NCBI GenBank assembly: GCA_965216755.1
Contig: CBDCGL010000011.1
Location: 928,001-992,000, forward strand
Reading direction: 5' to 3'
Source: Alphaproteobacteria bacterium
GTDB lineage: Bacteria; Pseudomonadota; Alphaproteobacteria; UBA7887
Length of the DNA stretch: 64,000 nucleotides
The notes under the pieces are model-generated. The model was given only the letters and a program-made list of their open reading frames with translations, did not search any database and was not told where the DNA came from. The position numbers were made by a program, and so were the translations under genes. Of this stretch, positions 1-64,000 are shown piece by piece; position 1 is the stretch's first letter, and each line of letters opens with the position of its first letter.

Positions 1-669
1 TTGCTCCGGCAACCGAAAATAGAGCTGTGCCTGCGACAGAGGCATGTAAACAAAGCTTGAATCATATTCGATCATGCCGACATCGAACATCGCCGCAACT
101 CTGTAAGCGCGTGCCCGCGGTACCGTGCCAAAAACCGTGCTGCGGCCTTCCGGCGATATCAGGGTTACCTCCCCGCCAACCGCGACGCCCAGGCTGCGCG
201 CCAATCTGTACCCGATGACGATGGTATCGGCGTCGGCCGAGAAGCCATCCAAAGAGCCGTCAACGATACCATTGGCGATAATTTCGCGGGCCCTCAGATC
301 CCGCGGACGAATGCCGCGAACCATGGCCCCGCGGGCGGCCGTACCCGCCGTCGCCATGACCTGACCTTCAATTCCCGGCGTGACCATGACGACATTTGCT
401 TGCGCCGCTATGCTGCCAGTAACTCGATCAAAATCGGCAATGCCCTCGCCGGGAATGCTGGCATGAATGATGACGTGCCCGCCGACGCCCAAGATCCGAT
501 CGAGCAATTCTTGCCGAAATCCGTTCATGACCGACATCACGATGATCAGCGTCGCGACGCCGAGCGCGATGCCGATCAGCGAAAACCAGGCGATGACCGA
601 AATGAAGCCCTCCTGCCGGCGCGCCCGAAGATAGCGGCCGGCAACCCACCGCTCAAATGATGTGAACAC
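1..669 (-). CDS. lolE: Lipoprotein-releasing ABC transporter permease LolC/E (runs off window start)
   Basis: Not in ORF track; hand translation from GTG at 669 gives MFTSFERWVAGRYLRARRQEGFISVIAWFSLIGIALGVATLIIVMSVMNGFRQELLDRILG; usual position after proS. Confidence 0.9.
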   Translation of the reverse strand, partial: MFTSFERWVAGRYLRARRQEGFISVIAWFSLIGIALGVATLIIVMSVMNGFRQELLDRILGVGGHVIIHASIPGEGIADFDRVTGSIAAQANVVMVTPGIEGQVMATAGTAARGAMVRGIRPRDLRAREIIANGIVDGSLDGFSADADTIVIGYRLARSLGVAVGGEVTLISPEGRSTVFGTVPRARAYRVAAMFDVGMIEYDSSFVYMPLSQAQLYFRLPEQ

Positions 670-739
670 CCGCTAGCGTTCCAGTTCCAGGATAAGCGTT
701 AACATCCAGGTGGCCCCCTTGCGGACTTTGGTCCGATAG

Positions 740-2059
740 CTAGCTGTGTAGGTTTGCTACAACGGCCTCAAGCGACATCTCCACGCGCTCGCCACCTTGC
801 CGCTGCTTGACTTCCGCATTTCCCTGTTTGACGCCGCGCGGCCCAACAACAACTTGGTGCGGCAGGCCAATTAGATCCATGGTCGCGAATTTGACCCCGG
901 CACGCTCGTCACGATCATCATAAAGCACCGATTTGCCGGAATTCTCCAACTCGCGGACGATCTTCTCACAAGCCGCGTCACAGGCTGTGTCGCCTGTCTT
1001 CAAATTGATCAGACCAACGTCAAATGGGGCCACCGTCTCCGGCCAAATAATGCCCGAGTCATCGTGGCTGGCCTCGATAATAGCCCCCACCAAACGAGAC
1101 ACGCCGATGCCATAGGATCCCATTTCGACAGTGATTAGCTCGCCATTCGGGCCCGTTACAAACGCGCCCAAAACCTTGGAATATTTGGATCCGAAGAAAA
1201 AGATGTGACCAACTTCGATGCCGCGCGCTTCGCGTTGTTGATCCGCCGACACGCCGGCCTCGAACGCGGCTTGGTCGTGTTGTTCATCGGTTGCCGCGTA
1301 AAGGCTCGTCCAGTCACGAACGATGCCGCTCAAATCACCGTCATAGTCAATATCCGACCCGAGTGGATCGAAAGACAGATAGTCCGCGTGGCAGAAAACC
1401 TGACTTTCGCCAGTTTCCGCCAAAATGATGAATTCATGACTCATATCGCCGCCAATGGGACCGGTGTCGGCGCGCATAGGGATAGCCTTCAGGCCCATGC
1501 GCGCAAATGTCCGCAAATAGGCGACGAACATTCGATTGTACGACTTGCGCGCCGCGTCTTGGTCCAAATCGAAAGAGTAATTGTCCTTCATCAGAAATTC
1601 GCGACCCCTCATGACGCCAAAACGCGGCCGCACTTCATCGCGAAACTTCCATTGGATTTGATAGAGATTGAGTGGCAAATCGCGATAGCTTTTGACGTTC
1701 TGGCGGAATATGTCGGTCACGACCTCTTCGTGTGTTGGCCCAAACAACATCGGCCGATCGTGGCGATCCGTAATACGCAACATCTCGCGCCCATAATCAT
1801 CGTAGCGGCCACTCTCCTGCCATAGTTCGGCCGGCTGAATCGCGGGCATCAGGATCTCCTGGCAGCCCGCAGCATCCATTTCCGACCGCACAATCGCCTC
1901 GATTTTGCGTAACACCCGATAACCGAGAGGCAACCAGCTATAAATACCGGCACTCGATTGCCGAATCATTCCGGCGCGCAACATCAACCTGTGGGAGACG
2001 ATGGTCGCCTCGCTGGGATCTTCTTTGATGGTCGGCAGAAAATATCCGGAAAGTCGCAT
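740..2059 (-). CDS. proS: Proline--tRNA ligase (short alphaproteobacterial type)
   Basis: [49 protein letters not shown]. Confidence 0.97.
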
Positions 2060-2139
2060 CACGATTCCGTTCGCAAGTCCATCGCGGGTCGCTGCGGAAG
2101 GGGGCCAAATCTATGAGATGATGCGGCTTATGGCAATGA

Positions 2140-2592
2140 TCAGGGTCGTGCCGGATTGCGTTCCACGCACGCCGCCGCCAGTGCCCGCTGTTCGTCAGAG
2201 GTGAGCGGCCGATCGCCAAGATAAACCACGCCGTCACGAACCCTAATCTCGCCTGCATTGACCAACCCGTCGGCGAGTGCCGGTGGCGGCACGGTGTAGT
2301 CGGCCAAAGGGATTCGCGGATCAACCGAAACGTCCGCCGGATCAATGATGAGCGTGTCACTATCGGGAAGGTCGGCCGGGACGACCACCTCCCCATCGAT
2401 GCCGACCCGGGACTGGTACGCAACGTCCGCCGCCGGTGCGTGCCGAACGAGCGCGTCGCAATCCACCCCGTTTATTGCAAATTCCTCAGCGTCAACGTCT
2501 GACGACTGCGCAAGCGCGCCGCCGGTAAATGAAGCCAATATCACGGTAAATGCCACTATTTCAAAGAAGTGCTTTGCGTAACGCTTGTCCAT
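2140..2592 (-). CDS. Secreted hypothetical protein
   Basis: Signal peptide ending ALA-Q; acidic mature part with two Cys; CxxLVxHxPxxDVxY..G..V.PADL pattern. Confidence 0.7.
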   Translation of the reverse strand: MDKRYAKHFFEIVAFTVILASFTGGALAQSSDVDAEEFAINGVDCDALVRHAPAADVAYQSRVGIDGEVVVPADLPDSDTLIIDPADVSVDPRIPLADYTVPPPALADGLVNAGEIRVRDGVVYLGDRPLTSDEQRALAAACVERNPARP

Positions 2593-2715
2593 GGCAACAA
2601 CAATCCCGCGTCGATGCTAAGGAAGCGATAACGATCGAAAGAGAGATATATTGCATTTAAGCAAAATCCTAATTTAATTAGTGACGAAATGCGTAATAGC
2701 TATTATTCTTCGCAT

Positions 2716-2885
2716 CACTAATGTGGAGCCGTACCACATAGCCAAATGCGGTCCAGGTTTAGGGAGGAAGGACTGCGGAGAAGCGACTGCCCCGAGGTCG
2801 CTATTCCGCATGCCGCATTGCTAGGCTAAATAACTTTGCCTATTGGCGAGCAAGGCCTTATCAAAGGTCTTGCTCTTTTCTTTTT
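2716..2885 (+). ncRNA. Candidate structured sRNA (positional analogue of alpha-r9/Smr9C); 5' end uncertain
   Basis: Several nested hairpins ending in a + strand intrinsic terminator, between two minus-strand genes. Confidence 0.55.
2848..2885 (+). terminator. Intrinsic terminator
   Basis: GAGCAAGGCCTT-atca-AAGGTCTTGCTC followed by TTTTCTTTTT. Confidence 0.8.
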
Positions 2886-2895
2886 GCGAGAACCT

Positions 2896-3177
2896 TTAGG
2901 AAGGTTCGAACTGCCGCGTGTCGAGCGGCGCCGGTGGCCGAAGCCATTCCTTCAGAGGCAACCAGCCGGCATCAGCCGAAAACCAGATGGCAGTTGTAAT
3001 CAGGACACTCACGATGGTTGCCACGCCGGCCTTTAGGAGCATACGCGGGCGCTCTGGCGCACCATGATCCATGCCCGGTTCGGGGGATTCTTGACGCCGC
3101 ACGCCAAATGGTAGGCTGATGAATAGGACCATCCACCAGATGATCACGAAAACAACGATTGTGCCAGCTGTGTCCAA
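2896..3177 (-). CDS. DUF1467 family small membrane protein
   Basis: VVFVIIWWMVLFISLPFGVR...GAPERP; usual position after mce. Confidence 0.85.
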   Translation of the reverse strand: MDTAGTIVVFVIIWWMVLFISLPFGVRRQESPEPGMDHGAPERPRMLLKAGVATIVSVLITTAIWFSADAGWLPLKEWLRPPAPLDTRQFEPS

Positions 3178-3183
3178 CGTGGG

Positions 3184-3588
3184 TTAGGCTTGTTCGAGTT
3201 CGATCAGCGTGCCGACGAAGTCCTTCGGATGTAGAAACAACACCGGCTTTTCGTGTGCGCCGATTCTTGGTTCGCCGTTGCCAAGTACGCGCACGCCCTT
3301 GGCGCGCAATTGATCGCGCGCGGCAATGATATCATCAACTTCATAGCAGACGTGGTGCACGCCACCAGCCGGATTTCGCGCCAAAAAACCTGCAATTGGA
3401 GATACATCACCAAGCGGATGAAGCAGTTCGATCTTGCTGTTCGGCAATGTTACGAACACTGTCGTGACCCCGTGTCTCGGCAATGGGACCGGATCGGACA
3501 CATCGCCGCCCAGCACATCTCGATATAACGCCGCGGCCTGTTTCAGATCAGGTACGGCGATCGCGACATGATTCAGCCGGCCGATCAT
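3184..3588 (-). CDS. mce: Methylmalonyl-CoA epimerase
   Basis: LNHVAIAVPDL, KIELLHPLG, GGVHHVCYEV, PVLFLHPKDF.GTLIELEQ. Confidence 0.95.
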   Translation of the reverse strand: MIGRLNHVAIAVPDLKQAAALYRDVLGGDVSDPVPLPRHGVTTVFVTLPNSKIELLHPLGDVSPIAGFLARNPAGGVHHVCYEVDDIIAARDQLRAKGVRVLGNGEPRIGAHEKPVLFLHPKDFVGTLIELEQA

Positions 3589-3609
3589 TGAAAATACGTG
3601 CCTCCCTTC

Positions 3610-5280
3610 TCAAACACGGACGAGTTCCACCATGATCGGTGGTCGCTTGTCGTGAAGCCGTCGAATTTCGCGCCGCACCACAAGACGAGCTGCCTCGCGC
3701 ACTGTTTGGTCGTTGGCGCGTTGGGCAGGCGCCATCTCTTCCAGATGCCGGTCAATGCGTTGGGCCAAGTCTTCACATAGCACCTTGTCGTCGTTGACGA
3801 TACCGCGCGTCGCCACGCGTGACGGCGCCAACAGGCGACCATGGCTATCGGTCACCAGCGTCACGAACGCGGTTCCATCGAACATTAGGCGCCGCCGTTC
3901 ACGCAATACCGGACTGTCAGTCGCGATCAATGATCGTCCGTCCAGTGCCAGCCGGCCGTTCGAGACATGGTCGACGACTTGCGCCGGACCCGGTGCAAGC
4001 CGTATGACGGCCCCGTTTTCCGGCTCCACAACCTCGGGAACCTGAATCGATCGGGCGAGCGCGGCGTGGGCCGCAATGTGACGACGTTCACCATGCACAG
4101 GCACCGCGGCGCGCGGTCTGACCCAATCGTAATAGCGGGCCAGCTCATCTTGTGACGGATGCCCAGAAACGTGGACAAAGTGGTCCTTTTCCGTGATCAC
4201 TTTGACGCCCTGGGCAATCAGCTGATTGTGCAAACGTCCGATTGAACGCTCATTACCCGGAATAATCTTAGACGAGAATATCACCAGGTCGTCCTCTTCC
4301 AGTACGATCTGGGGGTGGTCGCCATTCGCGATGCGAGCCATGGCGCCGCGTGGTTCCCCCTGACAACCAGTGCAGATCAGGAGTACTTTGTTGGGCGGCA
4401 AAAAGCCCGCATCCACCGCACTTACGAAGGGCGGAATATCGGCCAGGTATCCGGCCTCGCGCGCGGCCTCGGTCACGCGCCAAAGGCTGCGCCCGATCAA
4501 CGCCGCATGGCGGCCATGGGTCGCCGCAACCACTGCAAGTGTTTCCAAACGAGCGATATTTGACGCAAAAGTCGTCACCGCGACTCGTTCTTTTTGCTGC
4601 CCAACCAGCCGCAGCAAACTGTCGCGCACCGCCCTTTCTGAGCCGCTCTCACCCGGCTGAAAAGCGTTTGTGGAATCGCACACCATGGCGATCACGCCGT
4701 CGGCGCCATGCCGCTGCAAGGCCGCAACGTTGGTCACCTCACCCACCAGAGGTTCGGGATCGATCTTGAAATCGCCGGTATGAAGAACCGTTCCCAGCCG
4801 CGTCTTAATGGCGACGGCGTTTGGCTCAGCGATCGAATGGGTCACAGTGATCATTTCCAGATCGAAGGGACCGATTTGGATTCGACCGCCCAAAGGCACT
4901 TCAATCAACTGTTCTGGGCGGGCCACCTCCTCGCCGGCCAACTTCCTGCGCAGCAGTGCTGCCGTGAATGGTGTGGCGTAGACCGGGCATTGCAGCCGCT
5001 CCCAAAGATACGGGACCGCGCCCAAATGATCTTCGTGACCATGGGTAAGAACCAAAGCGAGAAGATCGTCGCGACGCGCCTCGATAAAAGACGGGTCGGG
5101 CATGACGATATCGATTCCGGGTAGGCGCTCTTCGCCAAATGCGACGCCCAAATCGATCATCAGCCATTTCCCGTCGAGGCCATATAGGTTGAGGTTCATA
5201 CCGATCTCGCTGGAACCGCCGAGCGGCACAAACAAGAGCTCTCCGTCGGGCGAAGCGCCGGCGCCGCCGCCCGCGCTCAT
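3610..5280 (-). CDS. rnj: Ribonuclease J
   Basis: PLGG..EIGMN, THGHEDHLGA, HTGDFKID, HVSGH, PVHGE. Confidence 0.95.
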   Translation of the reverse strand: MSAGGGAGASPDGELLFVPLGGSSEIGMNLNLYGLDGKWLMIDLGVAFGEERLPGIDIVMPDPSFIEARRDDLLALVLTHGHEDHLGAVPYLWERLQCPVYATPFTAALLRRKLAGEEVARPEQLIEVPLGGRIQIGPFDLEMITVTHSIAEPNAVAIKTRLGTVLHTGDFKIDPEPLVGEVTNVAALQRHGADGVIAMVCDSTNAFQPGESGSERAVRDSLLRLVGQQKERVAVTTFASNIARLETLAVVAATHGRHAALIGRSLWRVTEAAREAGYLADIPPFVSAVDAGFLPPNKVLLICTGCQGEPRGAMARIANGDHPQIVLEEDDLVIFSSKIIPGNERSIGRLHNQLIAQGVKVITEKDHFVHVSGHPSQDELARYYDWVRPRAAVPVHGERRHIAAHAALARSIQVPEVVEPENGAVIRLAPGPAQVVDHVSNGRLALDGRSLIATDSPVLRERRRLMFDGTAFVTLVTDSHGRLLAPSRVATRGIVNDDKVLCEDLAQRIDRHLEEMAPAQRANDQTVREAARLVVRREIRRLHDKRPPIMVELVRV

Positions 5281-6071
5281 GTAGCCTCGTCGCGCTGGTT
5301 CCGGTCATGCACGAGTCGAAGACCGTGCAATATCAGATCGGATTCAACCACATCGATACAATCGGCGGCTTCGTTGAATAAAGGTGCCAAGCCGCCGGTC
5401 GCGACAACTTTCATCGGCTTGCCGACCTCAGTCTTGATCCGCCCGATTAACCCTTCGATCAAACCGACATAGCCCCAATAGACGCCCGATTGCATGGCTT
5501 CCACGGTGCCTTTACCGATGACCTTGTCGGTTCGCTCGACTGAAACCCTGGGCAACCGCGCGGCCGCCCGCTCCAAGGCATCGATTGACAAGTTAACGCC
5601 GGGAGCAATCACGCCGCCTTCGTAGTGTCCGTCGGGGCTCACCACGTCCAGGGTTGTCGCGGTGCCAAAGTCAACCACGATCAGCCAATCTTGGTAGCGT
5701 TCGTGCGCCGCTACAGCATTGACCAAACGATCCGCGCCGACCTCTGCTGGTCGTGTGATGTGGACCTCGATGCCCAAATCCGTACCGTCGCCGACAATAA
5801 GCGGAACGCACCGAAAAAAGCGCCGGCACAGGGTTTCGACGGCGAACAGAGCTTGCGGAACGACCGTTGCGATGACCGCCGCCGAAATGGCGCCGGGTGA
5901 GATCCCGTCGAGAGACATCAATTGTGTTAGCCAGACGGCATATTCCTCAGCCGTGCGCCGAGGATTTGTTGATGTTCGCCATTGATCGACCAACTCGGCG
6001 CCATCGAACACTGCGAAAACAACGTTCGTGTTGCCGGCATCGATCGCGAGAAGCAGATCCTTTTTGTCCAT
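5277..6071 (-). CDS. coaX: Type III pantothenate kinase
   Basis: LAIDAGNTN, GADRLVN, VVDFGTATT, GGVIAPG; start taken at ATG 6071. Confidence 0.95.
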   Translation of the reverse strand: MDKKDLLLAIDAGNTNVVFAVFDGAELVDQWRTSTNPRRTAEEYAVWLTQLMSLDGISPGAISAAVIATVVPQALFAVETLCRRFFRCVPLIVGDGTDLGIEVHITRPAEVGADRLVNAVAAHERYQDWLIVVDFGTATTLDVVSPDGHYEGGVIAPGVNLSIDALERAAARLPRVSVERTDKVIGKGTVEAMQSGVYWGYVGLIEGLIGRIKTEVGKPMKVVATGGLAPLFNEAADCIDVVESDLILHGLRLVHDRNQRDEAT

Positions 6072-6075
6072 CAGA

Positions 6076-6843
6076 TCACGGTGCGGTCGTGGGCGGAAAC
6101 ACCGCGCCGGCCACAATCCGCCGACTGTCGCCGCTCGTTAGCTCAAGCACGAGCGCACCAGACTCATCAAGGTCGAGAAACGTCCCCTGCACGCGCTCTT
6201 GATCCAAACGAACCTCGATCGGGTCACCAAGGCCATGGGCGCGCGCAAGCCATGCGCGACGAAGCGGTCCAAATCCTTCATGGGTCCAAATACTAGACCA
6301 TCTGCGAAAATGGCGCACGAATGCGCCCAGGATGTCGTCGGAAGAAACATTGCTCGCGCCCTCAAATTCGAAACTTGTCGCTGGAAATTCAGCGCCATCG
6401 GGAAAAGAGCGAATGTTCACGCCAATGCCCACGATCACCCACTCCAATCGCTGCGGCGCCCGCACCGTCGACTCGAGCAAGATTCCCGACACCTTGCGGC
6501 CGTTCAGCAAAAGATCGTTGGGCCATTTGTAGGTCAGCGCGACCAAAGGCGGCAACAGACCGCCCAACGCGTCGCCCAAAGCGAGAGCCGCGACGAAAGA
6601 CAATTGTGCGGCGGTATCCACATCGACTCTTGGTCGCAACAAAAGCGAGAAGTACAGATTGCCCGGCGGCGAGTCCCAGGCCCTATCGCGACGCCCGCGG
6701 CCGGCCGTTTGCGATCGCGTGCGGATCAGCAATCCATCGGGCGCGCCCCGCTCGGCTTGTCGGCGAGCCTCGGCGTTGGTGCTGTCGATCGTTTCGAATT
6801 CCAGAAGGCGATAGCCGGGTGGTAATCGTACGGTCTCGCTCAC
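6076..6843 (-). CDS. birA: Biotin--[acetyl-CoA-carboxylase] ligase (no HTH)
   Basis: DSTN, QTAGRGRR, KWPND, KVSGILLE; GTG at 6843 overlaps nuoN stop. Confidence 0.95.
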   Translation of the reverse strand: MSETVRLPPGYRLLEFETIDSTNAEARRQAERGAPDGLLIRTRSQTAGRGRRDRAWDSPPGNLYFSLLLRPRVDVDTAAQLSFVAALALGDALGGLLPPLVALTYKWPNDLLLNGRKVSGILLESTVRAPQRLEWVIVGIGVNIRSFPDGAEFPATSFEFEGASNVSSDDILGAFVRHFRRWSSIWTHEGFGPLRRAWLARAHGLGDPIEVRLDQERVQGTFLDLDESGALVLELTSGDSRRIVAGAVFPPTTAP

Positions 6844-8279
6844 GGATACAAAGCGGTGGCCGCCGTCGCGGCACTGGCCACGACCGGTTCTACAAACACC
6901 GGTAGAAGCAAAATGAACAAGCAACACAAGACGATGACATTCGACAATTCACGCCCCATCGGCCGGTCAAACGGCTCGCGTGCATCGTCAAAGAACATCA
7001 CTTTGACGACGCGCAGATAGTAAAACGCAGCCACAACGCTGGTCAAAACACCAATAATCGCCAATGGAAACAAGCCCTGGTCGACTGCCGCGCGGAATAC
7101 ATAAAACTTGCCGAAGAATCCGGCCAATGGCGGAATTCCTGCCATGGAGAACATCAGGGCAGCGAGTCCGGTTGCCAAGAGCGGATGATATTTGCCCAGC
7201 CCGGCCAGGTCGGCGATCCCTTCAACCATTTCGCCTTTGACCCGCATCGCCAGAATGCAGCCGAATGTGCCGATCGTCATGGCCAGATATATCGCCATGT
7301 ATACGATCACCGCCTGAACACCATTCTCGCTGCCGGCCGCCAACCCGACCAACGCGTATCCGATATGACCAATCGAACTATACGCCATCAGGCGCTTGAT
7401 ATTGGTTTGGTAAACGGCGGCAAATGCGCCCAATACCATTGACGCGATCGACACAAACACAACAACCTGTCGCCAATCGCCGACCATCTCGCCAAACGGC
7501 TCAATCAAGACCCGCAGCAGCAGACCAATGGCGGCGATTTTTGGCGCAGCGGCAAAGAAGGCGGTGATCGGGGTTGGCGCCCCCTCGTAGACATCGGGGG
7601 TCCACATATGAAACGGGACAGCGGAGACTTTGAACGCCAGGCCCGCGAGCAAGAAGACGATGCCGATTGTTAGTCCAAGGTGGTCCGATTCAATTGCTAT
7701 GCGCGCCGCCAAATCATCAAAATTGGTGGTCCCGCCAAAGCCATAAATCAACGAACAACCGTAAAGCAGCAATCCCGAAGAGAGCGCACCGAGAACGAAA
7801 TACTTCAGCCCAGCCTCTGCCGCCCGCTGCGAATCTCGCTTGATGGCCGCCAATATGTAAAGCGACAAGCTTTGCAGCTCCAGCCCGACATAGAGCGCCA
7901 TCAGGTCATTGGCGGAGACCATCATCATCATCCCGAGCGTGGCGAACAGCACCAACACCGGAAACTCAAACTGCCGCATGTTTTGGCGCTCACGGAAGCC
8001 GTGCGACATGACCAAGGTCAGCCCTGCGCCCGCCACGATCAGAGCTTTCATAAATCGCGCGAATGCGTCGGCAACAAACATCCCATCGAAGGTCTGTACA
8101 TTCGCGCCTTCCATGGCAAGGACGGCGCCGAGCGTGGCGATGAGCGTCAATTCAGCCAGCCAGATGACCGAACGATCCGAATCCGAACCTTGAAAGACAC
8201 CGACCAGGAGCAAGAGGATCGCGCCGAACAAGAGAATCAGTTCAGGAATAGCGGGTAGAAGATTGGGAAAATCTGCCAT
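6840..8279 (-). CDS. nuoN: NADH-quinone oxidoreductase subunit N
   Basis: EAGLKYFVLG, FKVSAVPFHMWTPDVYEGAP. Confidence 0.97.
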   Translation of the reverse strand: MADFPNLLPAIPELILLFGAILLLLVGVFQGSDSDRSVIWLAELTLIATLGAVLAMEGANVQTFDGMFVADAFARFMKALIVAGAGLTLVMSHGFRERQNMRQFEFPVLVLFATLGMMMMVSANDLMALYVGLELQSLSLYILAAIKRDSQRAAEAGLKYFVLGALSSGLLLYGCSLIYGFGGTTNFDDLAARIAIESDHLGLTIGIVFLLAGLAFKVSAVPFHMWTPDVYEGAPTPITAFFAAAPKIAAIGLLLRVLIEPFGEMVGDWRQVVVFVSIASMVLGAFAAVYQTNIKRLMAYSSIGHIGYALVGLAAGSENGVQAVIVYMAIYLAMTIGTFGCILAMRVKGEMVEGIADLAGLGKYHPLLATGLAALMFSMAGIPPLAGFFGKFYVFRAAVDQGLFPLAIIGVLTSVVAAFYYLRVVKVMFFDDAREPFDRPMGRELSNVIVLCCLFILLLPVFVEPVVASAATAATALYP

Positions 8280-8288
8280 CTTTGCGCC

Positions 8289-9797
8289 TTACCGTGATGC
8301 CGACATATCGGCCGTCGGCACGACCGCGCCCGCCTGCGCAACAAGGTTCTCCACTGACGCATGCATTACATCGAGGAACGAATTTGGATAGATACCCATC
8401 CAAAACACGGCAACAACCAGCGGTGCAAAAACAGCCAGTTCGCGACGATCCATATCGGTGATCCGCTTCAAATCATCCTTGGTCAGAGCGCCGAATATCA
8501 CCCGCCTATAGAGCCACAGCATGTACGCGGCACCCAAGATGATCCCCAGGCAGGCTAATGTCGCGACCCACGTATTGACCTGGAACGCGCCCATCAGCAC
8601 CAGGAACTCACCGACAAAACCAGCGGTGCCAGGCAAGCCGATCGATGCCATGGTGAAGATCATAAATGTGAACGCGTAGGTCGGCATCCGTTCCACCAAG
8701 CCGCCGTAAGTCGCAATCTCGCGCGAATGCATACGGTCGTACACCACGCCGACGCAAAGAAACAAAGCTGACGAGATGACACCGTGGCTCAACATCACCA
8801 TCAACGCACCCTCCACACCTTGGGCGGTGAGGGTGAAAATACCGATCGTCACAAAGCCCATATGTGCAACGGACGAATACGCGATCAGCTTCTTCATGTC
8901 CTCCTGCATCAGCGCGACCAGTGACGTGTAGACGATCGCCACGATGCTCAGCGTGTAGATCATGGGGGCGAAGAAGGCCGAGGCCTCGGGCAAGATCGGC
9001 AACGACAACCGCAAGAAGCCGTACGCGCCCATCTTCAGAAGAACGCCAGCCAGGATGACCGACCCTGCGGTGGGCGCCTCGACATGGGCGTCGGGCAACC
9101 ACGTGTGCACCGGCCACATAGGAACTTTGACCGCAAAGGACGCCAGCAAAGCCAGCCACAACCAACGTTGTAGATCCAGGTCAAAGCCATATCCCATCAG
9201 CGCCGGGATCTGCGTCGTGCCAGCGACGACGTACATGGCCAAGATAGCAATCAGAAACAGAACAGAACCGGCCAACGTGTAGAGAAAGAACTTAAACGCG
9301 GCATAAACGCGGCGTGGCCCGCCCCATACCCCGATGATCAAAAACATCGGGATCAGCATGCCTTCGAAAAACAGGTAAAAAAGGACCGTATCGAGCGCGC
9401 AGAAAACGCCGATCATCATCGCTTCCAACAACAGGAAGGCGATCAGATATTCCTTCACGCGCGCGGTGATCGTTACCCAACTGGCAAGCACACAAATCGG
9501 AATCAGGAACGCGGACAGCAAGATAAACAGTATTGAAATCCCGTCGACGCCGACATAGTAAGTCACGCCCAGCGATGGAATCCATTGATATTGCTCAACG
9601 AATTGGAATTCGGCCGTGGTGTTGTCGAATGCGATCCACAGCAGCACCGCGAGAACCAGGGTCACCAATGATGTGAACATGGCGGTATGTCGCGCGTTGC
9701 GCGCCACCAGCGCTTCGTCACCACGCGTCGCGAATATGAACAACGCCCCCACCAGCGGCAGGAAGATCAACACTGTCAGAATTGGTGCATCGGTCAC
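8289..9797 (-). CDS. nuoM: NADH-quinone oxidoreductase subunit M
   Basis: [24 protein letters not shown]; start moved to GTG 9797 to avoid overlap with nuoL. Confidence 0.95.
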
Positions 9798-9799
9798 GC

Positions 9800-11725
9800 T
9801 CAGCCCCCCGCCCGGAACATGAACCAGGTCACGATCACAGCAATCCCAATCAGCATGGCGAATGCGTAGTGATACACATAGCCGGACTGCAACCGGCTCG
9901 CCCAGCGCGATAAACCGACGACCGCCGCGGCGATACCGTCCGGCCCGACGCCATCGATCAAATCGCCGTCGCCAGCCATCCACAGACCGCGGCCAAGGCG
10001 TTTGGCCGGTCCGACGAAGACGCGTTCATAGAGCTCGTCGAAGTACCATTTGTTGAGCAAGAAATTGTAAAGGCCTGGCATGGCGCCGGCCAGACGGCCG
10101 GGCAGACCTGGTTGCGCCACATACATCACGTACGCGACGGAAATTCCAACAACGGCAAGAACCAGGGGTAACAGCTTGACCCACAACGGCACGTGATGTG
10201 CTGCCTCTAAGACGTTGTGATCGTCACGCACAAAAATCGATTCACCCCAGAAATGTCCATGTGCGTCGACCATGCTCAGCCCCAGCCAACCGGCAAAGAT
10301 GGCACCAACGGCGAGCAGAGCCAGTGGGATCAGCATGACTTTCGGCGACTCGTGGACATGTGCCAACGTCCGTTCGTCGCAACGGGCGTTGCCGTGGAAG
10401 GTCATGAACAACAGGCGCCAGGAGTAGAACGCTGTCATCAAGGCCGCGGCAGCGCCGAGCCAAAAAGCGTAACTACCAACGCCGGAATGCGCCGCGTACG
10501 CGGCTTCCAGAATCATATCTTTCGAGAAGAAGCCGGCGAACGGCGGGATCCCCGCCAACGCGAGCGAACCAATCCACATCAAGCCATAGGTCACCGGGAT
10601 CAATCGCCACAGCCCGCCCATGTTGCGCATATCTTGCTCGTCGGACATGGCATGGATCACGGAACCGGCGCCGAGGAACAGCAACGCCTTAAAGAAGGCG
10701 TGAGTCATCAGGTGAAAGATGCCCGCGGAATAAGCTGACACGCCGCAGGCAAAAAACATGTAGCCGAGTTGCGAACATGTTGAATAAGCGATCACGCGCT
10801 TGATGTCATTTTGAACCAAGCCGATTGTGGCCGCGAAGAATGCCGTCGACGCCCCGACAATGGTCACTACCGTCAGTGCTGTCTCGGAGTATTCGAACAG
10901 TGGTGAGCAGCGGGCGACCATGAACACGCCGGCGGTCACCATGGTGGCGGCATGGATCAGCGCCGAGACAGGTGTTGGACCTTCCATCGCGTCGGGCAAC
11001 CAGGTGTGCAGCAACAACTGGGCCGACTTGCCCATCGCCCCCATGAACAGCAACAGACAGATGACCGTGAGCGTGTCCACTTCCAAACCAATAAACGCGA
11101 TCGTCGTATCGGCAAATGTGGGCACCGCCGCGAAGACGGTTGCGTAGTCGACCGCGCCAAACACCATGAATATCGCAAATATGCCGAGGCCGAAGCCGAA
11201 GTCGCCAACACGATTGACCAGAAACGCCTTAATCGCGGCGGCGTTTGCCGCCGGGCGTGTATACCAGAAGCCGATCAGCAAGTAGCTGCACAGACCGACG
11301 CCCTCCCAGCCGAAATATAGCTGTACGAAATTGTCGGCCGTCACCAACATCAGCATGGAGAAGGTAAACAGCGACAAGTAGGCCATGAAACGCGGCACAC
11401 TGGAATCGTGCGCCATGTAGCCGACCGAATAGACGTGGACAAGCGCGGAGACGACAGAGACGACAAACACCATCACCGCGGTCAGCGCATCGAACTTCAG
11501 TGCCCAGGAGAACTGCAACGTACCCGACGTCATCCACGGCAGTAGCTCGACTTCAACGATGTTGCCAACAACGATGACCTCGTAGCCGATGACGACCGAC
11601 AAGACCGCCGACAGGATCAACGCACCGCAGGTGACAAATTGCGCGCCGCGATTACCGATGGCACGACCGAACAAGCCGGCGATCAAGGCGCCAATGAGAG
11701 GCAGAAAGACGCACGCGGTGTACAT
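9800..11725 (-). CDS. nuoL: NADH-quinone oxidoreductase subunit L
   Basis: [32 protein letters not shown]. Confidence 0.97.
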
Positions 11726-11727
11726 CG

Positions 11728-12036
11728 TCAGCCCTTCATCATGTTGATATCTTCAACGGCGATTGTTCCCCGGTGGCGGCTATAAACCACCAAGATCGCC
11801 AGCCCGATCGACACCTCGGCCGCGGCGACTGTCAGCACAAACATCGTGAACACCTGCCCAGTCAGATCACCCAAGTGCGTTGAAAACGCGACGAAATTGA
11901 TGTTGACAGCAAGCAGCATCAGCTCAATCGACATCAAAATTGTGATGACATTCTTCCGATTGAGAAAAATGCCAAACACGCCGAGAGTGAACAGGATCGC
12001 GGCAACGATGAGATAGTGAACCAGGCCGATTGTCAT
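11728..12036 (-). CDS. nuoK: NADH-quinone oxidoreductase subunit K
   Basis: [22 protein letters not shown]. Confidence 0.96.
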
Positions 12037-12647
12037 CCGACACCACTCCCCGGTGCTACGTCCTTCAATTCAACGGATTCCGCCCGGGTTCGGCCGACCT
12101 GCGCGGCGACCTTTTGTTTGCGCACGCCGACGCGCTGGCGCAAGGTCAAGACGATCGCGCCGATCATGGCCACCAGCAAGATCAGACCGGCCACCTGAAA
12201 CAGATAGAAATACTTCGTGTACAACAGATTACCGAGCGCTTCGGTATTGTGTACCTGATCGATAGGCGGCATCGGCGACGCAAGCGGCTGGCTCAGCCCG
12301 CCAGTCTGCCAAGTCGCCACGATAAACCCGATTTCTATAAGCAAGACAACACCGATCAAGCTCCCGGCAGGTAGGTAATGCATGAACCCCTGGCGGAGCG
12401 CGGCGACGTCGATGTCGAGCATCATCACGACGAACATGAACAGTACGGCGACGGCACCGACATAGACGACAACCAGAATCATCGCCAAAAATTCGGCACC
12501 CATCAGCACGAACAGTCCGGCGGCACTAAGAAACGCCAAAATCAAGAACAAAACCGAATGGACGGGGTTGCGGGCCGCGACCACCATAAAACCGGCCGCG
12601 ATGGTCACCGCCGAAAACAAGTAAAAGCATAACGCAGCAATGATCAT
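12033..12647 (-). CDS. nuoJ: NADH-quinone oxidoreductase subunit J
   Basis: [20 protein letters not shown]. Confidence 0.96.
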
Positions 12648-12766
12648 TGGCGGTTACCTGATGGCTCGCCCATCGAATCACGTTGCAGTATCACGTTCCC
12701 CCCCTTGCCATCCGCGATCGAATGCTGGCATCGGATCGCGGACGGACAGCCCCTTTGTGCCAGCGT

Positions 12767-13255
12767 CTATCGATACGGCGCGTCCGCGGCCAGATTCGCG
12801 GCGATTTCTTTCTCCCAACGATCGCCGTTATCCAGCAGTTTTTGCTTGTCGTACATCAATTCTTCGCGCGTTTCGGTCGCGAATTCGTAATTCGGCCCCT
12901 CAACGATCGCGTCAACTGGACACGCTTCCTGGCAAAACCCGCAATAGATGCATTTGGTCATGTCGATGTCGTAACGCGTCGTGCGCCGACTGCCGTCGGC
13001 GCGCGGCTCAGCCTCTATCGTGATTGCCTGCGCTGGACAGATCGCCTCACAGAGTTTGCACGCGATACAGCGTTCCTCGCCATTCGGATAGCGCCGCAAG
13101 GCATGTTCGCCGCGAAAGCGCGGACTCAAAGGACCTTTCTCGTACGGATAATTGATTGTGACTTTCGGTCGAAATGCGTATCGCAGAGTTAACCATAAGC
13201 CCGACACAAGCTCCGTCAGCAGCAGAGCACGGGCGCCCCGATCAATGAACGACAT
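12767..13255 (-). CDS. nuoI: NADH-quinone oxidoreductase subunit I
   Basis: [12 protein letters not shown] and [12 protein letters not shown]; start ATG 13255. Confidence 0.97.
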
Positions 13256-13306
13256 TCTCGACCTCCCGGCCGGTGACGACATGTTGTCTCATATGCGCCA
13301 TCTGCC

Positions 13307-14329
13307 CTACGCCGGAGTCGGTAGCCAGCCGAAAGCCAGCCCGACACCCGCGGTGACCACCACCCACAACAACGAAAACGGTAAAAACACTTTCCAACCG
13401 AGACGCATCAGCTGATCGTACCGATAGCGTGGAAACGTTGCGCGCACCCAAATAATGATGAATAGAACAGCCGCAATCTTAAACCCGAACCAGATGATCC
13501 CAGGGATCCAGTTTAGCGGTGCCACGTCGAAAAGCGGCAGCCAACCGCCGAGGAAAAAGATCGTCACCATGCCGCTCATCAAAATCATGGCCGCGTACTC
13601 GCCAAGGAAAAACAAGGCGAACAGCATCGAAGAATATTCCACGAAATAACCGGCCACCAACGCTGCTTCGTCCTCGGGGAGGTCAAACGGGTGACGGTTG
13701 GTTTCTGCAAGCACGGAGATCACGAAGACGACGAACATCGGGAACAGTGGAATGACAAACCACAGATCCTTTTGCGCCATTACGATGTCGGATAGGTTCA
13801 AGGATCCGGCGCAGATCACTACCGTGACAATTACAAAACCCATTGCGACTTCGTACGACACCATCTGCGCGGCCGAGCGCATCGCGCCTAAGAACGCGTA
13901 GATCGAGTTGCTTGACCAGCCCGCCATTAAGACGCCATAGACACTCAGCGATGAAACGGCAAAAAGATAAAGAATTCCGACATTTATGTCGGCGAGCACC
14001 CAACCATCATCAAATGGAATCACCGCCCAGGCGGCGAAACTCAGCGTGAAGGTGATCATTGGCGCGATAACAAAAACGCCTTTGTTCGCCCCCGATGGGA
14101 TGATGGTTTCCTTGAACAGCAGCTTGACGCCGTCGGCAATCGGTTGCAGCAGCCCGAATGGCCCCACCACGTTGGGCCCCTTGCGCAGATGCATCGCGCC
14201 AATAACTTTGCGTTCCGCATAGGTGAGATACGCCACACCCAGCAGCAGCGGCACAGTGATCAAAAGCACTTGCCCAACGATGATCGCGCCGGGCCAGACA
14301 TATTCAGCCCAAAGCCAAGCTGTATCCAT
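13307..14329 (-). CDS. nuoH: NADH-quinone oxidoreductase subunit H
   Basis: [32 protein letters not shown]. Confidence 0.97.
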
Positions 14330-14359
14330 ATGTCCCTCTTCGTCTCGTCCGCCGACGCC

Positions 14360-16438
14360 CTAGGCGCCAGCAGCGGTAAGGTGCTGCACGCCGACGCCTT
14401 GGCGGTGGCCAAAAGCCGTCGTGCACCGTGCCATCGTCTCAGAACAGCGGCTTATCGGGTCGGTCATGTAGTAGTTGGTTACCGGACTATTGAATGGAGA
14501 ATCATCCATGGTCCCGGCACCACCGAATGTCGTCCATGGCGCGGTTGTAACTTCGTCGATATTCTCCAAATGGGGCGCGATTTCTGCCATGCGTTGGCGC
14601 ACGGCGGCAAGCGAATCATAGGGCAAGGTCACGCCCAGCGTTTCAGACAGCGCACGCAAGATGGTCCAATCTTCGCGCGCCTCGCCCGGCGGGAAAGCGG
14701 CCAATTGGGCCCGTTGTGGTCGCCCTTCGCTGTTCACGTAGGTGCCATTCTTCTCCGTGTAGGCGGCACCCGGTAAGATCACATCTGCTCGGCTCGCGCC
14801 TGCATCGCCATGATGACCCTGGTAAATCACAAAGGTGCCGCCAAGGCCAGCCACTTCGATTTCGTCCGCGCCAAGCAAGAACAAAACTTCAATCGCGCCG
14901 CGTTTGGCCGCCGCAACCATACCGCCAACATCCAGGCCTTTTGCACCCGGGACAAATCCAAGATCAAGCCCCGCCACCCGTGCAGCGGCAGTGTGCAGGA
15001 CGTTGAAACCGTTCCAGTCGTCCCGCACGAACCCGTATTTCTCTGCAATCGTCCGAGCCGTTGCCAGCACCGCCGCGCCGTCCTCACGCGCCAAAGCGCC
15101 CATTCCCAAGATCAAGAGTGGTTGTTGCGCCGCACATTGGGCAGCATTGAAATCATGAGCCCCGTCAGCGATTTGCTGCAACGTCTTGGGACCAGCACCC
15201 AGGTGTTGATAGCGATAGGTTAGCGGCAACGCCTCGCCGACCACCCCGACCGGCATGCCAGACTCGAGCCAACGCCGACGAATTCGGGCATTGATCACGG
15301 GGGCCTCAAATCGTGGATTGCTGCCGACAATCAGGCACAAGTCGGCGGCATCGATACCGGCGAACGTGCTGTTGAAGAGGTAATTGGCTCTATGCCTCGC
15401 ATCAAGTTTGGCGCCGTCTTGACGACAATCAATGTGCGGCGAACCTAGTGCAGCCATCAAATCCTTGAGCGCAACGATGGCCTCGGCATCGCAAAGATCC
15501 CCCACGATCGCGCCAATTTGCGATCCATCGACGTCACTCAGGCGTTGCTTGATCGCCTTGAACGCCTCTGTCCAGCTGGCCGGCTGCAAGCGGCCCTTTT
15601 TGTCTCGCACGAAGGGTCGGTCAAGCCTTTGGCGGCGCAAGCCATCATAGGCAAAGCGGGATTTGTCGCCGATCCATTCTTCATTCACGTCTTCGTTTAG
15701 GCGCGGCAACACGCGCATGACCTGTGCGCCGCGGACGTCGACGCGGATGTTACTGCCAACCGCGTCCATCACATCGATGGTTTCGGTCTTGCGCAGCTCC
15801 CACGATCGCGCGGTGAACGCATAAGGTTTCGATGTCAGTGCACCAACCGGACACAAATCAATGATATTGCCGGATAATTCGGAAGTTAGACCAGATTCGA
15901 TCGCACTCGCGATCTCCAAATTCTCGCCGCGCCACAGGCCGCCAAGTTCGGCAGCGCCGGCCACTTCGCTCATGAATCGCACGCACCGTGTACAGTGAAT
16001 GCAGCGCGTCATGAACGTTTTGACGAGTGGCCCAAAGTCCTTTTCTTCAACCGCGCGCTTGTTTTCCGAAAACCTGCTGCGACCGCGACCGAACGCCATC
16101 GCCTGGTCCTGTAAATCACACTCGCCACCCTGATCACAGATCGGACAATCCAAAGGGTGATTGATCAGCAGGAATTCCATGACACCTTCGCGCGCGCGCT
16201 TGACGCTTTCGGTGTTGGTGCGGATGACCATGCCGTCGGCGACGGGCATGGCACATGAAGCGATCGGTTTAGGAGACTTTTCCATCTCGACCAAACACAT
16301 GCGGCAATTTCCTGCGATCGACAATCGGTCGTGGTAGCAAAACCGCGGCACTTCGGCGCCGGCTTGCTCACACGCCTGCAGCACCGTCGTACCGGGTTCG
16401 ACGATCGTCTCAACGCCGTCAATAGTTAGTGTCGGCAC
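14360..16438 (-). CDS. nuoG: NADH-quinone oxidoreductase subunit G
   Basis: CYHDRLSIAGNCRMC, HPLDCPICDQGGEC, CIHCTRC. Confidence 0.97.
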   Translation of the reverse strand: MPTLTIDGVETIVEPGTTVLQACEQAGAEVPRFCYHDRLSIAGNCRMCLVEMEKSPKPIASCAMPVADGMVIRTNTESVKRAREGVMEFLLINHPLDCPICDQGGECDLQDQAMAFGRGRSRFSENKRAVEEKDFGPLVKTFMTRCIHCTRCVRFMSEVAGAAELGGLWRGENLEIASAIESGLTSELSGNIIDLCPVGALTSKPYAFTARSWELRKTETIDVMDAVGSNIRVDVRGAQVMRVLPRLNEDVNEEWIGDKSRFAYDGLRRQRLDRPFVRDKKGRLQPASWTEAFKAIKQRLSDVDGSQIGAIVGDLCDAEAIVALKDLMAALGSPHIDCRQDGAKLDARHRANYLFNSTFAGIDAADLCLIVGSNPRFEAPVINARIRRRWLESGMPVGVVGEALPLTYRYQHLGAGPKTLQQIADGAHDFNAAQCAAQQPLLILGMGALAREDGAAVLATARTIAEKYGFVRDDWNGFNVLHTAAARVAGLDLGFVPGAKGLDVGGMVAAAKRGAIEVLFLLGADEIEVAGLGGTFVIYQGHHGDAGASRADVILPGAAYTEKNGTYVNSEGRPQRAQLAAFPPGEAREDWTILRALSETLGVTLPYDSLAAVRQRMAEIAPHLENIDEVTTAPWTTFGGAGTMDDSPFNSPVTNYYMTDPISRCSETMARCTTAFGHRQGVGVQHLTAAGA

Positions 16439-16454
16439 GCTATGCTCCCCGAAA

Positions 16455-17729
16455 TCATGCGGCCTTTTGACGCTCGATAATGCGGCGCTCCAACTCCAGC
16501 CGAAAATGTCGGATCAATCCTTGAATCGGCCAGGCGGCCGCGTCACCCAGCGCACAAATCGTGTGTCCTTCAACTTGCTTGCTGACTTCCTCGAGTAAAT
16601 CGATTTCCTCGACACGGGCGCGTCCGTCGACGAGCCGTTCCATCACACGCCACATCCAACCGGTGCCCTCGCGACATGGTGTGCACTGACCGCAGCTTTC
16701 GTGTTTGTAGAAGTGCGACAAACGGGCAATGGCGGTGACGATGTCGGTTGACTTGTCCATGACGATAACCGCCGCCGTGCCGAGACCCGATTTTACTTCG
16801 CGCAACGCGTCGAAATCCATCAACACGTCGTCGCAGGTCGGCTTCGGTATACAGGGCACCGACGAACCACCCGGGATCACGGCAAGCAGGTTGTCCCAAC
16901 CGCCGCGCACGCCACCGGCATGATGTTCGATCAGTTCGCGCAGAGGAATGCTCATTTCCTCTTCGACATTGCATGGTCGTTCGACGTGGCCGGAGATGCA
17001 AAAGACTTTCGTGCCCGTGTTGTTGGCGCGCCCAAAACCAGCAAACCAGCTCGCGCCGCGCCGCATGATCGTTGGCGCAACCGCGATCGTCTCAACATTG
17101 TTGACGGTGGTCGGGCACCCCCAGACGCCAACATTGGCGGGAAACGGCGGCTTCAACCGCGGTTGCCCCTTATTGCCCTGCAAGCTTTCGATCAGAGCCG
17201 TTTCTTCGCCGCATATATACGCACCGGCGCCACGGTGAACATGGACGTCGAAATCATATCCCGAGCCACAAGCGTCATCACCAATCAAGCGCGCTTCGTA
17301 GGCTTCCGCGACCGCGCGTTCCAAAGCTTGTGCCTCGTTGTAAAACTCGCCGCGAATGTAGATATACGCGGCACGCGCGCGCATGGCGAAGCCGGCGACC
17401 AGCGCCCCCTCAATCAGCTTGTGCGGCTCGTGGCGCAGGATATCGCGATCCTTACAAGTTCCCGGTTCGCTCTCGTCGGCATTAATGACCAGATATGACG
17501 GTCGCCCAACACTCTCCTTTGGCATGAACGACCATTTTAGGCCTGTCGGGAACCCGGCGCCGCCGCGGCCACGCAAACCGGACTCCTTAATCTCCGCAAC
17601 GATCGCGTCCGCGCCTTTGTCCAAGATTGCCTTGGTATTGTCCCAGTCGCCGCGCTGGCGGGCAGCATCCAATGTCGCCTCGCGGGCGCCATAAAGATTG
17701 GCAAAGATACGGTCTTGATCACTCAGCAT
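16455..17729 (-). CDS. nuoF: NADH-quinone oxidoreductase subunit F
   Basis: [41 protein letters not shown]. Confidence 0.97.
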
Positions 17730-18343
17730 CACGCATCCTCAAGCGTATTCAGGGCTGTCTGGCGCCCCACCGGTTCTGAGGTCTTGCGTCGCGGATCGTG
17801 ACTGCCAATCTTTGGTTGTCGCGCCCGTTTGAGTGTGTCGAGGATCGTGATGAGTCGTTCCGGGGTCAAATCCTCATAATAGTCGTCGTTGATCTGTACC
17901 ACCGGAGCGTTCACACAAGCACCAAGGCATTCGACTTCAACCAGAGTAAAGGCGCCGTCCGCGGTGGTTTCACCCAGTCCAATGCCCAGATGACGCTCGC
18001 ATGCCGCGCGAACGTCGTCGCTGCCCCGCAACCAACACGGTGTCGTGCGACAGAGTTGTATGAAATTGCGTCCAACCGGCGCCAAATTGAACATCGTATA
18101 AAAAGTGGCAACTTCCAGAGCTTGGATTTCGGAAACTTCCAGCATCTCAGCAACCGCGCGAATGGCTGCAATGGACAGCCATCCATGTTGGCGCTGCGCC
18201 AAGTCAAGTAACGGCAGCAACGCGCTCGCCTGCCGCCCGGCGGGATAGCGTGCGACATATTCTTTCGCGCGCGCTAGATTCTCTGCCGTAAAGGCAAAAT
18301 CGTCCGGTTGTTGTTCCGGTGGCGCAAATTGCCTGTCACTCAC
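17729..18343 (-). CDS. nuoE: NADH-quinone oxidoreductase subunit E
   Basis: EVATFY, CRTTPC, ECLGAC; GTG 18343 overlaps nuoD stop. Confidence 0.94.
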
Positions 18344-19518
18344 CGGTCGACCTCCCCGAAAACGACATCCATGGTCGCCACACAAGCGACCACATCGGCC
18401 AGTTGATGGCCCTTGGTCATGAAATCCAATCCTTGCAGATGCGCAAATCCTGGCGCACGAATCTTGCACCGGTACGGTTTGTTCGTGCCGTCAGCAATCA
18501 GGTAAACACCAAATTCGCCTTTCGGCGCCTCAACCGCCGTATAGGTTTCGCCAGCCGGCACGTGATAGCCTTCGGTGTAAAGCTTGAAATGGTGAATCAG
18601 CGCTTCCATGGAGCGCTTCATATCGCCACGTTTCGGCGGCGCGATCTTGTTGTCTTCGACCATGATCGGACCGTCGGGCATTTCTTCGATGCACTGCCGA
18701 ATGATGCGCACGCTTTGGCGCATTTCTTCAATGCGCACGAGATACCGGTCATAGCAATCGCCGTTCTTGCCGACTGGGATGTCGAAATTCATCTGACCGT
18801 ACACGTCATACGGTTGGGCCTTGCGTATATCCCAGGGCACGCCGCTTCCACGCAACATGACGCCACTGAAACCCCAATCCAGCGCCTGCTCCGGTGTCAC
18901 CGCGCCGATATCAACGTTGCGTTGCTTCCAGATTCGGTTCTCGGTGAGAAGCCCTTCAACATCATCGATGATCGCCGGGAAGTTGTCGGCCCAGGCTAAT
19001 ATCTCCTGTTCAATACCGGCGGGCATGTCCTGGTGAACACCGCCCGGACGAATATATGCGGCGTGCAACCGGGCGCCCGAGACTTGCTCGTAGAAGGCAA
19101 CAAGTTTTTCGCGCTCCTCGAACATCCAAAGGAATGGGGTCATCGCGCCCACATCCAGCCCATTTGCACTGATTTGCAGGAGATGATTAAGGACCCGAGT
19201 GATCTCGCAAAACAACACGCGCACATATTGCGCACGCATTGGCACCTCGCAGCCCAACAGCTTCTCCACCGCCAAACTGTAACAGTGCTCTTGCGCCATC
19301 ATTGACACATAGTCGAGACGGTCGAAATACGGCAAAGCCTGCAGATACGTCTTGTATTCGATAAGCTTTTCCGTACCGCGATGGAGCAGCCCGATATGTG
19401 GGTCAGCGCGCTCGCACACCTCGCCGTCCATCTCTAAGACCAATCGCAGCACGCCGTGCGCCGCTGGATGCTGAGGACCGAAGTTAAAGGTCAGATGTTT
19501 GATTTCGGTTTCGGCCAT
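18340..19518 (-). CDS. nuoD: NADH-quinone oxidoreductase subunit D
   Basis: [24 protein letters not shown]. Confidence 0.97.
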
Positions 19519-20132
19519 CACCCGGTCTCCGCCTCATCCGACTTTTCGTCGCCTGGCAATGCATAATCCGGCCCTTCCCACGGGCTCAGAAAATCGAAAC
19601 TGCGGAACTCCTGGGTGAGCTTGACGGGCTCGTATACAACGCGTTTTTGCGATTCGTCATAGCGGACTTCAACGTACCCTGTCAGCGGGAAATCCTTGCG
19701 CATCGGGTGACCGTCAAAGCCATAGTCAGTCAGAATTCGGCGCAAATCGGGGTGATCCGAAAAATAGACCCCGTACATATCCCAGACCTCGCGCTCATAC
19801 CATGCGGCAGCGCTAAACTGATCGCTGATCGACGGCACCGGCGTTTCACTGTCAGCAGCGACCTTCACACGGATACGTTGATTGTGATGATGGCTCAACA
19901 AGTGATAAACGATCTCGAAGCGGCGCTCGCGATCCGGATAGTCAACGCCGCAAATATCGACCAACTGTCTGAATCGGCAATCTGAATTGTCGCGCAGAAA
20001 CGTCACCACTGATTGGATCGCAGACGCCGAGCAAGCAATCGACAACTCGCCGTGGGCCACGGCGTATTCAGTGACATCGCTGGGCAAGGCCGAGGTGATA
20101 TGCGCTGCGAGATCGTGTAGGGCTTGGTCCAT
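19518..20132 (-). CDS. nuoC: NADH-quinone oxidoreductase subunit C
   Basis: [29 protein letters not shown]. Confidence 0.97.
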
Positions 20133-20148
20133 GATGCTGGCGCGGCGT

Positions 20149-20697
20149 CTATCGGGCTATCGTGCCAGTACGGCGTATTTTCTTCTGCAACTGAAGAATG
20201 CCGTAGAGCAGCGCTTCGGCCGTTGGCGGACATCCCGGTATGTAAATATCGACCGGCACGACCCGATCACATCCGCGCACAACAGCGTACGAATAGTGAT
20301 AGTAGCCGCCGCCATTGGCGCAGCTCCCCATCGATATGACATAGCGTGGCTCGGCCATCTGGTCATAGACCTTGCGCAGCGCCGGCGCCATTTTGTTGGT
20401 CAGGGTTCCCGCAACAATCATTACGTCCGACTGGCGCGGGCTTGGCCGGAACACGACCCCAAATCTGTCCAGGTCATAGCGGCTTGCCCCGGAATGCATC
20501 ATCTCGACCGCACAGCAAGCAAGACCAAAGCTCATCGGCCAAAGCGATCCGGTGCGCGCCCACGACGCAATTTTTTCCATGCTCGAGATAACGAAGCCTT
20601 TGTCGGTCAGTTCCTGCCCGACATAGGTCATCATTTGTTGGGTCGCGGCGTCGTTCGCCCGCTCGGCGCGGGTCATCCTGGGACCCGTCACTCCCAT
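20149..20697 (-). CDS. nuoB: NADH-quinone oxidoreductase subunit B
   Basis: [25 protein letters not shown]; start uncertain (20697 or 20718). Confidence 0.95.
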
Positions 20698-21053
20698 TCC
20701 AAAGCTCCCTTTTTCCACTCATAAATGAAGCCGATGGTCAGTACAGCCAGGAAAATGACCATCGACCAAAAACCGAACATGCCGATTTTTCCAAGCGACA
20801 CCGCCCATGGGAAAAGGAATGCAACTTCCAAGTCGAAAATGATGAACAGAATGGCAACTAGGTAGAACCGCACATCGAACCGCCGACGCGCATCGTCGAA
20901 CGGTTCAAAACCGCACTCATACGGAGAGATCTTCTCTAAGTCAGGTTGCTGCCGCGCGATGATATAGGAAGCGGTCACGACGACCACGGCCAGACCACCG
21001 GCTATGGCCAAAAAAATCAAGATCGGCAGGTATTCCGAAAGAAGAGCCTCCAT
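20688..21053 (-). CDS. nuoA: NADH-quinone oxidoreductase subunit A
   Basis: [19 protein letters not shown]. Confidence 0.97.
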
Positions 21054-21381
21054 GCGGACGCCCCTTCATAAGTCACAGAAAACGTGTGCCGAATGTCGCC
21101 CCGGGCGACACCCGAAAGATGGTGGTAACGGTCACGTACAGACGCTGACGGACAACGCGCAGCGCCATTGAGCTAACAAGTCCGTTCGCGCGTGCAATAT
21201 AAGCGTGAGCCAATGGATTGCAAAGGCAGGATGTTCACGGCGCCGGCGCCCCAGACCTGTGTCTGCTACAGACAGAAACCGACCTGGCGTCAACCGCCGG
21301 CCAGTCAAGTAAACTGAGCGTGGAAGCCCATTTCGACCGCCGCGCATTGCGCGATCCGCAACCGCGAACGAAACATAAGAG

Positions 21382-21458
21382 TGGCGGGAGTGACGGGACT
21401 CGAACCCGCGGCCTCTGGCGTGACAGGCCAGCGCTCTAACCAACTGAGCTACACCCCC
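21382..21458 (-). tRNA. tRNA-Asp(GTC)
   Basis: Reverse complement GGGGGTGTAGCTCAGTTGGTTAGAGCGCTGGCCTGTCACGCCAGAGGCCGCGGGTTCGAGTCCCGTCACTCCCGCCA. Confidence 0.97.
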
Positions 21459-21661
21459 GAACGTTTCAGCCCGTTTAATTTAGTGGCATTGCAGTGTCAA
21501 GGAAACCGAACGTGGCACGCAAATCGACAAACCCACGACCGGATCCGCGCGAAGGCTCTCGCGGCGGCGCTGGTTGCCTGGCAACCAGATTCGAGCCAAC
21601 ACTTGACACGACGGCCTGACCAGCCAGAATTCGTTGTGACACCGAGATCAGGGAGGAAAGC

Positions 21662-21895
21662 ATGAGATCACAGGTGTATGCCCTGGCGGTCGCGATAGCG
21701 GGATTTGGATTGGCAACGGGCGCTTGGGCCCAAGACGTGCCGGCGGAAACGCAGACTTCGCCGGAGCAGGTCCAAATGTGCCAAGAGGGTACGCAACAAT
21801 GCGAAGCCGGTGATCAAGGCGGTTGTGTGACTGCCTTGAAGACCTGCGTGGGTGAAGCCCGTCAGGCCGTTATGGCCTTGATGGCCGAAGGCTGA
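21662..21895 (+). CDS. Small secreted four-cysteine protein
   Basis: SD AGGGAGGA, signal peptide AWA-Q, Cx6Cx7Cx6C, downstream terminator. Confidence 0.75.
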   Translation: MRSQVYALAVAIAGFGLATGAWAQDVPAETQTSPEQVQMCQEGTQQCEAGDQGGCVTALKTCVGEARQAVMALMAEG

Positions 21896-21932
21896 CGCCG
21901 GCTCCGCCGAAAGGCATTGATTAAGACGATAA

Positions 21933-21967
21933 GGCCCGTGCCGAACATCGGCACGGGCTTTATTTAT
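21933..21967 (+). terminator. Intrinsic terminator
   Basis: GCCCGTGCCGA-aca-TCGGCACGGGC-TTTATTT. Confidence 0.75.
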
Positions 21968-21995
21968 TCTTCATTTTGACCGTGGGGAAGCGCGT

Positions 21996-22310
21996 ATGCT
22001 CCTGTCCACCACCGATCAAATCGAAGGCAAGCGAATCACGACCTATCTCGGTATCGTGAGTGGTGACGCCATCGTCGGCGCTAATATTTTCCGCGATCTG
22101 TTTGCCCGCATTCGCGATATTGTCGGCGGCCGAGCCGCGGGCTACGAACACGCACTTGATGAGGCCAAGAATCACGCCCTTGAAGACATGACCCAAGCCG
22201 CCGGTGCGTTGGGCGCCGACGCTGTCATCGGTGTTGATTTGGACTATGAAAGCATAGGCGAATCGATGCTGATGGTCAGCGCGAACGGGACCGCCGTGAA
22301 GTTGGAATAG
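21996..22310 (+). CDS. YbjQ/UPF0145 family protein
   Basis: [43 protein letters not shown]. Confidence 0.92.
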
Positions 22311-22341
22311 GCCGCTGGGGGTAAAGAAAGGAATTTCAGGC

Positions 22342-23325
22342 ATGAAGATCGTAGTCATTGGCGCTGGCGCGATGGGTGGTTCCTATGGCGGACTGCTCGC
22401 CTTGGCTGGTCATGACGTCGCACTCATTGACACTTGGTCAGCGCACGTGGACGTCATCAACACCAAGGGGCTTCGTGTTGAGGGAGTGCTGGGTGACCAT
22501 TGTGTGCGCCTGCCGGCGACGACGTCGCCACCCAACGATCAAACAGCCGATGTCGCAATCGTTTTTGTGGATTCAAACAACACCGAAGCCGCCGCCGAAA
22601 CAGCGCGGCAGATTCTAAGCGACCAAGGATGCGCGATCACGTTTCAGAACGGCATTGGAAATGTCGAAACGCTCCAAGGCGTGCTCGGCGCGGATCGGGT
22701 ACTCGGCGGTTCCAGCATGTGCAGCGCGGCAACATTGGGCCCTGGTCATGTGCGCTTGACCAATATGGGCATGACTACGGTCGGCGAGATTAACGGCACC
22801 GAAACGCCGCGGGCCGGGGCCATCGTTGAGATGCTCGGCAAAGCCGGCTTCGAGGCCAGTTTGTCTGCCGACATGATGGCGCAAATCTGGGAAAAGTTCG
22901 TGCTCAATTGTGGCGCTAACGCGATCGCCGCGACCACGGGCCTGCGCCCCGGAGAATTTGCACGGGTACCGGAGATCAACGCGTTCCAAGATCGCGTTTT
23001 GGCCGAAATCATGGCGGTCATTGCGGCCAAGGGCATCGCCCTGCCCCATCCCAACATTGATGCGCGCATCAAGGACGGTTGTTGGAAAAAATTCAATCGA
23101 CCGTCAATGTTGCAGCATGTTCAGGCGGGCCGAAAAACCGAGATCGGCGCACTCAACGTTGCGCTGATACGTGAGGCCGAGGCGGTTGGCGTGGCGACTC
23201 CAAACAACCAGGCCTTGGTTGCGTTGTTGTTGGGTCGGGAGCTCAGCCAAATGCGTGCGGTCCACGAACCAAACATCGACTACGAAGCATGGGAGGCCCG
23301 CGTTGCGGCTGGCCAGGAAGACTAA
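22342..23325 (+). CDS. Ketopantoate reductase (PanE/ApbA) family protein
   Basis: VIGAGAMG, FQNGIG, IWEK, PSMLQ, KTEI. Confidence 0.85.
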   Translation: MKIVVIGAGAMGGSYGGLLALAGHDVALIDTWSAHVDVINTKGLRVEGVLGDHCVRLPATTSPPNDQTADVAIVFVDSNNTEAAAETARQILSDQGCAITFQNGIGNVETLQGVLGADRVLGGSSMCSAATLGPGHVRLTNMGMTTVGEINGTETPRAGAIVEMLGKAGFEASLSADMMAQIWEKFVLNCGANAIAATTGLRPGEFARVPEINAFQDRVLAEIMAVIAAKGIALPHPNIDARIKDGCWKKFNRPSMLQHVQAGRKTEIGALNVALIREAEAVGVATPNNQALVALLLGRELSQMRAVHEPNIDYEAWEARVAAGQED

Positions 23326-23375
23326 GGATACACGCGCCGCCCCCGTAATTTGCATTAGATGAGCCCAGAGCCGAG

Positions 23376-24182
23376 ATGACTGAGATCAGCACTGGCACAC
23401 CACAACTGTTGTGCGAATTGTCGAATGGTGTTGCCACCCTAACCTTCAACCGCCCGGAAGCGCGAAACGCCTTGTCGGACGTATTGAGCCCGGCGTTGCG
23501 CAAGACCATCGCTATGCTCAGCGAACGCACAGATGTCGGCGCGGTGTTGTTGACTGGTGCCGGCCGAGCGTTTTGTGCGGGTGGCGATGTCAAAGGCATG
23601 GGCGCAAACGGCAGCTCTTCGTTGTCGGGGGATGATGCCGTCACCCGGCTGCGCGAACGCCAACGCACGTTGACCGGCGCACTTGCAAGCATGCCAATGC
23701 CAACCATCGCGGCATTGCCGGGACCGGCAGTGGGTGCCGGCCTGGCTATTGCGCTCGCTTGCGACATCCGTATCGCCGCGCGTACGGCATTTGTAAGCAC
23801 GGGGTATGCCCGCATCGCCCTAACTGGCGATTATGGCATCAGTTGGTTGCTGACGCGGTTGGTCGGCACCTCGCGCGCGCGGGAATTGATGTACACCGCT
23901 GCGCGCGTCGACGCGGAGACCTGCGCGCGCTGGGGATTGGTCAACCATGTGGTCGACGATGATCAACTGCGCGGCGAAGCAAGAGAATTGGCGCAAGCTC
24001 TGGCGTCGGGACCACGCCAAGCCATACGCCTAATGAAAACCAACTTGGAACGCGCCCTGACCGACGACTTGTGGACGGTGATGGATCGCGAGGCCGCGCA
24101 CATCATCGAATCGGCACGTTCGGATGATCACAAGGAAGGCGTTCGCGCCTTCATTGAAAAACGCACGCCGCGTTTCAACTGA
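23376..24182 (+). CDS. Crotonase family, PaaG-like (no catalytic Glu pair; ALTGDYG Asp)
   Basis: NRPEARNAL, FCAGGD, GPAVGAG, ACDIRIA, DHKEGVRAF.EKR.P.F. Confidence 0.88.
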   Translation: MTEISTGTPQLLCELSNGVATLTFNRPEARNALSDVLSPALRKTIAMLSERTDVGAVLLTGAGRAFCAGGDVKGMGANGSSSLSGDDAVTRLRERQRTLTGALASMPMPTIAALPGPAVGAGLAIALACDIRIAARTAFVSTGYARIALTGDYGISWLLTRLVGTSRARELMYTAARVDAETCARWGLVNHVVDDDQLRGEARELAQALASGPRQAIRLMKTNLERALTDDLWTVMDREAAHIIESARSDDHKEGVRAFIEKRTPRFN

Positions 24183-24190
24183 TCAGCGTT

Positions 24191-24679
24191 TTAGTCGGCC
24201 GCGCGCACGGCCTCTTCAAAAAGCCGCAATGCCCGCTCGGTAAAGGCGAACATGTTCTGTTGGCGATCCGCCGACCGGGTCTCAAGCGTGATAACTTTTT
24301 CGATCGGTCCCGCCACGGCCAGGCAGGAATGTCCGGCGGAGTCGCCATAGCGGTTGCCAGTCGGCCCCGAAGCGCCGGTTTCCGCCAATCCCCAGGTTGT
24401 ACTCAAATGAGCGCACATCGTTCGGGCAAGCCACAGTGCATAGGGCTCGGAAGCAGATCGCACGCCCTCAAGAGCAGTGCCGGCCTCCGGCAACAAGGAT
24501 TGTCGCGCGGTCGCGGTATAGATAACGCCGCCACCGACAAAATAGGCCGAAGCGCCGGGCACGGCGAGCAACGACGCCGCAATCAATCCGCCGGCAGAGG
24601 ACTCCGCAACAGCGACCGTCTCTCGGCGCGATTTCAGCAGCGTCGCGACGTCCGATGAATATTTCGTTAGGTCCGTCAT
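24191..24679 (-). CDS. CinA C-terminal/PncC-like protein
   Basis: VAVAESSAGG, PGASAYF.GG, ETGASGP. Confidence 0.85.
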   Translation of the reverse strand: MTDLTKYSSDVATLLKSRRETVAVAESSAGGLIAASLLAVPGASAYFVGGGVIYTATARQSLLPEAGTALEGVRSASEPYALWLARTMCAHLSTTWGLAETGASGPTGNRYGDSAGHSCLAVAGPIEKVITLETRSADRQQNMFAFTERALRLFEEAVRAAD

Positions 24680-24712
24680 GTGTCACCAGCGGGTTGACTT
24701 ATGTTCGGGCGG

Positions 24713-25705
24713 TCAACGCAAATACGCAAGGCAGCCGGTAGACTCCAATATTGGGTCCAACGCGCCTTTGTCCGAAACCGCCGTGTACTTCGCCCGCAGC
24801 GCCGACAGGCTGCGCGCGTGATATTTCTGTGGTTGTTGGGCGAATGTGCGGCCATCAAGTTCGACCGTGAAACTGTCGCGCCCCGCCGCCAGCGCGGCAG
24901 CGTTGGCGCTCGACCATGGCAGGAAAATCGCGCCAACTTGCTCTGACAGTAGCGGCATCAATGTTGGCGCCAAGTCTAACCAACGCGCGAAATCTCCCGT
25001 TGCCTTGGGTTCCAGCATCCGCTTAACCCACGCCAATGTCTTGGCTGCGGTTGCCTTCATCATCGCACCGGGCGTCGGATCGCGAGAGCATTCGTAGAGC
25101 TGCGCGAACAGGCCGAGGTCCGCAAGCGCAGGTCGATCACCCAAAAGATAGTCGTGTTGCGCGAGATGTGCCTCCAAAATCTCAAGAAGACGCGCGAAAG
25201 AGCCCTCAATAATCGGCAGCGTCGCCGGTGACGAGCCAACGAACGCAAGGCGCGGAACCATACGCTGCCGCACCTTGCTGGCGACTTCATCAATGTTGCC
25301 CTCGGTGGCCCCAACATGCGCAATGGCGATCTCACGAGCGGTAGCCAGCTGATCTGGTTCGTAAGTCCACCGATAGTGAAACATCGGTTTGTTGCCCCAT
25401 TCGTCCGCGTACTCCTCGATCAGGGCTGACAGAAAAGCCAAGGTTGAATCGGCTGGCTGCAGCGGCGGCGTCGGATACCTCGCCTCCAACTTCTCAATTG
25501 TCGGAGTCGAATCCTGCAGACCTTCGTCGTCCGGCGTAATGACGAGCGGGATCAACGGCAACCGTGCATATTCTTCGAATGTCGCTTGGTTGGACGGATT
25601 GCGGATCAGCCACTCGAACGGCAAGTCCTTGAACCGAAAGTAAGACCGAACCTTCACCGAGTACGGTGATAGCTCGGAGCCAAATATCCTAAAAGTCTGT
25701 GCCAT
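24713..25705 (-). CDS. Glutathione S-transferase family protein
   Basis: SPYSVKVRSY, IPLV, QDST, YLLGDRPALAD. Confidence 0.85.
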   Translation of the reverse strand: MAQTFRIFGSELSPYSVKVRSYFRFKDLPFEWLIRNPSNQATFEEYARLPLIPLVITPDDEGLQDSTPTIEKLEARYPTPPLQPADSTLAFLSALIEEYADEWGNKPMFHYRWTYEPDQLATAREIAIAHVGATEGNIDEVASKVRQRMVPRLAFVGSSPATLPIIEGSFARLLEILEAHLAQHDYLLGDRPALADLGLFAQLYECSRDPTPGAMMKATAAKTLAWVKRMLEPKATGDFARWLDLAPTLMPLLSEQVGAIFLPWSSANAAALAAGRDSFTVELDGRTFAQQPQKYHARSLSALRAKYTAVSDKGALDPILESTGCLAYLR

Positions 25706-25710
25706 TCCCC

Positions 25711-26505
25711 CTACTCGCCTGAAAAGTTGGGCATGCGTTTCTCGACGAAAGCCGTGACCGCTTCCTGTCGATCACGGGTCATATTGGAGATCATTTCATA
25801 GGCAATCGCTGCGTCTGAAATTTTGTTCGCGAGATCACGCAGGGCTATGTTCATAGCCGCCTTGGTCCAACGCACGGCCCAACGCGGATTGCCGAGGATC
25901 TTTGATGCGACTTCGTTAACTTTGGCATCGAGTTGATCGGACGGCACGGCATAGTTGATCAACCCCATCTGTACGGCATCGCCGGCGGTTACCAAATCAC
26001 CGGTGAGCAACAACTCTTTGGCACGCGCAAATCCAATCATTTGCGGCCAGATCACCGCGCCGCCATCGCCCGCAACCAACCCGACTTTCACATGTGGGTC
26101 CCCGATCCGCGCGCTCTCGTCGGCGACGATCACGTCGCACAATAAAGCCATCGAGGCGCCCAACCCAACGGCGGCCCCATTCAGGCGGCAAATGATCGGT
26201 TTCTGAAGATCCAATAGGCTACTGATAATACGCTTTGCATCCGGTGCGATATCACGGAACATCGTCGGATCATCGATCATGTCCTGGAACCAATCCATGT
26301 CTCCGCCGGCGCAAAATGCGCGTCCGTGCCCAGTTAGTACAATGAGATCGCTGCTGGGATCTCGTTGGAGGTCAACGAACACGCGCGCCAATTCTTCGTG
26401 AAGCCGGTGATTTACGCCATTCATTGGCGTATTGCTGGCCAGCGTCACGCGCAATATTTGACCGTTGCGATCGAAACGAATGAGCTTGTAGTTTTCGAAC
26501 TTCAT
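25711..26505 (-). CDS. Crotonase family protein with His/Asp (CamK-like) active-site signature
   Basis: FCAGGD, GAAVGLG, IGDPHVKVGLVAGDGG. Confidence 0.88.
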   Translation of the reverse strand: MKFENYKLIRFDRNGQILRVTLASNTPMNGVNHRLHEELARVFVDLQRDPSSDLIVLTGHGRAFCAGGDMDWFQDMIDDPTMFRDIAPDAKRIISSLLDLQKPIICRLNGAAVGLGASMALLCDVIVADESARIGDPHVKVGLVAGDGGAVIWPQMIGFARAKELLLTGDLVTAGDAVQMGLINYAVPSDQLDAKVNEVASKILGNPRWAVRWTKAAMNIALRDLANKISDAAIAYEMISNMTRDRQEAVTAFVEKRMPNFSGE

Positions 26506-26554
26506 AGCCGGTTTCCTTTGACTCGCACTTCAGAAGTTCCCACGGCGTCCGGAA

Positions 26555-27640
26555 CTATGCGACGGCCGACACCGGTGACAGCGATTGCAAGGCCGGTCGC
26601 ACCCGCTCGGCAAACAAACGCAGATTGCGCTCCGCCTCGTCCCACGGCAAACCGGCGTAACTGAACACGCCGACGAAGCTCTCGGCGCCGCTGCGTTCGC
26701 AAAACCCGCGAATGCGGGCAACGCACTCATCCGGCGTGCCAAAAACCTGCAGGCCCAGGAAAAAATCGATGAAGCTATCCACTCCATAGCGTTCGATCTT
26801 TTCGGCAATTTTTCCGTAATACTCGTAGCCCTTGGTGGTCGTGAGGTGCTTCTTGGCGAACTCATAATGCTCAAGCACAGAGTGAAAGTATCCACCGATA
26901 TAGATCTTGGCATGGTCGCGCGCGCGATCGGCATCTTGGTCGCAAAAGACCCACCCGGCCAATATTGGTGCCGGTGCCGTTGCACCTTCATTGATTGTGG
27001 TGAAGGCATCACGATAGGCCGTCAGCTCCTTGTCGAGCTCCTCCCAAGGTTTTTGCGGAATGATCAGGAGACCGACGCCAAGACGCGCCATGATCGGCAC
27101 AGACTCTGGCGACACCGCGGCCGCATAGGTTCGGCCCTTGAATGTCTTGAGCGGCGCGGGGCGAATGGCGACACGCGGTTGCTTGATGAATTCCCCGTCG
27201 AAGACGCAGTGGCCGGATTCCAGCCCGGCCAAAATCATCTCCGCACACTCAACGAAGCGCCCCCGGCTTTCGTCCATGGTCTGGCGAAAACCATCGAATT
27301 CGACGCGGCCTGCACCGCGCCCGATCCCCAGCACAACCCGGCCATCCGACATGTTGTCAAGCATCGACACTTGCTCGGCAACACGCAACGGATCCCGCCA
27401 CGGCAACACAACCACCATCGTGCCCAACTGTATGCGCGTGGTCCGCGCTGCCATCCACGTCAGATATTGGAGCGGATCAGGGCACATCGTGTAGTCGGTA
27501 AAATGGTGCTCGACCGTCCATATTGAATCGAAACCGAGCGGCTCGGCCAGGTCCGACAATCGAAGATCTTCTTGATAGACCTCGAAGTCAGAGCGCACTT
27601 TGCCTGGGTTCTGAAAGATCGTTGCCATCCCGACTTGCAT
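26555..27640 (-). CDS. LLM-class (luciferase-like) flavin-dependent monooxygenase
   Basis: GFDSIWTVEHHF, PLRVAEQVSMLD, GRVVLGIGRG, LRLFAERVRP. Confidence 0.92.
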   Translation of the reverse strand: MQVGMATIFQNPGKVRSDFEVYQEDLRLSDLAEPLGFDSIWTVEHHFTDYTMCPDPLQYLTWMAARTTRIQLGTMVVVLPWRDPLRVAEQVSMLDNMSDGRVVLGIGRGAGRVEFDGFRQTMDESRGRFVECAEMILAGLESGHCVFDGEFIKQPRVAIRPAPLKTFKGRTYAAAVSPESVPIMARLGVGLLIIPQKPWEELDKELTAYRDAFTTINEGATAPAPILAGWVFCDQDADRARDHAKIYIGGYFHSVLEHYEFAKKHLTTTKGYEYYGKIAEKIERYGVDSFIDFFLGLQVFGTPDECVARIRGFCERSGAESFVGVFSYAGLPWDEAERNLRLFAERVRPALQSLSPVSAVA

Positions 27641-27856
27641 GCCGAATGCCCTTTATTTTCCACCGTGACTTCCAGACCACCTTGCCACAAAGCTGGCACA
27701 CGCGGAACACACGCGCCGCACGTCGACGGATCGCACGCGCAGAACGCGGTGTGCATACACCTCGCCCCAACGGGCGATGAATGCAATCCGAGAGTCCGGG
27801 TATGTTCGCACGGTCAGGGAAGTCTCGTTTTGCAATCAGTCAGTGAGAGGTCGCAC

Positions 27857-28417
27857 ATGCTAGACGGCCCCTTTGCCAGTCTATTGCAGGCCGCATTGTC
27901 TGCGGCAGCGGGCGTGTTGGTTGCGGTGCCGTCGAACGTCGCGGCACAATCGACCGATATCACAACCGAATATCTGATGACGCTTCATGCTCCACTTGAT
28001 CCTCCGCAAATTGCCAACCGCGACCTCTTTATTTACAACGTCCAGCCCGGCGGATGGGTCAAGGGACCGAATATCCAGGGTGAGTTTTTGGCACCAAGCG
28101 CGGATTGGCTCAGAGTGATGCCGAACGGCACCTCGAAAGTCGACATCCGCGGCTCGATCAAGGCCGACGATGGGTCGATCATCTACATCACCTATACCGG
28201 CCGGATTGTCTTGACCGAACACACCTTGCAGAAACTGGCGATCAACGATGAGACGTTGGGCCCGGACGACCTCTATTTCATGACGTCGCCGACATTCGAA
28301 ACGATTTCTGAAAAGTACGGGTGGCTCAATGACGTGGTGGCGGTGGGCAAAATGGTGTCCTTGAAAGCCGGCACGGATAGCAGTCACGTCACCTACGATA
28401 TTTTCCTCGTTCGATAG
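27857..28417 (+). CDS. DUF3237 family beta-barrel protein, possibly secreted
   Basis: GGWVKGP.I.G, ADW, DDG.IIYI.Y.G, PTFET..EKY.WLN; hydrophobic N-terminus. Confidence 0.8.
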   Translation: MLDGPFASLLQAALSAAAGVLVAVPSNVAAQSTDITTEYLMTLHAPLDPPQIANRDLFIYNVQPGGWVKGPNIQGEFLAPSADWLRVMPNGTSKVDIRGSIKADDGSIIYITYTGRIVLTEHTLQKLAINDETLGPDDLYFMTSPTFETISEKYGWLNDVVAVGKMVSLKAGTDSSHVTYDIFLVR

Positions 28418-28486
28418 CCGTCGCAACGAGGTACCGAGGCGCAAGCCAGCGCAGAACGACCGACAGAAACGACCCTAACAAGCCTT

Positions 28487-28523
28487 ACGGCCCCGAGCGC
28501 GATTTCGGGGCCGTCTTCTTGTT
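28487..28523 (+). terminator. Probable intrinsic terminator
   Basis: ACGGCCCCGA-loop-TCGGGGCCGT then CTTCTTGTT. Confidence 0.55.
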
Positions 28524-28589
28524 GATAGCTTCAGGATCTATCGCTGCTATGATCTTGTACACACCGCATCATGGGAATGGGGACGGATC

Positions 28590-30224
28590 ATGAAAACTGG
28601 CGATGTCATTGCCGAAATCCTGAAACGTGAGGGCGTCGAAATCGTTTTCGGCTATCCGGTAAATCACATTTTGGAATGTGCGGCAAAGGCCGATATCCGG
28701 CCAATAATCGTCCGCCAGGAACGCACGGGATTACACATGGCGGATGCCATGTCGCGGCTGACCAGCGGCGAGAAATTGGGCGTATTCGTCATGCAGCACG
28801 GCCCAGGCACCGAGAACGCGTTCGGCGGCGTTGCCCAAGCCTTTGGCGATTCTGTCCCGATCCTGGTCATGCCGATGGGCTATGCGCGGCGACTGGCTCA
28901 CGTGACACCCAATTTCAATGCCGTCGCAAACTTCCAACAGGTCACGAAATTGGCAGAACCGGTTACGTCGCTGGCTGAGGTTCCCCACATCATGCGGCGC
29001 GCTTTTACCCAATTGCGCAACGGCCGTCCCGCCCCGGCGTTGGTCGAAGTTCCTGTCGACATGTTCGCCGAAGACTGGTCGGGCGACCTCAATTACACGC
29101 CACCGCCGAGCACACGCACAGCACCAGATCCCGTCGACGTCTCACGCGCGGCTGACGCTCTGGTCGCGGCTGCCCGCCCGGTCATTTATGCCGGCCAAGG
29201 CGTGCACTACGCAAAGGGTTGGGACTCTTTGAAGGAACTCGCGGAACTATTGGCCGCGCCGGTGACCACAAGTCTCGGCGGCAAGAGCGCGTTTCCGGAG
29301 ACCCATCCTTTGTCGCTTGGCACAGCGGGCCGGACCATGCCGCGGCCGGTTCACGACTTTCTCCACAATGCCGATCTCATTTTCGGCATTGGCTGTAGTT
29401 TCACATCGACCCCGTTTGGCGTCGCGATGCCAAGTGACAAAACAATCATCCATGCGACCCTAGACACCGCTGACCTGAACAAGGACGTGATCGCCCAACA
29501 CGTGCTGCTCGGCGATGCTGATTTGACTTTGCGGGCCTTGATCGACGAGGTGCGGGATCGGTTGGGCGGCGGAGTGCGCGACGCGGGTTCGGTCACAGAT
29601 GAAATCGCGACGGGTCGTGAAACGTGGTTGGCTGAGTGGAAACCCAAGCTGACATCGAATGAAACCCCGCTGTCGCCCTATCGCGTGTTATGGGATTTGG
29701 CCAACACGGTCGATCGCGACAATACGATCATCACCCACGATGCCGGCAGCCCGCGGGATCAAATTTCGCCGTTTTGGCAAGCGACGACACCCCTTTCGTA
29801 CATTGGTTGGGGCAAAACCACCCAATTGGGATACGGCTTGGGTTTGGCGATGGGTGCCAAGTTGGTTCACCCAGACAAGCTCTGCATCAATGTTTGGGGC
29901 GACGCCGCGATCGGATTTACCGGTATGGATTTCGAAACCGCCGTGCGTGAACGCATTCCGATTTTGTCAATCCTGCTTAATAACTTCTCCATGGCGATTG
30001 AGCTTAAGATCATGCAGGTATCGACTGAGAAATACCGGAGCACTGACATATCCGGCGACTATGCGGCGATGGCGCGTGCATTTGGCGGATATGGAGAGCG
30101 GGTAACCACCCCAGATGAGATCGTGCCGGCGATCCGCCGCGGCATCGAGCAAACGCAAAACGGCGTCCCCGCCTTGCTTGAATTCCTCACATCTAAGGAA
30201 ACGTCGATTTCCACGTTTGGCTAA
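28590..30224 (+). CDS. Thiamine-diphosphate-requiring enzyme (ALS/decarboxylase superfamily)
   Basis: RQE, QHGPG, WGDAAIG...LNN ThDP motif. Confidence 0.9.
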   Translation: MKTGDVIAEILKREGVEIVFGYPVNHILECAAKADIRPIIVRQERTGLHMADAMSRLTSGEKLGVFVMQHGPGTENAFGGVAQAFGDSVPILVMPMGYARRLAHVTPNFNAVANFQQVTKLAEPVTSLAEVPHIMRRAFTQLRNGRPAPALVEVPVDMFAEDWSGDLNYTPPPSTRTAPDPVDVSRAADALVAAARPVIYAGQGVHYAKGWDSLKELAELLAAPVTTSLGGKSAFPETHPLSLGTAGRTMPRPVHDFLHNADLIFGIGCSFTSTPFGVAMPSDKTIIHATLDTADLNKDVIAQHVLLGDADLTLRALIDEVRDRLGGGVRDAGSVTDEIATGRETWLAEWKPKLTSNETPLSPYRVLWDLANTVDRDNTIITHDAGSPRDQISPFWQATTPLSYIGWGKTTQLGYGLGLAMGAKLVHPDKLCINVWGDAAIGFTGMDFETAVRERIPILSILLNNFSMAIELKIMQVSTEKYRSTDISGDYAAMARAFGGYGERVTTPDEIVPAIRRGIEQTQNGVPALLEFLTSKETSISTFG

Positions 30225-30439
30225 CCGGGGACAATCGAACCCAGCAGTCTGATGCCAGACTAACGAACGCGATACTCAGTTCGTGCCGAACGCGACAAAC
30301 ACGGCGGGTGGCGGAATCCACACGCGTTCCTCCTCGGCTGTGGCCGAGGCCATGGTCTGTGTCCCAATAGCCAACTTGAATGCCGGGCTACAAAAGGCCA
30401 CAGTTTGGCCTATGTCGCCGGTCGTTGAAGGAACCGACA

Positions 30440-30889
30440 ATGACGAAAAAAAGCTACACCCGATCTGCAGAAGCGGTAGCAAATCTGTCGCCAGAGCAGT
30501 ACGCCGTCACCCAAAATGACGCAACCGAGCCGGCGTTTCGGAATGCATTTTGGGATCACCACGAAGTTGGCCTCTACGTTGATGTGGTCAGCGGCGAACC
30601 TCTCTTCACGTCAAACGAGAAATTCGACTCGCATTGCGGTTGGCCGAGCTTCACCAAGCCGATCGAACCGGAACATGTCGTCGAACGCCACGACGAGAGC
30701 CACGGCATGATCCGGACTGAGGTCCGTTCAAAATCCGGTGATTCTCATCTGGGCCACGTCTTTCCCGACGGCCCAGGAGCAAACGGCCTGCGTTATTGCA
30801 TCAACTCGGCGTCGCTTCGTTTCATCCCGAAAGACCAATTGGAAGCCGAAGGCTATGGCGAGTATGTCTCGGTCTTCGAGACCGACTGA
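30440..30889 (+). CDS. msrB: Peptide-methionine (R)-S-oxide reductase
   Basis: [27 protein letters not shown]. Confidence 0.96.
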
Positions 30890-31818
30890 TGGCGGCACAT
30901 GCGTCAAAACGGGTGATCTATGCCGCGTTGGCCGGCAATTCCCTGATCGCGGTCACAAAATTCGCTGCTGCGGCAATCACCGGTAGCTCGGCGATGCTCA
31001 GCGAGGCGATTCACTCCGTGGTTGATACAGGGAATCAAGGCCTGTTGCTGTTCGGGATGCGCCAAGCACGCCGCCCCGCCGACGAAATGCATCCATTCGG
31101 ATATGGCAAAGAGCTCTATTTTTGGACCTTTGTGGTCGCGATTTTGATTTTCGCCCTTGGCGCCGGCATTTCCATATATCAGGGGATCGACAAGGTCCTG
31201 CATCCCCACGCACTCACGCACGTCTACATTAACTACGTGGTTCTGGGATTGGCGATCATCTTCGAAGCTGGCGCCTGGTGGATCGCATTCAAAGAGTTTC
31301 GTCGGTCGGCCGGCCGTCGGGGCTTTGTCGCCGCCATTCGAGACAGCAAGGACCCAACAGTGTTCACCGTACTATTCGAAGACAGTGCGGCGATGCTGTC
31401 TTTGATCGTGGCGATCATCGGCATAGCGGCCTCGGACCTGTTAGGTATTCCGATCCTGGACGGCGTCGCGTCGATCATCATCGGGTTAATTCTGGGCCTA
31501 ACCGCCGTCGTCCTGGCCTATGAGTGCAAGGGCTTACTTATTGGCGAAGGCGCCAGCCCAGCAGTCATTGCTGGCATCCGCCAAATCGTCATCGCGCGCC
31601 CGGAGATCAATCGAATCAATGAGATCCTGACCATGCATATGTCGCCCGCGGACATCCTCTTGAACGTCAGCGTTGATTTTCACAACAAATTCAATGCCGG
31701 ACAGATCGAAACCACTGTGACCGAACTAGAAGACGCCATAAAACGCAAATTTCCCGAAATCAAACGGATTTTCATCGAGATTCAAAGCTGGCGTGCGCAC
31801 CGCCGGAATGTTACCTGA
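30889..31818 (+). CDS. Cation diffusion facilitator transporter
   Basis: EAIHSVVD, HPFGYGKE, FEDSA; TGATG coupling with msrB. Confidence 0.92.
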   Translation: MAAHASKRVIYAALAGNSLIAVTKFAAAAITGSSAMLSEAIHSVVDTGNQGLLLFGMRQARRPADEMHPFGYGKELYFWTFVVAILIFALGAGISIYQGIDKVLHPHALTHVYINYVVLGLAIIFEAGAWWIAFKEFRRSAGRRGFVAAIRDSKDPTVFTVLFEDSAAMLSLIVAIIGIAASDLLGIPILDGVASIIIGLILGLTAVVLAYECKGLLIGEGASPAVIAGIRQIVIARPEINRINEILTMHMSPADILLNVSVDFHNKFNAGQIETTVTELEDAIKRKFPEIKRIFIEIQSWRAHRRNVT

Positions 31819-31840
31819 ATGTGAGGGCATCAAGGTCGCC

Positions 31841-31871
31841 ACAAAGAAAGGCGGCGCGGTGGCCGCCTTTC
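31841..31871 (-). terminator. Intrinsic terminator (minus strand; may also serve the CDF gene)
   Basis: GAAAGGCGGC/GCCGCCTTTC stem, followed by TTTGT on minus strand. Confidence 0.7.
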
Positions 31872-31918
31872 CGTGATTTTGGGCCGAAATTGTAGCCCTG
31901 ATCCTAAGATCGTAAGCG

Positions 31919-31999
31919 TTAGCGCAGGCCGAAGAGGCTGCTCCCCTGTCTGCGACCGCCGCCTAAAGTCACAAGATCGGCTCCGATATCACTGGACAT
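31919..31999 (-). CDS. 26-aa small ORF MSSDIGADLVTLGGGRRQGSSLFGLR
   Basis: ATG 7 nt after AGGAGG of a perfect extended SD; TAA at 31919-31921. Confidence 0.5.
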   Translation of the reverse strand: MSSDIGADLVTLGGGRRQGSSLFGLR

Positions 32000-32706
32000 T
32001 GGATCACCTCCTTTCGCTGATTGGACACTCCATTGAATATGCACGGAATTTCTCGGCTTTTCCAGTCTTCGATATGGGGTGTTTCAATGGATTTCCTTGG
32101 CAAAAAGCCGGTCGATCCCTGAACGATTGACAATCCCCGTCTCGTGATCCGGACCGTGTCGCGATACTCGGCGTGATATCGGGGCGCACCATCGTCGAAC
32201 CGATGCCCCCAATCGACTGTAAACCCGATACAATCTCGGTCGTATTCCGTCGCCTTCTCTACTGAGACGATGTGAAAGATCGGCATCGCCGCAGCGATCT
32301 GAACTGTGCTTGCCTCATACGATCCGACTATTGGCAAGGTCGTCATGTTGTGGACAATCAACCGCGATACGCGCCGCTCAACCAACATATTTCAGAACTG
32401 ACGCCGGCATAGTGCAACTCCGGCCCGTACGTGGTCAAAACTCACAAAACCAACCTGGGTTGCTAAGCGAGCAGCGGATTAATTCTCATGTAACGACAAT
32501 AATTGTGATGCGACCTTTGTGATGACTAGGCATGCGCCGGCGGCGGCAAAGCCGGTGTCTCGTACCTGCTAAAACGTCATCGCCACTCGGGCAAAGGGTG
32601 CGCCATTCTTTGCAGGCGCCGACCATTTGTACAAACGTGGACTTCACATGATGCGGCGCCCCGGCGTAATCGCCGCGTTGGCCAATCACGGTACTTGCCG
32701 TTGAAA

Positions 32707-32782
32707 TGGTGGGCGATGACGGGATCGAACCGCCGACCCTCTCGGTGTAAACGAGATGCTCTCCCAGCTGAGCTAATCGCCC
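32707..32782 (-). tRNA. tRNA-Val(TAC)
   Basis: Reverse complement GGGCGATTAGCTCAGCTGGGAGAGCATCTCGTTTACACCGAGAGGGTCGGCGGTTCGATCCCGTCATCGCCCACCA. Confidence 0.97.
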
Positions 32783-32907
32783 GTCAGCTTGGGACAGTAA
32801 ATCACAAAGCTCGCAAGAGAAGGCAAGAAAAATGGAAAGTTTGTATCGGCCACCCTTACAGTTGGATGGCCGATACACAACAAGATCAGTTGCTCGATTG
32901 CCCGTTC

Positions 32908-33183
32908 TTATATGTTGACAGCATCTTTGAGGCCTTTACCGGCCTTGAATTTCGGATGCTTGGATGCCGCAATTTGGATCTTTTCGCCCGTTCGGGGATT
33001 TCGTCCTTCTGTGGCCGCGCGCTTGGCGACGCTGAAGGTCCCAAATCCGACCAACCGGACTTCATCGCCGTCTTTAAGCGCGTCTGAAATCGCATCGAAC
33101 ACTGCGTCAACAGCCCGCGAGGCATCCGCCTTCGACAGTTCTGATGAATCAGCGACGATCGCGACGAGATCGTTTTTGTTCAC
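32908..33183 (-). CDS. hupB: DNA-binding protein HU
   Basis: MNKNDLV, LVGFGTF, GRNPRTG, KFKAGK. Confidence 0.95.
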
Positions 33184-33404
33184 AGCCCCGACCCCCCTTA
33201 TTCGGAATTAACTGCGTGAAACCTGATGCCTGCCGCCGGGCACCAAACGCGCGACTCTATCCAAGCGGACCAGCGCCCGTCAATGCAAACCTAGCTAACA
33301 AACTTAGATCATAGGTTTATGCGGCAACCGAACCGCACTGACATCTTATGCAATGCATAAATTGGGCCCCCTATCGGTCGAAAATCGACGTGACGTAGCG
33401 CCCA

Positions 33405-35804
33405 TTAATGCGTCACCAGCGTGTCGGCATCGGTGCTCTTGTTATCCTGAGTGACTTGGTCGACTTCAACCCACTCGATCGGCACAAGCGGCGTGCACAA
33501 AGCGCGCTTGAGCACCTCCTCGACCGTCGAAACCGGTATGATGTCCAAGCCTTTTTTGACGTTGTCCGGAATTTCGGCCAAGTCCTTTTCATTGTCCTTG
33601 GGGATTAGCACAGTCTTCAATCCGCCATGCAAAGCGGCAAGCAATTTTTCTTTCAACCCACCGATCGGAAGAACCCGGCCGCGCAATGTGACCTCGCCGG
33701 TCATCGCGACCGTGCTGCGAACCGAAATCCCGGTCAAAATTGAGACAATCGACGTCATGATCGCCGTGCCCGCTGAAGGCCCATCCTTGGGCGTCGCGCC
33801 TTCGGGCACATGCACGTGAATGTCTTTCTTCTCGAACATCGGCGGTTCGATGCCGAATTCCACAGAACGCGATCGCACGTAGGACACGGCTGCCTGTACC
33901 GATTCTTGCATGACCTCGCCGAGCTGGCCGGTGATCGTTACTTTGCCTTTGCCAGGCATCATGACCGCTTCGATCATAAGCAGTTGTCCGCCGACTTCGG
34001 TCCACGCCAGGCCGGTTGTGACACCCGGCATGTCGTTGTGATCGACTTCGCCATGGCGGAATTTTCTAACGCCGGCAAATTTCTCCAGCGACGTACGCGT
34101 CACGCGAATACGCTCTGCGTTCGTCATCATGATTTCCTTGGTCGCCTTACGCGCTAGATTGGCAATCTCGCGTTCCAAGTTACGAACACCAGCCTCGCGC
34201 GTGTAATAGCGGATTAGATCCTGCAACGCCGAATCAGACAATGACCATTCAGTATCCTTCAAACCATGCGCCCGCATCTGCTTGGGGATCAAGTGCCGTT
34301 TGGCGATCTGGATCTTCTCGTCTTCGGTGTATCCCGACAGACGCAACACTTCCATCCGATCCAACAGCGCCGGGGGCATGCGCAAAGTATTGGCGGTGGT
34401 CACAAACATGACCTCGCTGAGATCATAGTCGACCTCAAGGTAATGATCGTTGAACGACGAATTCTGTTCGGGATCCAACACTTCCAGCAATGCCGACGCC
34501 GGGTCGCCGCGAAAATCGGCGCCCATCTTGTCAACTTCATCCAACAGGAACAACGGATTGGACGACTTTGCCTTTTTCATGCCCTGCAACACTTTGCCTG
34601 GCATCGAACCAATATATGTCCGCCGATGACCTCGGATCTCAGCTTCGTCGCGGACACCGCCCAAACTCATCCGTACGAAATTACGACCTGTTGCCCGCGC
34701 GATCGATTTCCCTAGCGACGTCTTGCCGACACCGGGGGGGCCGACGAGGCACAAGATGGGACCACGCATCTTGTTTGCCCGCAGTTGGACGGCAAGATAT
34801 TCAAGGATCCGCTCCTTCACCTTTTCCAGACCGTGATGATCGGCATCCAGGATCTTCTGCGCCCCGGCCAGATCTTTCTTGATGCGCGTACGCTTCTTCC
34901 ACGGTATTGACAGCATCCAATCGAGATAGTTGCGCACCACCGTGGCTTCAGCCGACATCGGGCTCATATTGCGCAGCTTCTTAACTTCAGCCAGAGCCTT
35001 CTCGCGGGCTTCTTTGGACAAGCGCGTCTTCTTGATGCGATCTTCCAATTCGGCCACTTCGTCGCGGCCGTCTTCTGACTCGCCAAGTTCCCGTTGGATC
35101 GCCTTCAACTGCTCATTGAGATAATATTCGCGTTGGGTTTTCTCCATTTGGCGTTTGACGCGCGAGCGAATCTTCTTTTCGACCTGCATCACGCCGATCT
35201 CGCCCTCGATCAAACCGTAAACGCGCTCCAGCCGTTCTGCGATGGACTCGGTTTCCAGCAGCTCTTGCTTGTCCGCAATCTTGATTGCCAAATGCGAAGC
35301 CACCGTATCAACAAGGCGACTGGCGTCTTCAATCTGATTGAGCGACACCAACACTTCGGGTGGCACTTTTTTATTTAGCTTCACATAGTTTTCGAATTGC
35401 GAAACGACCGACCGTGCCAGCGCCTCGACTTCCTGGCCATCGCCATCCCGTTCGTCGACGGAATCAACGACGGCTTCGAAAAATGCGTCATTCTCGGCGT
35501 AGTGGGCGATCCGCGCACGGCCACCGCCTTCAACCAAAACCTTGACGGTTCCATCGGGAAGCTTAAGCAGCTGCAACACGGTACCGATGGTGCCAACCAT
35601 ATAGATGTCATCGATACCCGGGTCATCTTGGCCAGCATTTTTTTGGGCGACCAGCAATATTTGCTTATCGCTCTTCATGACCTCTTCCAAGGCGCGCACA
35701 GATTTATCGCGGCCAACAAACAAAGGTACGATCATGTGTGGGAACACGACGATGTCGCGCAGTGGCAAGACGGGATAAGTGGTCGCTTGTGTCGATTCCA
35801 TCAT
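33405..35804 (-). CDS. lon: Lon protease
   Basis: [33 protein letters not shown]. Confidence 0.98.
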
Positions 35805-35929
35805 AGCACGTCACCCATTAATCGCAGCCGCTCGGAGCCTCTGCTAGACACACCAAGCCGGATACGATGGTTTTTCACTGTTTCCCCCACACCAACTGGT
35901 CTGTCACGCGGCGTGGCGGCGCGAGGTTT

Positions 35930-35958
35930 ATCTAACCGCGCCGGTACCCGCTTTCAAG
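35930..35958 (-). promoter_or_regulatory. Possible RpoH-type promoter for lon
   Basis: CTTGAA-N16-GTTAGAT on minus strand upstream of lon. Confidence 0.35.
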
Positions 35959-35985
35959 GGGCGGCGCCGAGCATGGCGCCCTTGG

Positions 35986-37254
35986 CTAAGAAGCGTTTTG
36001 ACCGACGTCTTCACGCCGATCGGCGTAAATGTGGAGAGGTTGCGCGCGGCCTTCGATGACCTCGCGATTAATTACGACCTCCTCGACGCTTTCCAAGGTC
36101 GGCAAGTCAAACATGGTGTCGAGCAATATGCCCTCCATGATCGATCGCAGTCCACGCGCACCTGTTTTGCGTTGGATCGCCTTCTGCGCGATAGCCACCA
36201 ATGCGTCGTCAGAGAACGTCAGTTGGGTTTCTTCCATGTCGAACAAACGCTGATACTGCTTGACCAAAGCGTTCTTTGGCGTGGTCAGAATCTCCACCAG
36301 CGCATTCTCATCAAGATCAACCAGCGTCGCAATTACTGGAAGACGTCCGACGAACTCGGGAATCAATCCGAACTTCAGTAAATCTTCCGGTTCCACCTGG
36401 CGCAGCAGTTCGCCCGTCCTGCGATCGTCAGGCGATTTGACATCAGCGCCAAAACCGATCGAGGTACCGCGGCCACGTTCCGAGATGATCTTTTCCAAAC
36501 CGGCAAACGCGCCGCCGCAAATAAACAAGATATTGGTCGTATCGACCTGAAGGAACTCCTGCTGCGGGTGTTTGCGCCCACCCTGCGGCGGAACGCTGGC
36601 GATCGTGCCTTCCATGATTTTCAGCAGGGCTTGCTGAACACCCTCGCCGGAAACATCGCGCGTAATCGACGGATTATCAGACTTGCGCGAGATCTTATCG
36701 ATCTCGTCGATATAGACAATGCCGCGCTGCGCGCGCTCAACATTGTAGTCCGCCGCCTGAAGCAGCTTTAGAATGATATTTTCGACGTCCTCGCCCACAT
36801 AGCCGGCCTCGGTCAAAGTCGTCGCATCGGCCATCGTAAACGGTACGTCTAAAATCCGCGCCAGAGTCTGCGCGAGCAGCGTCTTGCCGCAACCCGTCGG
36901 CCCAATCAACAGAATGTTCGATTTGGCAAGTTCAACATCGTTGCTCTTGGCGCCGTGGGTAAGCCGCTTGTAGTGATTGTGCACCGCAACCGAAAGGACG
37001 CGTTTGGCGTGGTCCTGGCCAATCACATAATCGTTCAAGATTGTGCAGATATCGCTGGGCGTTGGCACGCCGTCGCGATTCTTCGAAAGGTTGTTCTTAT
37101 GTTCCTCGCGAATGATGTCCATGCACAACTCGACGCATTCATCGCAGATGAACACGGTCGGGCCCGCGATTAGCTTACGCACCTCGTGCTGGCTCTTGCC
37201 ACAGAACGAGCAATAGAGCGTATTCTTCGAATCGCCGCCGCCGGATTTATTCAT
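35986..37254 (-). CDS. clpX: ClpX ATPase
   Basis: CSFCGK zinc finger, [17 protein letters not shown] loop. Confidence 0.98.
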
Positions 37255-37393
37255 GCGGATTTATCTCCTGCAAAGCGGGCACCATCCCGACGCTAGCGGA
37301 CATCGGAACGCGGTCACAATAGCACAATATTTTGCCTCGCGCGCCGTTCGGCGAGTGCCTTGGACCAAAAGTACGCATATTTCTTGGTTAACG

Positions 37394-38035
37394 TCACGAC
37401 GTCCCGGGCGTCTCCGCTGTCGGAACCTCGCGGTGAGTCACAACCTGATCGATCAAACCAAAAGCCAGCGCATCCTCGGGAGTCATGAATCGGTCGCGTT
37501 CCATGGCCTCTTCGATCACTTCCATCGATTGCTTGGTGTGGCTGCCATAAATTTGATTGAGACGCTCACGCAACGACAAGATTTCCTTGGCATGAATCTC
37601 GATATCAGTGGCCTGGCCTTGGAACCCGCCAGAGGGCTGGTGCACCATGATCCGCGAATTTGGCAGAGCAAATCGATTGCCCTCTGCACCCGCGGCCAGG
37701 AGCAAAGACCCCATCGACGCTGCTTGGCCAATGCACAAGGTCGCGACGTCCGGCCTTATGTATTGCATGGTGTCGTAGATCGCCAATCCGGCGGAAACGA
37801 TGCCGCCCGGCGAATTTATGTAGAACGAGATATCCTTGGTCGGATTTTCGGATTCCAGGAACAAGAGCTGGGCTGTGATCACCGAAGAAACAGCATCGTT
37901 CACCGGCCCGGTCAGGAAAACGATCCGCTCCTTCAGAAGTCTTGAGTAGATGTCATAGGCTCTCTCACCCCGATTGGTCTGCTCAACGACCATGGGGACC
38001 AGCGCGTTCATGTAGACATCCATAGGATCCGTCAT
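37394..38035 (-). CDS. clpP: ClpP protease
   Basis: [28 protein letters not shown]. Confidence 0.98.
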
Positions 38036-38077
38036 GGATTTCTCATTCCCATTTCTTCGTGTGCATTGGACAAAACA

Positions 38078-39475
38078 CTATTTGTCAGAAGTTTCTTTCT
38101 TCTTTGCCGCACGTTTTTTGGTCTTTGGTTTCGCTTCTTCTTCAGTGTTTTTGCTTTCGTCCGGATCACGCATCAGCTCCTCCGCGCTCACCGTCTTGTC
38201 GGTCACCGTCGCCATTTCTGCGATGAAGTCGATCACCTTGTCTTCATATAGAGGGGCTTGCAGCTCGTTCATAGCCTCTGGGCTGTTGCGAAAATAATCG
38301 AACACCTTTTGTTCTTGTCCGGGGAAGCGCCGTGCCTGCTCCATCATGGCGCGATTGACCTCATCCTGCGGCACCGTGATGTTGTTCCGCTGGCCGATTT
38401 CCGACAGGATGAGCCCCAAGCGAACCCGCCGCTCAGCGATGCCGCGATACTCGGTTCGCGTCTCCTCTTCGGTCTCGTCGACGTCATCCCAGGTCTTGTT
38501 GGCCTGTTTCATGTCGTCTTCGATCTGCTTCCAAATCTGGTCGAACTCCCGATCCGCCATGCTTTCGGGGACTGCAAAATCGTGACTATCGGCTAGCTCG
38601 TCCAAAATCCCTCTCTTTAGCCGCATGCGCGCGGCTGCTGCGTAGTCGCGTTCGATTTGGCCGCGAACCGCGCTCTTCAGCGCTTGCAAATCGGAAAGGC
38701 CAAGACGCGCCGCCAGCTGGTCATCTACCGCGACCGGCTCGCGCTCTTTGACCGCCTTGACGTCAACATCAAATGTCGCCTCTTTGCCGCGTAACGTCTC
38801 GGACGGGTACGCCTCAGGAAACGTCACTGTGACGGTCACGTGCTCTCCGGCCTTTGCGCCGGTAAGCTGATCCTCGAAGCCCGGAATGAAGGTGCCACTG
38901 CCCAATTCGAGCTGATGATCCTCACTGGCACCGCCCTCGAAAGGCTCGCCGTCGACCTTGCCGACAAAATCAATTACCAGCAGATCGCCGGACTTGGATT
39001 TCCGTTTCGTCTTTGTATCGACGTAGTTTTTTTGCTGCTCAGCCAGCCGCTCCAAGGCCGTGTCGACATCGTCATCGCCCACCTCGGCCCGCACCCGCGT
39101 CAAGCTCATCTTGGCAATGTCGGCTGGCTCGAACTCGGGCAAGGTTTCCAGCGACATGGTAAAGGTCAGATCACTGCCTTCGTTAAAGGATTCGACATCG
39201 ATCTTCGGCGGCATGGCCGGCCGCAAGCCGCGATCTGTCATGGCTTGCTGCGACGAATCGTTGACTTTTTCTTGGAGCACTTCGTTCATGACGCTGCTGC
39301 CGAAGCGCTTGCGCACCAATGAAACCGGTACTTTGCCGGGCCGAAAACCCTTTATCGTGATGGTCTGGCTGAGCGTCTTCAGCTTTTCGTTCATCAAGGC
39401 ATCGATATCGGTTGCGGGCACGACCACCTTGAACTCGCGTTTTAGCCCGTCTGCGTTTGTTTCCGTGACCTGCAT
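38078..39475 (-). CDS. tig: Trigger factor
   Basis: GFRPGKVP, FIPGFEDQL FKBP domain. Confidence 0.97.
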   Translation of the reverse strand: MQVTETNADGLKREFKVVVPATDIDALMNEKLKTLSQTITIKGFRPGKVPVSLVRKRFGSSVMNEVLQEKVNDSSQQAMTDRGLRPAMPPKIDVESFNEGSDLTFTMSLETLPEFEPADIAKMSLTRVRAEVGDDDVDTALERLAEQQKNYVDTKTKRKSKSGDLLVIDFVGKVDGEPFEGGASEDHQLELGSGTFIPGFEDQLTGAKAGEHVTVTVTFPEAYPSETLRGKEATFDVDVKAVKEREPVAVDDQLAARLGLSDLQALKSAVRGQIERDYAAAARMRLKRGILDELADSHDFAVPESMADREFDQIWKQIEDDMKQANKTWDDVDETEEETRTEYRGIAERRVRLGLILSEIGQRNNITVPQDEVNRAMMEQARRFPGQEQKVFDYFRNSPEAMNELQAPLYEDKVIDFIAEMATVTDKTVSAEELMRDPDESKNTEEEAKPKTKKRAAKKKETSDK

Positions 39476-39575
39476 GGGATATCTCAAATGTTCGCTGCTG
39501 TTATATCAGGGTCGTTATTCCAGAGCTCGGTCACCGCCGCGATTGCCGGTGCGCACGAAGCTTCGAAAGAGCGAG

Positions 39576-39662
39576 TGGTGCGGGCGAAGGGACTTGAACC
39601 CCCACGACGTTTCCGTCACCAGATCCTAAATCTGGCGTGTCTACCAATTCCACCACACCCGC
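39576..39662 (-). tRNA. tRNA-Leu(TAG)
   Basis: Reverse complement GCGGGTGTGGTGGAATTGGTAGACACGCCAGATTTAGGATCTGG...GTTCAAGTCCCTTCGCCCGCACCA with long variable arm. Confidence 0.96.
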
Positions 39663-39953
39663 GGCTGACATGTTGGACCGCGGCGGCCAGAAAAGCGCGC
39701 GGCGCACTCGCCGGACAGAAATAGCGCTTTGGCGCCTTAATACAAGAAAAACTTTGCGTCGCTCTATTGCGAGATAAGTCGAATTTACATCATTATATCA
39801 ATGACTTCTGAGAACATCTAGGCATCCAGGATGACGTCACCACGCCGTGACTATTTGTGACTCGGCTGTCCCTCCTCGCGCCAGCTTTAATGAACAACCT
39901 ATCGCCTGCGCGCCGCGAGCTGACGGGGCGATGCCACGAGGAACCGCAGGCCA

Positions 39954-40643
39954 ATGATTCGATCACGTCCGCACTCCGCTATCGCCGGCGCCGCGACTAT
40001 TGTTGTCTTGGCGATCGGCATTGGCCCCGATCTGACTTCGAAGGGTCGGGCCGACGATGAAGCACGGCATTTGACGGCTGCAGAATTCAAGGAAGCCCGG
40101 CAGACAACCAACTGCGTGGCCGTGGTGAGCGCCGATCCCACGGGGCCGATGCTGGACGCCGAGGCCGCGCGAGAGGCCTATGCGTGCATTTTGCCGGCCA
40201 TGACCGAGGCATTTACCGCCTCCGGCTTGGCGGCGGGCGTGAACTATCCGGATTGGGCACGCTTCACGAAACACCCCTATTTATCGGCGACTCACGCAGG
40301 CCGGTTTGTCAGCGTCTACGGTAATGAGACCGCACGACCTTATGGCCGCTTTGAGGCTATGGGCTCCATGCCAACCGGCGGCATCGTCGTCAAGGATAGC
40401 TTCACAGTCGCGGCGAGTGGGCGGGTGTCATTCGGTCCCCTGTTCGTCATGGAGAAGTTGGTTCCTGGCGCCAATCCCACCACCAATGATTGGCGCTACA
40501 CGATGGTCATGCCCGCCGGTTGGGTCTTTGGCCAAACAGCCGGAGTCGGCGGCGAGAATGTGCGCTTCTGTGCGGAGTGCCACGCGGCGGCCGCCCCTGG
40601 CCAGGACAATCTTTACTTCCCGCCAAAAGCCCACCGCCGCTAG
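39954..40643 (+). CDS. Cytochrome P460 family protein
   Basis: Signal-like N-terminus, GGIVVKD, LFVMEK, DWRY, C-terminal CAECH. Confidence 0.85.
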   Translation: MIRSRPHSAIAGAATIVVLAIGIGPDLTSKGRADDEARHLTAAEFKEARQTTNCVAVVSADPTGPMLDAEAAREAYACILPAMTEAFTASGLAAGVNYPDWARFTKHPYLSATHAGRFVSVYGNETARPYGRFEAMGSMPTGGIVVKDSFTVAASGRVSFGPLFVMEKLVPGANPTTNDWRYTMVMPAGWVFGQTAGVGGENVRFCAECHAAAAPGQDNLYFPPKAHRR

Positions 40644-40749
40644 ATCAATCTCCGTTCAAACGAAGTCGTGCGAACGCAGTTAAATCGATGAAATCAAGTC
40701 GGCAGAGCACAATTTGCGAACGCACGCGCGCCTGAAATGCCCGCGTGCA

Positions 40750-43203
40750 TTAAGCGCCAATTCGCCTGCCATCGGCGCGCGCCGCGTCGGCCAAGCACGC
40801 CCGCGCGGCGGCGTCCAAAATGGCGTCCGCATCGATACCGTAATGGCGATACACCGACGGGACATCGCCGGACTGACCGAACGCGCGTACGCCACAAGGC
40901 ACGACGTGGTGGCCACGCACGGCGCCGAGCCAGGATAGCGTTGCGGGATGTCCATCGATCACTGTGACAAGCGTCGCGTCCGGCGCTAGCCGGTCCAACA
41001 AGCGCGCCACGTGGCATGTCGCGGCAGGCTCTGGATCCGTGGCCGTGGCGGACCAACCCGCGGCTTGTGATGTCATCCAATCGGACTGCAATCGATCCGC
41101 GGACGGTACCGCGAGAAGGCCAGCACCCGGAATGTCCTCCTGTATTGCGGCGAATGCTGCCATCGCTTCGGTTGCAACGGCGCCACTATACACAATGGCC
41201 AAGCGCGATCCGGCCGTTGGCGCCACTTCCCAATAACCGCCTCGCACAATGTCGCTGGACAGCTGCGGAGACATTTCCCGCTGTGGCTGATCCACCGGCC
41301 GCGTCGATAGGCGCAAATATACCGCGCCACCGTCTTCTGCCTGCATATGGTGGAATCCCCATTCCATGATGACCGCCAGCTCGTCGATATAGCCGGGCTC
41401 GAAATAGGTCAGGCCAGGCTGTCCCATGCCGATCAGCGGCGTGGTCACGGATTGATGCGCGCCCCCTTCGGGCGCCAAAGTCACGCCTGATGGTGTGGCG
41501 ACGAGCATGAACCGGGCGTCCTGGTAACAGGCATAGTTTAGTGCGTCGAGGCCGCGACCGATGAACGGATCGTAAAGTGTGCCAATAGGAATCAGCCGCG
41601 TGCCGAACAAGCGATCGGACAGCCCAAATGCCGCAAGTGATAGGAACAAGTTGTTTTCGGCGATGCCCAGTTCCACATGCTGGCCACGCGGCCCCATTGC
41701 CCATTTCTGAGCCGAAACGACTTTCTCTTCACGGAAAGTATCGGCCTGCCGGCGCCGATCAAATATCTGACGTCGGTTGACCCAACCGCCCAGGTTGGTT
41801 GATACGGTCACGTCCGGCGATGCGGTCACAATACGTTCGGCAAGTTTGTTTTGGTCCCGCGCCAAGTTGCTGAGGATACGACCGAAGGCTTCTTGTGTGG
41901 CCCCACGTTCCGCCCGAGCAACGGTCAGGTGCCGCGGCACCTCGATCTGGTCGTCCTGATATCGGCGCGGATATTGGGCGACAAACGGCACCCGCGACAG
42001 GAATCCCTCCAGATCCGCTTTCGGCGACGCAAGCCCCGCAAACCGATCCCATTCGGCACCTTCGGGTACCTCCATTTCAGCCTGCAATTGGGCCACTTGG
42101 TCCGGTGTCATCAATCCAGCGTGGTTGTCTTTATGACCTGCGAGCGGCAGGCCGAAGCCCTTAATTGTGTATGCGATGAATGCGGTTGGATCATCCGTCT
42201 GGGCCGCCGTGTGATAGGCCTCAAGGACTGTTTCTAAATCGTGACCGGCAAGGTTGGTCATCAACGCGTGCAACGTGTCGTCGTCGTGGCTATCGAGCAG
42301 CGTCTTCAATCCCGCGGTCCCGCCAAGATCGCGCGTCAGATTCTCGCGCCACGCAGCGCCGCCTTTGAACGTCAGCGCAGAGTAGAGCTGATTCGGGCAC
42401 GCATCGATCCACTCGAGCAGCGCCTCACCAGCGGGGCCGTTTTGGGCAGCCCGCAAGAGCTTGCCGTATTTCAATGTGATGACGCGCCATTTCATCGACG
42501 AAAACAAGCCGTCGAGGCGGTTAAACATGCGGTCGGTGGTGACGGCATCCAGGCTTTGCCTGTTGTAGTCAATGATCCACCAGACATTCCGGATGTCGTG
42601 TTTCCAGCTTTCCAGCAGTGCCTCGAAGACGTTGCCCTCGTCCAATTCGGCGTCGCCCAGCACCGCCACCATGCGCCCCAAATCTGGGTTCTGCTCGCCC
42701 ACCCCGGGGAAATCGTGAAGCTTGATGTAGTCTTGAGCCAGCGCGGCAAAGACCGCCATGGCGCCGCCGAACCCCACCGATCCCGTCGAGAAGTCGACGT
42801 CATCTTGATCCTTGGTCCGCGATGGATAGGCTTGAGCACCGCCAAATCCGCGGAATGCCTTCAAGTTTTCCAAACTCTGACGGCCGAGCAGATATTGAAT
42901 GGCGTGAAAAACCGGGCTGGCGTGAGGTTTGACCGCAACCCGATCGTGGGCACGCAAAGCGTGCAAATAGAGCGCCGTCATCAATGTTGTACACGATGCT
43001 GATGAGGCTTGGTGGCCGCCGACCTTGACCCCGTCAACCGACGATCGGACATGATTGGCGTGATGGATTGTCCATGAGGACAGCCACAAGATTTTCCGTT
43101 CGAGTTGCCGCAAGATCGCCAAATCCGCCGGTGCTATCGGACGTGCCGGTGCGACGGCCTCTGTCGCTGGCGGACGAATGGCGGTCGTGATCGCGCTGTT
43201 CAT
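40750..43203 (-). CDS. Homodimeric AceE/MdeB-like 2-oxoacid dehydrogenase E1 (transketolase fold)
   Basis: VGGHQASS, FSTGSVG, GDAELDEG, NRQSLD, ELGIAE, EGGAHQS. Confidence 0.88.
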   Translation of the reverse strand: MNSAITTAIRPPATEAVAPARPIAPADLAILRQLERKILWLSSWTIHHANHVRSSVDGVKVGGHQASSASCTTLMTALYLHALRAHDRVAVKPHASPVFHAIQYLLGRQSLENLKAFRGFGGAQAYPSRTKDQDDVDFSTGSVGFGGAMAVFAALAQDYIKLHDFPGVGEQNPDLGRMVAVLGDAELDEGNVFEALLESWKHDIRNVWWIIDYNRQSLDAVTTDRMFNRLDGLFSSMKWRVITLKYGKLLRAAQNGPAGEALLEWIDACPNQLYSALTFKGGAAWRENLTRDLGGTAGLKTLLDSHDDDTLHALMTNLAGHDLETVLEAYHTAAQTDDPTAFIAYTIKGFGLPLAGHKDNHAGLMTPDQVAQLQAEMEVPEGAEWDRFAGLASPKADLEGFLSRVPFVAQYPRRYQDDQIEVPRHLTVARAERGATQEAFGRILSNLARDQNKLAERIVTASPDVTVSTNLGGWVNRRQIFDRRRQADTFREEKVVSAQKWAMGPRGQHVELGIAENNLFLSLAAFGLSDRLFGTRLIPIGTLYDPFIGRGLDALNYACYQDARFMLVATPSGVTLAPEGGAHQSVTTPLIGMGQPGLTYFEPGYIDELAVIMEWGFHHMQAEDGGAVYLRLSTRPVDQPQREMSPQLSSDIVRGGYWEVAPTAGSRLAIVYSGAVATEAMAAFAAIQEDIPGAGLLAVPSADRLQSDWMTSQAAGWSATATDPEPAATCHVARLLDRLAPDATLVTVIDGHPATLSWLGAVRGHHVVPCGVRAFGQSGDVPSVYRHYGIDADAILDAAARACLADAARADGRRIGA

Positions 43204-43349
43204 CGCAAGGGTTCTCGCCACAAGATCAGGGAAGGAAGACGCAATATTACCAGCTGTCGGGCAGCATTTTCTTGTTTATTTGTCGAGATCTCGGCCCTCT
43301 TGCGCCATATTATTGCGCAAATCATCCGATTTGTGGTGGAGCCTGCTGA

Positions 43350-43841
43350 ATGCATGAATTGGACGCTGTCGACATACGCATCCTTGCCACACTGCAAGCG
43401 AACGCGCGCTTGGCCAATGTCGATTTGGCGCGGGAAGTTGGGCTATCGCCGTCGCCCTGCCTGCGCCGAGTCCGAGCGCTCGAAGACGCCGGCATCATTC
43501 GGCGCTATGTCACGGTATTGGACCAGGCCGCGATTGGCCTGCCGGTGAGCGTCTTTGTCCATGTCACCTTGGAACGCCAAATCGAGAGCGCCTTGGAGTC
43601 GTTTGAAGACGCTGTTCAAAAGTGGCCTGAGGTCGTCGAGTGCTATTTGATGACCGGCGACGCCGACTATTTAATGCGCGTCGTCGTGCGGGACTTGGCC
43701 GCTTATGAGGAATTCCTAAAGGTCCATTTGACCCGAATTGCCGGTGTGCGCAGCATCAAGTCGAGCTTTGCGTTGAAACAAGTTGCGTACCGGACCGCAC
43801 TTCCCCTTGGGGCCAGCGACCCTATGGCGAACCCCGGCTAG
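43350..43841 (+). CDS. Lrp/AsnC family transcriptional regulator
   Basis: LDAVDIRIL, GLSPSPCLRRVR.LE, MTGDADY. Confidence 0.95.
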   Translation: MHELDAVDIRILATLQANARLANVDLAREVGLSPSPCLRRVRALEDAGIIRRYVTVLDQAAIGLPVSVFVHVTLERQIESALESFEDAVQKWPEVVECYLMTGDADYLMRVVVRDLAAYEEFLKVHLTRIAGVRSIKSSFALKQVAYRTALPLGASDPMANPG

Positions 43842-43884
43842 ATGACGTTCCGACGACATGATACCAGTTCGATTGCAGTTTGGG

Positions 43885-43993
43885 CATTTCCGTGACAGTT
43901 TACTAAATATACAGCATATAGAAATATTTTACCCGGGCATACAAAATATGGTGTACTTAGTAAATAGTAAACTGTCACCGGAATACCGAAATG
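43885..43993. repeat. AT-rich long inverted repeat (REPIN/MITE-like)
   Basis: GTGACAGTTTACTA (43892-43905) and TAGTAAACTGTCAC (43965-43978), perfect 14-bp arms with further imperfect pairing. Confidence 0.7.
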
Positions 43994-43995
43994 TG

Positions 43996-44766
43996 CTAGT
44001 CTTTTTTGCCGAGCGCGTTGCGCCGCGCGGTGCGCCGTTGAACCGCTTCCTCGTCGCGGGCCATCAATACAACTTGATCCTGTTCCAGATATGCCGTCGC
44101 TGGCGGCGCGAAATAGCGATTCACGGATTCCTTGACCATTTGCTGGGCAATACGTGGCTTCTCAACAATCTCAGCGGCCATGCGGTGTGCCGCTCGGAGC
44201 GGGTCTTGGTCAATCTGCTCACACAGCCCCCAGGCCAACGCCGTTTCGGCATCGACGCGACGGGATAACGCACCAATCAGTTTGGCACGCGCGGGGCCAA
44301 CCAGATTCCCGATTCGCGCCAAGCTGTTCCAGGTGTAGTTGATACCAAGCTCAACCTCAGGCGCCCACAGCTGCGTGCCCGGTGCCAAAATTCGAAAGTC
44401 ACAACTGACCGCCAGCGACAGCCCGCCACCGATCGCCGCGCCACGAACCGCGGCAATAGTCATCGGCCGCAACCTCTCCCACGCGGCGCACATGTCCGCC
44501 CCACTACGCGCAATGCGCCGGGCCGCGGCCAACGGTTGGCCAAAACCAAAGGCACCCGATTCGGCAATATCCGCCCCGGCACAAAACACAGACCCGGCAC
44601 CTGTGACGATGACGCATGACAAGTCATCCTGCTCGTCGAGCCGCTCCGCAACAGCTTTCAACTCGCCGCGCAATTGACTCGACAACGCGTTGCGCTTCGC
44701 CGGCCGGTCCAGCGTCACGACCGCGACGGCACCATCTTGCGTCAGGGTCAAGTTCTCATATTCCAT
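43996..44766 (-). CDS. Enoyl-CoA hydratase/isomerase family protein
   Basis: DRPAKRNAL, FCAGAD, AIGGG, APEVELG (single catalytic Glu). Confidence 0.88.
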   Translation of the reverse strand: MEYENLTLTQDGAVAVVTLDRPAKRNALSSQLRGELKAVAERLDEQDDLSCVIVTGAGSVFCAGADIAESGAFGFGQPLAAARRIARSGADMCAAWERLRPMTIAAVRGAAIGGGLSLAVSCDFRILAPGTQLWAPEVELGINYTWNSLARIGNLVGPARAKLIGALSRRVDAETALAWGLCEQIDQDPLRAAHRMAAEIVEKPRIAQQMVKESVNRYFAPPATAYLEQDQVVLMARDEEAVQRRTARRNALGKKD

Positions 44767-44793
44767 AAATATCAACCCCTTTAAGGACTTTTC

Positions 44794-46179
44794 TCATTTC
44801 TTCAATAAATTTCGAACTTGAGTGGCGCAAGGTATGCGTCCGCGCTGGACATAGGCCGCGTGGTTATTGCCGAATTCCGCAAGCTTGTAGAGATAATTGA
44901 CCATGAGACCCGCCGAAGCCCGCAAGCCACGCGGCGACACGTCTGCCAACCAATTCAGCCGTTCCAAACGTGCCCCGTTCGAAAGATGGAAATGCGCCAC
45001 CGGGTCCCTCGCCCGACCGTTCTTCTTTTCCCGCAACAAATAGTGTGCACCGAGACGCAAGAGCAAGCCACGAACATCTGGAGTGGGCGCAACGAGTGCA
45101 TCCGACTCCGTGGTCAGCAATGCGCGTACTTGTTCAGCCTCGTCCTCTGAGACCGGTATATTTTCGGCACGCAACTCCAACGACCGCCGCAGCCAAGTGA
45201 GAAAACCCGGTAGCGGTGATAAGGTCGCAAAAATTCGCAAATTCGGAAGCTCACGTTGAATCTCAGCAACAACGTTTTTTATCAATACATTTCCGAAACT
45301 TATTCCAGATAAACCCTTTTGTGCATTAGAAATAGAATAGAAAATCGCCGTGGTCGCCCTGCGCGGATCAAGCACGGGCGCCGTTTCATCCAGCAAACTT
45401 TGAATATTCTCTGACAACTCGTTCACGAGCGCGATTTCCACGAAGATCAGCGGTTCCTCAGGCATACAAGGATGAAAAAACGCAAAGCACCGTCGGTCGA
45501 GATCCAGACGGTTCTTCAAGTCACTCCACGAGCGGATTTCGTGCACCGCCTCATATATGGACAGCTTTTCCAAAAGGGCCGCCGGCGAAGACCAAGTGAT
45601 ACGGCGCAATTCAAGCAACCCGACGTCAAACCAAGACGCCAGCAACGACTTAAGGTCGTCCTCCAGCGGAGACAGCTCCGGCTCGTCCGGCAACCATCCA
45701 ATCAACTCCGCCCGTAGGTCTACCAAAAATTTGACACCTTGCGGCAATGAATTGAATTGTCGTAACAAAATGATCCGACGCGCCGTTAACGCTTCGCGCA
45801 ATGCGCGTTCGGCTTGCCGGCGCGAATCAGGGCCTTGCGCATGCTGTCGCGCGACAATCGCATCATCGATATCGGATTCCGAGACATCAAAATCGCGGGC
45901 CAGAATCAAGAGAAATCGACGGCGCCCAACTTCGTTGAGCCCAAGATACGCGCTTCCGAGTTCGGCAGCACGGGTGCGGGCACTCACTTCGTCGCCGCCC
46001 GAATCGATACACGCCCGCATTTCCGCGCGCATGCGCCCCACTTCCGGATCCGGCAGGGTCGGCGTCCAGCCCGCCGCGCCGGGCCGCCTGGACGCCCCGA
46101 GAAAATCTCGCCAAACATCGCCAAACCGGGCCAACGTGCGATCAAGGAAAGTCGCATTGGCACCTGAGGTCTCTGACAT
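44794..46179 (-). CDS. matA: Malonyl-CoA decarboxylase
   Basis: YEAVHEI, EPLIFVE, FYSISN.Q.GL.GISFGN, TLSP.PGF, DPVAHFHL.NGA, GLMVNY. Confidence 0.93.
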   Translation of the reverse strand: MSETSGANATFLDRTLARFGDVWRDFLGASRRPGAAGWTPTLPDPEVGRMRAEMRACIDSGGDEVSARTRAAELGSAYLGLNEVGRRRFLLILARDFDVSESDIDDAIVARQHAQGPDSRRQAERALREALTARRIILLRQFNSLPQGVKFLVDLRAELIGWLPDEPELSPLEDDLKSLLASWFDVGLLELRRITWSSPAALLEKLSIYEAVHEIRSWSDLKNRLDLDRRCFAFFHPCMPEEPLIFVEIALVNELSENIQSLLDETAPVLDPRRATTAIFYSISNAQKGLSGISFGNVLIKNVVAEIQRELPNLRIFATLSPLPGFLTWLRRSLELRAENIPVSEDEAEQVRALLTTESDALVAPTPDVRGLLLRLGAHYLLREKKNGRARDPVAHFHLSNGARLERLNWLADVSPRGLRASAGLMVNYLYKLAEFGNNHAAYVQRGRIPCATQVRNLLKK

Positions 46180-46197
46180 TATCCGCGACCCCTTGCG

Positions 46198-47718
46198 CTA
46201 ACCTTTACATGCGCTGGCGAACGCCGCGCCAATCGCATTGAGCAACCCTTCCGACGTCACGCCAACACCGGATAAGCGCCCAGCCTCACCATGAATCCAC
46301 ACGCTCATGCAGGCCGCCTCGAACGCCGGCACTTGCCGCGTCACCATGGCCAAGACAATTCCGGCGAGCACATCGCCGGAACCGGCGGTTGCCAGATTCG
46401 GCGGCGCATTCGTGTTGATGACCGACCGACCATCCGGCGCAGCGACGATGGTATCAGATCCCTTTAGAACTACAATACAACTGCTTATCTCTGCCGCCTT
46501 TCTACATAAATCAAGTTTTGATATCGAATCATTTGTTATTTCAGGAAAAATCCTAGCGAATTCGCCCGCATGTGGCGTCAACACCCAAGAAGCCCCTGGA
46601 CAACGCGCCCGCGCCTGCCACAGGACCTGCGGATCATCTTGAAAAATCGTCAGGGCGTCTGCGTCTAATACTAAGGATTTGCCGGTTTCAGCGGCGGCCA
46701 ATACGCGACTTTTTGTGGCGCGTTTGACACCGGTTCCAGGACCGATTAGAAACGAACTTATTTTTTTATTTTCAGTAATTTTCGTGAATTTTTTGTCTTC
46801 TTTATTCAAGTCGTCGTCAACCGGCCGCAGCATCTCGGACGTCATTTGGCTGGCATAGACATCGCGCGCCGATTCGGGGACTGCAATTGTGACCAGTCCG
46901 GCACCCGCGCGCAGAGCCGCTGCAGCGGCAAGACGCGCCGCCCCTGTGCTCGATGCGCCACCACCGACCACCACGGCGTGACCGTGCTCGTACTTGTGCA
47001 TTTCTGCCAATTGCTGTGGCATTTCAGCGCGCCAAATGTCGGGATTGTTGCACCATTGCGGGCCGGCAACAGTCCTGACAATAGCATCGTCGATACCGAT
47101 ATCGGCGATGTGCAGGACGCCGCAGTGGCCGCGACCGGGCAGCAGGTAATGGCCGGGCTTCGGCCGACAAAATGTCACGGTAAGCGCCGCCCGAGTCGCT
47201 TGCCCCATGATCTGACCGCTATCGCCGTGAACACCCGATGGCATATCGATGGCCACAGCCGGCAGTTCGCGGTCGTGGACAGCACGCAGCGTATCCGCAG
47301 CCACGCCTTCGATCGGCCGGGACAAGCCGGCCCCGAATAAGGCATCGACAACCAGAGATTGACCGGCCATGACGGTGGGCCCCAAGGGCACTACGGGTCC
47401 GTGCCATCGGTCCGCCATGGTGGCAGCGTCGCCACGCATTTCCTCTCGCGCGCCCAGCAGTGCGACGGTCACTGGCCATCGTGCCGCCGCCAGGCGCCGG
47501 GCAACCCCGAACCCGTCGCCACCGTTGTTTCCGGGCCCGCAAATGACCACGGTCGGCCGAGGCGTCCAGCGTCGCCGAATCGCCCGCGCAACGGCAGCGG
47601 CCGCCTGATCCATCAGGTATATCCCAGGCATACTTTCTTGCATACTTTGGATGTCGGCCCAATACATTTGCTTTATCGACAAGACCACATGCGCAAGCGC
47701 TCTATCTGCTTGCGACAT
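46198..47718 (-). CDS. nnr: Bifunctional NAD(P)H-hydrate epimerase/dehydratase
   Basis: CGPGNNGGDG, VDALFGAG, HKY..G, LDADAL, TPHAGE, LATAGSGDVL; start uncertain (47718-47760). Confidence 0.93.
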   Translation of the reverse strand: MSQADRALAHVVLSIKQMYWADIQSMQESMPGIYLMDQAAAAVARAIRRRWTPRPTVVICGPGNNGGDGFGVARRLAAARWPVTVALLGAREEMRGDAATMADRWHGPVVPLGPTVMAGQSLVVDALFGAGLSRPIEGVAADTLRAVHDRELPAVAIDMPSGVHGDSGQIMGQATRAALTVTFCRPKPGHYLLPGRGHCGVLHIADIGIDDAIVRTVAGPQWCNNPDIWRAEMPQQLAEMHKYEHGHAVVVGGGASSTGAARLAAAAALRAGAGLVTIAVPESARDVYASQMTSEMLRPVDDDLNKEDKKFTKITENKKISSFLIGPGTGVKRATKSRVLAAAETGKSLVLDADALTIFQDDPQVLWQARARCPGASWVLTPHAGEFARIFPEITNDSISKLDLCRKAAEISSCIVVLKGSDTIVAAPDGRSVINTNAPPNLATAGSGDVLAGIVLAMVTRQVPAFEAACMSVWIHGEAGRLSGVGVTSEGLLNAIGAAFASACKG

Positions 47719-47810
47719 CGACCGAGTGTCCTGCATGTTCATTTTACTGAATGTTACCAAACACTTAGTTCACGATCTACCGCAACGGGCGAAAAAGAAC
47801 TACCGACAAG

Positions 47811-47846
47811 GAAATGATCAACTACTTTTGATGTTGAGTCATTTCT
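47811..47846. promoter_or_regulatory. Imperfect palindrome in the divergent nnr/PodJ-like intergenic region
   Basis: GAAATGA-TCAAC...GTTGA-G-TCATTTC. Confidence 0.35.
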
Positions 47847-47925
47847 GCTTGGCAATAAGCTCGAAATGAGGTAGTACTGTGCACTCGATTCAGCCTCCTC
47901 ATACCCCGTCCCAGTGGAACCAGTT

Positions 47926-48351
47926 ATGACTGCCGATGACGCAAAGAGCAATGCCGCGCGGATGCCGTGGTCCGTGAAAGGAATTGAGCCCGAGATCCGA
48001 CAATTGGCCAAGATCGCGGCCCGTCGGCGCGGCATGACGATCGGTGGTTGGTTAACTGAGATTATCCGTGCCGCCGCCGTCGACTCGCCCGACGCCACGG
48101 GAAGCGCCGGCACGACCGTTGATGCCGAATCTGTCGAAGCGGTACAAACCGCCATGTCTGAACTGATGTCCCGGGTTGAGACGTTAGAGACGCGCATGGA
48201 CCAAACTCTGACACCGCTGGCGCGCGCCGTGGTGAAGATCGCCGAACGTCTGGACCAGCTTGAATACGGTACCGGCGAATTGGATACGCCTGACCGCGAA
48301 CAGCGTTTCGGATGGCTCTATCGAACTTTTGGCCAGGACGAGCGACCTTAG
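47926..48351 (+). CDS. Small protein with PodJ-N-terminal-like (RHH-like) motif and coiled coil
   Basis: PWSVKGIEPEIRQLAKIAARRRGMTIGGWL..II then heptad-like MSELMSRVETLETRMD...IAERLDQLE. Confidence 0.75.
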   Translation: MTADDAKSNAARMPWSVKGIEPEIRQLAKIAARRRGMTIGGWLTEIIRAAAVDSPDATGSAGTTVDAESVEAVQTAMSELMSRVETLETRMDQTLTPLARAVVKIAERLDQLEYGTGELDTPDREQRFGWLYRTFGQDERP

Positions 48352-48496
48352 CGAAGCAACCGCTGGCACGCGTGCTGGATTCCAACTCGTTTCCCAAACG
48401 ACACGACCCCGTTGCACGTATGTGACGGCACGCATGTTGTTGCGGGTCTGCAACAGGCGTGTTTGCGGCCATTCGACCCATCCACTTTGACAGATC

Positions 48497-48514
48497 ATGT
48501 AATAAAAATGACAC
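48497..48514 (+). promoter_or_regulatory. Pho box candidate
   Basis: ATGTAAT-AAAA-ATGACAC vs CTGTCAT-AAAA-CTGTCAC, with extra TTGACAG half-site just upstream; precedes OprO/P porin. Confidence 0.55.
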
Positions 48515-48722
48515 CGTGTGTGCGCCATTAAGGGCACGCGGTTCCTATCCACGGTCCGCTCAAATTCGATGCGCGTGCGTGCATCGGATTGGTGCCGGAC
48601 GCGCACTTGACGCGCGCTCCCGGCAAGCGATGGACAGTCGGTTGCAGAGGTCGGAGTAACGATCACCACCCACGCGCCACACTGTCCTGACGTTCAATCT
48701 GGAAAATCAAGTGTGGGTCATA

Positions 48723-50135
48723 ATGTCTTGTTTTAAAACACAACTATCCCTTGGAACGGCACTCTGTCTGGTCCTTGGTGCCGGTCAGGCTTGGGCGCAG
48801 GATGCCGCGCTCGAGTCGCGAATCCAAGATCTCGAAAAGGAACTCATTTTGTTGAAGCGGCAACTTGAAAGCCAGGTTCAACAAGCACAGGAAGAGGCTG
48901 CGGCAGCGCGCGCGCAAGCCGAGGAAGTCGCAGGGCCAAGGCTTAAGATGAAGGGACCACGGCCGACGCTTGAATCGGCAGACGGGCGTTATTCCATTGG
49001 CCTCCGCGGCCGGATTCATTTCGATGCCGTCGCGTTCGATGTCGACGGGGGGAGCCCGATAGGCGATCTCAACAGTGGCACCAACTTCCGCCGCGCCCGC
49101 CTGGGGGTTGGCGGCAAGATCGACGGTGATTTTCGCTATCGCATCGCTTACGACGCCGGCGGCAGCAGCATCAGCGGAACGTCGGCGGGCATTGACGTCG
49201 CGTATCTTCAATATCGCGGCTTCAAGCCACTTAAACTAACGATTGGTAAGCACAAGGTACCGAGCAACTTCGAAGAGCAAACCAGCTCCAACAATATCAA
49301 CTTTATGGAGCGCTCGCTGGCCACGAACTTGGCCACCGGCCCCGCCGCGGGCAAACGCCCGGCGGTTTCAGCCATTGCGAACACCGATTTCCTCTATGTC
49401 GGTGGCGCGATATCGTTCGATGATGAAGGTACCGCGACCTTGGACGAAGGGCCGGCGCTCAACGGTCGTATCGCCGTGTTTCCCATCAACAATGACGAGA
49501 TGACCGTTCACCTCGGCGTGAACGGCTGGTACACGCCCGACCCTGCCGGCCGGATCAGATTTCGGGATCGGCCGGAAATTCGTGTCGATGGGACGCGTTT
49601 CATCGATGCCTCAAGCACCAGCGGCACAGATGGCGCCGGCAACGTCTTGCGACCTGAGGACGCGTTCAATGTCGGCCTCGAAGCCGCCGGCGCGTTCGGC
49701 CCGTTTTGGGCCCAGGCCGAATACAACATGTTCGGTTTCCGGCCGACATCAAACGGCGTGACCCAACCGGCTGACGTTTCGTTCGACGCCTACTATGTCC
49801 AAGCCGGTTTCATCGTCACCGGCGAACGCAAGCGCTACAGCAAATCAAACGCGGCCTGGGGCGGTGTGAAACCAAAGGACAACTTCAACATGGACGCCGG
49901 TCATTTCGGTGCCCTTGAAGTCGCGGCGCGTTACAGCAAAGCCGATTTGGATGATGGCACGGTTCTTGGCGGTGAAGAGACCAATTTCACGATCGGCGTG
50001 AACTGGTACCTCAACCCCAACATTCGGATTCTCTTCAACTGGGTCATGGCCGACGTTGATCGTCGCGATTCAACGGGCGTTCAACTTGGCGACGATTTCA
50101 ACGCATTTGGCGTCCGTTTCCAGGTCAATTGGTAA
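48723..50135 (+). CDS. OprO/OprP-family (phosphate-selective) porin
   Basis: Signal AWA-Q, coiled-coil N-terminus, GRIHFD, FRRARLG, ETSS.N..FMER-like, FRDRPE, LTGE-like, GVNWYLN, terminal W. Confidence 0.88.
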   Translation: MSCFKTQLSLGTALCLVLGAGQAWAQDAALESRIQDLEKELILLKRQLESQVQQAQEEAAAARAQAEEVAGPRLKMKGPRPTLESADGRYSIGLRGRIHFDAVAFDVDGGSPIGDLNSGTNFRRARLGVGGKIDGDFRYRIAYDAGGSSISGTSAGIDVAYLQYRGFKPLKLTIGKHKVPSNFEEQTSSNNINFMERSLATNLATGPAAGKRPAVSAIANTDFLYVGGAISFDDEGTATLDEGPALNGRIAVFPINNDEMTVHLGVNGWYTPDPAGRIRFRDRPEIRVDGTRFIDASSTSGTDGAGNVLRPEDAFNVGLEAAGAFGPFWAQAEYNMFGFRPTSNGVTQPADVSFDAYYVQAGFIVTGERKRYSKSNAAWGGVKPKDNFNMDAGHFGALEVAARYSKADLDDGTVLGGEETNFTIGVNWYLNPNIRILFNWVMADVDRRDSTGVQLGDDFNAFGVRFQVNW

Positions 50136-50472
50136 CAGGATCCGATCGTTTTTCGAAACCAGCGAGGTTTCGGACCAGACGGCCTCCCAGCCCGGCCCCG
50201 CCCATTCCGCGGGGCCAATTTCTTGGCCTGCGTGGACAATAGACATAGGAAGCCGTGTCTCCACACACTTTCGTGCTAAGAACCTAATGCTGCCAATTTT
50301 CTAGCTGACATTGCATTTGTCGCGCAATAACTATCATTCTAATCTAACTTCTGTTTCTTCGTCCTGGATCGTGCTGAATAACGATCGAACGCCATCTGCG
50401 GAACGCTTGATCGTGCGCAATTGCTTTTGCGCGCGATTAGAGTTGCGTTGTTGGCGCGCTGTGTCGGAGTCT

Positions 50473-50487
50473 TGGCACAGAAATTGC
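50473..50487 (+). promoter_or_regulatory. Sigma54 (-24/-12) promoter
   Basis: Exact consensus TGGCAC-AGAAA-TTGC. Confidence 0.75.
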
Positions 50488-50498
50488 GGTGACTCACT

Positions 50499-50639
50499 TG
50501 GGCCAACGCAGGCGAACCGCAAACATGACGTCGGCCCACGCATTTGCTGTGGAGAAAAAAGAGCTCCCGAATTGGTGCAATGACCTTCTGGCAAGCCATA
50601 ATTCGCCCTGCAGCACCACCCGCTGCAGGGCATTTTTTT
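50499..50639 (+). ncRNA. Candidate sigma54-dependent sRNA (~140 nt)
   Basis: Predicted +1 coincides with 5' stem TGGGCC/GGCCCA; ends in strong terminator. Confidence 0.55.
50605..50639 (+). terminator. Intrinsic terminator
   Basis: GCCCTGCAGC-accaccc-GCTGCAGGGC-A-TTTTTTT. Confidence 0.85.
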
Positions 50640-50743
50640 AACCAGCCACAATCTATGGCACAGACCCAAACAAAACATAACGCGCAAAAAACTGGTGGTT
50701 GTTTTCAGCCAATTGGATATGGTTGCGCATCTGAAATGAAATC

Positions 50744-52288
50744 ATGGTGGGTCCGGTTTTGTCGTCAAACCGAGCGATTGGAGCTCATGAGGCCTTCGAC
50801 GCCGCTCCATTGCCGGAAATTCCGCCGGTGAATGCGCGCTCGTCGCTCAGACGGCTTCAATGGATCTACGGGCTTGCCTTTGCGGCCCTGGTCCTGGTCG
50901 CCGGCATCGCCGGCGCGTTGGGCCTGGTGACGATGTCACGAACGGCGCAAGAGGCCCAGCGAATCGGCAAGCTGTTGGAGATCGTCGAGACGACGCGCGG
51001 CGACCTCAACCGCCAGATCAAAGAAGTTTCCGACTACCACTTCCTTCCCGACCCAGATGCCAAACAACAGTTTGAGGCCTATGGAGAAACCATCGAAGCG
51101 AACTTCGTTGCCCTCGCGGCGTTGGCATTGACCACCGACGAACGCGCCGCCGTTGATCGCCTAACCGAGGCCTATTTGGCGGCACGCTCACACACGCTAC
51201 GGCTGATGGACGCCGCGCCGGGATCGATTCCAGAAGCCGATCGCCTCAAAATGTTCGACACAGAGCTCGAATCGAGCCACATGGACGCGACTGAAGACGC
51301 GTTCAGCGCCGCTGAGGAATTGTTGGTCGTTGGCCGCCTCCAACTGGACGAACGCACCACGGCGATGGTCCGCATTGCGCTAATAGTCATCGTCGTGCCC
51401 GTGGCCCTCTCCGCGGCTCTCCTGCTAGTTGCGCGGTTGTATCTCCAAAGCGCCTTCGTTGCACCACTGCACGACGTTCTCGCAGCCATGGAAATGTATC
51501 GGGCGGGCAATCTCGAATTCCGTGTCCGTGAGCGCGGCGCGGCGGAAATGGTCGATCTTCAACATTCGATCAATCGCATGGCGGGTGACCTGGAACAAAG
51601 CCGCGAGGCGTTGGTGCGGACAGAGAAACAAGCTGCGCTCGGTGCCTTGGTCCCCGTGATCGCGCACAATATTCGCAACCCACTGGCTAGCATTCGCGCG
51701 ATCGCGCAGGTGTCTCAAGACGCATCATTGCCGACGGAAACGCGCGAAGCACTGACCAGCATCGTGGGCACCGTCGACCGGCTGAACCATTGGTTGACGG
51801 CCCTATTGTCTTACCTGAATCCGCTGGAGGTACGTCGCGCCCCGGCGAAACTCAGTGATTGCGTCGACCATGCCCTCGTTTTGATGGCACCAAAATTGGC
51901 GGAAAAAGACATAGCGGTGAAACAGCGCGACTGGCCATCAACGAAGCAAACCGAACTGGACGTCGAGTTGATGGAACAGGCCGTCTATGGCCTTTTGGCC
52001 AACGCCTTCGACGCATCTCCCGCTGAAGGGAGACTGACATTGCGCGCCGGCGCCGCGAACGGATCCAACTGGATCACCATAGAAGACCAGGGACCGGGTT
52101 TCCCATTCGCGCCTGACACCAATGGTGTGTTTCCTGGCCCAACCACAAAGACGCGCGGTAGTGGTCTCGGCATTCCCTTCGCCGCGAAAATCTGTGAGCT
52201 ACATGGCGGCGATCTGAAATTCGACAAAGCGCCGGGCGGCGGCGCCCGTGTCACCGTATCGGTTCCAACTCACACGGCGTCGGAATGA
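50744..52288 (+). CDS. Sensor histidine kinase (2 TM, periplasmic helical sensor, HAMP, HisKA, HATPase)
   Basis: IAHNIRNPLASI H-box, LLANA, IEDQGPG, GSGLG; start uncertain (50744 or GTG 50828). Confidence 0.92.
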   Translation: MVGPVLSSNRAIGAHEAFDAAPLPEIPPVNARSSLRRLQWIYGLAFAALVLVAGIAGALGLVTMSRTAQEAQRIGKLLEIVETTRGDLNRQIKEVSDYHFLPDPDAKQQFEAYGETIEANFVALAALALTTDERAAVDRLTEAYLAARSHTLRLMDAAPGSIPEADRLKMFDTELESSHMDATEDAFSAAEELLVVGRLQLDERTTAMVRIALIVIVVPVALSAALLLVARLYLQSAFVAPLHDVLAAMEMYRAGNLEFRVRERGAAEMVDLQHSINRMAGDLEQSREALVRTEKQAALGALVPVIAHNIRNPLASIRAIAQVSQDASLPTETREALTSIVGTVDRLNHWLTALLSYLNPLEVRRAPAKLSDCVDHALVLMAPKLAEKDIAVKQRDWPSTKQTELDVELMEQAVYGLLANAFDASPAEGRLTLRAGAANGSNWITIEDQGPGFPFAPDTNGVFPGPTTKTRGSGLGIPFAAKICELHGGDLKFDKAPGGGARVTVSVPTHTASE

Positions 52289-52315
52289 TGCCACGCGTGT
52301 CGCTGGGAAATCCGG

Positions 52316-53776
52316 ATGGAGAGTAATGAAAATTTGGCGGCCTACGCCGCAACCGGTCGCGTTCTTATTGTCGATGACGAGACCTTGTTGGCCAGGGCCA
52401 TCGCCCGTCAACTTAAACGCGCAGGTTTGGCCTGCGAGATCGCGGACACGCTCGACGCGGCGCGCCAAGCTCTGACACCAAAGCATCCGGGCGGTGAAAA
52501 CGGGCATGACATTGTGCTGCTCGATTTGCGCCTGCCCGACGGCAGCGGTATGGACTTGCTCTCCGAGCGCGCGCCGGCAAATGGCGGTGACGACGCACTT
52601 GGGCCGGCGTTCGTCGTCTTAACCGCGTTTGGCGACGTCGACAGCGCGGTCGAAGCTATGAAGCTCGGCGCAACAGATTATTTGCGCAAACCCATCGACT
52701 TGAACGAACTGGTTTTGGTCGTCGACAAAGTGCTGCGCTCGGCTGAGTTGCAATCACGGCTGGACTACTCGCGCCAGCGCGACGCGCGCGCCAGCGAGGG
52801 CCATGAACTGCTGGGCGAGAGTTCCACTCTGTCCGAGGCGCGCGAGCGCGTTATCGCCTTTGGTCGGCTGCACGGCGACGGCCAGGCGCCGCCGCCGACC
52901 GTGCTAATCACCGGCGAGACGGGCACTGGGAAAGATGTCGCGGCGCGGCTGATCCACGCCAACGGCCCGAACCCCGACAGCCCGTTTGTTCAGGTCGACT
53001 GCGCGTCCCTGCCCCGCGATTTGATGGAGGCAGAATTGTTTGGCCATGTACGCGGCGCATTTACCAGCGCCCACGGCCACCGTGTCGGCCTCATAGAAGC
53101 GGCTGAAAACGGAACCTTGTTCCTGGATGAAATTGGTGAACTGCCGAACGAACTGCAGGCAAAACTTTTGAATGTGGTCGAACGGCGCTTGGTACGTCGT
53201 ATCGGATCGAGCCGTGAAGTTAGCGTCCATGCGCGCTTCGTCGCGGCCACAAATCGCAACCTCGCGGCGATGGTAAACGACAACAACTTTCGATCGGATT
53301 TGTACTATCGGCTCAACGTGCTCGCGCTTGAAATGCCGCCGTTGCGGATTTGTGGCAGCGATTCAATCATTCTCGCCGAGTATTTCGCCCGCCAGACGGC
53401 GCGGCGTTATGGGCGCCGTTCCGGACGGTTTACCGAGCAGGCCAAAACCGCGCTCCAACGCTACACGTGGCCTGGCAACGTGCGCGAGCTCAAGCACGTC
53501 ATTGAACGCGCCGCGTTGCTCACCGACAGCGATATGATCGATGAATCTGGCTTGGCTCTCAACCACCCCGTCATGGTTCACCGTGACAGCGGCAAATCGG
53601 ACGGGCGTTTCGGTGGTCGCACGCTAAGAGATGCAGAAAGATCGATGATCGTGGACGCACTTCGGCACTGCGGCGGCAACGTCTCAAAGGCGGCACGCCG
53701 GCTGGGCATCACCCGTATGGCGATGCGCTATCGCATGGAAAAACACGGACTGCGCGGGGGCGGCGATGCTGGCTGA
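52316..53776 (+). CDS. Sigma54-dependent (NtrC-family) response regulator
   Basis: VLIVDDE, LLDLRLPD, GETGTGKD, GAFTSA, LFLDEIG, WPGNVREL, Fis HTH. Confidence 0.95.
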   Translation: MESNENLAAYAATGRVLIVDDETLLARAIARQLKRAGLACEIADTLDAARQALTPKHPGGENGHDIVLLDLRLPDGSGMDLLSERAPANGGDDALGPAFVVLTAFGDVDSAVEAMKLGATDYLRKPIDLNELVLVVDKVLRSAELQSRLDYSRQRDARASEGHELLGESSTLSEARERVIAFGRLHGDGQAPPPTVLITGETGTGKDVAARLIHANGPNPDSPFVQVDCASLPRDLMEAELFGHVRGAFTSAHGHRVGLIEAAENGTLFLDEIGELPNELQAKLLNVVERRLVRRIGSSREVSVHARFVAATNRNLAAMVNDNNFRSDLYYRLNVLALEMPPLRICGSDSIILAEYFARQTARRYGRRSGRFTEQAKTALQRYTWPGNVRELKHVIERAALLTDSDMIDESGLALNHPVMVHRDSGKSDGRFGGRTLRDAERSMIVDALRHCGGNVSKAARRLGITRMAMRYRMEKHGLRGGGDAG

Positions 53777-54001
53777 GATGGTTGATTTCAGCCAGCAATG
53801 GCTACAGTCATCCGAGTAATGGCTTGACTGCATCCAATATTCATGAATAAACGTTGGGAATAATGAAATAAAAACACTACAGATAGTCATACGATCAAAT
53901 GCATTATCATAAGATATCCTATTATATTTCTTGACATCGCAAGTGTTTCCCCGCTTTAAACGAAATCTGGTGGGAAAGCTTGGATAAGGGAAGTAGAAAT
54001 C

Positions 54002-56509
54002 ATGGGGAGGACGGGGCAACGCTGCATGACAGCGATTGCAGCTTGCTTGTTGTGCAACACAGCGGCGAAGGCACAAGACGCGAATCCCACGCTTGTATTG
54101 CCAGACATCGAAGTCATCGGGGTCTCGCCTGTCCCAGGGACGGGCGTCAACGCAGATAAAGTGCCGTCGAACGTGCGTTCGATTGACGGCGAACAAATAA
54201 AGCGGAGCCGACAACAGAGTATCACCCAGGTGCTCGATGCCAATATTGGCAGCGCCGCGGCCGTCGACGTACAGAACAACCCCTATCAAAAAGATCTTAA
54301 CTATCGTGGCTTTACCGCCTCGCCCCTGTTGGGTGCACCGCAGGGCATTGCGGTCTACCAAAACGGCATTCGGATCAACGAGCCCTTCGGCGACACGGTC
54401 CAATGGGATGTCGTCCCCGAAAACGCGATCCGCAGCGTCGATCTCGTCAACTCCAATCCCGTCTTCGGCTTGAATGCCATCGGCGGCGCTTTAGCCATGC
54501 AACTCCAAAATGGGTTTGACTATCGGGGAGCAGAGGCTGCGGTGACCGGCGGCTATTTCGGGCGCTACACGGGCACGTTCCAGGCAGGCGGCGGCACAGA
54601 GGAAATCGGCGGCTACTTGGCGGGTGAGTGGCTCAACGATGACGGTTGGCGCAACGTGTCTGAATCCCGTGTCGGTCGGCTGTTTGCGGACGTTGGCTTC
54701 AGGCAAGAGCACTTCGCGGGCAATGTTAGCCTCACCTATGCTGACACTGACTTGACGGGCAACGGTTTGGCCCCGACCGAACTCCTCGACAAGAATCGAC
54801 GTGCACTATTCACCACCCCAGATATCACGGAAAACGAGCTGTTCTTCGTATCGGCGCAAGGTAACTATGATGCCTCTGACACGCTTTCAATCCAAGCCAA
54901 TACATATTTTCGGAACATCACGCGAACAACGCTGAACGGTGACGAAACCGAAGTCGAGGAATGTGAGGTCGATGCCGCAACGGACGCATTGCTCCTCGCC
55001 GACGCTGATTTCCTGGCAGGTGTCGCAAACTCAGGCAATGTTGTTGCAGCGGGAACAATCACCGATTTTCTTTGTGCCGAAGAAAGCGGCGATGACGAGG
55101 CCGAGATCTTACTCGACCAATTCGGCAACGCCATCGAGGCATTCGCCGACAATCTCAGCGCGTTGAATACCAGCACCACGCAGACCCGCGGCTATGGCAT
55201 CGGGTTGCAGGCGACATTGGATGATCAGATCGCGAACAGAGACAACCTGCTCGTTGTCGGCGGCAGTATTGACCTGGGCATTACCAAGTTCCATTCAGAA
55301 TCGGCGCTGGGGCTGCTCAATCTGGACCGTAGCGTGACGCCGCATACCCAGACCTTTGAGAGCACGGCCGTCTGGGAGTTTTCTGCGCCTGGCGGTGCTG
55401 TGGATGACTCAGATCTGGAACGCGGTGAAGTCGGTCCCGTTCGGGTGCGCGCACGCAATGACTATTATGGCCTCTATGTCAGCGACACCCTGACCGTACT
55501 ACCGAACCTGGATGTGACGCTAGCGGGCCGTCTTAATTATGCTCAGATCGACTTGCACGACGAGCTCGATTCCTATTTTCCACGCAATTCGACGCTCGAT
55601 GGCAGCCACAGTTTCAGTCGATTTAATCCAGCCGCGGGCGCCACATATCGCGTGCCGGGCCTCGGCCTAACGGCCTTCGGCGGCTATTCGGAAGCCAACC
55701 GTGCACCGACGCCGGCCGAACTGACGTGTGCCGACCCCGCGGCGCCCTGCCGGCTGCCAAATGCCTTCGTCGCCGACCCTCCCTTGGAACAAGTGGTCGG
55801 TCGCACGTTTGAGATTGGCTTGCGTGGTGATTTGCCGTCGGATTGGTTGCAGGGGATCACCAGCCTCAAGTGGAACGTCGGTGGTTTCCGCAGTGAGATT
55901 GAAGACGACATCATTTTCGTCAGCGCGGGTCCGACGTTGGGTTCCGGCTTCTTTACGAACGTCAGTGAAACGCGTCGGCAAGGTATCGAATTTGGCCTGT
56001 CTGGCCTGGCGGGCAAATTCCGATGGCAAGCCAATTATAGTTTCATCGAGTCGACGTTTCAGTCGACATTCAATGTCGCCTCGCCCAACCATCCCCAAGC
56101 GGTAGCAGGCGAAATCCAGGTCCGACCAGGCGACAACATCCCTGGCATTCCGCAGCACAATTTCCGCTTCGGTCTCGACTACGAGGTCTTGCCCGGTCTT
56201 TATGTGGGTGGCAACGTGGTCGCGACGTCTGGCGTATTTCTGCGCGGCGACGAGGCCAATCTTCTCGACAAGACCGACCCGTACGCGGTTCTCAATCTCC
56301 GCGCGGGGTACATGCTCAACGATCACCTCGAAGTCTTCGGTTGGATCGACAACGTCTTTAACACCGAATACGAGACCTTCGGCGTGTTGGGCGAAACCGG
56401 CAACGAAGTGCCGATCTACGAGCTGCCCAACGGCATTACAGATCCCCGCTTCTTGTCGCCCGGTCAGCCGTTCGGCGCATTCGTCGGCTTTCGCATTTTC
56501 CTCAATTGA
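54002..56509 (+). CDS. TonB-dependent receptor (LutH/LanA-like by motif recall)
   Basis: TonB box LPDIEVIG, YRGFTASPLLG.PQG.AVYQNG.RINEPFGD, GLNAIGG, NRAPTPAEL.CADP..PC, IDNVFN..Y. Confidence 0.9.
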   Translation: MGRTGQRCMTAIAACLLCNTAAKAQDANPTLVLPDIEVIGVSPVPGTGVNADKVPSNVRSIDGEQIKRSRQQSITQVLDANIGSAAAVDVQNNPYQKDLNYRGFTASPLLGAPQGIAVYQNGIRINEPFGDTVQWDVVPENAIRSVDLVNSNPVFGLNAIGGALAMQLQNGFDYRGAEAAVTGGYFGRYTGTFQAGGGTEEIGGYLAGEWLNDDGWRNVSESRVGRLFADVGFRQEHFAGNVSLTYADTDLTGNGLAPTELLDKNRRALFTTPDITENELFFVSAQGNYDASDTLSIQANTYFRNITRTTLNGDETEVEECEVDAATDALLLADADFLAGVANSGNVVAAGTITDFLCAEESGDDEAEILLDQFGNAIEAFADNLSALNTSTTQTRGYGIGLQATLDDQIANRDNLLVVGGSIDLGITKFHSESALGLLNLDRSVTPHTQTFESTAVWEFSAPGGAVDDSDLERGEVGPVRVRARNDYYGLYVSDTLTVLPNLDVTLAGRLNYAQIDLHDELDSYFPRNSTLDGSHSFSRFNPAAGATYRVPGLGLTAFGGYSEANRAPTPAELTCADPAAPCRLPNAFVADPPLEQVVGRTFEIGLRGDLPSDWLQGITSLKWNVGGFRSEIEDDIIFVSAGPTLGSGFFTNVSETRRQGIEFGLSGLAGKFRWQANYSFIESTFQSTFNVASPNHPQAVAGEIQVRPGDNIPGIPQHNFRFGLDYEVLPGLYVGGNVVATSGVFLRGDEANLLDKTDPYAVLNLRAGYMLNDHLEVFGWIDNVFNTEYETFGVLGETGNEVPIYELPNGITDPRFLSPGQPFGAFVGFRIFLN

Positions 56510-56752
56510 GATGGCTGCGAGACCCACTCAGAGAGTGAGGCGGCCCTGGGCGTGGCGCCCTAAACAGCGGGGCAGACAGACTGGGAAGATAGGCGTCATT
56601 GGTGTATGGTATGCGACAAATAACGGTGTCACGGACTGCATAACAAAGCCGCAGCCGGCCCTTGGGTCGGGTGCGGTTGATTTTGCGTGAACTGGATCGC
56701 AGTGGCTGGGGGCGGCCGCGGGCAATAAGGAAAAGCAAGAAAGAACGAGGCC

Positions 56753-57415
56753 ATGGACACGTCATCGCTCCTCGTCCAAGGCTACGGCCTGATCGAAAAA
56801 GGCGGCCCTGTCATGGCCGTCTTGTTAGCCCTATCGGTGGTCGCTTTGGCGATCATTTTGGTCAAGCTGTTGCAGTTTTGGCGATGCCAGTTGAATCGCA
56901 CAGGTTTCGTTGAAAGAGCCCTCAAAGCCTTGCACCATGGTGACGAGCGCGCAGCCCTGGGCGAATTGGTCACGTCTCCGCACCCGACCGCGCGGGTGAT
57001 GGAAGCGGCGATCATGACAGCCGGCGATCGTCGGCTGAGTGCGGAAGATCGCGATGCCGAAATCAGCCGAGTCGGCACGGCGCATATCCGCAATCTCGAA
57101 TCCTATTTGCGGGGGCTTGAGGTCATCGCCAATCTAAGCCCCCTGCTGGGACTTCTTGGCACGGTCATGGGGATGATCGGTGCCTTCGCCCAGTTGGAGG
57201 CCGCGGGCACCAAGGTCGACCCGGCTTTGCTTGCCGGCGGCATATGGGAAGCCTTGTTGACCACCGCTTTCGGGCTGACCGTCGCGATCCCGACATTGGG
57301 CGTCTACCATGTTCTGGAAGGACGGGTGGATACCGTGCGCGCCAACATGAAGGACGCCACCACACGCATTGTCAGCGTCTACCGGGGTGGCCACCGCCCT
57401 GCCGCGGCGGCGTAG
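56753..57415 (+). CDS. exbB: ExbB (MotA/TolQ/ExbB) proton channel
   Basis: GGPVM, SPLLGLLGTV.GMI, GIWEALLTTAFGL.VAIP. Confidence 0.93.
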   Translation: MDTSSLLVQGYGLIEKGGPVMAVLLALSVVALAIILVKLLQFWRCQLNRTGFVERALKALHHGDERAALGELVTSPHPTARVMEAAIMTAGDRRLSAEDRDAEISRVGTAHIRNLESYLRGLEVIANLSPLLGLLGTVMGMIGAFAQLEAAGTKVDPALLAGGIWEALLTTAFGLTVAIPTLGVYHVLEGRVDTVRANMKDATTRIVSVYRGGHRPAAAA

Positions 57416-57442
57416 GGCGGTCGCGCGGTCGTGGGGTAAGCG

Positions 57443-57844
57443 ATGGATTTTGGCGATCGTGAACGGCCACATCCGAGCCTGAATATCGCACCACTGATCG
57501 ATATTGTTTTTCTGATGCTGGTGTTCTTCATGCTGGCCAGCACATTTATCGAGCCGCAAGCAATCGACTTGGTGCTGCCGGGCGACGGCGTGCCCGGTAA
57601 TGTCAGTGAAGAGCCACTTTTGGTCGACGTTGCGACCGATGGGCAAATCGCCTTGAATGGCCTCAGTCTTAGCCTTGATCAGCTGGGACCAGAACTGTCT
57701 GGCAGGCTCGGCGGCGATGTCGGCCGGGCGATAACGGTCCGCGCCGATGCCGACGTTGCTGTCCAGCTTCTCGTCACGGTTATGGATCGAATCCGTAGCA
57801 CGGGCACGCGAAATGTTCGGCTCGCCACGCCCGACGCCCAGTGA
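57443..57844 (+). CDS. exbD: ExbD
   Basis: LNIAPLIDIVFLMLVFFM, VRADA. Confidence 0.92.
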   Translation: MDFGDRERPHPSLNIAPLIDIVFLMLVFFMLASTFIEPQAIDLVLPGDGVPGNVSEEPLLVDVATDGQIALNGLSLSLDQLGPELSGRLGGDVGRAITVRADADVAVQLLVTVMDRIRSTGTRNVRLATPDAQ

Positions 57845-57867
57845 TGACCCGGCGGAGCACATGATCC

Positions 57868-58287
57868 ATGGCGGCGCGCGGCATCGAAATTGAGGGGCGA
57901 CAGTCACCGCGGGGCGCGATCAACCTGGTGCCATTGATCAATATCGTCTTTCTGTTGCTCATATTCTTCATGCTGACGAGCACACTCACAACGCCCGACG
58001 CCTACGACGTGGCGCTGCCGGAGTCCGAGAGCGGCGCCACCCACGAATCCGAACCGCTGGTCCTGTTGATCGCCGCCGATGGTGCCATCGCCATCAACAA
58101 CGAGCCGGTCGCGCTGGGCGACCTGGTCGCCCGATTTCAGGCGGCTCTCGCCGATGGCGCGTCGCCGTCGGTCATGGTGAAAGCCGACGCCACTGCGACC
58201 ACTGCCGCTGTCATCACTGCGATGAAGCGCGCCAAGCTGGCGGGGATCGAACGCGTCGCCTTGGCAACAGAAGGCCCGACACGATGA
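57868..58287 (+). CDS. exbD: Second ExbD (TM Asp replaced by Asn)
   Basis: INLVPLINIVFLLLIFFM, VKADA. Confidence 0.9.
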   Translation: MAARGIEIEGRQSPRGAINLVPLINIVFLLLIFFMLTSTLTTPDAYDVALPESESGATHESEPLVLLIAADGAIAINNEPVALGDLVARFQAALADGASPSVMVKADATATTAAVITAMKRAKLAGIERVALATEGPTR

Positions 58288-60059
58288 TCCGCGTGACGCT
58301 GTTCGACATATGCGTCGCAGTCATTCTTTCAGTTCTCGCCCATGCTGGGCTTATCTCAGCGACGTTTTTCGACGTCGAAGCCGCGCCCGAAGAGGAGGCC
58401 GTTGAGGCGGTTTATCTGGAATTGGCGTCGTTGGGCGACCTGGAAGGAGACATAGAACCCGACGCCGCGATCAGCGCGGACCCGTTGCCGGATCGCCCTC
58501 AGCCGCGAACGCGCCAAGAACTGGCAGCACTTGAGGTCCCGGATACGGCGACACCACCAACGCCGCAGGAATTGCCTGAATCACAACCTGCTCAGGACCC
58601 GCCCCCCCTCGAAGTGCCGCCTGAAGTCGCACCGGACTTGGCGGCGTTGGCACCGCCAACGGCTGCCCCGCCAGAGCTCAGACCGCTCGACCTTCCGGTA
58701 CCAACGGCGAACATTGCGCCGACGACGATCGCCGATCAACCCCTGCCACCCGACCAGCGTGCACCCCAAGTTCCGAGTGAATTTGTGCCACAACAATTGG
58801 CTGTCGCGGAGCAACCACCGATCACCGACGCCCAAGCCACACGAATGTTTCAAAAGGAAACGGCGGTTCGTCCGGTGGTTGACCTGGCCGAACAGGCCGT
58901 GCCCACCACCGAGACACCGCTTGCCAAACCCGTGGTCATGGTCGAGCCACCGCCCGACGCGATGATTCTGCAAAAACCGACGGACATCGACCCACAAAGC
59001 TTGCTTGAATTGACCGTTCCCGACGAACCGCAGCTTGATCCTGACAAGCCACTGATCCCGGAAATCCGAGCACCCACGGTCGACGATTCCATGGCGCGTC
59101 AGGACCGCTCAACGCCCCCGCAGATCTCTCCGCCGCCGCCGCCGGACTCGCCGGTGCGCCCAGATTTGGTGGCACCGCGACGCGCGCAAGAAATCGAAGT
59201 TCAGACCCGACCAGACGCGGCAACACCGCTCACCGCAAGCGCGGAACCGGCGCGCGCACGCCCGCCACTGCCGATCCCTGAAGATCTGGAACAACCGGTA
59301 GATTTGGCCCGTCTGCAAATACCAGAACTGGATTCCACGCCGGCGCCAACCCGACCGACCGTGCCACCGCCCGAACCAGCGCCATCGCCGGCGCGCGCCG
59401 CCGAGATTGTGCCGCAAGCACGGCCAGAGCGTGCGGAAACAGTGGTCTCCGCTCCGCTGCCGTCTGCGCTACCCGATCTTTCGCGCGTTGAAGTCGCGGC
59501 CGTCGAACGACCCCCACAACCGAATGCACCAGCGAGCCCGCCGACGCCGGTTGCGCGGCGCCCTCAGCCAGCCCCGGTTGCAACGCCGCCTGCCCCGGCT
59601 CCCGAACGCGTGGCGGTACCCCGAGCCCCAGCGGTTCAGGCGCCGCCGCCGAGGCGCGAAAATCCCACAACGGATAGGCAAGTGGCGGCAGCGTCGCCGC
59701 CCGCGGCCTTGCCGCCGGAAGCAATGCCCGCGACGAAGCAAAGACGCGGCGCGGATAGCGGTTCGCTCACCCAGTACACGACCGCCCTTCACACCATGAT
59801 CAATGTTGTGGCGCAGCAGAATTATCCGCGTCAAGCTATACGCCGTCGCGAGGAAGGGGCCGTGCGTGTGCGTCTGACTGTGGGGGCCAGCGGCGACCTT
59901 CTCAAAGTGGATGTGATTGACGATGGCGGCGCGCCGCGGCGCCTGGTGAGTGCCGCGCTCGCCGCAGTTGAGCGGGCCGCGCCTTATCCGGCATTTGTCA
60001 ATGGCATGATCCCGGAACCCACCGTATTTGAAGTCAAGATCGCGTACAAACTGCGCTAG
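58284..60059 (+). CDS. tonB: Very long TonB family energy transducer
   Basis: N-terminal TM with SxxxH (SVLAH), ~450-aa Pro/Ala/Glu-rich linker, C-terminal YPRQA.RRREEG.V.V domain. Confidence 0.85.
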   Translation: MIRVTLFDICVAVILSVLAHAGLISATFFDVEAAPEEEAVEAVYLELASLGDLEGDIEPDAAISADPLPDRPQPRTRQELAALEVPDTATPPTPQELPESQPAQDPPPLEVPPEVAPDLAALAPPTAAPPELRPLDLPVPTANIAPTTIADQPLPPDQRAPQVPSEFVPQQLAVAEQPPITDAQATRMFQKETAVRPVVDLAEQAVPTTETPLAKPVVMVEPPPDAMILQKPTDIDPQSLLELTVPDEPQLDPDKPLIPEIRAPTVDDSMARQDRSTPPQISPPPPPDSPVRPDLVAPRRAQEIEVQTRPDAATPLTASAEPARARPPLPIPEDLEQPVDLARLQIPELDSTPAPTRPTVPPPEPAPSPARAAEIVPQARPERAETVVSAPLPSALPDLSRVEVAAVERPPQPNAPASPPTPVARRPQPAPVATPPAPAPERVAVPRAPAVQAPPPRRENPTTDRQVAAASPPAALPPEAMPATKQRRGADSGSLTQYTTALHTMINVVAQQNYPRQAIRRREEGAVRVRLTVGASGDLLKVDVIDDGGAPRRLVSAALAAVERAAPYPAFVNGMIPEPTVFEVKIAYKLR

Positions 60060-60166
60060 TCCGCTTGAACCGGCTCGCCTTCGTCTCTACTTGCACAATG
60101 TGGGATATTGCGTGGCGCTGGGTTGGCTGTAGGCGTCAGCGCTTGCAATTTAGCCATCGTCCTTGG

Positions 60167-60598
60167 ATGCGTATGAACTGCAGACTCAATAGTTTCATGG
60201 CAGCGTGGGTGTTCGCCCTGATATGCGGCACGGCAATTGCCGGAGACGAGGCTGACGAGCCCGCTTGGGCACGTTCGAAGTGGATGGCCCACGACACAGC
60301 CAAGCAAGTCCAAATGGCCTACCGGTATGCCCAGGCGAGGGACTTCGACAAGGCGCTGGAACACCTCCTTATTGCGGCGCAGCGCGGTTATCCCCAGGCG
60401 CAGGCACAAGTTGGCTTCTATTTCGAACAGGGCCGTGGCGGTGTCGCCATCGATCGTATTGAAGCGGTAAAATGGTACCTTTTATCGCGCGAGCCGAGCG
60501 CTCTTGGATTCGCCGAACGGTTGGCCGAATCCATGTCACCTGAGCAATATGCCGAGGCCGAGCAACGGGTCGCCGACTGGCGACCAGTTTCTGAATAG
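60167..60598 (+). CDS. Secreted Sel1-repeat protein
   Basis: AAQRGYPQAQAQVG.YF..GRGG...D..EAVKWY; start uncertain. Confidence 0.8.
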   Translation: MRMNCRLNSFMAAWVFALICGTAIAGDEADEPAWARSKWMAHDTAKQVQMAYRYAQARDFDKALEHLLIAAQRGYPQAQAQVGFYFEQGRGGVAIDRIEAVKWYLLSREPSALGFAERLAESMSPEQYAEAEQRVADWRPVSE

Positions 60599-60670
60599 TC
60601 CTATCGGAGCATCGACCAACACACCAGCGGTCGCCGTATGGCGATGCAAGACGCCGAGCGCCAACGTCCG

Positions 60671-61450
60671 TCAGTTACAAGCGCCTGTCTCGTTCTTGAG
60701 TACGGCCAAGCGCTCCTGGGCCTGCTCGCGAACGATCTCAGCAAATGCATCAGGCGCCGGCGATTCAATCGCCCGCGCCAGCGATTGGCAAGCTTCGGCG
60801 GCATACTCGTCCACGTCCAAGGTGATCAAGCCGATCGCATATTCAAGGTGTGCCACCCCAGCGTCCGGTATCAATGACAGCGCCTTCTGGTAATGGGCAA
60901 TGGCGTCATCGGCGCCTGCGCCATACAAAATGCCCGCCATGAATCCCGCTGACGCAACGATTTCCGCATGCCATGCGCCCAGGCTGATATGGGCGCCGGC
61001 CAGATCGGGATCGAGAGCCAGCGCGCTATCCAGGGCCTCTCTGATTTTGGTCGCAAACCCCTCGTTTAGCGCCTCAAGCACGCCGATGGTTTGCGCGTAG
61101 CGGCCCATTGTATGCGCATGCTGGAGGTGCGCATTGGCGTTGTTGCCGTCCAACGCAATCGCCTTTTCGGCGTTTTCCCAACCACGCTTGAACAATTCTT
61201 GTTTGTCGTCATCGGACGCCCTGTAGTACCCGTGGATGCCCAAGGATTCAGCGGCCAGCGCATACCCTTGCGACGTTGCCAATTGTTCGCCGGCGTCCGC
61301 CGCCGCCAGAAAATTGCCCATCTGCATCTCGGCGAAAGCATCTTCGAATGACTGCGCTGCCGCCTGCAGTGAAACGCAGCATGCCAGAACAGGAATGAAG
61401 AACAAAAGCGCATGTCGCGCCGCGCGCCTCATCGGATCAAATATCGCCAT
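60671..61450 (-). CDS. Secreted TPR-like helical protein
   Basis: Signal AAA-Q; AEKAIALD.NN.NAH, ALALDPD.AGAH, YQKAL.L.PD. Confidence 0.8.
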   Translation of the reverse strand: MAIFDPMRRAARHALLFFIPVLACCVSLQAAAQSFEDAFAEMQMGNFLAAADAGEQLATSQGYALAAESLGIHGYYRASDDDKQELFKRGWENAEKAIALDGNNANAHLQHAHTMGRYAQTIGVLEALNEGFATKIREALDSALALDPDLAGAHISLGAWHAEIVASAGFMAGILYGAGADDAIAHYQKALSLIPDAGVAHLEYAIGLITLDVDEYAAEACQSLARAIESPAPDAFAEIVREQAQERLAVLKNETGACN

Positions 61451-61453
61451 AAT

Positions 61454-61843
61454 CTATGCCTCTGTTACGACCGCCTCCGCTTCTATTTCGACTTTCAGTG
61501 TCGGCAGTACAAGAGCGCTCACTTCAACCAAAGTCGATGCGGGACGGTGCGAACCAAAGTAGCGTTCGCGGATTGGATTAATTCGGCTCCGATCCGAAAT
61601 GTCGGTCAGGTACACGGTCACCTTCACGATGTGCCGTGGCGCGCCGCCTGCGGCGCGCAAGGTGGCATCAAGGTTCTCCATGGCACATTCGAACTGCGCG
61701 ACCGTGTCGTCGGCCACGTCGCCATCTTTGGTCAATCCGACACAACCGGAAACCCAAATTCGGTCGCCAGCACGTACGGCGTGACAATAATGGCTGACTG
61801 GTTCGTGTTGGCCCGGAACAATATACCGCTCGATCTTGGTCAT
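61454..61843 (-). CDS. RidA/YjgF family protein
   Basis: YCHAVRAGD.IWVSG, IVKVTVYL, RPAST.V.V..L, VEIEA. Confidence 0.92.
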   Translation of the reverse strand: MTKIERYIVPGQHEPVSHYCHAVRAGDRIWVSGCVGLTKDGDVADDTVAQFECAMENLDATLRAAGGAPRHIVKVTVYLTDISDRSRINPIRERYFGSHRPASTLVEVSALVLPTLKVEIEAEAVVTEA

Positions 61844-61954
61844 GGACGCCTCCACCGTTGATTTCGCTGCGCCCGCTATCACAGCTGCGCGAGGAAGTCG
61901 ACCTCTGGCGTTTCTCAAGATACCGTTGGCACTTCGAGGCGGCCGGATAGGCCA

Positions 61955-63550
61955 ATGGGGAAGCGGGGTCGGATTGTGGGGGAGCGCCAACCTGGACGCT
62001 GTCTGGTATACGCGGCCTGGTTTGCGATAACGGCCGCGGCACTACTCGGGTGTGCGCCGGGTCGAGCCCCTCAACACGGTGGTGCATCGTTCCTCGCGGC
62101 GCACGGCGATCTTGTCCATTGTCACAGCGTTCTTTCCGACATCGACGACATTGTTGATGATGCCGGCGTGCGCGACGTTGAAGCACATCGTGTTCACGGC
62201 TTCCCGTTCCTGCGCAGCAATCGTTTCCTGGCATCATTCGCTGGCGAGGACTTGAACTACGCCCAGTGGCAGCAATGGCTGAGCCGCATGCGCGGCTTGG
62301 ATCGTGATGGTCGGTACCATGAGCTGCGTAACATGTCCGCGGCGGACCGCCGCCGGGTTGCAATGATTGTGCAACAACCCGGAAAACGAGCGCTCGTTGA
62401 CGACCCGGAACATCTGAGCGAGCTGGTCGAGCTTTGTGCTCAAAGCTTGCACCGCGCGGTCAATTTTGAGGCACGCGGCGCAATGAACCTGGCCGACGCT
62501 GTTCAAGTCCCGGATTCATACCAGGATTGGGCGCGAATTCTCGGCCTCTATCCGTTGACCGCGTTCTTCATTGCGGCAGGATATGAACGGTGGAAACGTG
62601 ATAATATTCAAGGTTTTGGAGACGTTTCTTCAATTATCACGAGCCGGCGCGCGGTTAGCTATTGGCCGAAGGAGCATCGCGGCACAAGCGACGAAGAGAT
62701 TGCCATGTTGCTGCGGGCGGCCATGGACACGCCGCTCGGCACCGCCGAATTGGATGCGGATTTGGCGCGCACCCTCGCCGTCGCTTACGCGCCGGTCTGG
62801 ATCGTCGACACGTCATCCGAAGCCGATCGCATCGGCTCTGCCCAATGGCGGGGGCATGATATCGCCGTCGACACCACCAACCCAGTTGTCTATTACCGCA
62901 TCTCGCACACTCGCCTAAGAGACAAAGTGTTATTTCAAATCAATTATTTATCTTGGTTTCCTGAACGCCCAACAACAGCGCCCTTCGATTTGCTGGCAGG
63001 CGCTCTTGATGGTGTTATCTGGCGTGTCACACTTGAGCCGGACGGTAACATCCTGCTCTACGACACAATTCACGCGTGTGGATGCTACCATTTGTTCTTT
63101 CCACGCGAATCACTGATGGCGCGAGGACGCGCCCACGAGTCTGACATCACGGAAGTTGCAGAATCTCCGGCGGCCGCGCCCGAATTGGCTGCTGGCGAGC
63201 GTCTCGCACTATATCTGGCCGCGTCATCCCACTATTTCAGGGGTGTCGCCAAGTTGTCCAATACGGCACGCGCGGCCGGTGATACCACCTATGATCTGGT
63301 GCCAGCCGAATATCTCAGGTCGCTGCCCACACAGCACGACCACTACAGATCGCTTTTTGGGGCCGATGGCATGGTCCACGGCAGCGAGCGCCTAGAGCGA
63401 TTCTTGTTGTGGCCGATGGGGATCTCAAGTGCCGGTGCGATGCGTCAGTGGGGACATCACGCGACCGCATTTGTCGGCCGCCGACACTTCGACGATCCCC
63501 GCTTGATCGAGCACGCATTTATCGTAACGGACGGTGAATCGCCGCGATGA
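61955..63550 (+). CDS. Hypothetical lipoprotein
   Basis: Lipobox LLGC; DTIHACGCYH and RQWGHHATAFVGRRHFDD motifs; start uncertain. Confidence 0.75.
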   Translation: MGKRGRIVGERQPGRCLVYAAWFAITAAALLGCAPGRAPQHGGASFLAAHGDLVHCHSVLSDIDDIVDDAGVRDVEAHRVHGFPFLRSNRFLASFAGEDLNYAQWQQWLSRMRGLDRDGRYHELRNMSAADRRRVAMIVQQPGKRALVDDPEHLSELVELCAQSLHRAVNFEARGAMNLADAVQVPDSYQDWARILGLYPLTAFFIAAGYERWKRDNIQGFGDVSSIITSRRAVSYWPKEHRGTSDEEIAMLLRAAMDTPLGTAELDADLARTLAVAYAPVWIVDTSSEADRIGSAQWRGHDIAVDTTNPVVYYRISHTRLRDKVLFQINYLSWFPERPTTAPFDLLAGALDGVIWRVTLEPDGNILLYDTIHACGCYHLFFPRESLMARGRAHESDITEVAESPAAAPELAAGERLALYLAASSHYFRGVAKLSNTARAAGDTTYDLVPAEYLRSLPTQHDHYRSLFGADGMVHGSERLERFLLWPMGISSAGAMRQWGHHATAFVGRRHFDDPRLIEHAFIVTDGESPR

Positions 63551-64000
63551 TCCGACCTGGTACGCATCTCCTGCTCGTGTTGGGCACGCTGTTGGTCGGC
63601 ATCGTTCTGGTCGCCCCCGCGCTCGCCACGGACGCGCGCTACCAAACCGCCTTGCGTCTTTTCCATGCCGGCGCATTTGATACCGCGCGTGCGGTGGCGA
63701 CGGGCCTCGGCACTGCCGATGGATTTGCGCTCGCGGCCAGAGCGGCCAGTGCGGAGGGAGCGTATCTCGCTCCTGAGGGCTCACGCAGGGCGCATTTCGA
63801 AGACGCCGAGCACCTGTGCCAGGCCGCCCTGGCGTTGAAACCCAATCACATTGAAGCACGAATGCAGTTGGTGGTCGCGATTGGCCATCGGTCGCGGACG
63901 ATGACGCCGCTGCGCGCGTATTTCTCGGGGTTGGCAACCAAAGCGCGCACGATCATCGATAGTCTGGCCACGACGGAAGACGACAATCCGTTTTTTCATG
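63547..64000 (+). CDS. Secreted TPR-like protein, paralogue of 60671-61450 (runs off window end)
   Basis: Not in ORF track; ATGA overlap; hand translation MIRPGTHLLLVLGTLLVGIVLVAPALATDARYQTALRLFHAGAFDTARAVATGLGTADGFALAARA...QAALALKPNHIEARMQL. Confidence 0.75.
   Translation, partial: MIRPGTHLLLVLGTLLVGIVLVAPALATDARYQTALRLFHAGAFDTARAVATGLGTADGFALAARAASAEGAYLAPEGSRRAHFEDAEHLCQAALALKPNHIEARMQLVVAIGHRSRTMTPLRAYFSGLATKARTIIDSLATTEDDNPFFH

Follow-up and report, generated by a model that had tools for sequence, protein, structure and literature searches.

The window analysed here, a 64,000-nt stretch of contig CBDCGL010000011.1 from an alphaproteobacterial genome, contains a small element on the minus strand between a cation-efflux gene and a tRNA-Val gene. 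On the plus strand, positions 32000–32015 read TGGATCACCTCCTTTC and are identical to the last 16 nt of the host's own 16S rRNA, whose gene (L003) ends in ...GGCTGGATCACCTCCTTTCTAAGG. The sequence-only reading had taken these letters for the 16S 3' tail, and the end of the host 16S gene agrees with it at 16 of 16 nt. The identity covers exactly 16 nt, because the flanking base differs on either side. The 5.0-Mb genome contains its 15-mer core three times. Apart from the copy at 32000–32015, the core is found at the 3' ends of the two 16S genes, and the word at 32000–32015 is thus the sole copy outside the two rRNA operons in the whole genome. By our own arithmetic, a given 16-mer is expected by chance about 0.002 times per 10 million positions.

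Read on the minus strand, the same positions give the complement GAAAGGAGGTGATCCA, which forms an extended Shine-Dalgarno (SD) sequence that matches the 3' tail of the host 16S rRNA base for base over 16 nt of complementarity. This SD directly abuts an ATG at 31999–31997. The ATG opens a frame of 26 codons that is closed by TAA at 31921–31919 (ORF 31919–31999, minus strand), which confirms the arrangement first read from the letters alone. Comparison with other genomes, given below, reveals that the family has retained the open frame and its length, but not the peptide.

Several features surround the ORF. The leader box TCCAATCA at 32018–32025 (minus strand) corresponds to the family consensus TTCAACAA, which is conserved at −13 to −6 in 83 SD-anchored loci and is predicted to be single-stranded. 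The same loci share a TTG at −53 to −51 and an A/T-rich box at −29 to −24, the upstream logo being partly imposed by the search pattern. In the window, the −10-like CATATT at 32036–32041 (minus strand) coincides with the A/T-rich box, and the conserved TTG falls in the −35-like region (TGGAAA) at 32059–32065 (minus strand), a weak match that the consensus scan did not list. The promoter-like TGGAAA-N17-CATATT proposed earlier is thus present and lies at the conserved box positions of the family, but it agrees with 8 of 12 consensus positions by count, below the 9 that the promoter scan requires. As CATATT (32041–32036) lies on the family −10 box, the transcription start would be located near 32029–32030, approximately 7 nt downstream.

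At the other end, an intrinsic terminator occupies 31841–31871, with a stem at 31846–31871 and then a U-run in the minus-strand reading. The terminator scan listed this G+C-rich hairpin and its T-run on the plus strand, in agreement with the terminator noticed before. The terminator helix is found across the family alignments (36 subtype copies and 80 loci from named genome records). From these signals we infer a free-standing small mRNA of about 190 nt, which would run from about 32030 to 31841 on the minus strand, the transcript and both of its ends being predicted.

The hairpin at 31846–31871 may act as a two-way terminator, serving the small RNA on the minus strand and, from the other side, the cation-efflux gene that converges on it. 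We notice that the rising arm of the terminator (31841–31871), GAAAGGCGGCG, resembles the SD word, and that, judged by eye, the falling arm could pair with the SD at 10 of 11 positions. The falling arm is not a favoured partner of the SD in folding, and the likeness may reflect the combination of an A-tract and a G+C stem.

Downstream of the element, no gene follows on the same strand, and the next gene is the convergent cation-efflux gene (30796–31818, plus strand). Upstream are an ORF that carries half of a glyoxalase domain, the gene for tRNA-Val(TAC) (32707–32782, minus strand) and lon. The tRNA-Val(TAC) gene stands on the same strand as the element, about 650 nt upstream of it. The 139-codon ORF (31969–32388, minus strand) matches Pfam Glyoxalase_7 over residues 28–77, corresponding to positions 10–59 of the 133-position profile, whereas Pfam matches are absent from the rest of it in all three frames of the minus strand. 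The tail of this ORF crosses the promoter region and the SD of the element and extends into the small ORF. This ORF is probably the remnant of a truncated gene, with a frame that stays open by chance.

The element is widespread in the class. The SD word followed by NNTG was found in 8 of 61 relatives, and the 21-mer with at most 3 mismatches in 8 of the 23 genomes of the window's own family. A looser pattern matched 85 of 401 class genomes at 89 places, whereas its reversed control gave 7 matches by our own count. Two pattern matches each were observed in G209, G316, G377 and G393, and one each in the other positive genomes (85 in total). The exact 21-mer occurs in at least 113 stretches of named genome records. 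A search of Alphaproteobacteria for the SD word with a start codon had been proposed as a check by the sequence-only reading, and these matches bear its expectation out. Among the matches listed, the carriers belong to Sphingomonadales, Rhodobacterales/Paracoccaceae, Hyphomicrobiales, Acetobacteraceae, Azospirillum, Geminicoccaceae and Brevundimonas; one is a MAG labelled Gammaproteobacteria and the remainder are Alphaproteobacteria lineages. A record with such a label (L192, 'MAG: Gammaproteobacteria bacterium') contains a full-length copy at 1944–2139 on its minus strand, with a 26-codon ORF and a score of 76 bits under the covariance model R1 described below. A wrong label, a contig placed in the wrong bin or a transfer could explain this copy.

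From the class genomes we extracted 88 distinct elements. Five of them (L052, L058, L060, L091 and L106) were removed before all counts as ordinary genes with ORFs of 49–82 aa, leaving 83 loci; L060 was a second pattern match, in G393. An independent set consists of 74 further loci from named genome records, taken among the matches listed. All loci were gathered through the shared SD word, which alone supplies part of every model score, and the counts overstate independence because of the kinship among these genomes. The search pattern left the first two bases at the 5' end of the SD free, and they are still conserved, with G in 73 and A in 74 of the 83 loci. Meanwhile, 13 of the 83 loci show GGUGGUCC in place of GGUGAUCC at SD position +8, where an A-to-G change would keep a G-U wobble with the 16S tail.

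At the gathering thresholds of Rfam, the window contains three tRNAs only. A permissive cmscan of 31600–32900 revealed a match to RF01867, the Caulobacter sRNA CC2171, with 33.9 bits and an E-value of 3.7e-5, the cut-off of the family being 75 bits. The alignment spans model positions 1–159 of 159 over 31848–32023 (minus strand), and the locus is the best RF01867 match in the host genome, the next one having 21.5 bits (E 0.037). The locus scores below the cut-off because its central part differs from RF01867. The earlier reading had suggested BjrC1505 as a possible identity. We reject this candidate, as the same permissive filters gave no BjrC1505 match at E ≤ 10 within 31600–32900, and the sub-threshold RF01867 match was found instead.

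The suggestion that the element is conserved in Alphaproteobacteria holds, with homologues of RF01867 across the class. We sampled 151 genomes of the class and observed matches at E ≤ 0.001 in 22 of them, with scores that descend without a gap from 90.5 to 27.7 bits. Only 5 of the 22 matching genomes pass the Rfam cut-off, which therefore misses most of the family. Among 14 named control genomes, RF01867 has a match in Caulobacter vibrioides only. RF01867 and the locus share the order of a 5' consensus CAACAA box, GAAAGGAGGUGAUCCA and a start codon, a similar size, a closing helix in which the first codons pair with the sequence that precedes the terminator, and a terminal hairpin. In the cmscan alignment, GUGAU of the window (codons 3–4) is paired with AUCAC as the closing helix of RF01867. 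Rfam files RF01867 as a non-coding sRNA, whereas the locus carries a conserved open frame. According to the accessible part of the report, CC2171 has been validated by Northern blot in Methylorubrum extorquens (bioRxiv 10.1101/2022.01.24.477521). The accessible portions of the literature naming CC2171 or RF01867 mention neither the 16S complementarity nor the ORF, and a literature search on CC2171/RF01867, the SD word and the peptide found nothing tying the family to the 16S tail.

A separate record exists in the literature on small proteins. Hahn et al. (RNA Biol 14:1353; PMC5711450) described the rre small mRNAs, which comprise rreB of Bradyrhizobiaceae and rreR of Rhodobacterales in the accessible text; the same text holds no mention of Rfam, CC2171 or BjrC. 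Our search for follow-up work on the rre genes found Hahn et al. 2016 alone. Like rreB and rreR, the locus has the layout of an independent small RNA, bounded by a promoter and a terminator of its own that are predicted at the locus: the terminator was found, promoter-like boxes lie at the family positions and the neighbours are not conserved. It carries a perfect complement to the 16S 3' end (16–17 nt in the group, 16 of 16 nt here) that adjoins or overlaps the start codon of a very short ORF; at the locus, the ATG begins at the next base and the ORF has 26 codons. The host is alphaproteobacterial and the genomic context is not conserved, RF01867 loci being present in class genomes and the word carriers listed being nearly all Alphaproteobacteria. 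As the locus shows every sequence criterion of the rre genes, the family is already in print. Judged by its sequence, the locus is a divergent, sub-threshold member of the alphaproteobacterial rre/CC2171 (RF01867) family. It had been foreseen that a strong Rfam or literature match would remove the novelty of the element, and the published rre small mRNAs (PMC5711450) have this effect.

The locus also departs from the rre genes as they appear in the accessible text of PMC5711450. The complement is 16 nt at the locus and 17 nt in the paper. The start codon is ATG at the locus versus GTG in rre, and the text gives ATG for Azospirillum only, whereas 52 of our 83 loci have it. The ORF counts 26 codons versus 14 in rreB and 18 in rreR, and the peptide is unrelated. 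The closing helix (P1), the layout of a hairpin followed by the stop and the frame-independent RNA motif, which are presented below, are all undescribed in that text. Finally, strong 30S binding and weak translation were demonstrated for rreB only.

What is known of the homologue is drawn from the same accessible text (PMC5711450). The rreB RNA has 165 nt and a complement of 17 nt, its ORF starts with GTG and encodes 14 aa, and its gene adjoins a tRNA-Gly gene. It is located mainly in the ribosomal pellet and co-sediments with 30S, which depends on the 5' extension of the SD. Fusions of rreB to egfp are weakly translated, and changing the start from GUG to UAG prolongs the half-life of the RNA from 10 to 37 min. 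When the ribosome-binding form was overproduced 20-fold, growth was unchanged, and rreB RNA is far scarcer than ribosomes. The rreR gene, an 18-codon gene of Rhodobacterales, has a function that the authors call elusive, and synthetic RreB and RreR peptides are unstructured. The genomic context of rre genes is not conserved beyond Bradyrhizobiaceae. The sequence-only reading had proposed a 30S-binding or dual-function RNA with a micropeptide. The 30S co-sedimentation and weak translation of rreB (PMC5711450) fit this proposal, but a functional micropeptide is unsupported.

Comparing the reading frames of the 83 loci revealed a strong preference for an open frame of defined length. The first in-frame stop lies 54–96 nt after the start in 80 of 83 loci, compared with 12 of 83 for each of the other frames, in which about half of the loci have a stop within 40 nt. 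The in-frame stop distance has a median of 75 nt and an interquartile range of 69–78 nt, and 74 of the 83 ORFs are 21–30 codons long. In the named-record set, the stop falls in the same range in 70 of 74 loci, versus 15 and 20 of 74 in the other frames. The start codon is ATG in 52 loci, GTG in 25 and TTG in 6. ORF length varies by lineage, with 14 codons in two rreB-like loci, 18 in the Sphingomonadales- and Rhodobacterales-type loci and 21–27 in most others.

The codons themselves do not behave as coding sequence. We compared five lineage groups, each uniform in ORF length, and the mean entropy at codon positions 1, 2 and 3 is flat, with 0.77/0.81/0.85 in the lineage group of the window and 0.79/0.82/0.70, 0.71/0.63/0.69, 1.00/1.05/0.98 and 1.17/1.08/1.08 in the other four. 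The synonymous share of codon differences amounts to 10–27% in these groups. In the subtype of the window, the best-conserved internal nucleotides, resembling GAGCAGCC, are located 51–57 nt after the start, and they were found in 34 of 83 loci. This motif is read in frame 0 in 20 of the 34 loci, in frame 2 in 10 (including the window) and in frame 1 in 4, while the stop codon ends 24–26 nt after the motif start in 26 of the 34. These patterns suggest that selection keeps the open frame, its length and the RNA fold, but not the amino-acid sequence, and selection seems to act on translation as far as a defined point. The evidence against a coding signal is strong but not final, because overlapping RNA constraints could blur a weak one.

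For the RNA fold, we aligned 36 copies of the window's subtype with MAFFT (alignment A3) and named the structure from RNAalifold. In A3, 79.7% of the cells are paired versus 67.6% in shuffles, and the covariation score is 0.457 versus 0.252; none of 500 shuffles reaches either value, and slid partners give at most 0.219. The predicted P1 helix is formed by GUGAU at nt +8 to +12 of the ORF (31988–31992, minus strand) and AUCAC at 31873–31877 (minus strand), directly 5' of the terminator. Its cells are paired at 90.6% in the 36 sequences of A3, and 5 of 5 pairs have changed on both sides. The second predicted element is a hairpin at 31924–31953 (minus strand) that contains the motif found in 34 of 83 loci. 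In the 36-copy alignment its lower stem covaries, whereas the top four pairs (GGAG with CUCY) and the CAGC loop do not vary. The 3' end of this hairpin (31924) lies 2 nt ahead of the TAA (31921). The hairpin is subtype-specific, because its letters occur in only about one quarter of the 80 named-record sequences.

The covariance model built from A3, referred to as R1, recovers 80 of 80 named-record loci. In this independent set of 80 sequences, 88.3% of the cells are paired versus 68.9% in shuffles (0 of 500 reach it), and P1 is paired at 92.6% with 5 of 5 pairs changed on both sides, in an alignment (A5) that was fitted to the R1 structure and is hence biased towards R1. The five loci above the Rfam cut-off (L012, L013, L021, L022 and L023) score 37–56 bits with R1 over its full length, and the shared SD word contributes part of each score. 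In the window R1 has one match, whose 128.6 bits follow by construction from its own copy in the model and carry no evidence value, and it has none at the next-best RF01867 loci of the host.

Averaged partition-function folds of 154 sequences predict a largely open leader on the 5' side of the SD core (unpaired probability 0.6–0.76), while the GGAGG core is partly paired, with an unpaired probability of 0.17–0.40. As the core is partly paired, access to it may need a 5' toehold, an idea of Hahn et al. (PMC5711450, accessible text) with which the folds are consistent. The stop codon falls in a predicted unpaired linker (0.45–0.52), just 3' of a paired arm (0.21–0.28). In 77 partition-function folds, the 14-nt SD is somewhat more open than the whole RNA (0.46 versus 0.34). 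We also considered sequestration of the SD by an internal mimic of the 16S tail (CCUCUU of the motif, or CCUGGAUUGUCGCC in Rhizobiales-type copies), which seemed appealing on inspection, and rejected it as a conserved feature, the partners of the SD core being inconsistent across the 77 folds.

Taken together, we consider it likely that the locus encodes an rre/CC2171 small mRNA that acts through 30S docking and translation-driven remodelling of the RNA, with no functional peptide. The single-stranded leader would present an SD extended over the whole free 16S 3' tail (16 nt). As the SD pairs with the whole free tail, docking of 30S is expected to be very tight at the locus, as it was shown to be for rreB. 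The small subunit would dock on the single-stranded 5' part of the complement and then zip up a 16-bp duplex. The start codon would sit between this duplex and P1, which from +8 would close the RNA body onto the terminator. In a 30S initiation complex the mRNA is covered as far as about +15, and for this reason seating of the AUG would need P1 to open. Start-codon seating and translation would thus require the ribosome to open first P1 and next the motif hairpin. Elongation would unwind the RNA body up to the stop, which in the letters stands just 3' of the hairpin. The likely role of translation would be to remodel the RNA and to time its turnover ('ribosome-regulated expression'), rather than to make a functional peptide. 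Such remodelling may set the fate or activity of the RNA, and the output could lie in the turnover of the RNA itself, in a 3' part that acts in trans or in a read-out of the subunits competent for initiation.

An SD-like word with another purpose than efficient initiation, as proposed for the locus, has a precedent. STAB-SD, the 5' mRNA stabiliser of Bacillus thuringiensis cryIIIA, contains an SD-like word fully complementary to the 16S tail and binds 30S. However, no start codon comes after the STAB-SD word, which stabilises a long mRNA, whereas a start codon follows directly at the locus, and initiation makes the half-life of rreB shorter.

Other explanations of the locus have to be weighed against this reading. 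The word is identical to rRNA, as it would be in a stray rRNA gene fragment or a chance match, but the identity ends after exactly 16 nt on both sides, and hundreds of genomes carry the element complete with ORF, P1 helix and terminator. We checked whether the flanking features are absent in relatives; they are present there, which speaks against a chance match or fragment, and its probability is negligible in our view. The short ORF followed by a terminator is also the layout of ribosome-dependent attenuators, in which a leader peptide would control a downstream gene. In the accessible literature, rnTrpL/peTrpL of Sinorhizobium meliloti resembles the locus as a small RNA with a short translated ORF and then a terminator (predicted at the locus); attenuators of this type, however, sit upstream of the operon they control and have regulatory codons in the ORF, whereas the locus has no conserved downstream gene. 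The next downstream gene in the window is convergent, and among downstream neighbours no Pfam family is common to more than 3 of 82 loci on the same strand or 3 of 80 on the opposite strand. The rre context is likewise not conserved outside Bradyrhizobiaceae (PMC5711450, accessible text). Because the downstream neighbours are not conserved, we reject the attenuator as extremely improbable, and the element is to be regarded as a separate gene rather than as a leader.

Two further alternatives accept the RNA and disagree about its ORF. If the RNA were a purely non-coding sponge or decoy, it would titrate or park small subunits through the 16S tail, and the ORF would be irrelevant. Complementarity over the whole free tail agrees with this, as does the association of rreB mainly with 30S, which depends on the SD 5' extension (PMC5711450, accessible text). 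However, stops are avoided in frame 0 only and the stop lies at a fixed position, neither of which an untranslated RNA would need. The start codon affects the stability of rreB, 20-fold overproduction has no growth effect, and the RNA is far scarcer than ribosomes (same source). A sponge is thus decidedly unlikely, and the unchanged growth also disfavours the ribosome-titrating RNA of the sequence-only reading. Alternatively, the 26-aa product could be a functional micropeptide, with the extreme SD only setting its expression level. The open frame and its conserved length (80 of 83 and 70 of 74 loci) would fit such a gene, and the peptides begin with M-S, M-F or M-T in 83 of 83 class-genome loci. 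In the accessible text of PMC5711450, the RreB and RreR peptides are moreover read as conserved within clades, with translated fusions. Against this stand the lack of three-base periodicity in the five lineage groups, with synonymous differences of 10–27%, the reading of the best-conserved internal nucleotides in three frames, and the lineage-specific ORF lengths (14, 18 and 21–27 codons) with no likeness between lineages. The conserved codons 3–4 are one strand of the covarying helix P1, and RreB and RreR are unstructured, with overproduction having no growth effect (PMC5711450, accessible text). Flat codon-position variability and an RNA motif spread over all three frames leave the functional micropeptide suggested earlier unsupported, and we regard it as unlikely.

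The family of small mRNAs with an extended SD has been in print since 2016, and Rfam listed its Caulobacter member even earlier. Our analysis joins these two separate records, the 'non-coding' CC2171 of Rfam and the 'small protein' genes of the rre group. New here are the frame of fixed length, the stop just after the hairpin, the helix from the first codons to the terminator and the lack of any sign of peptide conservation. These comparative results steer experiments to translation-driven remodelling of the RNA rather than to the peptide. Carried further, they raise a tentative possibility that we hold to be rather doubtful, namely that translation as such, and no peptide, is the 'product' that rre genes conserve across Alphaproteobacteria. 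The RNA could then be a ribosome-gated switch, in which 30S docks over the full tail and the seating of the start codon then unzips P1 and the hairpin, so that the structured 3' body is freed or destroyed, and which either reports or regulates the supply of initiation-competent 30S or releases a trans-acting 3' domain. If this were true, the docking 30S would be free and mature, with an unoccupied 16S tail, and the switch would act, for example, during growth transitions.
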